From assembly GCA_030390025.1 (NCBI GenBank), contig CM059426.1, positions 27,590,001 through 27,654,000 of the forward strand: a stretch of DNA of 64,000 nucleotides, given 5' to 3'. Below, piece by piece: positions 1 through 64,000 of this stretch; the stretch's first letter is position 1; every line of letters starts with the position of its first letter. The DNA comes from Squalus acanthias. Lineage: Eukaryota. Position numbers and translations under genes: made by a program. Below the pieces are notes generated by a model. That model was not told where the DNA came from. It did no database searches and worked only from the letters and a program-made list of their open reading frames with translations.

Positions 1-258
1 TGGACGATAGTTGTGTGCACTGCAGCATGTGTGCTCTGCTGTTTATGTGCAATAAAAGAGTTTGTATGGAAAAGATTACCTTCCTGAAGGTTTTGAAGGG
101 ACTTGCAGCTTATAAATTTTATTTGGGACATGAAGCCATGCTCATCAGTAAAATAATGTCTGGAAAGATAGGTTGACTTAACTTGGACCCTTTCTAATAC
201 CAAAAACTTATTCCTTATTTGTTCCCAGATCCTATGGACTATGGAGGTAGAAAGGCAT

Positions 259-1059
259 CAATTCAGGCTTGGGCTGATAAGTGGCAGGTAACATTCGCGC
301 CACACATCTCCAACAAGCGAGGGTCTAACCATCACCCCTTGCCATTCAATGGCATTACCATCACTGAATCCCCCACCATCAATATCCTGGGGGTCACCAT
401 TGACCAGAAACTTAACTGGACCAGCCACATAAATACTGTGGCAACAAGAGCAGGTCAGAGGCTAGGTATTCTGCAGTGAGTGTCTCACCTCCTGACTCCC
501 CAAAGCCTTTCCACCATCTACAAGGCACAAGTTAGGAGTTGGATGGAATACTCTCCACTTGCCTGGATGAGTGCAGCTCCAACAACACTCAAGAAGCTCG
601 ACACTATCCAGGACAAAGCAGCCCGCTTGATTGGCACCCCATTGACCACCTTAAACATTCACTCCCTCCACTACCGGCGTACCGTGGCTGCAGTGTGTAC
701 CATCTACAAGATACACTGCAGCAACTCACCAAGGCTTCTTCAGCAGCACCTCTCAAACCCGCGACCTCTTCCACCTAGAAGGATAAGGGCAGCAGGCGCA
801 TGGGAACACCACCACCTCCAAGTTCCCCTCCAAGTCACACACCATCCTGACTTGAAAGTATATCACCGTTCCTTCATCATCGCTGGGTCAAAATCCTGGA
901 ACATCCTCCCTAACAGCACTGTGTGAGTACCTTCACCACATGGACTGCAGCAATTCAAAAAGACAGCTCACCACCACCTTCTCAAGGGCAACTAGGGATG
1001 GGCAATAACTGCTGGCCTCGCCAGCAACGCCCACATCTCATGAACGAATTTTTTAAAAA
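259..1059 (+). mobile_element. LINE-A (CR1-group, Zenon-like) 5'-truncated 3' fragment
   Basis: RT C-terminal translation YKAQVRSxMEYSPLAWMSAAPTTLKKLDTIQDKAARLIG with stops; 3' tail GGGATGGGCAATAA...CCCACATC shared with the other LINE-A copies. Confidence 0.9.
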
Positions 1060-1346
1060 GCAGAAAGGTAGGTCTCATGGAGTAAATGAGTCTGGTGAGG
1101 GCTGGGTTGGAGATAGGTTAGCAGTTATAGAGTATTGTAAGGTTGGAGCTTGGGTAAGGGATGAGACGTGAATGGTCAGAGAGCAAAGAGACCTGATGAA
1201 CCTGATGTAGATGAGCAGATCAGCTCAGTTTTGGAGATAAAGAGGTCTGTGAGTACCTCGTGAGTACCTCGCAACTAGTAGTAGATGTGAGGATCGAGGA
1301 GGGAGGACACAGGAATGAGAAAGGTGGCAAGTGGACAGATATTGGC

Positions 1347-2806
1347 TGGCTTCAGGTGTGGTGCCAGAGGACTGGAGGACTGCTAATGTGGTACCCTTGT
1401 TTAAAAAGGGAGAAAAGGATAGACCGAGTAATTACAGGCCAGTCAGCCTAACCTCGGTGGTGGGAAAATTATTGGAAAGAATTCTGAAGGACAGGATAAA
1501 TCTTCATTTAGAAAGATACGGATTAATCAAGGATAGTCAGCACGGATTTGTTAAGGGAAGGTCATGTCTGACAAACTTGATTGAATTTTTTGAGGAGGGT
1601 AGATGAGGGTAGTGCGTTTGATGTAGTGTATATGGACTTTAGCAAGGCTTTTGATAAGGTTCCACATGGCAGACTGGTCACGAAGTTAAAAGCCCATGGG
1701 ATCCAGGGCAAAGTGTCAAGTTGGATTCAAAACTGGCTCGGAGACAGGAAGCAGAGGGTAATGGTTGATGGGTGTTTTTGTGACTGGAAGGCTGTTTCCA
1801 GTGGGGTTCCGCAGGGCTCAGTACTAGGTCCCTTGCTTTTTGTGATATATATCAATGATCTTGACTTGAATATAAGGGGTATGATTATGAAGTTTGCAGA
1901 TAATACTAAAATCGGCTGTGTGGTTGATACTGAAGAAGGAAGCTGTAGACTGCAGGAAGATATCAATAAATTGGTCAGGCGGGCAGAACAGTGGCAAATG
2001 GAATTCAATCCGGAGAAGTGTGAGGTAATGCATTTGGGGAGGGCTAACAAGGAAAGGGATTACACATTAAATGGTAGGACACTGAGTAGCGTAGAGGAAC
2101 AAAGGGACCTTGGAGTGCATGCCCACAGATCCCTGAAGGTAGCAGGCCAGGTAGATAAGGTGGTTAAGAAGGCATACGGAATGCTTGCCTTTATTAGCCA
2201 TGGCATAGAATACAAGATCAGGGGGTTATGCTTCAACTGTATAAAACACTAGTTAGTCCTCAGCTAGAGTACTGTGTGCAGTTCTGGTCACCACATTACA
2301 GGAAAGATGTGATTGCACTAGAGAAGGTACAGAGGAGATTTACAAGGATGTTGCCGGGTGTGGAGAATCTTAGCTATGAGGAAAGACTGGATAGGCTGGG
2401 TCTGTTTTCCTTGGAACAGAGGAGGCTGAGGGGAGACCTTATTGAGGTGTATAAAATTATGAGGGGCATAGATAAAGTGGATAGAAAGGACCTATTTCCC
2501 TTAGCAGAGGGGTCAAAAACCAGGGGGCACAGATTTAAAGTAATTGGTGGAAGGTTTAGAGGGGATTTGAGGGGAAATTTCTTCACCCAGAGGGTTGTGG
2601 GGGTCTGGAACTCACTGCCTGAAAGGGTGGTAGAGGCAGGAACCCTAACCACATTTAAAAAGTACTTGGATGTGCACTTGGGATGCTGTAACTTGCATGG
2701 CTACGGACCAAGAGCTGGGAAGTGGGATTAGGCTTGATAGCTCTTTGTTGGCCGGCGCGGACACAATGGGCTGAAATGGCCTCCTTCCGTGCTGTAACTT
2801 TCTATA
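1347..2806 (+). mobile_element. CR1 LINE (subfamily i), 5'-truncated, frameshifted RT
   Basis: PEDWRTANVVPLFKKG, DFSKAFDKVPH, GVPQGSVLGP, KFADNTK, LEYCVQFWSP; tail GGCCTCCTTCCGTGCTGTAACTTTCTAT. Confidence 0.95.
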
Positions 2807-3591
2807 TTTACTTTCAGCATAGGTGTTATCTTAAATCTCTGACTTTTGCTGATGTTCCCAGTACCCTGCATCACGTCTGTTGTCATTCTCACCTCTTTTT
2901 CCTTTGCCTTATTCAAACCCATTCATCACTTGTCACTCAACAACCTCATCTGATTTGCCACATCACGCACCAGATGGTCCAGCTGCTCTTGCTGTGAAAT
3001 TCAAATCAGACAAAGACACTGGATGGATGGGTGACCAGTTGCTGTTCAACAATTTTATTCATCCTGTGGAATACATCTAACCACTAGACTTACTTTATCT
3101 TCTCACCTACTGTTTTCAACCTAAATGGTTTCCTGCGCAATATACCTTGCCCTTCACATAGGATTTTCAATGCTGGCCCTAAATTTCCTTGATGTCAGTT
3201 ACACCGTAGTTACTCCATAGTCATGCTAGAAAGTTATATCATTCACCAGCAGAGGGAGTTACACGCAAGTTGCCTGGGGTAAGTTAATTTAAATATTCTT
3301 AGTGCAATTTTGGTGTAACTTGAATGTACAAACTATGTAAGTTACTGACACACACACACCCAAGAAACTTCCATGCAACAATGACCTAACTCTTTAAATT
3401 GCACTCTGCAGACACGTGGTAGCAGCAAAACACTGTCCAACATCAGGTTAAGCAGCCAACAAATGATTTTGCTAGCAACTTTCCCCAAATCACTTGACGA
3501 GGTCTGACCCACAGCATCAGCCCAGATTGGCACCAGCTTGCTTACTTAGGTGCCGCTGTTCCCACTAGGCACCACACCATAGCAGCAGGCG

Positions 3592-3804
3592 GAAGAAGAA
3601 CAACTGGCTGCTCTGATGAAGATCGCCAAGAGGTACAAGACAGGAGCCTCACACTTCTGGGTCTTTATTCCACCAAGCCAGATACCAACATCAGCCATGC
3701 CACCTGCAGGCAGATAACACTGGCACTGATTCCCAACTCCCTGAAACCCAGGACTGATCAACAGTGCAGAATGAAGTGAAAACACTTAACAAGGGCAGGC
3801 AAAG
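3592..3804 (+). pseudogene. Harbinger Myb/SANT-like DNA-binding protein remnant
   Basis: Manual translation EEEQLAALM...PNSLKPRTDQQCRMK*KHLTRAGK matches the RTxxQCRKKWxxL motif (TGG mutated to TGA at 3777), followed by a GTAATG donor at 3805. Confidence 0.65.
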
Positions 3805-3992
3805 GTAATGTGTCACCACACTCTCCCTTTCCTCCCTGCCCACTGTAGGCACACTGCCACACTCTTTACCCTCTTAAAGCAGCACTCACGCTACTAACAC
3901 TTTGCACTGCACTCTGGTAAGGGCTACAACTCCCCTAACACATACCAACTGCCAGGTGTAGCCCCAAAACACTATCATCCATCTTAACATAA

Positions 3993-4250
3993 AAGAAAGA
4001 AAGAAAGACTTGCATTTATATAGCGCCTTTCACGACCACCGGACATCCCAAAGTACTTTACAGTCAATGAAGTACTTTTTGGAGTGTAGTCACTGTTGTA
4101 ATGTAGGAAATGCAGAAGCCAATTTGCACACAGCAAGCTCCCACAAACAGCAATGTGATAATGACCAGATAATCTGTTTTAGTGATGTTGATTGAGGGAT
4201 AAATATTCGTCAGGACCCCGGGGGTAACTCCCCTGCTCTTCTTCGAATAT
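3993..4250 (-). mobile_element. Deu-domain SINE (SacSINE1-like), 3' part
   Basis: Near-identical to 14366-14615; L2-type tail GCGCTATATAAATGCAAGTCTTTC on the minus strand. Confidence 0.85.
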
Positions 4251-4609
4251 CCTCACACCCCACATCTCTCATTTCACCTCTCCCATCACAATTGCCACAC
4301 ACTCCTTAACTGACAGTCTTATCCTCATATATACAACTTTCCACCTCCTTAACTTGCCATAAGAGAAATGTGTGCTTGTTATTGATGAATATTACAATAA
4401 GTTAGGAAATAGACCATTCAGTAAGTTTGGACTTTACACAGGTGATGATTCCCAGTAAGATCCTCTGGGCCAAAGAGATCTACTTTTAAGTCATCTGGTA
4501 GGGTACATAGAAGAATGTAGGGCAGAGGTGCTGCCATTGTAGTTGATCAGTCGATGGCATCCTACTGAATCTGCCCTCTGATACCCCTTGCAGTGGTGAG
4601 TGAGGGCAC

Positions 4610-5072
4610 GGCCTGGTTTGCATCACAAACGAGCTGGCTGTCCTGGGAATGGAATCCCTTCCTATTTACATGTCAGTGGGTGGTTGGTTGGCACCTTCAG
4701 TGCTACAGGCTTGCAATCACGCCACCCTGCACCCTGGGGAATCCAGCTATCCTATAGAAGTCCCTGGCTCTGTGCCTCTGCTGTCTGGAGGTGATGAGAG
4801 ATGAATTTCGCTGCTCTATGAAAGAGGGTGTCCATCCTCTTTCATGGATGCATGTCCTGACAGCTCCCTGGTTAATGTTGCACAGAACCCCTATGGCAGC
4901 CTGGAAGTTATCCAGTGCTGTAGAAGTTGAAAGCTGCTGTCACTTTAATTGCCACAGACAGAGCAGCTGTGGCAGTGGAGCAAGTCTGCAAATCTTTGTG
5001 CCCGATGGTATCCTTGGAAAGATGCAGCCGTCGGATGCATAGCTCCTCAGAGAGGTCCTCGTAAGACTGGTG
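4610..5072 (-). pseudogene. Harbinger DDE transposase (HARBI1-like) remnant, frameshifted
   Basis: Manual translation across frameshifts: SYEDLSEELCIRRLHLSK...ALSVAIKVTAAFNFYSTG/NFQ...RARDFYRIAGFPRVQG../DC..VALKVP.../VNRKGFHS...QLVCDA. Confidence 0.88.
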
Positions 5073-5385
5073 TGCACTTGTTGGGGAGGGTAGTACCTGC
5101 TATCCTCAGCCATGCTGCATATATCCTCCTGGCCTATGCACACTGCTGCTGTAACTCCTCTTCCATTATGATGGCGTGGAGTGGTATGCCCATGGGTAAA
5201 GCCATTCCTTGTCCAGAGTCGATCTGAGTATGAGTTTAAGGTGGTTGAAGTCAAAGGGTCCCAAAAATATATTCTGGGAAGAGAGGAAACCACTACTGTA
5301 AAATAAAGTACAGGTCAATGATTAAAAAATGTGAAGGAATAGGTTAAAAAAAACCTCAGTAACCTGTCATCAGTAAGTGAAGCTA

Positions 5386-6170
5386 CATAGAATATACAGC
5401 ACAGAAACAGGCCATTCAGCCCAACTAGTCTGTGCTTGTATTTATACTCCACATGAGTCTCCTCCTATTCCATCTATCTCATCTCAGCCTTTCAGCATAT
5501 CTTTCTCTTCCCTTTTCTCTCATGTACTCGATTAGTTTCCTTTTGAAAGCATCTAAGCTATTTGCCTCAATCACTTTCTGTGGTAGCGAGTTCCACATTC
5601 TAGCCACTCTCTGAGTAAAGAAATTTCTCCTTATTTCCCTATTGGATTTATTAGTAACTATCTTGTATTTATGGCCCCTATTTTTATATTCGCCCACAAA
5701 TGGAAACATTCTCACCACATCTACCCTGTCCAACCCATTCATAATTTTAAAGACCTCTATCAAATCACCTCTAAGTCTTCTCTTTTCTAAAGAAAAAAGC
5801 CCCAGCTGTTCAATCTTTCCCAATAACTGTAATCTCTCAGTTCTGGTAACATCCTTGTAATTTTTTTTTGCATTTTCTCCAGTGCTTCTATGTCCTTTTT
5901 GTGGTATGGAGACCAGAACTGTGCACAGTACTGTAAGTGCGGCCTGACCAGGGTCCTATACAAGTTTAGCATAACTGCACTACTTTTGAATTCTATACCC
6001 TTAGAAGTAAATCCCAGTGCATTTTTATTTGCTTTGCTGACCTGCCATGTTGCTTTTAATGATTTGTTCTTCTGCCCCATTCAGTTTCTTATTTTCTAAG
6101 GTGTAGGTGATTTTTCTTCCCAAAGTGCATCACCTTACATTTATCTATATTAAAGTTAATTTGCCACTTA
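5386..6170 (-). mobile_element. CR1 LINE (subfamily iii), 3' segment; continues at 9438-9765
   Basis: RPHLQYCAQFWSP, LFSLEKRRLRGDLIEVFK; sequence resumes seamlessly (TTGCCACTTA | TCTGCCCAGTCTGC) after the nested insertions. Confidence 0.88.
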
Positions 6171-7338
6171 CATAAGAACATAAGAAATAGGAGCAGGAGT
6201 CGGCCATTTGGCCTTTTGAGCCTGCTCCGCCATTCAATAAGATCATGGCTGATCTTCTACGTCAGCTCCACTTTCCTGCACTATCCCCATATCCCTTGAT
6301 TCCCTTAATATCCAAAAATCTATCGATCTCTGTCTTGAATATACTCAACGACTGAGCCTTCACAGCCCTCTGGGGTAGAGAATTCCAAAGATTCACCACC
6401 CTCTGAAGGAAGAAATTTCTCCTCATCTCAGTCCTAAATGGCCGACACCTTACTCTGAGACTGTGACCCCTGGTTCTAGACTCGCCAGCCAGGGGAAACA
6501 TCCTCCCTGCAACTACCCTGTCAAGCCCTGTGAGAATTTTATATGTTTCAATGAGATCACCTCTCATTCTTTAAACTCTAGAGAATATAGGCCTAGTCTA
6601 CTCAATCTCTCCTCATAGAACAATCCCCCCATCCCAGGAATCAGTCTGGTGAACCTTCGTTGCACTCCCTCTATGGCAAGTATATCCTTCCTTAGGTAAG
6701 GAGACCAAAACTGTACACAATACTCCAGGTGTGGTCTCACCAGAGCCCTATATAATTGCAGTAAGACGTCTTTACTCCTATACTCCAATCCTCTTGTAAT
6801 AAAGGCCAACATACCATTTGCTTTCCTAATTGCTTGTTGTACCTGCATGTTAACTTTCAGTGATTCGTGTACAAGGACACCCAGGTCCCTCTGAACACTA
6901 ACATTTCCCAAATTCTCACCATTTAAAAAATACTCTGCTTTTCTATTTTTCCTACCAAAGTGGATAACTTCACATTTCTCCACATTATATTCCATTTGCC
7001 ATGTTCTTGCCCACACACTTAGCCTGCCTATATCCCCTTGAAGTCTCCTTGCATCCTCCTCACAACTTACATTCCCACCTAGCTTTGTATCATCAGCAAA
7101 CTTGGATATATGACATTTGGTCACCCCATCCAAATCATTGATATAGATTGTGAATAGCTGAGGCCCAAGCACTGATCCTTGCGGTACCCCACTAGTTCCA
7201 GCCTGCCAACCCGAAAATGACCTATTTATTCCTACTCTTTGTTTTCTGTCTGTTAACTAATCCTCAATTCATGCTAGTATATTACCCCCAATCCCATGAG
7301 CCCTAATTTTGTTTAATAACCTCTTGGTGCGCCACCTT
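6171..7338 (-). mobile_element. CR1 LINE (subfamily ii, HER1-like tail), 3' segment; continues at 9116-9437
   Basis: KFADDTKLGG, RPHLEYCVQFWSPYLRKD; tail CTCCTGCTCCTATTTCTTATGTTCTTATG. Confidence 0.93.
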
Positions 7339-9115
7339 TTTTTATATTCGTTTATGGGATCAGGGCGTCGCTGGCAATGCCAGCATTTATTGCCCATCCC
7401 TAGTTGCCCTTGAGAAGGTGGTGGTGAGCCGCCTTCTTGAACCGCTGCAGTCCGTGTGGTGATGGTACTCCCACAGTGCTGTTAGGTAGGGAGTCCCAGG
7501 ATTTTGACCCAGCGACGACGAAGGATCGGCGATATACTTCTAAGTCAGGATGGTATGTGACTTGGAGGGGAACTTGGAGGTGGTGGTGTTCCCATGCGTC
7601 TGCGGCCCTTATCCTTCTAGGTGGTAGAGGTCGCGGGTTTGGGAGGTGCTGCCGAAGAAGCCTTGGTGAGTTGCTGCAGTGCATCTTGTAGATGGTACAC
7701 ACTGCAGCTACGGTACGCCGGTGGTGGAGGGAGTGAATGTTTAAGGTAGTGGATGGGGTGCCAATCAAGCGGGCTGCTTTGTCCTGGATGGTGTCGAGCT
7801 TCTTGAGTGTTGTTGGAGCTGCACTCATCCAGGCAAGTGGAGAGTATTCCATCACACTCCTTACTTGTGCCTTGTAGATGGTGGATAGGCTTTGGGGAGT
7901 CAGGAGGTGAGACACTCGCCGCAGAATACCTAGCCTCTGACCTGCTCTTGTTGCCACAGTATTTATGTGGCTGGTCCAGTTAAGTTTCTGGTTAACGGTG
8001 ACCCCCAGGATGTTGATGGTGGGGGATTCGGCGATGGTAATGCCATTGAATGTCAAGGGGAGGTGGTTAGACTCTCGCTTGTTGGAAATAGTCATTGCTT
8101 GGCACTTCTGTGGCGCGATGTTATCTGCTACTTATCAGCCCAAGCCTGAATGTCGTCCAGGTCTTGTTGCCTGCGGGCATGGACTGCTTCATTATCTGTG
8201 GAGTTGCGAATGGCGCTGAACACTGTGCAGTCATCAGCGAACATCCCCATTTCTGACCTTATGTTGGAGGGAAGGTCATTGATGAAGCAGCTGAAGATGG
8301 TTGGGCCTAGGGCACTGCCCTGAGGAACTCCTGCAGTGATGTCCTGGGGCTGTGATGATAGACCTTCAACCACCACAACCATCTTCCTGTGTGCTATGTA
8401 TGATTCCAGCCAGTGGAGCATTTTCCCCCTGATTCCCATTGACTTCAGTTTTACTAGGGCTCCTTGATGCCACACTCAGTCAAATGCTGCCTTGATGTCA
8501 AGGGCAGTCACTCTCACCTCACCTCTGGAATTCAGCTCCTTTGTGCATGTTTGGACCAAGGCTGTAATGAGGTCGGGAGCTGAGTGGTCCTGGTGGAACC
8601 CAAACGGGGCATCAGTGAGCAGGTTATTGGTGAGTAAGTGCCGCTTGATAGCACTGTCGATGACACCTTCCATCACTTTGCTGATGATTGAGAGTAGACT
8701 GATGGGGCGGTAATTGGCCGGGTTGGATTTGTCCTGCTTTTTGTGGACAGGACATACCTGGGCAATTTTCCACATTGTCGGATAGATGCCAGTGTTGTAG
8801 CTGTACTGGAACAGCTTGGCTAGATGTGCGGCTAGTTCTGGAGCACAAGTCTTCAGCACGATAGCCGGGATGTTGTTGGGGCCCATAGCCTTTGCTGTAT
8901 CCAGTGCGCTCAGCCGTTTCTTGATATCACGTGGAGTGAATCTGAATTGGCTGAAGACTGGCTTCTGTGATGGTGGGGACCTCGGGAGTAGGCCAATATG
9001 GATCATCCACTCGGCACTTCTGGCTGAAATTGGTTGCAACGCTTCAGCCTTGTCTTTTGCACTCACATGCTGGGCTCCACCATCATTGAGGATGGGGATA
9101 TTCTTGGAGCCTCCT
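7337..9115 (-). mobile_element. LINE-A, 5'-truncated, nested in CR1
   Basis: ORFs 8476-9066, 8128-8475, 7400-8095 form one RT (NYRPISLLS, ALDIKAAFD, GVPQGS, MFADDC) broken by stops; A-rich tail near 7337-7345. Confidence 0.93.
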
Positions 9116-9437
9116 GAATGCCTTCTGAAAATTCAAATACACCACATCCACTGGTTCCCCGTTATCTATTCTGCTATTTACAACTTCAAAAACCACTAAC
9201 AGATTTGTCAAACATGATTTCCCTTTCATAAATCCATGTTGACTCTGCCCAATCCTATTATTATTTTCTCACTGCCCTGTTACCACGTCCTTAATAATAG
9301 ATTCTAGCACTTTCCCTACTACTGATGTCAGGCTAACTGGTCTGTAGTTCCCAGTTTTCTCTCTCCCTCCTTTCTTAAATAATGGGGTTACATTTGCATA
9401 ATGGGGTTACATTTGCATAGTGGGGTTACATTTGCAG
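9116..9437 (-). mobile_element. CR1 subfamily ii, 5' segment of the 6171 copy
   Basis: Resumes the RT (GAATGCCTTCTGAAAAT...) where 7338 stops; ends in a triple 19-bp repeat. Confidence 0.85.
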
Positions 9438-9765
9438 TCTGCCCAGTCTGCAAAGTTTTCTAATGTCTTCTTGTACTATGTCGCTTTCTTCCTCAGTGTT
9501 AGCTGTATTCTCCCCGCCTCCCTCCGCGCCCCCCCCCCCAATTTCGTATCGTCTGCAAATTTTGATATTGAGTTACTTGTTCCTAAATTCAAATCATTAA
9601 TATAAATTATGAATAACAGTGGTCCCAGCACTGATCCTTGTGGAACACGGCTTTCTACCTTCGTCCAATCTGAATAATTACCCTTTACCCCTACTCTCTG
9701 CTTTCTATTTTTTAGCCAATTTGCTATCCATTCAGCTGTTTGTCCCCGACTCCAAATGCCTTTGT
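9438..9765 (-). mobile_element. CR1 subfamily iii, 5' segment of the 5386 copy
   Basis: Minus strand encodes VPQGSVLGPL and SKFADDTK. Confidence 0.8.
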
Positions 9766-9944
9766 CATGAGCTCACCAACTGCTCACTTACACTTTTCTG
9801 AAGTAATGGGGGAGCCGTTACATCATTTTTTTGGGTGTAAACGTACACCAAGTGCAGGTGTGGCATAAACCCAGGCAACCTCCGTGAACTTGAATAGTGC
9901 AGCTATGCAAAAGAGCCCTGAGGGGCTTGCGCTGTTAAAAAAGA

Positions 9945-10873
9945 TCGAGTGTAATGTATCCAGGTTTGCTGATAATACAAAGCTAGGTGGGAAAGTAAGC
10001 AGTGAGGAGGATGCAATGAGGCTGCAAAGGGAGATAGACAGGTTAAGTGAGTCGGCAAGAACGTGGCAAATGGAATATAATGTGGAGAAATGTGAAGTTA
10101 TCCACTTTGGTAGGAAAAATAGAAAAGCAGAATATTTTTTAAAAGGTGAGAGACTAGGAAATGTTGGTACTTAGAGGGACCTGGGTGTCCTTGTACATGA
10201 ATCACAGAAAGTTAACAGGCAGGTAGCAAGCAATTAGGAAAGCAAATGATATGTTAGTCTTTGGAGTATAAGAGTAAAGACGTCTTACTGCAATTATATA
10301 GGGCCTTGGTGAGACCACACCTGGAGTATTGTGTACAGTTTTGGTCTCCTTGCCTAAGGAAGGATATACTTGCCATAGAGGGAGTGCAACAAAGGTTCAC
10401 CAGAGTAATGCCTGGGATGGGGGGATTGTCCTATGAGGAGAGATTGAGTAGACTCGGCCTATATTCCCTGGAGTTTAGAAGAATATAAAACATATAAAAA
10501 CATATAAAGTTCTTAAGGGGCTTTACAGGGTAGATACAGGAAGGATGTTTCCCCTGGCTGCGGAGTCTAGAACCAGGGGTCACAGTCTCAGAATAAAGGG
10601 TTGGCCATTTAGGACTGAGATGAGGATAAATTTCTTCACTCAAATGGGAGTGAATCTTTGGAATTCTCTACCCCAGAGGGCTATGGATGCTCAGTCGTTG
10701 AGTATATTCAAGACAGAGATCAATAGATTTTTGGATACTAAGGGAATCAAAGGATATGGGGATAGTGCGAGAAAGTGGAGTTGAGGTAGAAATCAGCCAT
10801 GATTTATTGGATGGCAGAGCAGGCTCGAAGGGCCGAATGGCCTACTCCTGCTCCTATTTCTTATGTTCTTATG
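9945..10873 (+). mobile_element. CR1 subfamily ii, 5'-truncated
   Basis: SRFADNTKLGG to GYGDSARKWS; complete TTCTTATG tail. Confidence 0.93.
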
Positions 10874-11353
10874 AAAAGCATTTAACGCAATAACGGTGTA
10901 AATGTACCCAGATGCGCTAAAATGCAAATTTCCTCCATCTTTTCACTGCAATAATGGCATAAAAACAATATAAATTCTGAATATAAGTGAGGAAATTCAG
11001 GGCCACTGTCATGCTGAGGAAAGCAACTGGCCAAAGATATATAATGCAGGATGCAAGGTTAGCTGGATATTTTGGAGTTCGTCCCTTTAGAAATAATAGT
11101 TCATGATGGGCTAGACTGTTCATGGTTTATAGAAGGTTTGGCTTCATAGGCCATAGAGCTTTTTTCTCATTCCAAGCTTTCTTATTTTTGTTTGTTTATT
11201 TATCACCAATTTTCTCTCTTCCTCTCCTGAAGATGTTAGCATCCTGTCCTGCTTTGGTTGCATTGTTACCATTGTTTAGCAACATTTAAGGTTTGCAAAC
11301 ATTTTTTCCTATGATCATGGTACATTTGCAAAAATTGTTCTTTTGGGGCTCTT

Positions 11354-13868
11354 TGTAACAATATTTGGATTAAGACCCTCACAAAAATATTCATCAAGGA
11401 CACCAGACCTTAACCCTTCACCTTAACTCAACATCAAGGAACCATCTTGGGTTAATGGTCCAATTTATGCTTAGGAATTAATCGCACCTAAATTTGGTTT
11501 TCCAAACTGTCTTACATCAACCAGTTTGGATTATATTATAATACCAACCTCCCATCAGGATTCACACAAGCTACTGAGTGAATTAATTAACCCTTTCTTG
11601 CCAAGAAATCAGACAACACAGTCATGAAGTAACAATTCTTTATTAACCATAGTTGGAAAACTTAAATATTGAGTATGCAAGTAATTAGTAGATAGGTTTA
11701 ATTGACGAGATAAATAACAAGGGCAGTTCAGTTATGTTACAGTAATTCAGCACAAATTGCTTTCTGATTATAAATTTACAGTTGAGACCAGTGTCTGAGA
11801 TTGATATAAATTGGTGAGATTAATTTAAGGTTAGACTCCTTAGAGCTGATAAGTTAACAGCATTAGTTAGCCACTCTATTGAATAGATTAAAGTCTAGAT
11901 GCTTGTAGTTAACAATGTTTCCAGAGCTTATACAACCTCATCCTTATGAGCTGGCATGGATGAACTAGTTGCCTTGCCTTCCTCTGGGAGGATGGTGTTA
12001 GCCTTTTGAGATGTCAGAGTGATAAATTTCATCTGTAGAGGTGCTATCCGTTCCTCCTGGAGCCTCAGCTCCTGGGTAAATTCACCTCGGAGCTGTATCT
12101 AGACTAGCTGTCTTAAATCGCACCTCATTTGATCTCAGGGAAACTTGTGCATCTAAGTGACACACTAATGTCTGCCTATATCTGGCTGATACACTCTTAA
12201 CTTTTGTAATCTTTCTCTCTCTCAGTCGGAGATGGACTTTCCGATTTTACTGAGACACCTTCTACATATTTAGATAAAGAACTTCTACTACAAAGACTAC
12301 AAGAACTAAAACTGAGAACTGAAATCACTATATATATCCCTAATTTCCAAAAACACTTTCTCAATTCTATTGAAAAATCTGAGTGGCATATGTGTTAGAG
12401 GAATTCAGCCCTTCTGGTGTCAATCACCCTATACTGAAGGGATATTTACTAGTCCTAGGCCCTTTAGGGCAACCCCAGATCAGGCGTATTTCTCAGACAT
12501 TCACTTTCAACTAAAGTTTGAGGTAGCCGAATCCTAAAGATGGTTAATTAGGTCTAAAGGTCCGGGCTATCTCTCCCTAAAGGAAAGGAACAACCCGAGA
12601 ATGTTACCGTCCCCCAGATAGCGCTTTTAATAAGTTTAGCTAGACTGTAATGTCCTGGATATTATGAGGGTCCGGAAAACTCCCTCAGAATTCTGCAACT
12701 CTTCACCAAAGACTATACAGAGATTGAGTTTGCAAGTTTTTTGATACAGAAGACTTGAGACAATTCTAAAAATATATAGAGATTTATTAAAAGAACCGAC
12801 ATGCAATTTACAGTTGGTGAATCAGTCAATCGCAACATTAACAATTCTAAAAAGAGAAAACATACGATCTTTTTAACTTCGCTACAGTATTACAGTTCTT
12901 AAAGTTCTCTTATACAGGATATCCATCAATATCAAATACCTTTGATCCCCGAGGTACAAAAAGTGGTAGAATACAGAGCCGCCTCTGAAGCCAAGAATTG
13001 CTTTGCCCGATTAAAGCGAGTCTGATATTCTATTTGAGAGTTCAATATTTATACCCTTTTCCAGTGGTATTTCTTTAAGGTTTTCTGCTGATGCAAGTTA
13101 ATTATCTCCATTCATCTTTCTGCCGACCTCTGCAATTCTTACTGCCACATCAGCCAGAATCTTGTCTCATCTCCAGGTGTTCTGGGTTGACCATATAAAA
13201 ACGGTGTGATGGGCAGTTGTTCCTTATTTTATGTCATCTTTATGAGGGCAGATGTTCCTTATCTTATGTGCCATCTTTACGAAGTTTAAATTAGAACACC
13301 TTATCCAGGGTGAACCATTGTTTTGTTCCCAAAAGTTCAGCTTGTCGGAGCCATGCACCTTCTGTTTCAATAAGGTTATTTATTCAGGGTCAACAACTGT
13401 CTTATCTAAATAGCCAGAATGCTTTCATAGCTATTTCATAGTTAGGTTTCTAAATTTCCAAACCCAGTTTGTCATGTTTTAATAAGGCCAGAACTCCTTC
13501 ATAAGATAGTATATTTTTCTGAATAGGTTATATGGCTTATTCCTTCACAATACAACCCTGTTAGTACCCTTGATAACCTCCAAATCAATTAAATACTGGC
13601 CCCTGGATCATTTACACCCTAGCTTCTCAGGTCTTTTCTAACAAAGCGGTCTCACACCGGTCCAGATAAGACAGGACATCTTTATGTCCTCCTCAGCAAG
13701 CCATCTCTGGACCTGTGGTTTTTATGGCTTTTTATAATCTCACTGGTAATGAATGTTGTGATTGTATCAGTCTTGATGGTTTAATTAGCATTAGCCCTTT
13801 CCTTTCCGAGCATTCCGTCTTGTCTACTGACTCCATATTGAGGACACATTTAAGGCAATTCTCCTACA
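11354..13868 (-). mobile_element. Probable solo LTR (outer) interrupted by a second solo LTR
   Basis: AT-rich non-coding block with TG..CA ends (TGTAGGAG...TGTTACA on minus), minus-strand AATAAA at 11639-11644 and TATA-like run near 12329; no TSD found. Confidence 0.45.
12646..13549 (-). mobile_element. Probable solo LTR (inner)
   Basis: TGTGAAGG...CATTACA on minus; TATAAA at 13048-13053, AATAAA at 12783-12788, U3-like direct repeat at 13211 and 13246; flanks AGAC/ATAC (3/4). Confidence 0.55.
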
Positions 13869-13977
13869 TACCCTGTTAGCTCCGTGGGTAAATGAATAAA
13901 GAAAGAAAAGAAGAATGAAAAGAAAAAAGGAAGAAAGAACTTCCCTGCTCTTCTTTGAAATAGTGCTGTGGAATTTG

Positions 13978-14360
13978 TTTCCAAATCCCTCCATGGCCTC
14001 ACCCCTCCCTATCTCTGTAACTTCCTCCAGCCCTACAACCCTCCAAGATCTCTGTGCTCCTCTATTTCTGGCCTTGTGGGCATTGCCGGTTTTAATTGTT
14101 CCACCACTGAAGTTCCACCGTGCCTACTGTTGCCTAGGCCCTAAGATCTGGAATTCCCGGCCTAAACCTCTGCACCTCGCGACTTCTCTCTCCTCCTTTA
14201 AGACGCTCCTTAAAACCTATCTCTTTGGCCAAGCTTTTGTACACCTGCCCTAATTTCTCCTTATGTGGCTCGGTGTCAATTTTTGTCTGATTACGCTCCT
14301 GTGAAGCGCCTTGTGACGTTTTACTACTTTAAAGGTGCTATATAAACACAAGTTGTTGTT
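13978..14360 (+). mobile_element. L2 LINE 3' end
   Basis: LGPKIWNS.P..L..ATSLSSFKTLLKTYLF; tail AAAGGTGCTATATAAA...GTTGTTGTT. Confidence 0.88.
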
Positions 14361-14365
14361 AAAGA

Positions 14366-14828
14366 GAGGAAGAAAGACTTGCATTTGTATAGCGCCTTTC
14401 ACAACCACCGGACGTCTCAAAGTGCTTTGCAGCTAATGAAGTACTTTTTGAAGTAGAGTCACTGTTGTAATGTGGGAAACGTGGCAGCCAATTTGCGCAC
14501 AGCAAGCTCCCACAAACAGCAATGTGATAATGACCAGATAATCTGTTTTTGTTATGTTGGTTGAGGGATAAATATTGGCCACGACACCAGGGATAACTCC
14601 CCTGCTCTTCTTCAAAATAGTGCCATGGGATCTTTTACCTGAGAGAGCAGACGGGGCCTCGGATTAACGTCGCAGCCGAAAGACGGTACCTCTGACAGTG
14701 CAGCACTCCCTCAGCACTGCACTGGAGTGTCAGCCTAGCTTTATGTGCTCAAAGGTCCCTGGAGTGGGATTAGAACCCACAAACTCTTCTGATTTAGAGG
14801 CGAGTGTGCTACCAACTGAGCCACAGCG
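14366..14828 (-). mobile_element. Full-length Deu-domain tRNA SINE (SacSINE1-like)
   Basis: Minus-strand A box TGGCTCAGTTGG and B-box-like GGTTCTAATCC; Deu core (plus strand GTGCCATGGGATCTTTTA...GCAGACGGGGCCTCGG...CCGAAAGACGG); L2-like tail. Confidence 0.85.
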
Positions 14829-14989
14829 AGGTTTAGAAAGGGAATTCCAGAGTTTAGAGCCTCGGCAGCTCATTCATGCAGTGGAAAAGTGATGTAGTCG
14901 TTATTGTACTCACAAAATGTCTCCAGAAACTATCAATTGGCCGTTTTAACAATGTGGAACTAGTGGGAATGAAGAACGTGTTCAGCTCT

Positions 14990-16450
14990 GAAATGAACTA
15001 CAACTCCCAGAATGCCCGAGTGCAGCAATGCCCATGTCCAGAGGAGGGTGCCGGGCCCGCGTCACATTCCCGCATCATTGCGTGTATTTTGTGGCACCAG
15101 GATCTTGCTCACAAACCCCTGAGCCTGGGCTTCAGGAGAGCCATACTCTCCCAGGAAGGGGTGGGGTGGTTGGGGGGTGGGAAAGCAAAAGTGTTTAGTC
15201 TGAGGAGACATCCAAGATCCCCTGCCAAAGCGGCCCCAGAGATCTTTCAAAGGTCAGACAATGATTTCTCGAACCTTAAGCTGGAGTTTGCTGTGTCTGG
15301 ATACTGTGTATCATTAGATTGCGACTGTGAGACTGGTTAACGTTGTAGTTTCGATTTGTTACCATGAGGGGATTTAAAATGCTACAAAAGTAACGTAAGA
15401 TTTCCGATGTTTTATTGCGAGAGAGGGGGTTGCTCTCGTTTTGATGCCGCCTGTGTCATTATTGGGAGAGTTCAGAAGCGCCAACCGTGTCAACTCGGGG
15501 TAGGTTGTGAAATTGCCACAATCAGATCAATGGATGGGACTGTCGGCTGCCGAAACGCAGCAACCGGCAACGTCTATATCTTGCGTATTGCAGTGATTTT
15601 TGTGTGTGTGTGTGTGGTAATGCACACCTTGCAGTGTATGTATATAATATATATTCCAAATAAGAGCACGCTGACTTTTTAATTCGCTTTGTGGAATCTG
15701 CTCGGTTTGTGTGATTCTTGCTCAGTCTTAATGTGATGAGCGGTCTGTGGGGATCAACGACAAAGGGGATCGATCTCGTTATTTAATTAAATATAAACAG
15801 CAGGCAGCGAAATATTTAGCTACGTACACTATTCCAGTTTCTAAATCGAAATGTTGGCAGTGTCAGTGCCATTAGAAACTGGACAATTTCCTCCTTCAAG
15901 ATACTGTAACGTAATTGTCGACGTGTTGTATTCCTGACACTTCTTCAAAGGTTGCTTCGCACATCGGTCATTTTGTAACGAAGACTCATCCTAATGAGCG
16001 TGCTGTGGGTGTATTTATATCCGTCTGGAGTAATTCCGATTTAACATTTGCGATCCGCAATGACAAACGGCCCTTAAAAGGACTGGGCGCGGCTGCTAGC
16101 CCGAGAGCTTTTTGTCGATGATCCTCCTCCTCCCTCTCCCTCACTCCACCTCCTCCTCCTCCTCCTCTAATAAGGAGCCGAGTCCAAGGGTCCCGGCAGC
16201 GACCCCTCTGCAGGCCGGATGAGCCTGCCTACCTTGAGTTGAGGCAGCCCGACTCCAGACAGTCTGGAGGTGGGGACGAGAGACCGGCTTTGGCCTCCTT
16301 GTAGATCCGAGCCGGCTTTGGCCTCCTTGACCAACTGCTGCCACGTGACACGCGGGCCATTCCTTCAATCCAGGCTTTTTCTGCAACAATCGAGATGAGG
16401 TCTGCCTCACCCAAACCCATCAGTTTTAGGCTACTTGCCATTAAGCACTG
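14990..16450 (+). promoter_or_regulatory. Probable gene promoter / non-methylated CpG region with candidate non-coding first exon
   Basis: TE-free stretch visibly retaining CpG; ZNF143 motif; candidate donor AC|GTAAGA at 15395 after a short uORF (ACCATG 15364, MRGFKMLQK*). Strand inferred from the donor. Confidence 0.6.
14997..15015 (+). promoter_or_regulatory. ZNF143/Staf (SBS) promoter motif with ACTACA extension
   Basis: ACTACAACTCCCAGAATGC matches the extended vertebrate ZNF143/THAP11-associated consensus; weaker SBS-like TTCCCGCATCATTGCG at about 15067. Confidence 0.8.
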
Positions 16451-16544
16451 TGTGTGTGTGTGTCTGTGTTTTTGTCTGGATTTGGTGCCTGCTTAAGCAA
16501 AAAGGTCTTCAACCTAATTTGATTTATCCCACTCCCAGTTTCCC

Positions 16545-16920
16545 CCCCCCCTTACTCTTCTGAAACCTGGGGTGTGGTTCCAGGGTTGCGGGAAGCTCTC
16601 CTGTGCCCCCTCCAGAGTCTTGCTTGATGTGTAAGGCTAGACAGCAAGCGTGAGCTGGTTATTTGAGCAGGTGGGTGGGTGGTGGTATCACAGCTGAGTC
16701 TGATCCTGTCCATGCCCAGTATCTGCCCATGCAGTAAACAGGCGCCATCAGGAGCAGGTTTGTTGCCTGATTTCTCCAGGCAGGCATGTGCAGGCCAATG
16801 CAGCATCCTGTCGCTGCTCAACATTAGGTCAGCTAACTCAGCACAAAGCAGGATTGAACCTGGGACTTTGCCTATTTGTATTGCTGAGTACCTCATGGTG
16901 CATTTATCCCTGACCCATTG
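16545..16920 (-). mobile_element. Old tRNA-derived SINE family B (unnamed)
   Basis: Shares TGTGCTGAGTTAGCTGA, AAAATCAG and AATGGCCACTTGGG-type blocks with about 14 other decayed copies (e.g. 25320, 28060, 29995, 30915, 35090, 43840, 44280, 61395). Confidence 0.65.
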
Positions 16921-18207
16921 AAGGCATTTTAATTGCTTTGGGTTACATCAGAATGAAGAAAAAACACTTTGCTTAATACTCTATTTTAAATGCTTAACCC
17001 TGAGCTACCAAAAGTAACATCCTGTGCTTGTTGATGTTTCATGTAAAAAATGACAATGTTGTATGTGATAGACTTTTGTAATTTATTTTAAGTTGTTTTC
17101 ACTAGAACAGTAGAATTATACAAAGTATAATGCGCTTTGGGCATTTGTGACTGTCAGTAATGGTTTTGTGACTTTTTGAATGGGAGGTGCAGGCGGAGGA
17201 AATTATTTTTCTTGCCCAAGTTTTCTCCCTTCCAATTCATTGACTTCTTCATTGGGCTATGTTTTCAAGGACAACAGTTGTCCTCCAATACCTTGTCCAA
17301 ATGGCCGTTATTTACATGAGTCTTGGCATAGTGTTGGGCCATATCATTTCCTTACCTGATGTCTCCGCATGCGCACTGTGCAGTGTTCAGAATTGGGAAA
17401 CCTGCTGGACTTTTCATTCCTTAACCCAATGATTGGGGTGGCCCAGTCAGATATGTATACAGCATGACCCCTGTTATTCTCCCGTTGCAGTTAGCTATGG
17501 GAGAAACCAAATCTGACAACACTCACCGAGACCGCAATAGAAGACGTAGACACGGATATAAATGTAGTTTTGGAGTGACAAGCTATGATGATGACAACTC
17601 CAAAGATACTGTGACTGATTATAGCATCACCCAGGTTAATATCAGCTAATTCGGCACAGATTGGGGATGGAATTCAGGTTCTTCCTGATCGGTGTTGCTT
17701 GGAGATGGAGCCATTACATCTGAACTACTGGAATGGCTTTGGCCTTGTGTGTCTTAATTTGACAATCAGCAGTTTTATCACTAGGATTTTTAGTATTCTC
17801 ATGGTGGCTGAGTGAATTTTTATACTCTGTCCACTTAACAGTGGAAAAACACAAGGCAGCACAATTAGAGGTCTGTCCCTTCAAACTTGTCAGGAGAGAG
17901 GACATTTAGCTATATAACGTTAGGGGGTAGGAAGAATTTGAGATAGTATATCAACAGTAATCCAGAAAATTGAAGTATATGTAGGCATAAGTGTGACCCC
18001 CCCCCCTCCCCGCCCCCACCACTGTGTGCTGATAGTAGTGTAACAAATCAGTGTATTCAAACTTTTCTGTGCATGTAGACCCCTGCAAAAACAAACACAC
18101 TCTCGGAGGTCTCCAGTCCAACTTCTAAAGGACTGTCAGGCACTGAGAGGAAAAGTGTTATTATTATAGAATTTTTTAATGTAAAGCAACAGAAACAATT
18201 TGCTTGT

Positions 18208-18376
18208 TGTCACTGGGTCAAAATCCTGGAACTCACTCCCTACCTTACAGCTAGTAGTAGCACCTTCACCACACAGACTGCAGAAGTTCAAGAAGATGCC
18301 CCACCACCACCTTCTCTAGGGCAATTAGAGATTGGCAATAAACTGGCCTTACCACATCCTAAGAATGAATTAAAAA
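18208..18376 (+). mobile_element. LINE-A 3' tail fragment
   Basis: GGGTCAAAATCCTGGAACTC...GGGCAATTAG...CCACATCC. Confidence 0.8.
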
Positions 18377-18439
18377 TAACAGGAATCTGATGACTTGCAG
18401 GCCTCGCAGTGGTGCAGAGATCCCAGTTTGAAAATGTGT

Positions 18440-18976
18440 GCCGACTATTCCAATGCTCTCCTGGCTGACCTCCCACCTTGCACCCTCTATAAACTTGGAG
18501 CTCATCCAAAACTCTGCTGCCCGTGTCCTAATTGCACCAAGTCCCATTCACCCATCACCCCTGAGCTGGCTGACCTACATTGGCTCCCGGTCCAGCAACG
18601 ACTCAATTAAAAAAAAAATTCTCATCCTTGTTTTCAAATCCCTCCTTGACCTCACCTATCTCTCTAACCTGCTCCAAGATCTCTGTGTTCCTCCAATTCT
18701 GGCCTCTTGCCCATGCCCGATTTTCATCGCTCCACCATTGGTGGCCGTGCCTTCAGCTGTCTAGGCCCTAAACTCTGGAATTCCCTTGCTAATCCTCTCC
18801 GCCTCTCTCCTCGTTTAAAACGCTCCTTAAAACCTACCTCTTTGACCGAGCTTTTGGTCACCTATCTTAATATCTGCTTATGTGGCTTGGTGTCAAATTT
18901 TGTTTGATAAAACTCCCGCGAAGCGCCTTTGACCGTTTTACTACTTTAAAGGTGCTATATAAATGGAAGTTGTTGA
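18440..18976 (+). mobile_element. L2 LINE 3' fragment
   Basis: DYSNALLA, PITPELADLHWLPV, GGRAFSCLGPKLWNSL; L2 tail. Confidence 0.88.
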
Positions 18977-19719
18977 AATATACTGACTCTGATAATTTGT
19001 TCACTGTCATCGTATTCACTAGATTGACTTGTATTTGAGGCCCAGTCATTGTTAGATTTTTCTGTTTTGGTTCAGAATTGCTTTTTTTAACAAAAATAAT
19101 GAGGGGACTCTCATTTATCAACCTTCCTTCATGATGGTATTTAAAAAAAATAAAAATTTTTGTATTTAAAAATGGGGGGGCAGGAATTTCTTCTCTTCTC
19201 CCTCGGGTATTCCTTGTATTTTTGTGGCAAATAACGAGTTATGCACGACTCCCTTCATTTTATGTTAGACTGGGGAATGCCCTATTTAGCCACAATGGTT
19301 GGATTACAAATTGGGCCTGTCAGCAAAATAAGAGGCACACTAGACTAATGGCATTTAAAGCCTCACGACAATGCCGGTTTCTCTTGTCATTAATTGTGTG
19401 TGGCTTCCAGCTCTTGTTTGGTATGTAGAACAGAGGGATGCCTTGCAGGGAGCAAAAATGTACAGGAAGGTGTGAAAAATATTTTCACTGGATGGATGAC
19501 TGGATAAAATGTGAGGAATGCTATTGCAAGGTCAGGTTGCTGGTGATACCTGTTTTTATTTCACACCCCTGTCTCACATGGTATTCCTTATCACACACTG
19601 ACAAATAACTACTTGCTTTAAATATTGATTCCTTTCTTTTTTGGTAACTTTGGGGTAAAATTGTCTTTTTTTAATTATTTCGGCCCTTTTGTCTGTTTAT
19701 TCATTTACTGGATCTGATG

Positions 19720-20863
19720 AGCAGGAGTTTCTGGTAGGTTTTTTTTTTCAGCGCAACTTGCCCGATATCGGTCAATCTAGCGCAAAAGATCGCGGAATTT
19801 AAACGCAAATCGAGGTTCCGCGATCTTTGCACTAGTTTAAAAAAAAAACAGCGCACTAGAAGCTGGCCCTGCCCCCAAAGCAAGACCGAATTAAGCGCCA
19901 TTGCTAGTTTCCGCTAATTGTATTAGATTGTGGACCTTCGAGCAGGCTCTAAAAATTAAGCTTTTTTTAGGCGCGAGGACACTAATAGGCATGTTTTAAA
20001 AGCTTTTGAACATAACTTTTTAAAAATTTACTCGGAAACTGACTACTGTACGCCAATATAACTAGCAAATGGTTCTGTATAGTTTTTTTTAGTCACTTTC
20101 GGTTATTTAAAATTGGGTTACTCACAGGTGGTGGACTAGACACTCCAATTGAAATGCTTATTTTTTGTGATAAGCCCATTTTCAGCTGTATTAGTCAAAC
20201 TTGCACCAATTTACCACTCTTAAATATAACGAGGAATATTTTTTAAAGCAAAAACATCAAAAAAATTACATTCTGAAACACTGCCCAATTGCACTGGTTC
20301 TTTTTTTTATTCGTTTACGGGATGTGGGCGTCGCTGGCAATGCCAGCATTTATTGCCCATCCCTAATTGCCCTTGAGAAGGTGGTGGTGAGCCGCCGCCT
20401 TGAACCGCTGCAGTCCGTGTGGTGAAGGTACTCCCACAGTGCTGTTAGGGAGGGAGTTCTAGGATTTTGACCCAGCGACGATAAAGGATCGGCGATATAC
20501 TTCTAAGTCAGGATGGTGTGTGACTTGGAGGGGAACCTGGAGGAGGTGGTGTGTTCCCATGCGCCTGCTGCCCTTGTCCTTCTAGGTGGAAGAGGTCGCG
20601 GGTTTGGGAGGTGCTGCCGAAGAAGCCTTGGCGAGTTGCTGCAGTTCATCTTGTAGATGGTACACACTGCAGCCACAGTACACCGGTGGTGGAGGGAGTG
20701 AATGGTTAAGGTGGTGGATGGGGTGCCAATCAAGCGGGCTGCTTTGTCCTGGTTCATGGCAGATTTTGCATTCAGCGATATGCAAATGAGTGAGTGGAAC
20801 CTTGAGGGGAAAAAACACTTCTCAAAACTAGTGCAATTTGCACCCAAAGCGGAAACTCTACCT
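19720..20863. mobile_element. Non-autonomous Harbinger-like element interrupted by LINE-A
   Basis: Imperfect ends GAGCAGGAGTTTCTG and CGGAAACTCTACCTC; CpG-rich subterminal blocks either side of the LINE. Confidence 0.45.
20301..20752 (-). mobile_element. LINE-A 3' fragment with 7-bp TSD
   Basis: QDKAARLIG to tail; CTGGTTC at 20294-20300 and 20749-20755. Confidence 0.9.
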
Positions 20864-21304
20864 CAATGTCTCTGCAGCACAGCCTGTCCCAAGCTGCCAC
20901 CTATGCCTACAACACGTTCGACATTCCAGGTATGACTGTTTTCCAGACCCCTCCTCCCTGCTGTGAGAAGCTGTAGCCTGCAGTTGTTATCTTCTCACTT
21001 AATGTGGCCAAATTTGGAACTGAGATGATGAGTTGTATGCGGAAATCCACTGTTGCTCATGACGTGTGCAGTTTTTATTCATTTGTAGAATATATACATG
21101 GTGTTCAGTAAGTTCCTATCTAATGTTTATTGTGGTTCTGGAGCATTAGTTGAAGATTGGCCAAGTTTCGCCAGCTAAATTTAGAGCTGTTTGGTCATGG
21201 AGAGTAAAGGACTATGGAGTAGCTCCCTAGAATGAAAGAAAGACTTCCATTGTATGGGACCTTATCGCAGTTCTCAAACATCTCTACGCATTTCATATAG
21301 AGTA

Positions 21305-23122
21305 AACGTGAATGGTGGTGGACCATTGAACAACTAACGGGAGGAGGAGGCTCCATCAATAGCCCCATCCTCAATGGTGATGCAGCCCAGCACATGAGTG
21401 CAAAGGATAAGGCTGAAGCGTTTGCAACCATCTTCAGCCAGAAGTGCCGAGTGGATGATCCATATCGGCCTACTCCTGAAGTCCCCACCATCACAGAAGC
21501 CAGTCCCAATTCGATTCACTTCACGTGATATCAAGAAACGGCTGAGTACACTGGATACAACAAAGGCTATGGGCCCCGTTAACATCCCGGCTATCGTGCT
21601 GAAGACTTGTGCTCCAGAACTAGCCGTACCTTTAGCCAAGCTGTTCCAGTACAGCTACAGCACTGGCATCTATCCGACAATGTGGAAAACTGCCCAGGTA
21701 TGTCCTGTCCACAAAAAGCAGGACAAATCCAATCTGGCCAATTACCGCCCCATCAGTCTACTCTCAATCCTCAGCAAAGTGATGGAAGGTGTCATCGGTA
21801 GTGCTGTCAAGCGGCACTTACTCACCAATAACCTGCTCACTGATGCCCAGTTTGGGTTCCGCCAAGACCACTCGGCTCCCGACCTCATTACAGCCTTGGT
21901 CCAAACATGGACAAAGGAGCTGAATTCCAGAGGTGAGGTGAGAGTGACTGCCCTTGACATCAAGGCAGCATTTGACTGAGTGTGGCATCAAGGAGCCCTA
22001 GTAAAACTGAAGTCAATGGGAATCAGGGGGAAAACTCTCCACTGGCTGGAGTCATACCTAGCACAAAGGAAGATGGTTGTGGTGATTGAAGGTCAATCAT
22101 CACAGCCCCAGGACATCGCTGCATGAGCTCCGGGCAGTGTCCTCGGCCCAACCATCTTCAGCTGCTTCATCAAGGAACTTCCCTCCAACATAAGGTCAGA
22201 AATGGGAATGTTCGCTGATGACTGCACAGTGTTCAGTGCCATTCACAACTCCTCAGCTAATGAAGCAGTCCATGCCCGCAGGCAACAAGACCTGGACGAC
22301 GTTCAGGCATGGGCTGATAAGTGGCAGGTAACATTCGCACCACAGAAATGCCAGGCAATGACTATCTCCAACAAGCGAGAGTCTAACCACCGCCCCTTGA
22401 CATTCAACGGCATTACCATCGCCGAATCCCCTGTCATCAACATCCTGGGGGGGGTCACCATTGACCAGAAACTTAACTGGACCAGCCACATAAATACTGT
22501 GGCAACAAGAGCAGGTCAGAGACTGGGTATTCTGCAGTGAGTGTCTCGCCTCCTGACTCCCTAAAGCCTTTCCACCACCTACAAGGCACAAGTCAGGAAT
22601 GTGATGGAATACTCTCCACTTGCCTGGATGAGTGCAGCTCCAACAACACTCAAGAAGCTCAACACCATCCAGGACAAAGCAGCCCGCTTGATTGGCACCC
22701 CATCCACCACCTTAAACATTCACTCCCTCCACCACCGGCGTACCGTGGCTGCAGTGTGTACCATCTACAAGATGCACTGCAGCAACTCGCCAAGGTTTCT
22801 TTGGCAGCACCTCCCAAACCCGCGACCTCTTCCACCTAGAAGGACAAGGGCAGTAGGCGCCTGGGAACACCACCACCTCCAAGTTCCCCTCCAAGTCACA
22901 TACCATCGAGACTGAGAAGTATATTGCCGTTCCTTCATCGCCGCTGGGTCAAAATCCTGGAACTCCCTCCCAAACAGCACTGTGGGAGTACCTTTACCAC
23001 ACGGACTGCAGCAGTTCAAGAAGGCGGCTCACCACCACCTTCTGAAGGGCAATTAGGGATGGGTAATAAATGCTGGCCTTGCCAGTGACGCCCACATCCA
23101 GAAAAACGATTAAAAAAAAAAA
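21305..23122 (+). mobile_element. LINE-A, 5'-truncated, whole RT region
   Basis: ORFs 21398-21979, 22202-22540, 22601-22915; poly(A) tail at about 23112-23122. Confidence 0.93.
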
Positions 23123-23767
23123 TGACCTTGAAGTGCAGTGACTATTTATGTAGGCAAGCAGCCATTTTACGCACAGCAAAACCCCACAAACAGCTAGTTA
23201 ATCTTTTTTTTTGTGGCAGTTTTGTTTGAAGGAGAAATATTAACAAGGATACTGGGAGAGCTCCTTGCATTTCAAATTGTGATTAGGCATTATCAATGTC
23301 CACCTGAACTACAGGAACAGGCGACTTTAATGGCAGCTCTTGCCTCTACTGCATTGGAGTGTTGATCTAAATGATTTGCTCATATCCTGGTATGGGGCTA
23401 AAACCCATGTTATTACCTGAGCCAAACTGGGATTTCCCAGTGAACTGAAGTTTAGTGCTCGTCACTGTATGCAGGTAATGTCATCAATAGTTGCCCAAGA
23501 GAGTGTGTGCGTGTCTGCTATTTATTAGAAAGGAGATGTGCTGTAGGGTTGTTGGGAAGTCCAGGTAGGTACCCGCTGCAGGAAGCAACAAGTGAGTTTA
23601 TAGTAGGTGTCCAAATGGGATATTATTATCTGTAGAATGTATTCTTTTAGCAGATTAACGCTTTAACATGTCAATAATTAGGTGAAGAGGCAAGCATGAT
23701 TTACGTTCCCAATGTTTCCTTCTGTAACGGCTGAGGTATGGCTCCCACAGCTGTTGGACATTTTCTG

Positions 23768-24593
23768 AAATATAATGTGGATAAATGTGAAGTTATCCAC
23801 TTTGGTAGAAAAAACAGAAAGGCAGAGTATTTCCTAAATGGTGAAAGATTGGGGAATGCAGATGTTCAAAGGGACCTGGGTGTCCTTGTACATGAGTCAC
23901 TGAAAGTGAATGTGCAGGTGCAGCAAGCCATTAGGAAGCCAAATGGTATGCTGGCCTTCATTACAAGAGGATTTGAGTACAGGAGTAAAGAAGTCTTACT
24001 CCAATTATATAGGGCCTTGGTGAGACTACACCTGGAGTGTTGTGTGCAGTTTTGGTCTCCTTACCTCGGGAAGGATGTACTTGCCATGGAGGGAGTGCAA
24101 CGAAGGTTCACGGGATTGATTCCTGGGATGGCAGGACTGTCATATGAGAGGAGATTGAGTGAACTAGACCTGTATTCTCTTGAATTCGGAAGAATGAGAG
24201 GGGATCTCATTGAAGCATGCAGAATTGTTACAGGGCTTGATGATAGGCTGGATGCTGGGAGAATGTTTCCATTGGCTGGGGAGTCTAGAGTCGGGGGCCG
24301 CAGCCTCAGGATGGGGGGTGGGCCATTCGGGACTGGGATGAGAAGAGATTTCTTCACACAGAGGGTGGTGAATCTTTGGAATTCTCTACCCCAGAGGGCG
24401 GTGGAGGCTCAGTCATTGGGTATATTCAAAACAGAAGTCGCTAGATTTCTGACTAGTAAGGGCATCAAGGGATATGGCGATAGTGCTGGTGAATGGAGTT
24501 GAGGCAGAAGATCAGCCATGATCTCATTGAATGGCGGAGCAGGCTCGAAGGGCCGAATGGCCTACTCCTGCTCCTATTTCTTATGTTCTTATG
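23768..24593 (+). mobile_element. CR1 subfamily ii-like copy with clustered A-to-G changes
   Basis: RT C-terminus and full tail; many R>G, Y>C, I>V, T>A, N>D replacements relative to sibling copies. Confidence 0.92.
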
Positions 24594-27500
24594 GTGCTTT
24601 GCCAAGTGTCCATTCCTCATGTGTGGCAGACTCTTCCATTGTGGGGGGGCAGCACAACCAAGCTCAATCCTGTCCGCATCCAACATCCACACATGACGCT
24701 TGCGGCAGAGGTCTTTGGACAGTGATCAGGAGAGCAAACTGGACGGTTTTCCTCCTTCCCTATCCCTCTTCAATCAATAACGATGGATTTATTAGTGCAT
24801 ATATTTTTTAGCAGACTATTTCCAGTGCAGCTGCAGGCAGGTTAAGTGCTAGTTACTCTGCTGTCTGATATGGATTCAGAATGCTTGTTTTAAATATTCC
24901 CCAAGTGAAAAATAGTTCTTCAGATGTGGTATTTCTAATTTTTAATTACTTAATGGATGTAGTATTACCACATGTGGTATAAACAGAAATTATTGTACTG
25001 TTTATTTTCCCACATTACTGACGTCTGAGGTGACCGTGTTGTTATTGGCAAAATGGTAATCTAGATTTGGGTCGGGAAGATGCGTAACGTGGACAGTTAA
25101 GGTAGCTGGGGGTTGAAGAGTTATCAGGAAATGAATTTGTAATTTCCATTAATCAGGCCTTACATAGCAATGACTTAGAGGAACCTCATTGTATTTTTCA
25201 CTACCAGCTCAAATTTGCACCTAGTTTTGCCTCAAGTGTTGACAGATTTTTTTGCTATTCTTCTGCTTGTCCAACCTTTCTGGACCTGATAGAGGACTAA
25301 GGAATATATTTGTGTCTAAATGCTGTACGTGTTGTACTGAGCTGCAAAGAACAGAAGGTCCAGGTTTGTATTCAATCTGTGTCGTTAGCTGAGATCAGCT
25401 GGGGCCGCAGTTGGCCTTGGTGGACCCTGGGCTGGGGAGGAGAAAATTCAGGCAGGGTTTCCAGTCACTGCTGCTGGTAAGTGCTTGTGTGTGTATTGGT
25501 TGTGATAACCTCCAGTCAAATCACCTGCTGAAGCTCGCTGTTCAGCCTTGTGCATGATAAATGGCCACTCGGGAGAGGTACCCCAGCATGAGTGGGGGAT
25601 TGGGACAAGATCGAGGGGAGAAAATTGAAAAATAGAAAAACTGGGGCTAAAGCTTTAATACTGTATAATCACATCTATCACACAATCAATTATATTCTGA
25701 AAGCCTTGGATTGTTTACCTGCCAAATCCGATCTTGGGACTGTTAACTGAAATATTCTGTAACTGAAGTAAGTAGCAGTTCCAGTAAACAATACCTATTA
25801 ATATTAACTCCTCCCTCCTCTCACTGCAGTAAACAGTACTTGATAGCAAACTGTATTTTATATTGAATGGATTACTCATGTATCCGGAAATGTCCAACAG
25901 TTAATGTTGATTTGCCGAGAATGCGACCAACCCATTCCTGTTTAACTGTTTGTGGTCTCATTGAGGAGCGCTACATAATCAGACCATTCGCACTGTCACA
26001 ATCACCTCTTCGGGCCCACCGAACAGATTTTTGCCTTTTTATGTATGTACTTCCAATTGACAAATGATAGGAGTACAGTCCACTTCTGATCTGATAATTC
26101 TATTTTGTTCTTAAAAAAAAATTAAATTTTTCAATAATTCAAATTAACCAATACAAAGAACACAGCAAAAAATGTCATATCAGATCATTTGAATTCAGCA
26201 ACATTGAATTAAGGAATAGATAATTTATTAGGGATGATGGTGTTATTTCTTGATCAGAGTGCATTATATAATCTTTATTCAGAAGAGATATATCTATTAA
26301 TACTGTGTGATGTTGTATAATAGTGTTGTGCCTATTAACAGGAATGTTGTATAATAACTACAAGGGTGTTTCACTTGAACAGTGTGCACGAAATGTATCC
26401 CTGATTGTTGGACCGTAATAACACTTTTCATTATTATCTATGAGTGTTACACCACTGACATGTTGTAATAATGTGTAGGAGCCATGATATTTTCCAGCAC
26501 CAGCCAGTAAAACAAGTTCTGATAATCAGTTCTAGTCTACTTGCGTGAGTCCAGACAGTGAGTATTAGCAGATGATGAGAGCCATCATAATTGGCTCAGA
26601 TTCTGTATTCACTCAAATCCACACATTATGTACTTTCTAGCAGGAGTCGCTCAATAGCAATCAGGAGTAGGAAGCCTGTCTGATTTTTATCCCTTGTCCG
26701 TAGACACTAGTGACATTTGTCTTCACTGAAAAGTACTGCAGATTGAACTAGGGCCCTTCCAAGTCTATGTGGCTCAATACTGCAACAATCCATTACATAG
26801 CGGACAGTGCAAGTCTATGGTATGAGGACTCTGGAGGCAAGTGACATCTCAGTGAATACACTGCATAATGTACGTAAAGTCAACAAGGATATCTCATCTG
26901 ATGGTAAACAGGATACAGCTGTGCCTGGTGTCCGTGCTTCAGAAATCCAGGAAGGTGGGAGAAGGAAGAGAGAAAATGAACACATTTGAATGGTTCAAGC
27001 CTCAGTTTTCTCGTCTTAATGGTAGGCGTTAAGAAAGCCTCTGATTAGTTATCTGCTGGAGTGGTTACAGCAGAAGCATGGTGTTGGTTTCACAGTGGCA
27101 CTGATAACTCCGATAATCTGCCAGCGTTCAGTGTTTATGCTTGCACATGAAGAATGGCCACTTGGGTGAGCTACTCGCAGGCTTGCCAATTCTCTGATTT
27201 GGCAGGAAATCGTGATCTTGTTGTGCCTGAGAATCGAGGTGTCATGTTTTCTGGAATTTCTTTCTCCTTCTCACTAGAGGATGAGAGAATGCAAAGATAG
27301 CAGGGCTATCTCAGCAGTTATGTTAGTAAAAGATATGTATTAAAACTAAAGATGTTTTAGTGTTTGTGGAGAGCTTTCACTGTTCTTGACCAAGAACTAT
27401 GGTGGCCTGGCTGCCTCCTGAAGGCCTCCTCCATCTCTCCATGTGGCAATTGCAGTGGTTTTATATTACTAGCCCTTCTTTCTGACAATATAAAACTGCT

Positions 27501-28847
27501 TCAGTGCAAAAAAATATATTTTTTGCTGCAAACAAGCACAGGTTGACTCTTGCAAATAAAATACCTAAATAACGCACTATAAAATCATCACCTTTTCATA
27601 AACTTGTGAATCATAGTTCTACTTCACAATGAAAATACTGTTCACTCCCATTAATGGAGAGAAAACCTGATGAACCATCTGGCACCTCTCCCTGAACAGC
27701 AACGATCCGCAAAGCAGTTCACAAAACATTGACATCCTGCCCTGCCCAGGAAGAACTTCGATGTTGGTTGATTATATGAAGAGTGAAATTTTTGCACTGT
27801 TCTAACAATTCTTTTTTCTCTGTATAATCATTATAATAGATACAGCTGAGTGTGTTTATCCACAGTTCAGCCAGTAATATATAAAAAATACCTAATTTTC
27901 TACATGACCTTGCGTCACGCAGGGCTGCTTCTAACATGTTGGCAACTGACTCTGAGGAAAACATTTGCTACTTAAAAAAAATTCCCTGTTGCCGAGCTCC
28001 CCAATGTCCACAGCTGGTAAATGCCGAGTGTAACCTCGAACTGTACAGATCAGAAGGGTCGACATTCTGTGGTGATCTCCGTGGAGGGACGGAAGTCGGT
28101 CTTGGTGTCTCAGGCTAGAAGGCGAATCATTAGCCAAGATGTCTGCTCCTGATCACTTTCTTTTTAGAAAGTTTGCATCTGTGGAGGTCGAGTGAGGACA
28201 GGAGTTGGTTATGATGGTGCCGGTGATTAAATAGCCTTCTGCCACTGATTGTGTAGATTCACGCATGAAAAGTGGTTACGTGGGCAAGAGACTGGAAGGC
28301 ACGTGGCCTTGTCGCAAAGCAAAAGTCGGAGCTTTCATCAAATAACTTTTGAGAAATAATCGAATCGATGAGAAGGGGATTCAGGTGACAATTGTAAATA
28401 ACAATTGCACAAGTTTGCAGTTTACGAACCCTTGCTTGGATTACTGGTTAATTCGCACTTGCCCAATGTCCTGTATGTGTTCGTGTAACACTTAGCAATC
28501 ACTCAGCCCTTTTTAAATTTATTTCAAACCTATCCCTTTTCTGTTCTTGCCCAACCCCACACCAAATGTTCAGTTATTTTGTTCCCCTCGCTGTCTTCCA
28601 TGTCCCGTTTCAGTGCTGGTCATGAGGTGGTTGTTACTGGACATACGAGCAGCCGAATGGTCATGTGATCAGTGTCGTTCCCCCTTTTGGAGCCCAGCGT
28701 GGAGCCTCTGTTTGGTTCCTCTCCCAAAGAAGAAGCAATATTAGGAACTGAGCATTTTATATTACTGGTGTTGCATAGCAAATTGGGTTACTGACACTGT
28801 ACACTGTCCTACAGATTGAATTTGCCCATGTCTCCTCCCCCTGGTAA

Positions 28848-28998
28848 ATAAGAAATAGGAGCAGGAGTAGGCCATTTGGCCCATCGAGCCTGCTCCGCCA
28901 TTTAATAAGATCATGGATGATTTTCTACCTCATCTCCACTTTCCTGAACTATCCCCATATCCCTTGATTCCCTTAATATTCAAAAAAAATCTATCAGT
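28848..28998 (-). mobile_element. CR1 subfamily ii 3' tail
   Basis: ATAAGAAATAGGAGCAGGAGTAGGCCATT... is the reverse complement of the family tail. Confidence 0.88.
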
Positions 28999-29258
28999 CT
29001 GACTGTCTTCTGTATGACAAACTTTTTGGTCAAATCAAAATTTCACACTTAATGGCTGTCAGTAGCTTGAAAACTGAAAGTTTGACAGAAATTTTAACAA
29101 AGGCAAAATTGCTGTCATCTCAGTCAAACTACATTGGGACACAACACTTAGCCCAGGGGCACTGCGGCCATGGAGGCAGGCAAGAATTAACGCCGGTTCC
29201 TGCTGCCGATCACTATCCATTGACTCTTAACTGGAAACTGCACCTGTGTGGATATTGG

Positions 29259-29395
29259 ATAGAATCATACAGCACAGAGGGAGGCCATTCGGCCCATCAT
29301 GTCTGTGCCGGCTCTTTGAAAGAGCTATCCAATTAGCCCCACTCCCCTGCTTTTTCCCCATAGTTCTGCAAATGTTTTCCTTCCTATCCACAATC
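29259..29395 (-). mobile_element. CR1 3' tail (subfamily iv-like)
   Basis: ATAGAATCATACAGCACAGAGGGAGGCCATTCGGCCC, similar to 51153-51300. Confidence 0.75.
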
Positions 29396-29424
29396 GCCCC
29401 TCTTCCTCCTGCTTCCCTATTCTG

Positions 29425-29896
29425 GAGACTGGTTCCTGGGATGGGGGGATGGTCCCATGAGAGATTGAGGAGACTAGGCCTATATTCTCTCGAGTTTAGA
29501 AGAATGAGAGGTGATCTCATTGAAACATACAAAATTCTTACAGGGCTTGACAGGGTAGATGCAGGGAGGATGTTTCCCCTGGCTGGGGAGTCTATAACCA
29601 GGGGTCACAGTCTCCGAATAAGGGGGCAGCCATTTAGGACTGAGATGAGGAGAAATTTCTTCACTTGGTGGTGAATCTTTGGAATTCTCTACCCCAGAGG
29701 GCTGTGGAGGCTCAGTTGTTGAGTATATTCAAGACAGAGATTGATAGATTTTTGGATATTAAGGGAATCAAGGGATATGGGGATAGTGTAGGAAAGTGGA
29801 GTTGAGGTAGAAGATCAGCCATTATCTTATTGAATGGTGGAGCAGGCTTGAGGGGCCAAATGGCCTACTCCTGCTCCTATTTCTAATGTTCTTATG
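29425..29896 (+). mobile_element. CR1 subfamily ii 3' fragment
   Basis: LGLYSLEFRRMRGDLIETYKILTGLDRVDAGRMFP; full tail. Confidence 0.92.
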
Positions 29897-30914
29897 AGAA
29901 TAGCCTGCCACCACTGCCTGGGCTTGCGTGAAGAATGGGCAAGGTATGGGAGAGTGGCTGGTGCCAAACAGTGGGATGATGCCCTGCCCTGCCCTTGTAT
30001 GGTACTGAGTTGCACAGAACAAAGAAGCCCTAGATTCCATCCCTGATTTGTGCTCAATTGATCTTAGCTGGGATGGGGCTATGATTGGCCTTAGTGTTCC
30101 TGGGTGAGGGGGGAAATCTGCCAAGTGTCTTGCTCTTGATTGCTAACCAGCTGTAAAGTAAGTGTGTGTGATGGTTGAGGATAGGATTGTGATATCCCCT
30201 GCCCCTTATTGTTGAATAGTCTGCTGCCACTTGCTGTCCGGGTTTATGCAAAAAGAATGGGCACATCGTTGAGATAGTGGCAGGGAGCCAGGTCTCACGG
30301 AATTGTACCTAGGCCTGTTCAGTCTCGGTTAATTTGGTTTGAAAATGTGACCTATATTGGCATATCTCATTTTAAAAAACACACAGTGCAATGGGTTTAT
30401 GAGACATCTCAGGAGAACAGGGGGGAAAAAAACTTTCAAACTTATCGCAGTATCGGCATCGCTGATTGATGGGACTGATCAGAATCAGGGCCCCGATTGT
30501 AAAACCTGATTAACTGTGCTGTGTTTCTCTCCACTAACAAGAACATAATCCTTCAGCCCTTCTGTGACTGAACCTGTGAAGAACGCAGCCAGCCTGCTTA
30601 CTTGTTAGTGGAATAAAAACAAGGAGCTAGCTAGTGCCAAGAAATAAAAGAAAGCAGAAAACTTACAGTTCTCCTGTTTCTTGTTCCTCCAGAAAACAGG
30701 ATCTGTAAGATGATCCTGAAAGTCATGCATATTTTAGTGATACTGCCTCTTTAGGAGGGAGCCTGCCCCTACCCCCAGGGCTATGAATTCTCTTTCTTAT
30801 ATTCTTGTTTGTTGTGATTTCTTAATTTTTATTTTGCTTGCTGGTTCCACTTGAGCATCAGTGGAACACTAACAAACATTGCTAAACACCACATTAAAAA
30901 CTAACACGCACACT

Positions 30915-31285
30915 TCCCTGATGGCCCAGTCGGTAAATGTCCTACACCATGAGCATCCCAGGTTAAATACTTTGCCTTGTTGAGTTATGTGGTCTGCCAC
31001 AATTGTGGGAGCCACAATTGACCTCCGTGTTCCAGAGTTAGGGTCAGGAATATTTGGCCAAGGCCCTCGCTCCTGATCACCATCGAGTGAGCCCCACCCT
31101 TGCCCAGAAAGTGCACGTGCGGACAGTGGGAAGGACAGGTTTGGACTCGTGTTATATGCCCCCCCCCTCCCCAAACGCCCATTGTTGAGAAGCCTGCTGA
31201 CACTCACTGTCTACGCTTGCATATAAACAATGCCAAGTTAGGTAAGGAACTAGAGGGCAGTTGGAGCTGAGGGAGAAAAGGAAAG
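30915..31285 (+). mobile_element. SINE family B, near full-length decayed copy
   Basis: A-box-like TGGCCCAGTCGG head, family core blocks, purine-rich tail. Confidence 0.65.
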
Positions 31286-31754
31286 AAATTGTGGTGTTGG
31301 GGAGAGGGGATTGAACCTTTTATTTTTTTAAAAAAGGCACAGTTCTTCCTTTAACAAAATAGGTACTAGGGCCAGCTGCCAATAATTAGGACGCAGCATA
31401 ACTGCATTGTCCGCTTTGGGGAGTGCAGCTAATGCAGCCTTCAAATTATGAAGGGCCTAGTGTAGTGCTGAATCATCACGCAGGACTCTGTTTAGCCACA
31501 GCAGTGCTCTAATAAGACTTTAAAAAATGACTTGCATTTATATAGCACCTTTCATGACCTCTGGACGTTCCAAAGTGCTTTGCAGCCAATGAAGTACTGT
31601 TGTAATGTAGGAAAATCAGAAGGGAAAGACAGCAATGGTGACATTAATTGGCACAGGCAGAGCAACTGTAAAATCACCTGTTTAAGGTAGCAAGGGATTT
31701 TAATAAAAAATGTAATAATTGTGCTTATAGTCACAGATAGATATCTAGTGAGTC

Positions 31755-34740
31755 TCTTCTTAGGCAGTCCCTCGGAACCGAGGATGATTTGCTTCCACAC
31801 TAAAAATGAGTTCTCAGGTCACTGATGAGTCCAATCCGGGTCCTACAGTCTCTGTCACAGGTGGGGCAGACGGTGGTTGAAGGGGCGGGTGGGTGGGGTG
31901 CTTGAGTTGACGTGCGCTCCTTCCGCTGTTTGCGCTTCGCTTCCACTTGCTCCCAGCAGAGAGACTCGAGGTGTTCGGCACCTTCCCGGATGCTTCTCCT
32001 CCACTTTGTGTGGTCTTGGGCCAGGGATTCCCAGGTGTCGGTGGGGATGTTGCACTTTTTCAAGGAGGCTTTGAGGGTGTCCTTGAAACGTTTCCTCTGC
32101 CCACCTGGGGCTCTCTTGCCGTGTCAGAGCTCCGAGTAGAGCGCTTGTTTTGGGAGTCTCGTATCGGGCCTGCGGAGAATGTGGCCCATCCATCGGAGCT
32201 GATCGAACGTGGTCAGAGCTACGATGCTGGGGATGTTGGTCTGAGCGAGAACACTGACGTTGGTGCGCCTATCCTGCCAATGGATTTGCAGGATCTTGCG
32301 GAGGCAGCGTTGGTGGTACCTCTCTAGTGCTTTGAGGTGCCTGCTGTACATGGTCCATGTCTCTGAAGCATACAGGAGGGCGGGTATCAGTACGGCTCTG
32401 TAGACCATGAGCTTCGTGCCGGGTTTGAGGTCCTGGTCTTCAAACACTCTCTTCCTCAGGCGACCGAAGGCTGCACTGGCACACTGAAGGCGGTGTTGGA
32501 CTTTGTCATCGACGTCTGCCCTTGTTGACCGTAGGCTCCCGAGTTATGGAAAGTGGTCCACATTGTCCAAGGCCTTGTCATGGATTTTGATAATCGGGGG
32601 GCAGTACTGTGTGGCGGGAGCAGGTTGGTAGAGGACCTTTGTCTTATGGATGTTTAGTGTAAGGCCCATGCTCTCGTACGCTTCAGTGAAGGTGTTGACG
32701 ATGGTTTGGAGTTCGACCTCCGAGTGAGCGCAGCCGCAAGCGTCGTCTGCATACTGTAATTCGACGACAGAGGATGGGACGACCTTGGATCTGGACTGGA
32801 GACGACTGAGTTTGAACAGTTTCCCGTTTGTTCTGTAGATTAGCTCCACTCCAGCGGGGAGCTTACTGAGAGTGAGATGGAGCATTGCAGCAAGGAAGAT
32901 CGAGAAGAGCGTTGGTGCGATGACACAGCATTGCTTGACCCCGGTCCGTACGTGAACTGGGTCTGTGGTGGATCCGTTGGTCAGGATCACGGCTTGCATG
33001 TTGTCGTGAAGCAGGCGGAAGATGGTGACAAACTTTTGAGGGCAGCCGAATTTGAGGAGGACACTCCATAATCCCTCACGGTTGACGGTGTCGAAGGCCT
33101 TTGTGAGGTCAAAGAAGGCCATGTACAGCAGTTGATGCTGTTCCCTGCATTTCTCTTGTAATTGACGTGCGGTGAAGATCATGTCCATTGTGCCCCTTAG
33201 TGGGTGGAATCCGCATTGCGACTCTGGGAGGAGCTCTTCAGCCACTGCGAGAATGCGATTGAGGAGGATTCTTACGATGACTTTCCCTGTGGCAGACAGC
33301 AGGGAAACTCCTCTGTAATTACCGCAATCGAACTTGTCACGATTACGGCGTCTCTGAGATCCCCTGGCATGCTCTCCTCCTTCCAGATAAGAGAAATGAG
33401 TTCATGTATTCGTGCCAATAGTGCTTCTCCGCCATGCTTTAGTGCCTCGGCGGGGATTCCATCTGCTCCTGAGGCCTTGTTGTTCTTCAGTTGTCGGATG
33501 GCCTTTTCAGCCTCAAGCTGGGCTGGGGTTGTGCTGAGGTGGTGGCGGGTAGCATGCTGCGAGATGGAGTTGCGTACACTCACATCGAAGACAGAGTCTC
33601 GGTTAAGGAGATCTTCGAAGTGCTCCTTCCAGCGGGCACTGACTGCCTCTCTGTCCTTGATGAGTACCTCTCCGTTCTTGGCCTGCAGTGGGGTAGGATC
33701 TTGGGTGCTTGGGCCGTAGGTGATCTTGACTGCGTGAAAGAATCCACGCACGTCGTGGTTGTCAGCTAGCTGCTGGATCTCCTGCGCCTTCTCCACCCAC
33801 CATCTGTTCTTTAGGTCGCAAGTTTTTTGTTGGATCTCTGCCTTCAGGCGTCTGTAGAGCTGCTTTCTTGCTCTCGAGTTGTGTTGCTGTTTCCAGATCA
33901 GGAATGCCTTGAGCTTGTGGCTTATTAGCTCCTGGACTTCTTGGTCGTTCTCATCGAACCAGTCTTGATGTTTCCTGGTCGAGTGACCGAGCGTCCCTTC
34001 GCAGGTGCTGATTATGGAGGCCTTGAGTGCAAACCAGGCGCTGTGGACACTCTGTGTCTCTGAAACACTGGGAGGAGTCAGGTTGGTTGTGAGGCGCAGG
34101 CTGAATAGGGCTTTCTTAGCAGGGTCTTTGAGTGCTCCAGCGTTGATTTTCCTGCGGCATTGTTTCTGTTGCCACCGCTGTTTTGGGGCTACGTTGATGG
34201 AGATGACAGAGCGGATTAGGCGGTGGTCTGTCCAGCAGTCGTCAGCTCCTGTCATGGCGCTGGTGATGCGGACGTCCTTGCAGTCCCTCACTCGGACGAT
34301 GACGTAGTCCAGCAGATGCCAGTGCTTGGAGCGAGGGTGTTGCCATGAAGCCTTGTACTTGTCTCTCTGACAGAACAAGGTGTTGGTTATGACAAGGCCA
34401 TGTTCTAAGCATTTCGTCAGGAGGAGGGTGCCATTGGAGTTGGCTTTCCCTACCCCCTCTCTGCCAATCACACTACCCCAGAGGTCTGTGTTCTTTCCAA
34501 CTCTGGCGTTAAAGTCACCAAGGAGGAACAGCTTGTCGTCCGTTGGGACTTGGGACAGGGATTATTTGAGGCTGGAGTAGAATTCCTCTTTGGTCTCATC
34601 TGTGACTTCCAGTGTTGGGGCGTACGCACTGATGACCGTAGCGCACTGGTTCCGGGCTAGGGTGAGCCGAAGAGGGCGTTCGTTTATTCCGCAAGGGGAG
34701 TCTCAGACGTCCAACTAGCTCTTTTTTTATGACGAAGCCT
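31755..34740 (-). mobile_element. RTE-clade LINE, 5'-truncated within the endonuclease
   Basis: WQHPRSKHWHLLDY, DCWTDHRL, LPESQCGF, FFDLTKAFDTVNR, GVKQ, LQYADD, RLPKQALYSEL, C-terminal CPTCDR.C; AAG-type tail. Confidence 0.95.
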
Positions 34741-35288
34741 TCCCTGGGCCCCGACCCCGCTGCTGGTCTACTGAGTATCTCTGCAGTGCCATTTGTATGT
34801 GACCTCATTTGGACAGATGACTCGCAGCTTCTCTCTCTCGGGCGAAACCAAGTGCGCCGAATATTTTATCTCATGAGGCTGGCACCTTTAAGCACCTGAG
34901 TGGCGTGTGCCCTCTGTGTGCTCGATTGGGCCGTGTAATGGCTGTCCTTCATATGACCTGTGCATTGACCCTTGCAGGAGTAAAGGATCCTATTATTCCA
35001 GTGTGCCATATTGTGATTTGTTTGTTATGGCAACCTGGAGGATTTGACCTGAATTTGCATCAAATTAAAATGCACAATCTCCTGGCTTTATCAAGTTAGC
35101 TGATCTTCGGTGGGGTGAGTGGTTGGACTGCTACAATTGGGCTCCATGTTCCCTGACTAGGGAAGGGCAAAACGCAGCCAGTCACTTCTGATCAGTCTCC
35201 AGTGTTGGAAAGTGCCTTTGTGAGGATGTCGGGTGAAGTCGGGCTGTAATACCCTTTTTGTGGTAAAATAGGCTTCTGATGCTCAGGA

Positions 35289-35800
35289 GGGCATTTTAAA
35301 CCCTCTTTCCTTCCCCCTCCCCCACCCGCTGGAAACTGGGTGGATGGCAGTTAAATACTGGCAGTAACATACAGCCGGGGATCCCATGGGAATGGATTTT
35401 AACCTGTTTTCAGCAGGCACGCAGAAGACCCACTGGAAGGTGGCGGGGTCCTGCTTTAAATATGCAGATCGGGCCTCAATGACGTCATCGGTGCCCAACT
35501 GCAATTTTAGTCCGAGGCCTGAGCGGAGGGCCAGACCTGCCGGGAGCTGCATCAAGGACCCGAAGAGGCCCAGTAAGATGAGCTCGAATTTCTTTTTAGG
35601 TTTCCTTGTGGGCCAGGAGAAACAGGGGGTGTTCCACAAGGAAACTTTGAGCCAGCCTGCCCCCCTCCTCCTCCTCCTCCAACCGCAATCGCCCGCCAAT
35701 TCTCCCCCCCCCCCCCCCCCCCCCCCCAATCCGCGATCCAGGACCATTCCCATGGGCTCGGTGGGTCAGAAAAGCTGCTCCTGCCTGCTGGAAGGCTGAC
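35289..35800. mobile_element. Harbinger-like MITE, truncated
   Basis: Shares TTTAAATATGCAGATCGGG...GTCATCG and GTTTCC.TGTGGGCCAGGAG blocks with 47285-47985 in the opposite orientation. Confidence 0.6.
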
Positions 35801-35811
35801 GAGCAACAAGA

Positions 35812-36022
35812 TCCAACAACAACTTGTATTTATATAGCGCCTTTAACGTAGTAAAAGGTCCCAAAGCCCTTCACAGGAGTATTTTAAGACAAAAAATTTG
35901 ACACCGAGCCACATAAGGATGAATTAGGGCAGGTGACCAAAAGCTTGGTCAAAGAGGTAGGTTTTAAGGAGCGCCTTAAAGGAGGAGAGAGAGGCGGAGA
36001 GGTTTAGGCAGGGAATTCCAGG
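35812..36022 (-). mobile_element. L2 3' tail
   Basis: CAACAACAACTTGTATTTATATAGCGCC start; matches 14150-14360 reversed. Confidence 0.85.
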
Positions 36023-37219
36023 GCGCACTCTGTCTCGTGCTCGCTCGGTCTGTCTGTGTCTCTGTTTTGCTCTGTCACTGTTTTTCTCACAAACATGGAC
36101 TCTCTCTCATGCTGTCTTATTTGCTCCTCTTCCTCTTTCTGTCTCGCGCTCTTGCTGTATCACACCTGCTCATCTCTCCCGTGTGTGTCGCTCCCTATCA
36201 GTGTTTCTCCTGCTGCTCTTTAATTGATCAGAAGTATGTGGCTAGCTTTCTTTTTTACTTATTTACAATGACTCAAATAGCATGAGAACGTATTGTGTCA
36301 GTGGCCAGTTTCCCTGCAGGCAGTGTACTTATGAAATGGGGCACATCTTTTTCCCCCTCCTCCAGCAGTTTGGCAAACATTTTTTTCCAGGAAGGAAAGC
36401 TGTGCCCCTTTAATTGCACCATGCCACCTGCAGGCTGGGTCCTTACTTTTATGTATATAATAAGTGTGCCCTTTAAGGGAAGGGGAACTTTGATCTTTCG
36501 GCATTCTGTGCTTGTATTGCATACGCACTTAACCAGAACAGATCATATTATAATGCTGTGGGTGGGTGTAAATCTGGTCAGTTATTTAAATACAAGTTAA
36601 GTTCCATTTAAGGAAATGTCTGCTTGTAATGAACGTCTGGGTTTAAAAGGGGTTGGTGCTGAAATTGGACCCTCCAGCCACCCCCACAATAAGCACATAC
36701 TGGAGTGAAATGCAACATTTTTTTTGTTGTCTCTACAATAAACAACTCTTGAGATCCCATAAAAAGACGGCAGATGCAGAACGCAGTCCTGGCGCCTCCA
36801 TCTTAATATTGTTCACTATCAACTAGTGCTGTAGCGGAACGTATTCTGGAAGTTTGGAACGCTCTTAAAATGTTCAATGTGGCAAGATAATACACGGTCA
36901 ATACATAGGTTTTCAAACTGGCATCCCTGGGCCCGAGTGGGTCTGCTAGGGGATCACGAAAGGCTTCCCGTGGTCATTAGATTTCTATATTTGATGACCT
37001 ATTGGCTCAGTTGCCATGCACTAATAGCGTTTTCTGTACCATTGCCACTGAATAGCTGACATTACATTTTTTTCAGAAAGAGACATTTAACTTTTGAACG
37101 TGTGGAGAGTCTCAGACATACACCTGCAGGAGATTGTCTATAATGTGTAATTTCAATAGTTATGAATGTCTCTAAATACTTACATTCCCAGAGAGTGGCC
37201 ACTATGGGATTGGAAATAC

Positions 37220-37330
37220 ATTTCCTACATTACAACAGTGACTACACTTCAAAAGTACTTCATTGGCTGTAAAGCGCTTTGGGACATCCTGAGGTCATGA
37301 AAGGTGCTGTCGAAATGCAAGTTTTTTTTT
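37220..37330 (+). mobile_element. Deu-SINE 3' tail followed by T/C-rich low-complexity tract
   Basis: TTTCCTACATTACAACAGTGACTACACTTCAAAAGTACTTCATTGGCTGTAAAGCGC. Confidence 0.8.
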
Positions 37331-37379
37331 TCTTTTTTCTTTTTTTCTTTTTCTTTCTTTTCCTTCTCTCTTTCTCTTT

Positions 37380-38053
37380 GGGCTAAAAATTGAGTAGCGC
37401 CCCTGCGCCGGAAATTGAGTGGTTACGCCCCAAGAGGGAGGAGGGGCGCTGCTGGAAGTGCCCCGCCTCCCTCTTGGGGCGCTGCGAGTCAATATCACGG
37501 CGCTACATGGTGCTGCGGCCCGTCACGTCGCGGTATTGCAGGCCTTCCTCCTCCTCTTAAAGGGGAGGGGCCTTGCGCAGCGCGACCCGGGGCCCAGCTG
37601 GGCCCCCAGGGATCGGGAGTGCCGGCAAAAGAGCCCGGCACTCGAAGTGCCGGGCTCTTGGAGCGCAGCCAGCACTTCGCGGAGGTCCGTTCAGGAGGCC
37701 GGGGATGGGCGCGCAGGCAGGTGCTGGCAGGCGGCCAGCAACAAAAATGGCCGCCCCGCACCTCGTCTTTAAATAACGCCTCCCCGGCCGCAGGTAGGCC
37801 CCCCCTGACCCCGTCGGACATAGCGTCCGGCGGTAAGGCAGGGGGCGCTCCCGAAGATCGCGGCCGGGGCGCTGCGCACAGTGATGACGTCATCGCCGGC
37901 GGCGCAGCACCGCGGGGCGCTACCGGTTAGCGCTTCTGCTAACCATTCGCTGAATTTCGCGGGAGGTGTGGGCGGCGCCGCACCCGGGCGCTAGTTGCTT
38001 TGCGCCCCGTTAGGGCGCTAACGGGAGGCGCAAAGCAACCCAATTTTTCCCCC
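37380..38053. mobile_element. GC/CpG-rich Harbinger-like MITE
   Basis: TIRs GGGCTAAAAATTG and CAATTTTTCCCCC (11/13), TTT on both flanks, sharp GC boundaries. Confidence 0.7.
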
Positions 38054-38364
38054 TTTCTCTTCTTTCTCTCTCTCTCTCTCTTTCTCCTCTCTTTCTCTTT
38101 CTCTTTCCCTTTTTTCTTTATAAATTAACCTGCAGTAGGGTAGCAGTGTGGTGAATCATTGGAGGGTCCACTGGTAAATTCCAGCCTTATTACGATGGTA
38201 TTTTGGGCTTCTGTTTTGATCAAGCATTCAACCCCACTTTCCCCTGGTATAATGTGGTCAGTGTGGGTGCACTTTTAAACTTTCTTCATCTTTAATTAAA
38301 GGAACCCAAATGTTCAAGATTATTTTTCAACTGTTTTCCTCTATGTTTGCATCACACTGGTAAT

Positions 38365-38830
38365 TTTTCTTTTATTCATTCTCAGGATGTGGGCATCACT
38401 AGCGAGGCTGTTTTTTTGCCCATCCCGAGTTGCCCTCAAGAAGGTGGTGGTGAGCCGCCTTCTGGAACCGCTGCAGTCCGTGTGGTGAAGGTACTCCCAC
38501 AGTGCTGTTAGGGAGGGAGTTCTAGGATTTTGCCCCAGCGACGATGAAGGCACGGCGATATACTTCTAAGTCAGGATGGTGTGTGACTTGGAGGGGAACT
38601 TGGTGGTGGTGGTGGTGGTGTGGTAGTGTTTCAATGCACCTGTTGCCTCTGTCTTCCAGATGTTGGAGGTCTCTGGTTTGGGAGGTGCTGTCGAAGAAGT
38701 CTTGGCGAGTTGCTGCAGTGCATCTTGTGGATAGAACACACTGCAGTCACAGTGCGCCGGTGGTGCAGGGAGTGGATGTTTAAGGTGGTGAATGATGGGC
38801 TGCTGATGAAGTTGTCTGCTTTGTCATGGT
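38365..38830 (-). mobile_element. LINE-A 3' fragment (more diverged)
   Basis: Collinear with 20301-20752; internal (GGT)n expansion near 38601. Confidence 0.88.
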
Positions 38831-40192
38831 CATATATAATACGTCACCATGACCTTTGCTTGAAAAAAGAAGCCTTGAGGCTATGTCTTTTGCCGTTGAC
38901 AGTTTCACATTTAAGTCTGTTCTGAAACATTCATTGCAAATCCCTATTAGCATGGTTATAGTGATTATTACAAGATGCAATGATTAAACAGGGTTTATAG
39001 GGCACTGTACAGCTTTCAATTATTCCTCATTGCAGGCTGTGTGGATTCCACACACTGATGTCAATAGCTCTTTATTTAAAAAGTTTATAATTTTGCATGA
39101 CTGATCTGTTCACTATAAGATGTACCTTATAAACACAACTTAACTTAACAACCTGCATTTATATAGCACCTTTAATGTAGTAATTCAAGCCTACTTTGGC
39201 TGAATGACTCAAAGTGTACCCATTAGTAATTGGCAGACTCGAGATCTCTTTTTTAAACAATGTTTTATGAATTTTTTTCTTGCCGTATAAATTTACAGCA
39301 GTCTTGTCCCAAATGCATGATGGAATAGGCTAACCATTTTGACTTCTGACTCCGAAATGGTGGCTCTGACACTGTTCGGAGGGGAACATTTTATGAATAA
39401 AACAGGTTTGTTTAAAGATGCTGCTGGCATTAACGTATTTTCACTTGCATTGTCTCGGCCGGTTAATCAACTGATACTTAAAAATGTGCTGAAAGTCACG
39501 CCATTGTTGTTGTACCGGCACGTGCACTGGCATTATGGGTTGATGTTAATGGAGTGTTATCACCACTTTGTGGAAATGGGAGCCAAGGCTTTTCAAAAGC
39601 ACTTTCATCATGGCGTTGTCATGTGCAGAGACGTAAATGGCGGGTTCATGAGACGCTTGTCAACCTCGACCAATGCCCTTTTTAACGGAGACGTTAACGA
39701 CATTTTTTGTGTTTATGGGGGTGTTTGTGTATGGTTGACTTATTTTATATTCGTATTTTTATCCCAATTTTTCACCCACCAGGCTTGACGTGCGGCCAAG
39801 AGGGTGGGTGTGCAGCCTATGTCACGGCGGCTGCCTGTGCCCTCTACTGGCAGCCAGGTGGCACTAGAGACTGCCCAGGTGTGAGTGTCTCCTCTGATTT
39901 TCAACACACTCCACTGCCTTCCCCCCCCCCACCCCCAACCCCATTCACTGGGAGATGCATTTGTCCTCCTGTGCGACTGAGATCGTGGAGTGAGACTTGT
40001 ACCAGCATCTGTACAGTTAGTATTTTTGAAACAAGTTGTTCAGGAAAGACTGACGTGAAATAACTTACTTTAAATTAGATGCATCTCTTCTTTTAAAGGG
40101 GTAGGAGTAAGTGTTGGCATACAGAAACTTTTCATCTCTCTTTTGGCTTTATGCTGTTCTGGTTTTAAGGGTTTTACACAATGCTGCATCAC

Positions 40193-40464
40193 TAGGGTTG
40201 CCAACTGTAGTTCAGTGTATTCCTCGAGATTTCATCACATGATTTCTTGTCTCCAACCGGCCTGCCCAGTCAAACAGCCTTTTATCATATCTCCAATATT
40301 TTAATAATTAATACGTGGAAGTGTTCAAAGAGAATTGGGGGGGAAGCACATTTAAAAAAAAATGCTCTTTTGATTTTTCTCCCAGGTTGCTCGCAGCCGT
40401 GTCCAGGAGATTAATCATTAATTCCTGGAGACTCCAGGACAATCCTGGAGGGTTGGCAACTCAA
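40193..40464. mobile_element. hAT (Blackjack-like) MITE
   Basis: TIR TAGGGTTGCCAAC / GTTGGCAACTCAA; perfect 8-bp TSD TGCATCAC at 40185-40192 and 40465-40472. Confidence 0.88.
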
Positions 40465-42851
40465 TGCATCACAGAAAGGTTGATTGTTATCATATGAGAA
40501 ATACAGTTTCATAAATTGACTGAACACTAGTTATGGTCTGGCCAAAGGAAGTAGATTTCCTTATTACTTTGTCAATTTATACTGATTATATGACACATTT
40601 TACTTTTTAAGCAGGCTCAGTCTTCTTGAAAAAGTTTTTGACCAACCTTTTATTGTCTGGAAGGGAGAAGAGCCATGTGTTATGTTTGAAGTACACAAGT
40701 CACATGATGATGGATTTAGATACAGTTTACGAAACACTTATGCAAACAGACTGTTAAAATCAGGCCCCCCGAGGTCACTAGTAGCCATCTTGAAAATGTT
40801 CTAGGTGGTGTTCAAGAGACTTAAAAATTGGGAGACTGAGAGACCAGCAGAAAATGGACTCCTGCAGCTAGACTGATATGTGCCAGATTGTAAGATTTTT
40901 TGCTGCACTCACTCATTGATGCCGGAGGTCCCAAGGGGGAGTTAATTGGCAGTCTTGGAAAAAGGTTTTGATGACTAAGAATGATGGTTGAAGTGTGCAT
41001 TTCCCCACTGATTCGCCCACTGTTGAGGAGTTGCTGCTGCTTTCTGCCTAGAAACTCTCATCAACAGCATGCCTATCTCGTGGAAATCCACAACCGGTTT
41101 GCTACATGTCTTGGCCCTTGGTCCTTGTTCCAGCATACCAGGACCACATTACAGGATATTCCCCTTCTAAAAAGCCTTGCTTGGCCTGTCTCATACATGC
41201 CAACTGTCCTGCGTTTTACACAGTCAGTCAGTGCTTCGGGTCTAGTGTCTGATTTGTCGACATGTGTTGATTTAAGAATTGCCTTGGAGCAGACATCTTA
41301 TAGACCACCTTAACTGTGACTTGATTCTTTTGTGTAAATGCTGTTGGCCAAATGGTGTCTGCCCTTGGTAAGACAGACTACTGGTCATTGGTGGAGAGGG
41401 AGAGAGCCGGAAAGGAGAATCTACTGGACTCTGACTGTGCCAGAAGCTTTTATAAGGCAGTAGCTCTTTCTAGTGTGATTCAACTGATAATCTGAAATGT
41501 GTCACTAAAAATCAATAACTAATTAAAATTGTTCATTTAAAAGAACAAAAATGGTCATTGTAGTGTGACTAATAACTGCACTATGACTAAAATCAATAAT
41601 CACAGCAATGTGCTTAATGTAATGATTAAAAGAAAGTAACTCAGATGAAAATTTGTCTCATGAAAGCTTTTGGGGTGGTTTGTATCCAATTAAATCCCCT
41701 TCCTCCCATTTTCCACCTATTAATGAGTAATCTGTCCTGCCCAGCACAGGTGACATGACATGGCAGCAGATGAACAGAATAACTGAGCTATAGTGGCTCA
41801 AAAGCCAACCTCAGGAGTACGAGGAGCAATGACCTGTGCTGTTGTTGCGGTGAATGTGTAAAACACAAGTGGTTGCCATGTATGGGTTAAATCTCCAGTG
41901 AAGGGACTTAATCCAGTAAAGTTGTGTTAAAAATCTAACTACTTTTTCATATTTAAAATATGAGATCCGGGATAGATTATTTTTTGATGTGAAAGGCAGA
42001 ATAGGAGTTTCATGTTTACAGTGCTCACATTCCCTTTTAGAAATGTCTAACTTAGTCGATGCAGAAAATGTACCCTCTCTTCCCTCAGTAATGCATGTGA
42101 TGAACAATTGAGCATATCTATAGGTTGGTTTATGATGTCCCTGTTTTCCTTTGCACTCTCAGTACAACTACTTGTTTTCCTATTCTATCGGCCTGTATTA
42201 AAGGCTGTTTTTTGAGTTGTCAGTTTTTATTGAAGTTATTGGCCAAGTTTTTCTGGTTTCCCAGGTCGCTTACGTCTGCTCACTAAAGGAATGTTTGGAA
42301 TATTTAATCCTTGCAGCTTCTAGGAACAGGATTTTTTTTTTTTTAACCAGCTGTTCATTTTGGAATTGGTCTGTTGCGATATGTAAGACTGGTGGTCTTT
42401 GACTAGCTGGAGAAGCCTCAAGTGTATGGGGACTGTTTCCGGGAAGCATTGTTTGAGCTTCTGCTGCCCAATCACTCATCAGCTCCTTTGTTTTTATCTG
42501 GACTTCTTTCTTTCATTCTCCCAGTGTTTCAGACCAGAGCTTCTCTTCCCCTTGCAGCTTTCTTCCTTCAGTTGGAGGTTGAAGAACACATTGTGCTACA
42601 GGCCACTTATGGTTGCCATGGATGCGGCTCTGCAGGCATCCACAAGTGGGCCAAAGTGAACAATCCTGATTCATTTGATTATCACAAGATAATTATGGAT
42701 GAGCAAGGCCTTTTGGTCGGTCTTGGTTCACCCATCCAGAAAGACGCGAAAGTTCACCTCTTTCTCCGACCCCTCCCCCCCCGTAGCATTGGGTCTTCAC
42801 TCCACTGCTCTATGCAGGAGTCCATTTTATGTATTGATCACTCTGCGTAGT

Positions 42852-43520
42852 TAAGAATTAGAAACAGGAGTAGGCCATATGGCCGCTCGAGCCTGCTCTG
42901 CCATTCAATAAGATCATGACTGATCTTCGATCTCAACTCCACTTTCCTGCCCTATCCCCATATCCCTTAATTCCTCTGAAATTGAGTCCAAAAATCTATC
43001 TCTCTAGGCCTTGAATATACACAAAGACTCTGCATCCACAGCACTTTGGGGCAGAGAATTCCAAAGATTCACAACCCTCTGAGTGAAGAAATTCTTCCTC
43101 ATCTCAATCTTAAAAGGCCCCTTATCCTGAGACGATGTCCTCTAGTTCTAGACTCTCCAGCCAGGGGAAACAACCTCTCAGCATCTACCCTGTCAATCCC
43201 CCTTAGAATCTTGTGTTTCAATGCGAGCACCTCTCATTCTTCTAAACTCCAGAGAGTATAGGCTCAATCTCTCCTCATAGCACAACCCTCTCATCACAGG
43301 GATCAATCTAGTGAACCTTCGTTGGACCGCCACGAAGACAAGTATATCTTTCCTTAAATAAGGAGACCAAAACTGTGCACAGTACTGCAGGTGTGGTCTC
43401 GCCAAAGCCCTGCACCGTTGTAGCAAGACTTCCTACTCTTGTACTCCAACCCTCTAGCAACATGCCATTTGCCTTCCTAATTGCTTGCTGTACCTGCATG
43501 CTAACTCTGTGTTTCTTGTA
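42852..43520 (-). mobile_element. CR1 subfamily ii-like 3' fragment
   Basis: RPHLQYCAQFWSPYLRKD; family tail at 42852-42930. Confidence 0.9.
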
Positions 43521-44362
43521 GTTATGCATCGAATGCCCCGATATCAGTCCTAAATTTGTCTCTTGCTGTTTTCAGTTTGTTTCTCCTTGTCATGTTCTTG
43601 CAAATTATTTTAAAGTAGTACCTTTTTCCATACTGTTTACTATCTTCGCTATCTAGTTAAACATTTATAATCACACTAGAGCTACCCACTGGGATAGTGC
43701 ATGAAAACAGCCCCTTAATTATTTTCCCCCTCTGATATTTTATCGTAACCCTTCACTCAGTGGTCCTTTTCCATCTGCTTGCCTCCCCCTCCTCTCCCAA
43801 GCACCCTTGAATGGCTCTATTGGGAGTAGTTCTCGGAGAGGGGTTCACTGCTTTTCCCCATCTCTCCTGAACGTGTTGACACACACTGGGGTACAGCACC
43901 AGACGGCCACCAGGGCTTCAGTGCCTTGTCCATGTGACTGTTCTGAACATGGAAGTCCGAGTGATGTGTCAGCCAGCCATTTGAGCATAGGGGGTAACTG
44001 CAGCTGAGCTTAATCCTGCTAAACTTGCTATCTACACTTGCATTTCCAACAGGGAGTCACTGGGTAGTGATCAGGAGTAGGAATTCTGCCTGATTATGTT
44101 TTCCTTCACATTTTATTTTCTCTTTACATTTCCCCCCCCCCCCCACCCTTACCCCCTCAATGCCCCAGTCGCTACTTTAGAGGTACTAAAGTCAACTGCC
44201 CTACTACCCTACGCTCAGCTGATTAGGCACAGACTGCAGACCCTCGTCCTTTCCTGACCTACATATGCATTTGTTTTCCATCAGAGGTCACTGATTAGTG
44301 ATGAGTAGAAATCCTGATTGATATTCCCCCCCCCCCCCCCCCCCCCCAATCTTGGAAACATT

Positions 44363-44549
44363 GGCCCTGAAATTCTGCAAGGGTTCTTCAAGTCTCCCAC
44401 TATAACTCTGAGAGGAGACCAGCGAAGCCCCAAGGAAATGGTGGAAAGGGATAGAAATGGCCACTTACACCATTTCTCTGGGAATTCCACCTGGCTTCTG
44501 CCAGAGTTGAGGCGGGAGACTGGAAGAGCCCCTGTGGAACTTTAGGGGC
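44363..44549. mobile_element. Short Harbinger-like MITE inserted in a SINE-B copy
   Basis: GGCCCTGAAATTC / GAACTTTAGGGGC ends related to the 3175 TIR; ATT duplicated at 44360-44362 and 44550-44552. Confidence 0.7.
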
Positions 44550-45699
44550 ATTGAGACCAATTGTAGTGTCTTCACTGGTCCCCTGGTTGGAATCAGCTGA
44601 CTCAGCATAGACTAGAGATCACATGATTCCCTTCTCCAAACAGTGCTAATTTTAGGGGATTGTTGCTGTTTTGGGAGGGAATCTGCTCTTAAGATATTAG
44701 TGGTTCATTGCTTTTTAACCGTGGATCACAGTGTATCAAAAAACACTTGAATTTACATTAAACTTTGGAAATCAAACGCAGGGTATGGAGATATATGTCT
44801 GCATTTTGCACATGGAGCTGTTAAATAGTATCGTCATAATAGAAAGAAGTTGGTTTGTTTGATATTGGCTCTTGGCTGATGATGACGATAATAATAAAAA
44901 CTTGCATTTATATAGCATTGGGTATGTAGAAAGACTTCTCCAAGCACTTTACACATAGAAAGTGAAGGACATTTTGGGCAGCTGGGAAAGGGAATGGGGT
45001 CAGGAAAAAGACCTGATTGAAAAGACAAGGTTCATGGAGGCTTTTGGAAGCAGCAAGCGAGATGGTGAGACCAAGTGATTTTCTTCAACAACAACAACAA
45101 CTTGTATTTATATAGCGCCTGTAATGTATTAAAAAGTCCCAAGCTGCTTCACAGGAGTATTAAAAGACAAATATTTGAAAGAGAATTACAGAAGGCTGGC
45201 ATATAATGCTCTAAGATTAGCTTCCAATGGTACAGTGGGGAAAGCGGGAACAAGCAGTGATCCACTCAGGAAAAGCAGACAGTGCTGGTTCAGACGTACA
45301 GTTGGCAATGATTTACAAGTGGAACAAGCACATGGGGGTGGGGGGCAGGGGAATTTGTAAGTTTTTCAGGAACAGCAGAAGTGAGGCAAGGGCATAAGTG
45401 GACATTATTGCAGAGGTGGAAGAAAGTGATCTTGGCAATGGACTGGATGTGAGCTAAGTGCTCATCTCGTATTTGAACAGAATGCTGAGGTTACAACCCC
45501 CAGCCCCAGCCCAAGCACGCAGCCAGAGAAGTTGATGGAATCCGTCAAATAAATGCTGACACAAGCCAACAGTGTAGCTTCATTTCCACCCATTATTGCG
45601 CCGTAGGAAATTTCGACAGATTTTCGTGGTGGATGTAATGGGAAGGGAGGTGGAATCAGTTGTGGTCGTGGTGGAGATTAGAGTTTGGTGTCGTCACCA

Positions 45700-46035
45700 A
45701 GACCACCTACTTCCACCTCCGTAACATCGACTGACTCCACCCCTGCCTCAGCTCATCTGCTGCTGAAACCCTCCTCCATGTCTATGTTGCCTCTAGACTT
45801 GACTATCCAATGCTCTCCTGGCCGGCCTCCCATCTTCCACCCAACATAAACTTGATCTCATCCAAAATTCTGCTGCCCGTATCTTAACTCGCACCAAGTC
45901 CCGTTCAGCCACTTGCTTACTGACCGACATTGGCTCCTGGTCCGGCAATGCCTCAATTTTTAAAATTCTCATCCTTGTTTTCAACTCCCTCCATGCCCCC
46001 CCAGCCCCATCTCTGTAACCTCCTCCAGCCCTACA
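45700..46035 (+). mobile_element. L2 RT C-terminal fragment
   Basis: Collinear with 18440-18680 and 53500-53790 reversed. Confidence 0.82.
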
Positions 46036-46484
46036 GTTTGCCCAGACTGGCCTGTAATTACTCGGTCTATCCTTTTCTCCCTCTTTAAACAAACACTACT
46101 TGGTCACGACATGCCATCTCGCCTTGCAACCTGTAGTGAGGAGTGAAATGAGGAGAATCGGGCCCACCACATCAGTTTGCAAAAATCAGGGGATGTTGCA
46201 CTGTGACCAAGCACTAACTCGATTCATAGTGACATTGAAGGTGGGATGGGGTGGGGGCGTTGAGGGCGTCGTGTTCTCTTTCTTCCCCTCACCCTTATCT
46301 TACTTTCGCTAAGTAAATAACCTGAATTATATGAACAGCCCCAAGATAAAGATCAGTGCAATTAAACAAGCTGCTCACGATAATTGGCCTTACTTGTTAC
46401 CGTTGGCAACAAGAAACATGTTGCAGCGAAAATCTATCTAGTTTCTAGGCTCAGTGCTGTCCAAAGCAACGTAGACTTGATGCT

Positions 46485-46602
46485 GCCCCTGCACTTGCTT
46501 AAAACCTGTTACATCTCTAACTTTTTCCAGTTCTGATGAAAGATCATCGACCTGAAACGTTAACTCTGTCTCTCTCTCTCAGAGGCCGCCTGACCCGCTG
46601 GG
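46485..46602 (+). mobile_element. Penelope-like terminal (pLTR) fragment
   Basis: Reverse-complement homolog of about 49105-49225. Confidence 0.8.
46529..46565 (+). ncRNA. Minimal type I hammerhead ribozyme motif
   Basis: AGTT-CTGATGA-A-AGATC-ATC-GACCT-GAAA-CGTTA-ACT: catalytic boxes, stem II, palindromic minimal stem III. Confidence 0.7.
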
Positions 46603-46619
46603 GTCACTAGATCGTAATC

Positions 46620-46832
46620 CCGGTCTGGCCTATATGGGACTCCAGACCCACAGTAATGTGGTTGACTCTTAACTGCCCTCTGAAATGGCCTAGCAAGCCA
46701 CTCAGTTGTAGTGCTGCGAAAATTTACAATAAGCGGCTCACTACCCCTTCACAAGGACAATTAGGGATGGGCAATAAATGCTGGCCTTGTCAGCGACGCC
46801 AACATCCCATGAATGAATAATTTTTTTTTAAA
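46620..46832 (+). mobile_element. Non-autonomous bipartite LINE-A derivative (5'UTR joined to 3' tail)
   Basis: 46620-46708 matches about 54051-54140; about 46731-46820 matches the LINE-A tail at about 23022-23110. Confidence 0.85.
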
Positions 46833-47284
46833 TTACCCACGAGACCATAGGAAATTTAAAAAGATGGATTATAATTTTTACTATAGTAGATACTGAATCA
46901 CCATGGTGAAAAACTTGATGCATCAGTAGTTTCAGTACAAGCTATTGCTCTGTTATCCTGCTCCTTTAAGTAATATCAAGCTGCTTTTAAGTTTTATTTG
47001 AGGTTTATCAAACAGGATATAATGTGGTAAACATTACTGATAAAAAAGCATTGTGTTCAGATTAACATACTCAATTTATCAGCACACTGATTACAGATAA
47101 CAACAATGTGGGTTTTTAAGCCCGAGTTCAAATTTGAAGCAATACCCCCCAAGCCCAATGGTGATCATGGCCTGAATCTCAGTATTTACCTGTAAAATTT
47201 ATCATTTGAAAAAAGCCATTTTTGTGAGGCTGTTCTATTGGGGCTGCCAGCTGTGTGGAGGCAGAAATTTGCTCCTGATCCTCT

Positions 47285-47985
47285 GGCCCTGATTTTTCAG
47301 GGGGTACAGTGCGCTGGGGCTCCGAAGTGGGCGGCTCACCCAGGGAGTCTGGGGATGTGGAGGCCTGCCTGATCTTAATGGCCCAGGCCTCATTATGACA
47401 ACTTTCATTGGAGTCCCGCCCTGAACCCGGCCAGATGCCATACCTGGCCGGAGGGCAGCAGTGGAAGGTTACAGGCAGGAGGTTGCAGCCTGGGACCTGC
47501 AGAACCAGTCCCCGGCATTCTGTTAAGTGGCGTGGTGGGGGGGGGGAGCCCAGGGTAAGGGAAGCCCAAGGCTTCGTTGTGGGGCCTGGAGGAGCACTCT
47601 TGCTCCTCCTGGCCCACAGGGAAACCTAAAATTAAGTGTTAAAACTAAGCTTTCTGGGTCTCTTCTGGCCCACGTTGCCCCTCCCGGCAGATCTGGCCTG
47701 ATGGAGAAGCCGTTGCTGCTCCCCCACTCGGGCCTCCGACTAATATTACAATCTCGATGACCTCATCATGGTCTTCTTTAAATATGCAGATTGGGTCCCG
47801 ATCTGCATATTTAAAGAAAACTCCCGCTTCCTTCCTGTGGCTATCCCACCCATCTGCTCTAAAGAGCAGGTTTACATGGGGATATGGTGGGAAGGCAGGA
47901 GGGTCAGACGGGGTAAGTGACTGCCCTCATTTTAACTGCCATCTTGTTCGGTTTCCGCCAAGTGAGGGGAGTTAAAATCGGGGCC
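47285..47985. mobile_element. Harbinger-like MITE
   Basis: TIRs GGCCCTGATTTT and AAAATCGGGGCC (11/12); flanks TCT/TTT. Confidence 0.72.
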
Positions 47986-49077
47986 TTTGTTCCTAGCAAA
48001 TGTGTGTGATGATGTCTACAATGAAGGAATAACGATTATATTGTATTATAAACACTGGAATTTTATCAATTGATCAGTAGTTGATTACTAGAATTCTAAT
48101 GCGTGTGACCATTGTAATAATGTGATTCAGTACTTTCTCCCTCTGCTTTTCCCCCTGCACTTCTGGAAAAAACGGTCTCGTTCTAGGGTACGGCTCTGCT
48201 GGGACTAATACTTGCCCAAGTGACCATTTTTCATGTTGTCAAGCTTGATAGCAAGAATCAACGGGTGAGGGACATGGGAGGAGAACATGACCCTGTCTTC
48301 ATCTGACATCCAACATGAACCATTGGCTAGGAACAAGAATTGGCCAGTTCAACCCATTGAGTATTTTGTTAGCTATGGCAGTTCTTTTTTTCTATTTTTA
48401 ATCCCATGTTGCGTATTGTCAAAAATCTTCATAAGACATTTTTCCTCGATTTTCCTTCAGCTGGCTTAACTCGGAAGTCCTTTTACAGCAACAGCTTGCA
48501 GTTATATGGTGCTTTTAACATCGGAAAGCATTCCAAGGCATTTCACAGAAGTGAAAACGGATGCTAAGAAAGTATAGCAGGGGTGTTGAGGAAGATGACT
48601 GAAGATGCTTTGAAAAAGTATTCCAGAGTGAGAGACCAAGATGTCTAAAAGCTCTGCTGCCAATGATGGACTGGAGTTGGTAGTTGGAAGAGCAGAGGGC
48701 TCGGGCTGGCATGTAGAGTTGGAGGAGTTAACCGAGCTAGGGGAGGGGCAGCGCTATGAAGCCATTTGTAAACCAAGATAAGGAATTTCCATCCAATGTG
48801 TAGTTGTCTTGCTCCTCCAGCAAATATTTCTCCTGGTACTTATCCAACTCTGCACAGTGGATTTGTTGAGAAGGTCATTGGGAGAGCTGTATGTATAGCA
48901 GCCTGTCTGTCTACCTATCTATTGGCAACTAATCTCTTCCCAGTTCCTTACCGTCCACACATTCATACTCACTCGTACCAAGCACTGGAAACAGAACATA
49001 ACCTGAGCTACTGACCGAAGAGGTGTTTCCATTTGCTTGAGACCCGTGACATCGGGTTCCCCAAGCGTGGGTTATGT

Positions 49078-50365
49078 GAAATAAAAACCGAAAATGCTGG
49101 AAATACTCAGCAGGTCAGACAGCATCTGTGGAGAGAGAAACAGAGTTAATGTTTCCGGTCGATGACCTTTCATCAGAATTGGAACAGGTTACAGATTTAA
49201 CAGTGTATAAGCAAGTTCAGAGCCAGAGAAAGGTGGGGGGAAGAGCAGGAAGACAGAGGGGAAGGTCTGTGATAGGGTAGAAGGTAGGAGTGATTTTAAA
49301 AAGGGATGGTGGTGCAAGGCAAAAGGGGATGGCAATGGGACAAGTAAAGAAACAAAAGATGGGTCTAGAGGAGTTGTAAATGGCAACAGCTGAATCATTA
49401 CCAGCACCTGCTGTCCGAAAATGGGAGCAGTGGTTACGATCTGAAATTGTTCAACTCAATGTTGAGTCCGGAAGGTTATAAAGTGGCTAATCGAAAAATG
49501 AGGTGCTGTTCCTCGAGCTTATGTTGAGCTTTATTGGAATAATGTAGGAGGCTGAGGACAGAGAGGTCAGAGTGGGAGTGGGGCAGAAAACTAAAATGGC
49601 AAGCGGCTGGAAGCTCAGGGTCGTTCTTGTGGACTGAATGGAGGTATTCAGCAAAACGCTCACCCAGTCTGCGTTTGGTCTCCCAAATGTAGAGAAGACC
49701 GCATTGTGAGTAATGAATTCAGTATATTAAATTGAAAGAAGTACACGTAAATCGCTGTTTCACCTGTTTGGGGCCCTGGACGGTGGGAACGGTAGGTGTT
49801 GTACCTCCTTCGCTTACATGGGAAGGTGCCAGGGGAGGGGGTGTTGAGGGAGTGGACCAGGGTGTCGTGGAGGGAGCGGTCCCTTTAGACTGCTGAAGGG
49901 GGAGGGGAGGGGCAGATGTGTTTGGTGGTGGCATCGCGCTGGAGGTGGCGGAAATGGTGGAGGATGATCCGTTGAATGTGGAGGTTGGTGGGGTGGAAGT
50001 TGAGGACAAGGGGAACCCTATCGTGGTTCTGAGAGGGAGGGGAAGGGTGAGTGCAGAAGTGCGGGAAATGGGAAGAACATGGTCGAGGGCCATGTCAACC
50101 ACAGTGGAGGATTTGAGGAAAAAGGAAGACTTATCTGAATCACTGGTCTGGAAGGTTGCATCATCAGAACAGATCTGATGGAGAAACTGGGAGAATGGAA
50201 TAGAGTTCTTACAGGAAGTGGGGTGGGGGGAACTATAATCAAGGTAGCTGTGGGAGTCGGTGGGCTTATAGTCGATATTGGTGGATAGACTATCCCCAGA
50301 AATGGAGATAGAGAAGTTGAGGAAGGGAAGGGTCAGAGGAAAGTGAAGGGGAAGATGGATCAGGA
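49078..50365 (-). mobile_element. Penelope-like element: RT C-terminus, GIY-YIG endonuclease remnant and pLTR
   Basis: LPFLNFSISI..YKPTDSHSYLDY.S.HP..CKNSIPFSQF; FTCTSFNLIY..CGLLYI; KLEEQHLIFRL. Confidence 0.9.
49144..49180 (-). ncRNA. Second minimal hammerhead ribozyme motif (degenerate)
   Basis: Minus strand AATT-CTGATGA-AAGGTC-ATC-GACC-G-GAAA-CATTAACT. Confidence 0.6.
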
Positions 50366-51152
50366 GGGGCGTTGGTATCAAGAGTTGTTGAAGCTTGTGA
50401 TCCTTAACACCTGAAAGGAAGAAAAAAAAGTTTTTTGTTAAAGCGCCGGATGAGGCTTATGTGGGCTGCGTGCAGCCGGCTCGAAGCCAAATACAAAACT
50501 CCTGTCCGTTTCTAAGACTGGCCACCTGATTTTTTTTTTCTCATCTTATTGACCTGCAGTTCTACATTTGGCCTGCACTTGGGGAGCTTGATGATAGCAG
50601 CACAATATAAAAGTGCCTAAAATGTCACATCAGAAGACAGTAACCTGGTGATGAACAGTGGTTTGAAAGCACAAACCAGAACCACTCTTGGGGTATTTCA
50701 GAAGACTGGTTGAATTCAAAACAGTTTCAGGCTCGGATGTGGTTTGGATTGATTGGGGCCTATTTGTTTTTTAAAATCAATGCAATCCAAATTTTCTTTT
50801 TCTGAAATATCCATGATAACTGTTGACCATTGACACTGGGAGTTGCTGAAAGAGGATGTTGTTGTTTTATTGTCTGTTTTTACTTGCATATATCCTTTTT
50901 CTTAGTTTTTCAGTGTGTCATGTTAAGATGGGAACGTGTTTGGTGCCTGAACCTATATAGTCTCATGGGGTTGAATGATTTGTTCTCTCTCCACCACCCC
51001 GACCCAACGCTCTCTGCCCGTTACTTTTCCAGTGCATGTTATAGTCCAGGATTTTATGTTGGGAAGCAGGTTAAGTGATTTTCTGGAACAGTCTGATGCA
51101 ATACTGTTTTGGTTGCTAGGAAACAGACTGTACTGCAACAGGCAGTTGCATA

Positions 51153-52853
51153 AATCATAGAATCTTACGGCACAGAAGGAGGCCTTTCAGCCTGTCACGC
51201 CTGTGCTGGCTCTTTGGAAGAGTTGTCCAATTTGGTCCCACACCCCAGCTTTTTTCCCCATAACCCTGTAAATTAGTCCTCTTCAAATACACGTCCAATT
51301 GCCTTTTTAAAAGTTTCTATGGAATCTGATTCCACCGCCCTTTCAGGTAGTGCGTTCCATGACGAATTTCGCCTCGTTTTTCCTCGAGTTCTTTTGCCAA
51401 TTATTGTAAATCTGTGACCTCTGGTTACCGGCCCACTTGCCAGAGGAAACAGTTTCTCCCGACTTGCTCTATCAAAACCCCTCATCATTTTGAATACCTC
51501 TATTAGGTCTCCCCTTAACCTTCTCTGCTCTAAGGAGAAGAATCCCAGCTTCTCCAATCTCTCCACAGAACTGAAGTCCCTCATCCCTGGATTCATCCTG
51601 GTAAACCTCCTCTGTATCTTCTCCAGGGCCTTGACATGCTTCCTAAAGTTTGGTGCCCAGAATTATACGCAATACTCTAGCTGAGGTCTAACCAGTGATT
51701 TGTAAAGGTTTAGCATGACTTCCTTGTTTTTGTATTCAATGCCCCTTTTTACAAAGCCATGTATCCAACACGCATTCTTACCACCTCATCAACTTGCCCT
51801 GCCATCTTCAAGGATTTGTACCCGCCTCAAAATAGTGCCATATAGTTTATGCTTCCTCTCCATGTTGTTTCTCCCAAAGTGCATCACTTCACACTTATCT
51901 GCATTAAATTGCATCTGCCATGTGTCTGCCCATTTCACCACTCTGTCTGTGTCCTTCTGAATTCTGCTACTGACTTGCTCACTATTTACTACATTACCAA
52001 GTTTTGTATCATCCGCAAATTTCAAAATTGTATTTCCCTATACCCAAGTCCAGATCATTTATATATAAGAAAAAGCAATGATCCTAATACTGACCCTGGG
52101 GGACCACACTGCGTACTTCTCTCCCGTCAGAAAAATATCTGTTCACTACACTCTGCCTCCTATCTCTTAGCCAATTATGTACCAAGGTTAACAGCGTCCC
52201 TTTAATACCATGTGCTTCTATTTTCCAAATAAGTCTGTTATGTGGTAATTTATCAAGTGCCTTTTGAAAGTCGATATATACATCTACTGCATCAATCCTC
52301 TCTGTTACTTCATCAAAGAACTCAATGAGGTTAGTCAGACACGATTTGCCTTTAACAAATCCATGTTGGCTGTCCCTTATTAACCCATGCTTCTCCAAGT
52401 GACTATTAATTTTGTCCTTGACAATGGTCTCCAGCAGTTTTCCTACCACTGACGTTGGACTGACTGGCCTGTAGTTACCAGATTTATCCCTCCCCCGTTT
52501 TTTGAACAGGGGTGTAACATTTGCAAACTTCCAGTCCTCTGGCATCAATCCCATATCCAAGGAGGATTGAAAGATTGTGGTCAGAGCTTCTGCTAACTCC
52601 ACCCTAGCTTCCCTCAGCAACCGAGGATGTATCCCACCTGGACCGGGTGAATTGTTAACTTTGAGTGATGCCAACCTATTTAGCACTATATCTATTTTTA
52701 TCCTATCCAACATCTCTACCCACCCTCACCCACTGCGACATCAACTTCATCCTCTTTATTTGTGAAGACAGATGCAAAGTACTCATTCAGTAACTCGGTC
52801 ATGGCGTCTGCTGTCACAAGAAGGTTTCCTTTTTTTGTCTCTAATTGGCCCCA
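51153..52853 (-). mobile_element. CR1 (subfamily iv), decayed, with inverted 5' duplication extending to 53001
   Basis: SPGPGGIHPRLL, PEDWKFANVTPLFKK, SQHGFVKGKSCLTNL, KFADDTKLG. Confidence 0.92.
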
Positions 52854-53001
52854 TATATATTATAAAAAGTAAAAGTATAGTTAAAGAAATGGTGGGGCCA
52901 ATTAGAGACAAAAAAAGGAAACCTTCTTGTGACGGCAGACGCCATGACCGAGTTAGTGAATGAGTACTTTGCATCTGTCTTCACAAAAGAAGAGGATGAA
53001 G
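52745..53001. repeat. Inverted repeat, 109-bp arms, 39-nt loop
   Basis: 52745-52853 vs 52893-53001, 4 mismatches by eye. Confidence 0.95.
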
Positions 53002-53189
53002 ATTTTTGGGTTCCCTTTTCATCTTTTCTCATAATCATGGTCTGATTAGCTGGGGTTAAAATGTTTCACCCACAGAATTACGTTTGTGAACGTTCTTAAT
53101 TTCATCAAGTGTTCATTTATTCGGGCACATGATTGAGGAGGCTACACATCTGTAATGTGATTGTGTTCTCCACCCTGAGCAGATACCAG

Positions 53190-53790
53190 CAGCAGCTTGT
53201 ATTTATAAATTGTCCAAAGGTGCTTCACAGGAGCGTTGTCAAACAAAGTGTTGACACCGAGCCACGTGAGATATTAGGACAGGTGACAAAAAGCTTGGTC
53301 AAAGCGGTAGGTTTTAAGGAGCGTCTTAACAGAGGACAGAGAGGTAGAGAGACGGAGGTTTAGGAAGGCAGGTCCAGAGCTTAGGGCCCCGGCAGCTGAA
53401 GGCACGGCTGCCAATGGTGGAGTGATGAAAATCCGGGACGCGCAAGAGGCTAGAATTGGAGGAGCTCAGCGATCTCAGAGGGTTGTAGGAGAAGGTTAGC
53501 GAGATAGGAAGAGGTGAGGCCATGGAGGGATTTGTAAACGAGGATCAGAATTTTAAAAATGAGTCGAGGCTGGACCAGCAGCCAGAATGTGTCAGCGAGC
53601 ACAGGGGTGATGGGTGAACGGGACTTGGTGTGTGTTAGGGTACGGGCAGCAGAGTTTTGGTTGAGCTCAAGTTTACAGAGGGTGCAAGGTGAGATGTTGG
53701 CCAGGAGAGCATTGGAATAGTCGAGTCTAAAGGTAACAAAAGCGTGGATGAGGATTTCAGCAGCAGCCGAGCTGAGGCAGGGGCGTGAGA
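53190..53790 (-). mobile_element. L2 3' fragment
   Basis: AAEILIHAFVTFRLDYSNALLA, PITPVLA..WL.V. Confidence 0.88.
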
Positions 53791-53839
53791 CCTTCTCAAA
53801 ACAGTATGATCCTGTGGGACACCGACCTGAACCCCACAG

Positions 53840-55176
53840 CGGGAATGGTAGCATAGTGGTAATGTCACTGGGCTAGTTATCCAGAGGCTTGGACTAATGA
53901 TCCAGAGATGTGAGTTCAAATCCCACCACGGCAGCTGGGGAATTTAAATTCAGTTAATTAAATAAATCTGGAATAAGAAACTATCGGATTGTCGTAAAAA
54001 CCCATCTGGTTCACTAATGTCCTTTAGGGAAGGAAATCTGCCATCCTTACCTGGTCTGGCCTATATGTGACTCCAGACCCACAGCAATGTGGTTGACTCT
54101 TAACTGCCCTCTGAAATGGCCCTAGCAAGTCACTCAGTTGCAACAAACCGCTACGAAAAACAATAAAAAGAATGAAACTGGACGGACCACCCGACATCGA
54201 CCTCGATACCAGCTACGGCACACCCAGCCCAGTCGACCCTGCAAAGTCCTTCTCACTAACATCTGGGGACTTGTGCCAAAATTGGGAGAGCTGTCGCACA
54301 GACTAGGCAAGCAACAGCCTGACATAGTCATACTCACAGAATCAATCCTTTCAGCCAATTGTCCCAAACTCCTCCATCACCATCCCTGGGTATGTCCGGT
54401 CCCACCAGCAGGACAGACCCACCAGAGGTGGCGGCAGTGGTATACAGTCGGGAGGGAGTGGCCCTGGGAGTCCTCAACAATGACTCCAGACCCCATGAAG
54501 TCTCATTGCTTCAGGTCAAGCATGGGCAAGGAAACCTCCTGCTGATTACCACCTACCGCCCTTCCTCAGCTGATGAATCAGTACACCTCCATGTTGAACA
54601 CCACTGGGAAGAAGCACTGAGAGTAGCAAGGGCACAGAATGTACTCTGGGTGGGGGACTTCAATGTCCATCACCAAGAGTGGCTCGGTAGCACCACTACT
54701 GACCGAGCTGGCCGAGTCCTGAAGGACATAACTGCCAGTCTGGGCCTGCGACAGGTGGTGAGAGACACCAACACGAGGGGAAAACCTACTTGACCTCGTC
54801 CTCAACAATCTACCTGTCACAGATGCATCTGTCCATGACGGCATTGGCAGCAGTGACCACCGCACAGTCATTGCGGAGACGAAGTCCCGTCTTCAGACTG
54901 AGGACACACTCCATCGTGTTGTGTGGTACTACCACCGTGCTAAATGGGATAGATTCAGAACAGATCTAGCAGCTCAAAACTGGGCATCCATGAGGCACTG
55001 TGGGCCATCAGCAGCAGCAGAATTGTATTCCACCACAATCTGTAACCTCATGGCCCGGCATATCCCTCACTCAACCATTACCATCAAGCCAGGAGACCAA
55101 CCCTGGTTCAATAAGGAGTGTAGAAGAGCATGCCAGGAGCAGCGCCAGGTGTACCTAAAAATGAGATGCCAACCTG
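53840..55176 (+). mobile_element. LINE-A 5' part: tRNA-like head, 5'UTR and APE endonuclease; resumes at 58604
   Basis: A box TAGCATAGTGG 53849-53859, B box GAGTTCAAATCC 53912-53923; VLLTNIWGL, PDIVILTES, YRP, VGDFNVHH, LDLVL, GSSDH. Confidence 0.9.
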
Positions 55177-55191
55177 TTTTGTGTTTTATTT

Positions 55192-55571
55192 AATTCTGGA
55201 GGGGAAGGGTGAACAGCCAGTTGTCGTGGTGCATATAGGTACCAACGACATAGGTAAAAAACGGGATGAGGTCCTAAAAGCTGAATATATGGAGTTAGGA
55301 GGTAAATTTAAAAAATAGGACCTCAAAGGTAGTAATCTCAGGACTGCTACCAGTGCCACGTACTAGTCAGAGTAGAAATAGAAGGATATTTCAGATGAAT
55401 ACGTGGCTAGAAGAATGGTGCAAGGGGGAGGGATTCAAATTCCTGGGACATTGGAACTGGTTCTGGGGGAGATGGGACCAGTACAAACTGGACAGTTTGC
55501 ACCTGGGCAGGGCCGGGACCGATGTCCTAGGGGGAGTGTTTGCTAGTGCTGTTGGGGAGGGTTTAAACTAA
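55192..55571 (+). pseudogene. CR1 ORF1 SGNH/GDSL esterase-like domain
   Basis: VVVVHIGTNDIG, VVISGLLPVP, DSLHL (DxxH). Confidence 0.88.
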
Positions 55572-55572
55572 A

Positions 55573-58518
55573 ATGGCAGGGGGTTGCGAACCTGTGCAGG
55601 GAGACAGAGGAAAGGGAAGCAAGGATAGAAGCAAAAGACAGAAGGAGAAAAGCAAAAGTGGAAGTCAGAGAAATCAAGGGTGTAAATCAAACATGGCCAC
55701 AGTAAATAATAATTCTAAAAGGTCTAAGAGTGTTAAAAAAACAAGCCTGAAAGCTGTGTGTCTTAATGCGAGGAGCATTCGTAATAAGGTGGATGAATTA
55801 GCTGCGCAAATAGATGTAAACGGATATGATATAATTGGGATTACGGAGACAGGGCTCCAGGGTGACCAAGGCTGGGAATTCAACATCCAGGGGTATTCAA
55901 TATTCAGGAAGGACAGGCAAAAAGGAAAAGGAGGTGGGGTAGCATTGCTGGTTAAAGAGGAGATTAACACAATAGTAAGGAAGGATATTAGCTCTGATGA
56001 TGTGGAATCTGTATGGGTAGAGCTGAGAAATACCAAGGGGCAGAAAACGTTAGTGGGAGTTGTATACAGACCCCCAAACAGTAATGCTGAGGTTGGGGAT
56101 GGCATTAAATGGGAAATTAGAGACTCGTACAATAAGGGCACAGCAGTTATCATGGGTGACTTTAATCTACATATAGATTGGGCTAACCAAATTAGTAACA
56201 ATACTGTGGAGGAGGAATTCCTAGAGTGTATACGGGATGTTTTCCTGGACCAATATGTCGAGGAACCAACTAGAGATCAGGCCATCTTAGACTGGGTATT
56301 ATGTAATGAGAAAGGATTAATTAGCAATCTTGTGCGAGGCCCCTTGGGGAGGAGCGATCATAATATGATAGAATTCCTCATTAAGATGGAGAGTGAAGTA
56401 GTTGACTCAGAGACTTGGGTCCTGAATTTAAATAAAGGAAACTACGATGGTATGAGGCGCGAGTTGGCTAGGATGGATTAGGGAATGTTACTTAAAGGGC
56501 TGACGATGGATAGGCAATGGCAAACATTTAAAGATCGCATGGGTGAACTACAGAATTTGTTCATCGCTGTTTGGCATAAAAATAAAACAAAAGCGGTGAC
56601 TCAACCATGGCTAACAAGGGAAATTAGGGATAGCATAAGATCCAAGGAGAGGACATATAAATTGGCCAGAAAAAGCAGCAAACCTGAGAATTGGGAGCAG
56701 TTTAGGATTCAGCAAAGGAGGACAAAGGGATTAATTAAGAGGGGGAAAATAGAATATGAGAGTAAAATTGCAGGGAACATAAAAACTGACTGTAAAAGCT
56801 TCTATAGATATGTGAAGAGAAAAAGATTGGTGAAGTCAAGCGTAGGTCCCTTGCAGTCAGAATCAGGGGAATTTATAATGGGGAACAAAGAAATGGCAGA
56901 CCAATTAAATACATACTTTGGTTCTGTCTTCACAAAGGAGGACACAAATAACCTCCCAGAGATGTCGGGGAACATAGGGTCTAATGAGAGGGAGGAATTG
57001 AATGAAATCAGTATTTGTAGGGAAATGGTGTTAGGGAAATTGATGGGATTGAAGGCCGATAAATCCCCAGGGCCTGATAATCTGCATCCTAGGGTACTTA
57101 AGGAAGTGGCCCTAGAAATAGTAGATGCATTGCTGGTCATCTTCCAAAATTCTATAGACTCTGGAACAGTTCCCATGGATTGGAGGGTAGCTAATGTAAC
57201 CCCACTATTCAAAAAAGGTGGTAGAGAGAAAACGGGGAATTATAGACTGACATCGGTAGTGGGGAAAATGCTAGAGTCCATTATAAAAGATGTAATAGCA
57301 GAGCACTTGGAAAACAGTGACAGGATTGGACAAAGTCAACATGGATTTACAAAAGGTAAATCATGCTTGACTAATCTACTGGAATTTTTTGAGGATGTAA
57401 CTGGTAGAATAGATAAGGGAGAACCAGTGGATGTGGTGTATTTGGACTTTCCGAAGGCTTTCGATAAGGTCCCGCATAAGAGATTAGCGTGCAAAGTTAA
57501 AGCACATGGGATTGGGGGTAAGGTACTGACTTGGATAGAAAACTGGTTGGCAGACAGGAAGCAAAGAATTGGAATAAACGGGTCTTTTTCCGAGTGGCAG
57601 GCAGTGACGAGTGGGGTACCGCAGGGATCGGTGCTAGTTATTCACTATATATTAATGATCTAGATGAGAGAACTAGATGTAATATCTCCAGTTTGCAGGC
57701 AACACAAAGCTGAGTGGGTGTGTGTGCTGTGAGGAGGATGCAGAGAAACTCCAGTATGATTTGGACAGGTTGGGTGATTGGGCAGATGCAGTATAATGTG
57801 GATAAATGCGAGGTTATCCACTTTGGTGGCAAAAACAGGAAGGCAGATTATTATCTGAACGGCAAAAGATTGAGAAAAGGGGAAGTGCAATGAGACCTGA
57901 GTGTCCTTGTGCACCAGTCGCTGAAGGTAAGCATGCAGGTGCAGCAGGCGGTTAAGAAGGCAAATGGTATGTTGGCCTTCATAGCGAGAGGATTCGAGTA
58001 CAGGAGCAAGGAGGTCTTGCTGCAGTTGTACAGGGCCTTGGTGAGACCACACCTTGAGTATTGTGTGCAGTTTTGGTCGCCTTATCTGAGGAAAGATGTT
58101 CTTGCCATGGAGGGAGTGCAGCGAAGATTTACCAGACTGATACCTGGGATGGCAGGAATGACGTATGAGGAGAGATTGGGTCGATTAGGCTTGTATTCGC
58201 TAGAGTTTAGAAGAATGAGAGGGGATCTCATTGAAACTTAAAATTCTAACAGGACTAGACAGACTGGATGCAGGAAGGATGTTCCCGATGGCAGGGGAGT
58301 CCAGAACCAGGGGTCACAGTCTAAGGATAAGGGGTAAGCCATTTAGGACTGAGATGAGGAGGAATTTCTTCACCCAGAGAGTGGTGAACCTGTGGAATTC
58401 TCTACCACAGAAGACAGTTGAGTCCAATTCATTAAATATATTCAAGAAGGAGTTAGATATATTTCTTAAGGCTAAGGGGATCAAGGGATATGGGGAGAAA
58501 GCAGGGACAGGGTACTGA
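55573..58518 (+). pseudogene. CR1 ORF2 APE endonuclease-reverse transcriptase
   Basis: LNARSIRNK, GITET, YRPP, MGDFN, LGRSDH; KSPGPD, QHGF, LDFPKAFDKVPH, GVPQGSVL; stop at 56479-56481 and later frameshifts. Confidence 0.94.
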
Positions 58519-58603
58519 ATTTGGATGATCAGCCATGATCGCATTGAATGGCGGAGCAGGCTCGAGGGGCCGAATGGCCTACTCCTGCTCCTATCTTCTA
58601 TGT

Positions 58604-59505
58604 TTCCACGTGATATCAAGAAACGGCTGAGCGCACTGGATACAGCAAAGGCTATGGGCCCCGACAACATGCCGGCTATCGTGCTGAAGACTTGTGCTTC
58701 AGAACTAGCTGCACCTCTAGCCAAGCTGTTCCAGTACAGCTACAACACTTGCATCTATCCGACAATGTGGAAAACTGCCCAGGTATGACCTGTCCAGAAA
58801 AAGCAGGACAAATCCAATCCGGCCAATTACTGCCCCATCAGTCTTCTCTCAATCATCAGCAAAGTGATGGAAGGTGTCATCGACAGTGCTATCAAGCAGC
58901 ACTTACTCACCAATAACCTGCTCACTGATGCCCAGTTTGGGTTCCGCCAAGATCACTTGGCTCCAGACCTCATTACAGCCTTGGTCCAAACATGGACAAA
59001 GGAGCTGAATTCCAGAGGTGAGGTGAGAGTGACTGCCCTTGACATCAAGGCAGCATTTGACCAAGCGTGGCATCAAGGAGCCCTAGTAAAACTGAAGTCA
59101 ATGGGAATCGGGGAAAACGCTCCATTGGCTGGAGTCATACCTAGCACAAAGGAAGATGGTTGTGGTGATTGAAGGTCAATCATCACAGCCCCAGGACATC
59201 GCTGCAGGAGTTCCTCAGGGCAGTGTCCTAGGCCCAACCATCTTCAGCTGCTTCATCAATGACCTTCCCTCTAACATAAGGTCAGAAATGGGGATGTTCG
59301 CTGATGACTGCACAGTGTTCAGCGCCATTCACAACTCCTCAGATAATGAAGCAGTCCATGCCCGCATGCAACAAGACCTGGATGACGTTCAAGCTTGAGC
59401 TGATAAGCGGCAGGTAACATTCGTGCCACAGGAGTGCCAGGCAATGACTATCTCCAACAAGCAAGAGTCTAACCACCTCCCCTTGACATTCAACGGCATT
59501 ACCAT
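58604..59505 (+). mobile_element. LINE-A RT segment (continuation of the 53840 copy), 3'-truncated
   Basis: PRDIKKRLSALDTAKAMGPD, ALDIKAAFD, GVPQGSVLGP, MFADDC. Confidence 0.9.
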
Positions 59506-59514
59506 ACTGAAATT

Positions 59515-59665
59515 GCTAGTTTTTTTTTAAGTAAGGTTATTAAGGGATATAAATGACAAAGGCAGGTAAATGGAGTTGAGGTACAGATAAGCCATGATCT
59601 AATTGCATGGCAGGTCACGAACAGGCTCGAGGGACTGAATGGCCTACTCCTGTTCCTATGTAATT
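59515..59665 (+). mobile_element. CR1 3' tail fragment
   Basis: GGAGTTGAGG...GCCATGATCT...GAATGGCCTACTCCTGTTCCTATG. Confidence 0.8.
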
Positions 59666-60077
59666 TAAAAAAAAATTCTAATAGGAGATACTCAGAAACT
59701 ATATTCCAGTAATCTGGAAGTAGGTCTGTGCTGCTGAATAATGGCCATTATCTGTTGAAAGATTTATGATCTGGTGAATGTTCCATTGTAGTGGGGCGGA
59801 TTCAATGGGAGCAGTGTCAGTGGAGTGCCCATCGAGCCTCACTCAGCTGGCACCTGACACGGTTTTAACCATGGACTGCTGGAAGTCTGCTCAAGGGAGT
59901 AGTGATGCTGCATCTGAAGCAGCCATGTGCTGAAGTGTGGTTGGTGCTATTCCCTGATTGTGGAAGTGAGCAGCTCAGTTTTCTGCCCTTGGAGTCCCTC
60001 AAGAAATGACTGAAGTTTCTCAGCAGTTCAGCTGTATAAATGATACATCCCATAGCTATGGTGATTTTGATGTTCTC

Positions 60078-60655
60078 GTGTTACATGGCTGAGTTCTGTT
60101 TCGGCATGCTGAGGTCATGTCGAGTCGTCGTTAACCCAACAATGTAACGGCGCAGTTGGTGACTGGCAATTACTAGGTGTTTGTTCACAGTAGGTTGAGC
60201 CGGATGTTTGATGGTAATGAATAGAAGTTTAAAAATACAGGAAACTCTTTATTAACCGGCACCGACGGGACCGGCGTGATGCCGGTTAATCAAAAAGTCC
60301 GGATAACGGAGAGTTATATCTCCCAACGTACGAGAGCCCCGTACACATTGACATGCGCCTGCATTCGGAGCTCCGTCTCCCCGGGGACCGCCAGCTGACC
60401 ATCTGTCGTGTCCGCTGCCTACCCGGGCTGCACATTCCCCTCCCAATCTACACGCTCCGATACAAGGCAAACGCCTCGGGGTTTTTTTTCAAAGTTAATT
60501 TTAAACGAGAGATGAAGGAAAACCCCGGTTACCTACTCAAGAATTTTGCCGGTTAAGAGAGATTTCCGGATATTTGGGTGCCGGTTAATAAAGAGTTTCC
60601 TGTAGCAGACAGTATTTACTTATTATTCTGCACCTGGAGCCAGTCGCATCCAACT
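60078..60655 (+). repeat. Copy 1 of a local ~190-bp direct duplication (carries the MITE)
   Basis: GTGTTACATGGCTGAGTTCTGTTTCGGCATGCTGAGG...TTTAAAAATA and downstream flank recur at 62052-62243. Confidence 0.92.
60238..60602. mobile_element. Tc1/mariner-pogo (Tigger-like) MITE
   Basis: Perfect 26-bp TIR CAGGAAACTCTTTATTAACCGGCACC, TA duplicated, subterminal GCCGGTTAA repeats. Confidence 0.93.
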
Positions 60656-60819
60656 AGTCCCCTGTTCCCAGGAGTATGTGCTCAGGAATCAGCCCGAATC
60701 TTGAATCAAGTAACAGTAATGGAGTAACAATTGAGTTAGTGGGTCTTTTTGGGTGAAAGGGGCACACTTCTTTTCTGGGGTAAGTAACTGGGGCCTGGCC
60801 AATTCCCGATTCTCATCGC

Positions 60820-61065
60820 TCGTCCATTGCCGGCCGTGCTTTCAGCTGCCTTGACCCTAAACTCTGGAATTTTCCTTCTCAAACCTCTCTACCTCCCTCT
60901 CTCCATTTAAGACAGTCTTTAAAACCTACTTCTAAGCAAGCTTTTGGTCACCTCCTAATATCTCTTTGTGGCTCAGTGTTGAACTTTGTTTGAGAACGCT
61001 CCTGTAACCCGCCGCGGGATGTTTTACTCGGTTAAAGGTGGACTATTAATGCAGGTTGTTGTTGT
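60820..61065 (+). mobile_element. L2 3' tail
   Basis: Collinear with 18730-18976; GTTGTTGTTG end. Confidence 0.82.
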
Positions 61066-61681
61066 GGCGACTTGCCTCTGATGCCTCAGCTGAAATTGTC
61101 ACAGCACATTCCACTGAATACACAGGATCCATTCCCAGTCCCACGTGTAGAAAGCAGTGTGCTGAAATCTGATCTTGTGCGCATGTACAATCTGTGATTT
61201 TTGGGTGCTCCGTTCATACAACTAACAGACAGGAACAGCTTCTGTGAAAGCTGCCGTGACACCACTGAAGACAGTCCACCCAACTCCGACACCATGTTTG
61301 CTGCCATTGCAACTTGTTCAGTGCCATTTTCTGGTTTGTTTTTGTGCAAAATCTGTCAAAAATAACTGTCAAAATAACTTGTACAAGACTTCACAGAAGG
61401 TGAGTGGGTATGACTATGTACAGGCTGTGCTGAATTAGCTGTTCTCGGTCAGGATAGAATCTGGGTGCACTACAACACTGGCCTGGCCACCCCTGAGCTG
61501 GGGAAGAGAGGAAATCAGCCAGTGTCCCCGCTTGTGTCCAAACATGCGATCTTTCCAGCAGAGTCACTGGATTGTGATCATCAGGTGAGGACAGGATTAG
61601 GCCCCGCTGTACTGCTAACACTTGCTGTCGAGGTGCATATATGAAAACCTGAGCACTTGTATGAGGTACAGGAAGGTTATG

Positions 61682-61988
61682 AACGAACATACGAATTAGG
61701 AGCAGGAGTAGGCCACTCGGCCCCTCGAGCCTGCTCCGCCATTCAATAAGATCATGGCTGATCTGATTACTCCACATTCCCACTTACCCCCGATAACCTT
61801 TCACCCTCTTGCTTACCAAGAATCTATCTATTTCTGCCTTAAAAATATTCAAAGACTCTGCTTCCACCGCCCTCTGAGGAAGAGAGTTCCAAAGACTCAC
61901 GACCCTCTGTGAGAAAAAATTTCTCCTCATCTCTGTCTTAAATGGGCGACCCCTTATTTTTAAACAGTGACCCCTAGTTCTAGATTCT
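61682..61988 (-). mobile_element. CR1 3' fragment
   Basis: ESRTRGHCLKIRGRPFKTEMRRNFFSQRVV; family tail. Confidence 0.9.
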
Positions 61989-62051
61989 GTGCCAGCTTCC
62001 TTGGAACAATACTTTTCACAAAAAAAACAGTGAGCACAGAAATCAGCAGAG

Positions 62052-62243
62052 GTGTTACATGGCTGAGTTCTGTTTCGGCATGCTGAGGTCATGTAGAGCC
62101 GTTGTTAACCCAACAATGTCACAGCGCAGTTGGTGACTGGCAATTACTAGGTAGTTGTTCACAGTAGGTTGAGTCGGATGTTTGATGGTAATGAGTAGAA
62201 GTTTAAAAATAGCACAGTATTTGCTTATTATTCCACATCCAAC
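62052..62243 (+). repeat. Copy 2 of the local duplication (empty TA site at 62210-62211)
   Basis: TTTAAAAATAGCACAGTATTTGCTTATTATT equals copy 1 with the MITE removed. Confidence 0.92.
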
Positions 62244-63674
62244 TGGGCACTTCAGCTTCGACTACAGATAGAAATATCTTGAATTTATGTAACATCTTAT
62301 CACATCCGCAGGACCTCCAAAGGGCTTCCTATCCAATGATTTAGTGTGTAGTTACTGTTCTTGTGTAGGCAAACTGTATATGGAATACAGCTCCCTTGCA
62401 TTGTTGATGATTTGATGATTTCATCAGTACTTGCAGTACCAACAAAAGTCATTCAATAATAGCAAGTTAAAATTAAGGATGATCTTTATACTTTCTTGTA
62501 TTTAGTCGGGTGACTCAGTCTAAGTTCGTTCATTTCTAGGACCTAGATCTCGGCATTTGCATGCTGCTGAAGCAGACGTTGATCCTTCTGTTTTTAGGCT
62601 ACATGATGCAAACGATTTTAAATGTAACTACGCAGGAGCCAGGACTCCATACCGTTTCAGGAGCTGTCTATTATTGCCGGCCTGCAGTCATGACATATGA
62701 GTATAGCAGAGGCTTTTCATTTGGTTAAACATTGCCTATAGCGATCGTGTCATGGGTGATCAGCTGTTTGGAATTCACGTGTCCAGCACCTTTGCTCACA
62801 GTTTTGTGTTTTATTTAAAGGAGCGACATTCACCAAATGCTACCAGGGTTCCAAAGAATGAGAGAAATGAAAGATATCCAGAGGTGGTTATTAGGTGGTC
62901 AAAGCCTTTTTGATTAAAGAAGTGGCTCAGCTATGCACACCAACCATGGAAAGCTGACCAATAGCTAAAAAAAAATGGCTGAGGCAACCCCAAAAAAAAA
63001 GTGACAACTGAAACTGTCTTACTTTACCGCAACTAGATATAAAAGCTACACTAATTCCCAAAATAGACCAAGAGCTGCAATGGGTAGTTTATCAGTGTCG
63101 GTGCAAGCAGAGCATGTCAAACCTAGCTTGTGTTCTCTGTGGCATCTCCACGGTTTCTGTGGCTTTAGAGTGCTGGAACAATGGCGCGTGGCAGCGTGCA
63201 TACATTCTACCGTAAACAGAATGATGGTGACCGATGGGACAGCTCCACACAATGTGCCTGTTGCCACTGAATTTCATTCCTAAGTGGGGGAAAAGGGTTG
63301 GTGGATTGTGATTGGTAAGGTAGAAATTGGGGAGAAAGATTTGCATAAATGGTGAGCATCAACAGTATAAAGAAAGTGTAAAATAATTCATTAGAAAGGA
63401 GAAAAACACAGATATAAGCACTCAACTAATAAAGAAGAAACAACATGGATGACACTTTTTTAAATGTGAAGGTGTACATTTTGGTGAATTTCTGTACTCA
63501 AAGGTGATGATTATTATTACTGGAAAACTGTTCCACTCGGTGCCCATCATCAAATCAGGTACTGGACCAGCCAGATGCAGATAGACCTTTCTTTGCACTT
63601 TCTTCCAACAATCGTAAAGCACCCTCTTTTCTCCTGAACCCCTCCATGGCATCTGGGATATTTTTGATTCCCAC

Positions 63675-63755
63675 AATCAATCCTATGACCTCCTGAAATG
63701 AGACTGCCAACTAAGTGCCAGTGTGCCCCAAGTAGTGGGTAGTTTTGTGATGCAG
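63675..63755 (-). mobile_element. LF-SINE-like core remnant
   Basis: Minus strand CATCACAAAAC...TGGCAC.TAGTTGGCAGTCTCA...GAGGTCATAGGATTGAT resembles the LF-SINE core as I remember it; not database-verified. Confidence 0.45.
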
Positions 63756-64000
63756 ACTAGATCTCAATAGATTCTGACTTGAGGCTGTCCGAGACGCTTT
63801 GACTTTTGGACCCCTCTAGCCTTAATCTCCCTCCTTCTACAATACATCATCCTTGTTTGAGCAGGCAGGCAGCCAAATCCCAGGCCTTGCCAGCAGTACT
63901 GTTCTGAAATGGGATGCTAGGAGGTTAAAACCATTCTCAGGACGTCTCTTTCCTCAAGTTTTGCTTCCCTCCCTCTGGGGAAGTGCCTGGATTCAACTTT

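Follow-up and report, generated by a model that had tools for sequence, protein, structure and literature searches.

The passage of an edited RNA back into DNA has already been observed in cultured cells, since a preprint reports that 3 of 235 new L1-made pseudogene insertions bear clustered ADAR-type changes, only within inverted Alus (PMC11702581). These human substitutions are of one type, and they are ascribed there to ADAR acting on the template RNA ahead of its target-primed reverse transcription; the inverted Alus that carry them belong to host mRNAs, the cells are somatic, and the duplex is visible. Dense A>G changes in repeats are also known from ADAR hyper-edited RNA clusters (PMC4365171, PMC3197674), which are differences between RNA and DNA, and these sources and a further one (PMC8586724) give the same ADAR motif, in which G is depleted 5′ and enriched 3′ of the edited A. 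ADAR-linked A>G hypermutation has been described in avian retroviruses and in HTLV-2/STLV-3, as summarised in PMC8586724, these being exogenous viruses. APOBEC-edited retroelements, with sense G>A scars made on the cDNA of LTR elements, are fixed in vertebrate genomes according to an LTR-only screen in which the non-LTR elements were set aside (PMC4866542). With regard to the restriction of L1 by ADAR1, one review describes it as mainly editing-independent and based on binding (PMC5974252), and another source as both editing-dependent and editing-independent (PMC6035798). The literature searched, outside which most subscription journals lie, yielded no account of ADAR-edited LINE copies fixed in the germ line.

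The locus described here lies in a window of 64,000 nucleotides of the genome of Squalus acanthias, whose positions are used throughout, and its tract of A>G changes is real, of a recurrent kind, and most likely the footprint of ADAR made heritable, which would make it kin to the deaminase-scarred retrocopies. With the human L1 insertions it shares the clustering of a single type of substitution, attributable to editing of the template RNA, and a similar rarity, but here the changes are in the body of a CR1-type LINE, are fixed in the germ line and old (~2% divergence), and the duplex partner would have been outside the insertion. As in the hyper-edited RNA clusters, dense A>G is found in a repeat with G depleted 5′ and enriched 3′, although the tract is known here from DNA alone; as in the viruses, A>G clusters that can be linked to ADAR have survived reverse transcription, but in inherited genomic non-LTR elements; and as in the APOBEC-edited retroelements, a deaminase would have left scars that are fixed in rare copies and visible against the family members, whereas the scar is in this case a sense A>G, in a LINE, presumably made on RNA.

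We take the element that carries the tract (the index copy) to be a CR1-type LINE, on the basis of its anatomy and motifs. Elements of the CR1 group typically show 5′ truncation, and a short 3′ tandem repeat instead of poly-A. The copies of the present subfamily likewise vary in their 5′ ends, share the 3′ end and have 8-bp terminal repeats. The parts of the index copy are as follows:

23766..24593, plus strand: index copy, a dead and 5′-truncated CR1-type LINE of 0.83 kb (3′ part of ORF2 and 3′ UTR), with an identity to its subfamily of 92–95%
23768..24502, plus strand: C-terminal remnant of ORF2, 244 open codons up to the natural stop
24578..24593, plus strand: two 8-bp terminal repeats at the end of the element, with no poly-A, as read in the sequence

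A Pfam search of the ORF2 remnant gave no hit, and the RVT_1 domain (E=4.8e-10) was found upstream in a longer sibling (L092), in a frame continuous with that of the index copy. A target-site duplication was sought at the index copy and none was found. The subfamily comprises at least 5,279 copies, counted as exact matches to a 28-mer in the 3.7 Gb genome, with a mean divergence of 2.1% among 30 copies chosen on the 28-mer motif alone; for sharks and rays, one source puts CR1-group DNA at 22–34% (PMC13343379). The window also holds a second young LINE family (7337-9115, 21345-23120, 58605-59505, 20298-20752 and 261-1049), 89–94% identical between copies, some of which are inverted relative to each other, 12 kb apart.

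The preliminary description of this stretch had compared the index copy with siblings within the window; these, however, belong to other subfamilies and are 74–85% identical to it, against 92–95% for its own subfamily, and they were rejected as a reference, being too distant and generating false sites. The reference used here is the per-column majority of 55 close siblings (57 loci, from which L002, the local duplicate, and a further duplicate locus were removed), against which the index copy shows 39 substitutions, of which 23 are A>G and none is T>C, the others being 5 C>T, 4 G>A and 7 transversions, so that the sense-strand A>G excess claimed at the outset is confirmed against the copy's own subfamily:

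24039..24347, plus strand: A>G hypermutation tract, with 23 A>G on the sense strand and no T>C against the 55-sibling majority
24039, 24046, 24049, 24068, 24077, 24088, 24113, 24150, 24161, 24188, 24219 and 24222, plus strand: A>G sites 1–12
24227, 24290, 24293, 24300, 24313, 24314, 24315, 24320, 24329, 24336 and 24347, plus strand: A>G sites 13–23
24238..24240, plus strand: 3-bp in-frame insertion (local duplication) within the tract, common to the index copy and L002

The 23 changes affect 23 of the 89 As within these 309 bp and none of the 151 As outside, a compactness matched by 0 of 200,000 random placements; no T>C is found at the 75 Ts of the tract (binomial p=1.2e-6 for the strand asymmetry), and the siblings taken one by one have between 0 and 6 A>G. 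The polarity is that of A>G, because the older subfamilies carry A at the tract sites. In the frame of ORF2, 21 of the changes are non-synonymous and 2 synonymous. The sense G>A are 4 only, two of them at CpG, and form no cluster of the APOBEC type. The span had been given as 23890-24500, and the tract is narrower because several of the sites then listed are letters of the subfamily and one is a different change: the other replacements stand, but NVQ, SLGI, GEW, the T>A of EACRI and the V of EVA are majority letters of the subfamily, and the D>A of EVA, read as an A>G site, is in fact A>C. The proposed bias towards a 5′ T, A or C holds, as changes are found at 9 of 18 As preceded by T, 8 of 21 preceded by A, 4 of 15 preceded by C, and 2 of 35 preceded by G (Fisher p=4e-4), while a preference for a 3′ G is not significant in the index copy alone (10/31, p=0.32). 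A subfamily consensus that already carried the Gs, or a symmetric excess of T>C, had been named as capable of overturning the reading: the majority of the 55 siblings lacks the 23 Gs, and neither the index copy, with none, nor the genome-wide controls given below show an excess of T>C. The tract also includes three tandem double substitutions (24039-24040, 24067-24068 and 24290-24291) beside the 3-bp duplication.

In the 3.7 Gb of the genome, a three-site pattern of the tract matches only the index copy and L002, and the next-best match to the dense tract, among 40 scored of 2,608, reaches 90%; because of this uniqueness and of the 90% of the best other match, no edited subfamily is to be supposed. 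Other copies were sought with patterns in which one or two A>G were forced and A or G was permitted at the remaining As. The first gave 6 matches (the index copy, L002, L080, L081, L083 and the ordinary copy L082), the second 22 (the same five and 17 ordinary copies), and the third 49, of which 31 were examined, one being hypermutated (L141) and 30 ordinary. The scan for similar clusters that had been proposed thus yields four further independent copies with sense-strand tracts, on three chromosomes, and with the neighbour pattern of ADAR: L080 has 24 A>G and 0 T>C, with just 3 other changes in 351 bp, L081 has 20 and 2, L083 15 and 0, and L141 18 and 1, and all four close with the same 8-bp terminal repeat as the index copy. 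Any two of the five edited copies have at most one non-A>G change in common, and their ends, flanks and tract positions differ, and because of the first of these points and of the different ends and flanks they are to be considered separate events; an edited sub-lineage or a master copy was rejected on the same sharing of changes and on the tract being common only to L002. In L080, L081 and L083 the dense tract begins at one place, 43–44 bases before the 28-mer (equivalent to ~24262 in the window), and two of these copies reach hundreds of bases further 5′ than this start.

Among 30 copies chosen without bias, the maximum is 3 A>G per 150 bp. Mirror-image patterns that forced T>C gave, for the first, 0 matches genome-wide; for the second, no second T>C in 37 matches, 30 of which, scored over their whole length, had no more than 3 per 150 bp; and for the third, a second T>C in 1 of 16 matches, this being an ordinary copy; a further T>C control was uninformative, as a subfamily variant had been forced (601 matches, 100 of them listed). 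Taken together, the 51 examined A>G matches included 4 new hypermutated copies and the 53 T>C matches none (~p=0.05, one-sided, by hand arithmetic), a strand control that is thin at the genome-wide level, the four additional copies having been found with patterns that themselves force A>G. Four events, or three if the index copy is left aside, against 5,279 unedited copies counted at a single site give 0.06–0.08% as a lower bound, and hence A>G tract events are recurrent but rare, affecting roughly 1 in 1,000 subfamily members. In other subfamilies there were 7 matches, of which two look edited (L134 and L132), one has 9 A>G and 6 T>C, and four do not look edited; these candidates were left uncounted, since their nearest-neighbour references are weak and unselected old copies also reach 18 A>G and 4 T>C. 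Moderate A>G excesses against such weak references are seen in the older-subfamily copies L134 (14/3), L132 (15/5), L131 (9/6) and L043:7953-9215 (18/4).

When the five copies are pooled and the 7 sites that had been searched for are excluded, 93 edits remain, which affect 19 of 70 As preceded by T, 36 of 106 preceded by A, 24 of 95 preceded by C and 14 of 164 preceded by G (p=1.4e-7 for the avoidance of a 5′ G); on the 3′ side they affect 47 of 157 As followed by G and 46 of 278 followed by another base (p=0.0015). The pattern persists when the index copy is removed (5′ G 12/129, 3′ G 37/126), and the background A>G of 60 ordinary copies shows neither the depletion of 5′ G nor the enrichment of 3′ G. 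The remaining substitutions are not raised in the tracts (29/1434 inside, 31/1696 outside), and no burst of A>G was found in the flanking repeats (0/62, 4/80, 2/83 and 0/43 As), 4 of the 10 flanks being testable in this way because they are repeats. Judged from base context, the pooled changes fit ADAR, and not Pol eta, APOBEC or GC-biased conversion.

The index copy has itself been copied with part of its surroundings:

23070..24589, plus strand: segment duplicated in inverted orientation ~55 kb downstream as L002 (G000:C2:27669348-27670881, minus strand), with 97.3% identity

This duplicate of 1.5 kb comprises the last 50 bp of the upstream LINE, the edited copy and, between them, 640 bp of unique flank. 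The 23 A>G are all found in it, together with 12 further changes of the index copy, from which it follows that the tract predates the duplication and was assembled twice, and this argues against a local sequencing error. The unique flank is found only at these two loci (40 scored of 345 candidates), and their divergence from each other is not lower within the tract. L002 starts in the upstream LINE, 50 bp short of its end, and stops within the terminal repeat; an AC-rich and then an A-rich stretch come next, and the whole resembles a retrocopy of a read-through RNA, possibly mobilised via the 3′ end of the truncated LINE; no clear target-site duplication was found there. Its private changes are 14, against 4 in the index copy (p=0.03), and 4 of the 14 are A>G (p=0.026 against the background), a weak hint of a second passage through RNA. 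In four public runs searched over 23130-24900, contigs of two other organisms connect the 3′ end of the element to the matching flank, and those of one of them also connect the 5′ end, with a flank divergence of 4–6%; because the junctions are present in two other organisms, the insertion appears to be older than those species splits, the support from the runs being for the junctions only, as over the tract they were swamped by contigs of the family. In the flank, position 24655 is C in the window and T in both runs of organism A and in both other organisms, this C being either a private allele or an assembly error.

As for the duplex that an ADAR would require, the element's own predicted fold has no strong folding within the tract, and the pairing probability is 0.41 for the edited As and 0.46 for the unedited ones (p=0.25); intrinsic RNA structure was therefore rejected as an explanation, edited As being no more paired and the best long-range helix (13 bp) being at chance level. 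This predicted helix, between 24316-24328 and 24555-24567, which are complementary in the subfamily (11-bp perfect match, E=1.4), is absent from the other subfamilies of the window, and edits of L080 and L081 fall near both of its arms. Within 10 kb of the five copies no inverted partner of more than 70% identity over the tract was found, the nearest being a 66% piece adjoining L081, and because no close inverted partner covers any tract it is unlikely that the editing occurred at the present loci. This would fit editing at a donor locus elsewhere. Donors were sought through a common 5′ flank and none was accepted, as the flank of the index copy led only to L002 (40 scored of 345 candidates) and that of L080 belongs to an old repeat, whose best matches lie at 72–81%. 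The position of the tracts in different parts of the copies is what would be expected if the partners had been variably truncated antisense copies.

It is highly probable, in our judgement, that the heritable tracts of sense A>G go back to germ-line retrotransposition of LINE RNA hyperedited by ADAR, as the preliminary description had proposed. What is observed is the tracts, with their strand and base context, their recurrence and their confinement, and it is from these that we infer the enzyme, the timing and the duplex, in a course that could have been: (i) an RNA with the 3′ part of the element would have paired over ~300 nt with an antisense copy, supplied by a separate antisense RNA or by an inverted copy lying in the donor's read-through or host transcript; (ii) an ADAR, to judge from the signature, would have turned about a quarter of the As of this stretch into inosine, avoiding those with a 5′ G and favoring those with a 3′ G; (iii) target-primed reverse transcription starting at the 3′ terminal repeat, with which the anatomy of the copy agrees, would have placed C opposite inosine, as is established chemistry, and in consequence the sense strand of the new copy reads G; (iv) and finally, the copy would have been fixed, its junctions being present in related organisms, and duplicated locally at a later time. 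It is the signature and the anatomy that would point to ADAR as the enzyme and to editing before insertion.

A change at the locus after the insertion, either through an edited transcript that was reverse-transcribed and converted it, or through an adenosine deaminase acting on the sense DNA strand of an RNA:DNA hybrid, is improbable. ADARs are able, as a published study is said to have found, to edit DNA in DNA/RNA hybrids, the neighbour pattern produced would be identical, and germ-line transcription of the index locus is possible, because L002 resembles a copy of its transcript; but at none of the five copies is there a near inverted partner over the tract, all five tracts are on the sense strand although insertions are transcribed either way, and editing of the first-strand cDNA would appear as sense T>C. 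Neither an unedited locus with the index flank (among 40 scored of 345 candidates) nor a lower divergence between the index copy and L002 within the tract has been found, which also speaks against this course of events. Bursts of misincorporation by the LINE reverse transcriptase, for instance with unbalanced dNTP pools or by dislocation beside a G, would account for the confinement to the element and for the single strand, and dislocation could even produce the preference for a 3′ G; we regard them as quite improbable, for they do not predict the strong avoidance of a 5′ G (14/164), 46 of the 93 edits have no 3′ G, the tracts begin and end within the copies, and other types of error are not raised.

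An error-prone DNA polymerase of the Pol eta type, filling a repair tract or the second strand, would leave A>C/G at WA (PMC4686820), and in the index copy the As preceded by W are indeed the most affected (17/39) and three other changes adjoin an A>G. In the pool, however, CA is affected about as often as WA (24/95 and 55/176, p=0.33), and GA far less than CA (p=4e-4), TA accounting for 19 of the 93 edits; the changes are nearly pure A>G (24 of 27 in L080) with almost no A>C, tandem changes are not enriched in the five copies (4/29, p=0.43), and a repair tract would ignore the strand of the element, all of which leaves this origin very improbable. There is equally scant probability that a G-rich subfamily, a subfamily mosaic, GC-biased conversion or an assembly error is the source of the Gs. 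It is true that five of the sites first listed are subfamily letters, and that a few edited sites recur in 6–7 of ~55 siblings, these siblings having been selected for their likeness to the index copy; but the three-site pattern is restricted to the index copy and L002, no other scored tract exceeds the 90% given above, the tract sites are A in the older subfamilies, neither T>C nor any other AT-to-GC change is in excess, contrary to the strand symmetry of conversion, and an assembly error is opposed by the double assembly of the tract. On these sequence comparisons, subfamily origin and conversion can be regarded as refuted as sources of the Gs.

If the retrotransposition of ADAR-edited LINE RNA is the true origin of these tracts, the edited copies would be a source of clustered amino-acid change without stops, as 21 of the 23 changes of the index copy are non-synonymous and its frame is open, and they would inflate the ages of repeats and distort subfamily calls. 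Edited LINE RNA would have been present in the germ line and still competent for integration, and its fossil copies would constitute a purely genomic and datable record of the activity and site preference of ADAR in the germ line, also in lineages with no RNA data; the two-site motif test is cheap and applicable to any genome. The chances seem to us evenly balanced that ADAR-edited retrocopies are a standing and overlooked class in vertebrates, corresponding at the level of RNA to the APOBEC-edited ERVs, with hundreds of LINE copies per genome recording the encounters of germ-line ADAR with LINE dsRNA, and with CR1-type donors that include truncated copies in read-through transcripts mobilised via their 3′ ends. 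A-to-I editing, which is usually deemed transient, would, on the reading favored here, enter heritable DNA through LINE retrotransposition, and would do so at a measurable rate.

What the first reader, a model, noticed from the sequence alone, without database searches (positions are those of the whole stretch)
53840..59505. ORF1-less LINE with a tRNA-type Pol III promoter and no T4 terminators: candidate Pol III-driven autonomous retroelement
Seen: a tRNA-like head (A box 53849-53859, B box 53912-53923) runs through about 300 nt of UTR straight into an APE endonuclease frame, leaving no room for ORF1. No in-frame ATG precedes the first motif in this copy (the ATG at 54172 is out of frame). 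Scanning by eye, I found no TTTT on the sense strand, tails excluded, in five LINE-A segments (259-1045, 7345-9115, 21305-23100, 53840-55176, 58604-59505; about 3 kb of non-redundant sequence), whereas the adjacent CR1 has several. Known: internal A/B boxes recruit TFIIIC/Pol III, vertebrate Pol III terminates at 4 or more T, and tRNA heads are typical of SINEs rather than coding LINEs. Inference: LINE-A may be a Pol III-transcribed, non-canonically translated single-ORF LINE (the RT resembles CR1-Zenon). Caveats: the strand is T-poor, the RTE here also has few T runs, and the family may already be catalogued.
Basis: partly seen in the sequence, partly recalled or inferred. Interest (0 to 1): 0.8.

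Follow-up and report, generated by a model that had tools for sequence, protein, structure and literature searches.

The report
tRNA-headed, AUG-less shark Zenon LINE
This is a broken copy of an abundant shark jumping gene whose copies begin with a tRNA-like promoter module and have no normal start codon; it is likely read by RNA polymerase III and may start its protein from a folded, tRNA-mimicking RNA, a combination I did not find described for a protein-coding retrotransposon.

Summary
Observation confirmed. The locus is a dead copy, split by a 3.4-kb CR1 insertion, of a catalogued family: elasmobranch Zenon (SquAca_Zenon-1, PMC13343379 supplement), for which ORF1 loss is already described. 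That paper never mentions the tRNA head.

The head is family-wide: 20 of 30 copies picked by their endonuclease start carry it whole, and all seven published elasmobranch consensus rows begin with it. No in-frame ATG precedes the endonuclease, yet that frame was under purifying selection (p=0.0008).

Zero T4 is real but weak alone (codon shuffle P=0.11; the genome's RTE has just one). TTT is depleted (P=0.005), and 35 of 35 long relatives carry T4.

New here: a conserved 155-nt core ends in an anticodon-like hairpin (loop CU-AGC-AA) that can pair with an in-frame GCUA, resembling domain 3 of type 6 viral IRESs. That pairing shows no covariation. Short SINE-like elements are repeated internal deletions of this LINE.

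Pol III transcription (about 0.6) and the IRES (about 0.35) are inferred, not shown. The scan found the tRNA head before on other DNA; I found no note of the pseudoknot.

The parts
53841..53927 (+). tRNA-derived head; 5' end of the element (GGGAAYGG)
   Evidence: Rfam tRNA match 53848-53927; sharp shared 5' start across copies
53849..53859 (+). Pol III A-box match (TRGCNNARYGG)
   Evidence: kept in the five species' consensus rows (read by eye)
53912..53923 (+). Pol III B-box match
   Evidence: GGTTCGAATCC in three other species' consensus rows
53928..53998 (+). AT-rich variable spacer; this copy lacks 27 nt of it
   Evidence: lowest conservation of the 5' region, 0.865
53999..54156 (+). conserved structured core of the 5' UTR (candidate translation-initiation element)
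   Evidence: near-invariant across sharks and a ray
54005..54077 (+). long-range helix, strands 54005-54009 and 54073-54077, with one compensatory change (U-A in young, A-U in old subfamily)
   Evidence: 73 TA and 18 AT among 99 readable copies; 31/8 of 42; A/T is the majority state in run X15
54111..54137 (+). anticodon-stem-loop-like hairpin, 7-nt loop CUAGCAA at 54122-54128 (this copy has one extra C)
54150..54153 (+). GCUA, predicted partner of the loop; GCU is in frame with the endonuclease and marks the predicted start region
   Evidence: pairing itself is a prediction without covariation
54150..55176 (+). 5' part of the single ORF: basic N-terminal peptide, APE endonuclease, linker; frameshifted in this copy; first in-frame ATG only at 54990
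55177..58604 (+). inserted CR1 LINE of another family (not part of the element)
58605..59505 (+). RT-coding part of the same Zenon copy (family positions 1712-2614); 3' end absent
46619..46825 (+). 5'-truncated SINE-like derivative: core joined directly to the Zenon 3' tail
21307..23112 (+). 5'-truncated copy of the same family with 3' tail
7345..9115 (-). 5'-truncated copy of the same family with 3' tail
262..1049 (+). 5'-truncated copy of the same family
20308..20752 (-). 3' fragment of the same family

Best explanation
[quoted passage not shown] Step by step. Shown: head joined to ORF family-wide; endonuclease frame selected although it has no AUG; T runs scarce; core conserved with one compensatory pair. 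Inferred: TFIIIC/Pol III start at +1, read-through of 3.3 kb because no T4 terminator occurs, termination in flanking DNA as for SINEs. Predicted, least certain: the hairpin with loop CU-AGC-AA pairs with the in-frame GCUA and acts as a tRNA-plus-codon mimic, as domain 3 of type 6 IRESs does, so that decoding begins at the next codon (ACG/ACA/AAA). The protein then copies the RNA from the 3' tail by target-primed reverse transcription (established LINE biology). Because the promoter is internal, any internal deletion that keeps head, core and tail yields a ready-made SINE, which has happened many times.
For: Junction: 20 of 30 copies taken in chromosome order by an endonuclease-start 20-mer carry the head from position 1-5, the other 10 are cut at ten different places; 4,406 exact matches to that 20-mer and 8,596 to a B-box 21-mer. 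Seven of seven elasmobranch Zenon consensus rows (five species, sharks and a ray) open with the head, boxes kept while the sequence between varies (first 400 nt only, by eye). Majority sequence of 52 aligned segments: one 972-codon frame, first Met about 250 codons after the endonuclease start; in-frame TAA just upstream in 41 of 49 copies. Selection on codons 4-289: shared changes 11 synonymous/6 not, private changes 159/472, Fisher p=0.0008. Relatives differ in all three traits: 0 of 25 have A+B boxes upstream, 21 of 25 have an in-frame ATG, 35 of 35 long ORFs have 2 or more T4, and the family has the lowest T3 per kb and Phe content of 36. Start region: GCT-to-ORF spacing is 27 or 30 nt in 40 of 43 copies, 41 of 43 in frame; in frame in four other species, one of which has a 1-nt shorter linker upstream of GCT (by eye). 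Short derivatives; also in runs of other organisms.
Against: No transcript evidence at all: the runs laid are contigs and cannot show starts, caps or strand. T4=0 is not significant by codon shuffle (P=0.11) or dinucleotide shuffle (P=0.22), and the RTE family of the same genome, with an ATG and no A/B boxes, has only one T4+ run (P=0.14). Kojima 2024 ties the short length of SINEs to weak Pol III processivity; 3.3 kb would be unusual. An AATAAA lies about 45 nt before the poly-A tail, compatible with Pol II. The core does not fold better than shuffles (z -1.26, pseudoknots not counted). The loop-GCUA pairing is only 3-4 bp, has no compensatory change, its U-A pair is broken in 12 of 42 copies, and the outer stem pair is A-C in most young copies. 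No Rfam IRES match; type 6 loop motifs not found in place. The three SquAca consensus rows are not in frame at GCT, though the genomic copies are.
Confidence: 0.5

Rival explanations
1. The head is a captured SINE 5' end that now serves as part of a Pol II internal promoter (or has both activities); the RNA is capped and polyadenylated, and translation starts by some leaky non-AUG route. T-run scarcity is a by-product of a T-poor strand.
For: AATAAA near the 3' end and a poly-A tail; T4 test not significant; RTE control nearly T4-free; internal Pol II promoters are the norm for LINEs (recalled, not from a call).
Against: The 5' end sits 8 nt before the A box, where a tRNA-type promoter starts, in most full copies; both boxes are kept across sharks and a ray while the DNA between them changes; T3 deficit exceeds codon expectation and all 35 relatives; the 3' AATAAA lies inside the predicted tail stem-loop.
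Confidence: 0.27
2. Pol III-driven or not, translation starts at the in-frame AUG of the hairpin (AUG-GCC-UAG-CAA) and reads through the UAG into the ORF, or reinitiates after this two-codon ORF; the hairpin is a recoding signal and not a tRNA mimic.
For: That ATG is in frame and present in all five species' rows, and three of them have no second stop before the ORF; UAG followed by CAA is a leaky context (recalled); a TAG-to-CAG variant exists in 14 of 50 copies.
Against: A second in-frame TAA follows in 41 of 49 copies; the whale-shark row is out of frame between that ATG and the ORF; the ATG is GTG in the older subfamily and in run X15, where the change improves the stem.
Confidence: 0.15
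3. An AUG in the +1 frame (54088 or 54172 in this copy) starts translation and a -1 frameshift enters the endonuclease frame.
For: AATGAA is present in five species' rows.
Against: More than half of the copies here read AAT AAA instead (the G variant in 37 of 88); no conserved slippery heptamer in the +1 frame was seen (by eye); shared changes fit the endonuclease frame.
Confidence: 0.05
4. Chance adjacency of a SINE and a truncated LINE at this locus.
For: Head-bearing short elements outnumber head-bearing LINEs (15 against 10 of 30).
Against: The same junction occurs in dozens of unlinked copies and in five species; the short elements break at many points, often inside LINE-only sequence.
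Confidence: 0.01

Closest known systems
Elasmobranch Zenon elements, SquAca_Zenon-1 (Stuart et al. 2026, PMC13343379; read: abstract, parts 1-2 of 8, passages, supplement rows cut at 400 letters)
   Same: First 400 nt of SquAca_Zenon-1 match the family here almost letter for letter; 3.3 kb; APE+RT, no ORF1, poly-A tail.
   Different: Nothing different in the element; the paper's main text has no occurrence of 'tRNA', 'promoter' or 'start codon' and the supplement none of 'trna', so head, missing AUG, core and derivatives are unremarked there.
Lepidopteran Zenon and its SIDE Persaeus (PMC6740152; read parts 1-2 of 5)
   Same: 3.3-kb single-ORF Zenon that repeatedly yields internally deleted short elements made of its 5' and 3' ends.
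   Different: Persaeus is stated to lack tRNA homology and a Pol III promoter; here the deletion products keep a tRNA head and are SINEs by structure.
tRNA-derived SINEs with bipartite LINE parts, and RTE-1_DAn (Kojima 2018, PMC5786205; read parts 1-3 of 5)
   Same: tRNA head plus LINE 5' and 3' parts; the paper mentions in passing a tRNA-like sequence in the LINE RTE-1_DAn and relatives, a precedent for a tRNA-bearing LINE.
   Different: There the head is added to a deleted LINE; only RTE and Vingi are named as donors. Here the autonomous LINE itself carries the head. Position and role of the RTE-1_DAn sequence are not given in the parts read.
Type 6 (dicistrovirus IGR) IRESs (PMC10275262, PMC12221177, bioRxiv 2024.04.17.590008: passages and one introduction read)
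   Same: 120-190 nt structured RNA ending in an anticodon-loop/codon mimic just before a non-AUG first codon; ACA is a common first codon in subtype 6f.
   Different: No Rfam match, loop motifs not in place, nested pseudoknots not demonstrated, shorter predicted codon helix, no sequence likeness; the two papers searched for it do not mention retroelements. Luke et al. 2013 (PMC3894237, passages) raise IGR-type IRESs in non-LTR elements only as a possibility.
SacSINE1 / CmiSINEs of cartilaginous fishes (PMC5499810; read parts 1-2 of 6)
   Same: tRNA-headed shark SINEs.
   Different: Described with Deu or CORE bodies and an L2 tail; the short elements here have the Zenon tail and core. I could not compare sequences directly.

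Membership tests
Zenon (CR1 group) | single ORF with APE endonuclease and RT, no ORF1 | tested here: met
   972-codon frame; Pfam Exo_endo_phos and RVT_1
Zenon (CR1 group) | poly-A tail | tested here: met
Zenon (CR1 group) | identity with a published Zenon consensus | tested here: met
   first 400 nt of SquAca_Zenon-1, by eye
Zenon (CR1 group) | RT falls in the Zenon clade of a tree | not tested
   no labelled reference set held; nearest named full-domain hit is a moth protein at 33%
Pol III type 2 (tRNA-type) transcription unit | A and B boxes at workable spacing, 5' end a few bases before the A box | tested here: met
   A box at position 9, B box at 74 of the family
Pol III type 2 (tRNA-type) transcription unit | no internal T4+ terminator, beyond chance | tested here: inconclusive
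   0 T4; P=0.11 codon shuffle, 0.014 base shuffle; outlier among 36 ORFs; RTE control has 1
Pol III type 2 (tRNA-type) transcription unit | Pol III/TFIIIC occupancy, uncapped 5' end, drug sensitivity | not testable with these tools
   only contigs were available
tRNA-derived SINE (short derivatives) | tRNA head, non-coding body, LINE-derived tail, many copies | tested here: met
   about 425 nt, head+core+Zenon tail, 15 of 30 B-box loci
Type 6 IRES | anticodon-like hairpin whose loop pairs with the in-frame triplet before the first codon | tested here: inconclusive
   geometry and frame fit; no covariation, 89% of cells paired
Type 6 IRES | ORF without AUG start | tested here: met
Type 6 IRES | L1.1a/L1.1b and SLIV/SLV motifs in order; match to the Rfam family | tested here: not met
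   no Rfam IRES hit up to E 10; motifs not found in register (by eye)
Type 6 IRES | nested PKII/PKIII pseudoknots | tested here: inconclusive
   a 4-bp AGGG/CCCU pairing is possible but has no two-sided change
Type 6 IRES | factor-independent 80S binding | not testable with these tools
   needs toeprinting

The most novel reading that the evidence does not exclude
An autonomous vertebrate LINE that has left the cap-dependent route altogether: transcribed over 3.3 kb by Pol III from a tRNA head and translated from a tRNA-mimicking pseudoknot IRES without AUG, kept since the split of sharks and rays, and spawning SINEs by simple deletion. It would be a cellular-genome counterpart of the dicistrovirus IGR IRES, apparently built independently from tRNA-like parts (the hairpin matches the head's own anticodon arm at 12 of 15 bases).
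Probability: 0.25. Interest if true: 0.92.

Novelty: new variant of a known kind. Interest (0 to 1): 0.68.

Why it matters
LINEs are taken to be Pol II units and SINEs Pol III passengers. A protein-coding LINE with a conserved tRNA promoter blurs that line and gives a direct route to SINE birth: deletion of a Pol III-headed LINE, seen here many times over. It also poses a sharp, cheap-to-test question: how an uncapped, AUG-less RNA makes a 970-residue enzyme. If the anticodon-mimic model holds, it bears on the open question of where factor-independent IRESs come from, which the IRES papers read here call unknown.

Tried and rejected
No RNA holder on record was listed by the run search; contigs laid say nothing on expression. 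Protein and pattern searches of viral contigs and genome contigs found no relative; a hairpin+GCTA pattern gave 7 viral contigs, of which the covariance model scored only an 18-nt piece in two at E 0.78, taken as chance. The model found no core in the 80 metagenome relatives or two RTE loci; Rfam found no tRNA in 18 of the 80. No target-site duplication was visible in 11 long copies. An HDV-like ribozyme in the UTR was considered by eye and dropped: the stretch it would need is the variable spacer. Splicing as the source of the short elements was dropped: the two commonest junctions are not GT-AG (by eye). An alternative pairing of GGUU with AACC that would make GCU the first codon was noted but has no plausible hairpin around it. 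A search for a distinct old LINE subfamily returned only young copies, so T runs could not be tested on an independent consensus. Literature searches found no description of a tRNA-headed or Pol III-driven Zenon; Repbase, Dfam, Zenodo files and subscription papers could not be searched, and supplement cells were cut at 400 letters.
Full report
What is at the locus. Bases 53841-55176 and 58605-59505 are two pieces of one retrotransposon copy, family positions 1-1371 and 1712-2614, 93% and 97% like the family majority; 55177-58604 is an unrelated CR1 inserted between them and the 3' end is absent. The copy is frameshifted. The window holds six more fragments of the family and one short derivative. 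The genome G000 is 3.7 Gb; the only named close protein hits are from two sharks.

The head belongs to the element. The best 40 matches to the 5' part share the junction and a sharp 5' start. All 30 loci from a head-plus-junction query ran into LINE sequence, but that query was biased, so I drew two samples in chromosome order. Of 30 loci holding a 20-mer at the endonuclease start (4,406 exact matches in the genome), 20 carry the head from position 1-5 and 10 are cut at ten different places. Of 30 loci holding a B-box 21-mer (8,596 matches), 10 continue into the ORF, 15 are short elements with the LINE tail and 5 have head and core without a tail found; all 30 include the core. One locus set (L325-L327) may be a local duplication.

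The family is catalogued. Stuart et al. 2026 (PMC13343379) report Zenon elements in five elasmobranchs, all without ORF1 and with a poly-A tail. Their supplement holds SquAca_Zenon-1, whose visible first 400 letters match this family almost exactly, and six more elasmobranch rows; all seven begin with the same head, whereas two hagfish rows and one coelacanth row do not visibly do so (by eye). The words tRNA, promoter and start codon do not occur in the main text. A boxes fit the consensus in all five species, three have a perfect B box, the ray row lacks one base of it, and the DNA between the boxes differs by indels.

No AUG, yet translated. The majority sequence of 52 aligned segments has a single 972-codon frame from position 330; its first Met lies after the endonuclease. 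A TAA closes the frame upstream in 41 of 49 copies. Among 212 alignments of young copies, non-CpG changes shared by many copies in codons 4-289 are 11 synonymous and 6 not, against 159 and 472 for private changes (Fisher p=0.0008), so active ancestors made this domain. In contrast 21 of 25 distant relatives from metagenomes with upstream DNA have an in-frame ATG and none has A+B boxes. These relatives are 22-49% identical and are not all shown to be Zenons.

T runs. The majority sequence has no T4 and seven T3 in 3.3 kb. Against same-amino-acid codon permutation T4 is 0 against 1.85 (P=0.11) and T3 5 against 11.2 (P=0.005, one of eight tests); against base shuffles P=0.014 for T4; against dinucleotide shuffles P=0.22. 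Of 80 metagenome loci, 35 have ORFs of 700 codons or more; every one has 2 to 46 T4 runs, including ten with T at or below 22.5%, and the family ranks lowest of 36 in T3 per kb, Phe content and z-score. In G000, open stretches of real copies give T4 observed/expected 0.17 for Zenon (82 overlapping, related stretches), 0.74 for CR1 and 1.22 for other LINEs. Against this, the majority of 20 RTE copies, which has an ATG and no A/B boxes, shows one T4+ run and T3 at expectation. The signal is what Pol III read-through predicts, but it is not proof.

The core. Positions 185-340 (window 53999-54156) are nearly invariant across the five species while their neighbours vary. An older subfamily in G000 differs at about eight places; two of them are the ends of one predicted pair, U-A in 73 and A-U in 18 of 99 readable copies, and the A-U state is the majority in run X15 of another organism. 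This is one event. The whale-shark row adds an A-U to G-C change in a second helix (by eye). The named structure is paired in 93% of cells in 42 chosen copies, with 12 two-sided cells against 6.5 in shuffles, which relatedness alone can give; overall folding energy is not exceptional (z -1.26). The core ends in a hairpin with a five-pair stem in the old subfamily and the ray, an A-C outer pair in most young copies (99 AC, 16 GC, 6 AT, 6 GT of 132; the G count is inflated's pattern) and a seven-base loop CU-AGC-AA shaped like an anticodon loop. Twelve bases after the stem lies GCUA, complementary to the loop. GCU is in the endonuclease frame: the spacing to the ORF is 27 or 30 nt in 40 of 43 copies and 16 of 20 in the independent sample are in frame (whose printed remainder 2 means in frame because of a one-base offset). 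It is in frame in the white shark, catshark, whale shark and ray rows; the whale-shark row has one base less just upstream of GCU; the three SquAca rows are out of frame in this A-rich stretch (by eye). Together with the upstream TAA this confines the start to a few codons around GCU. That is the layout of domain 3 of type 6 IRESs. But the pairing is short, shows no compensatory change, loses its U-A pair in 12 of 42 copies, and neither Rfam nor the published loop motifs match. I therefore say it may work like one (about 0.35), not that it is one.

Short derivatives. About 425-nt elements consist of family positions 1 to 318-354 joined to the last 50-160 nt, with many different breakpoints, several reaching into LINE-only sequence and recurring in several copies. 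Contigs of other organisms show the same join as loose ends. They are SINEs by structure and arose from the LINE by deletion; whether an ancient SINE first donated the head cannot be told. All keep the core, which hints at a role beyond coding, perhaps ribosome binding (speculation).

Verdict. A new variant of a known kind: a catalogued Zenon family with an unremarked tRNA head, no AUG, few T runs and a conserved structured UTR. Pol III transcription about 0.6, non-canonical start about 0.85, tRNA-mimic IRES about 0.35, best explanation as a whole 0.5. [quoted passage not shown] Eight paper searches found no description; Repbase, Dfam and closed papers were out of reach. Three earlier notes of this scan report the head on other DNA, seen after my own tests; a word search for the pseudoknot found none.

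Noticed in passing
window 32544-34700 (-) and L371-L390: RTE LINE family, 3.5 kb, single 1085-codon frame with ATG, ragged 5' ends, only one T4+ run; its 5' UTR gave no Rfam hit. Used as control.
   Followed up: partly
window 55177-58604 (+): 5'-truncated CR1 inserted in the Zenon copy, with about 340 nt of Zenon missing at the site; it begins in what looks like an esterase-type ORF1 remnant (motif recalled, not tested).
   Followed up: partly
window 59506-59659: Inverted CR1 3' fragment abuts the broken end of the Zenon copy.
   Followed up: no
window 53865-53911; family positions 27-64: The young family's head has a tandem duplication of its anticodon arm (about 21 nt) that the older subfamily lacks; A and B boxes are unchanged.
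   Followed up: partly
window 53869-53883 against 54117-54132: The head's anticodon arm (loop CUAGUAA) and the hairpin before the ORF (loop CUAGCAA) match at 12 of 15 bases in the family majority, two of the differences being complementary: possibly a copied tRNA arm.
   Followed up: no
L043, L048, L049, L056, L068, L074, L075, L311, L365: Many LINE copies have large internal deletions, a continuum toward the SINE-like forms.
   Followed up: no
window 38385-38829 (-), 18209-18354 (+); L172, L220, L269: Older Zenon fragments at 70-85% identity; mismatches lean to third codon positions (489 against 347 and 311).
   Followed up: partly
window 13975-14358, 18442-18975, 35814-36024, 45740-46026, 53206-53783, 60795-61064: Another interspersed repeat family directly upstream of the head, not characterised.
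   Followed up: no
P0002, P0013, P0022: Shark gene models in public databases contain pieces of this Zenon ORF (78-87% identity), probably annotation artefacts or exonised copies.
   Followed up: no
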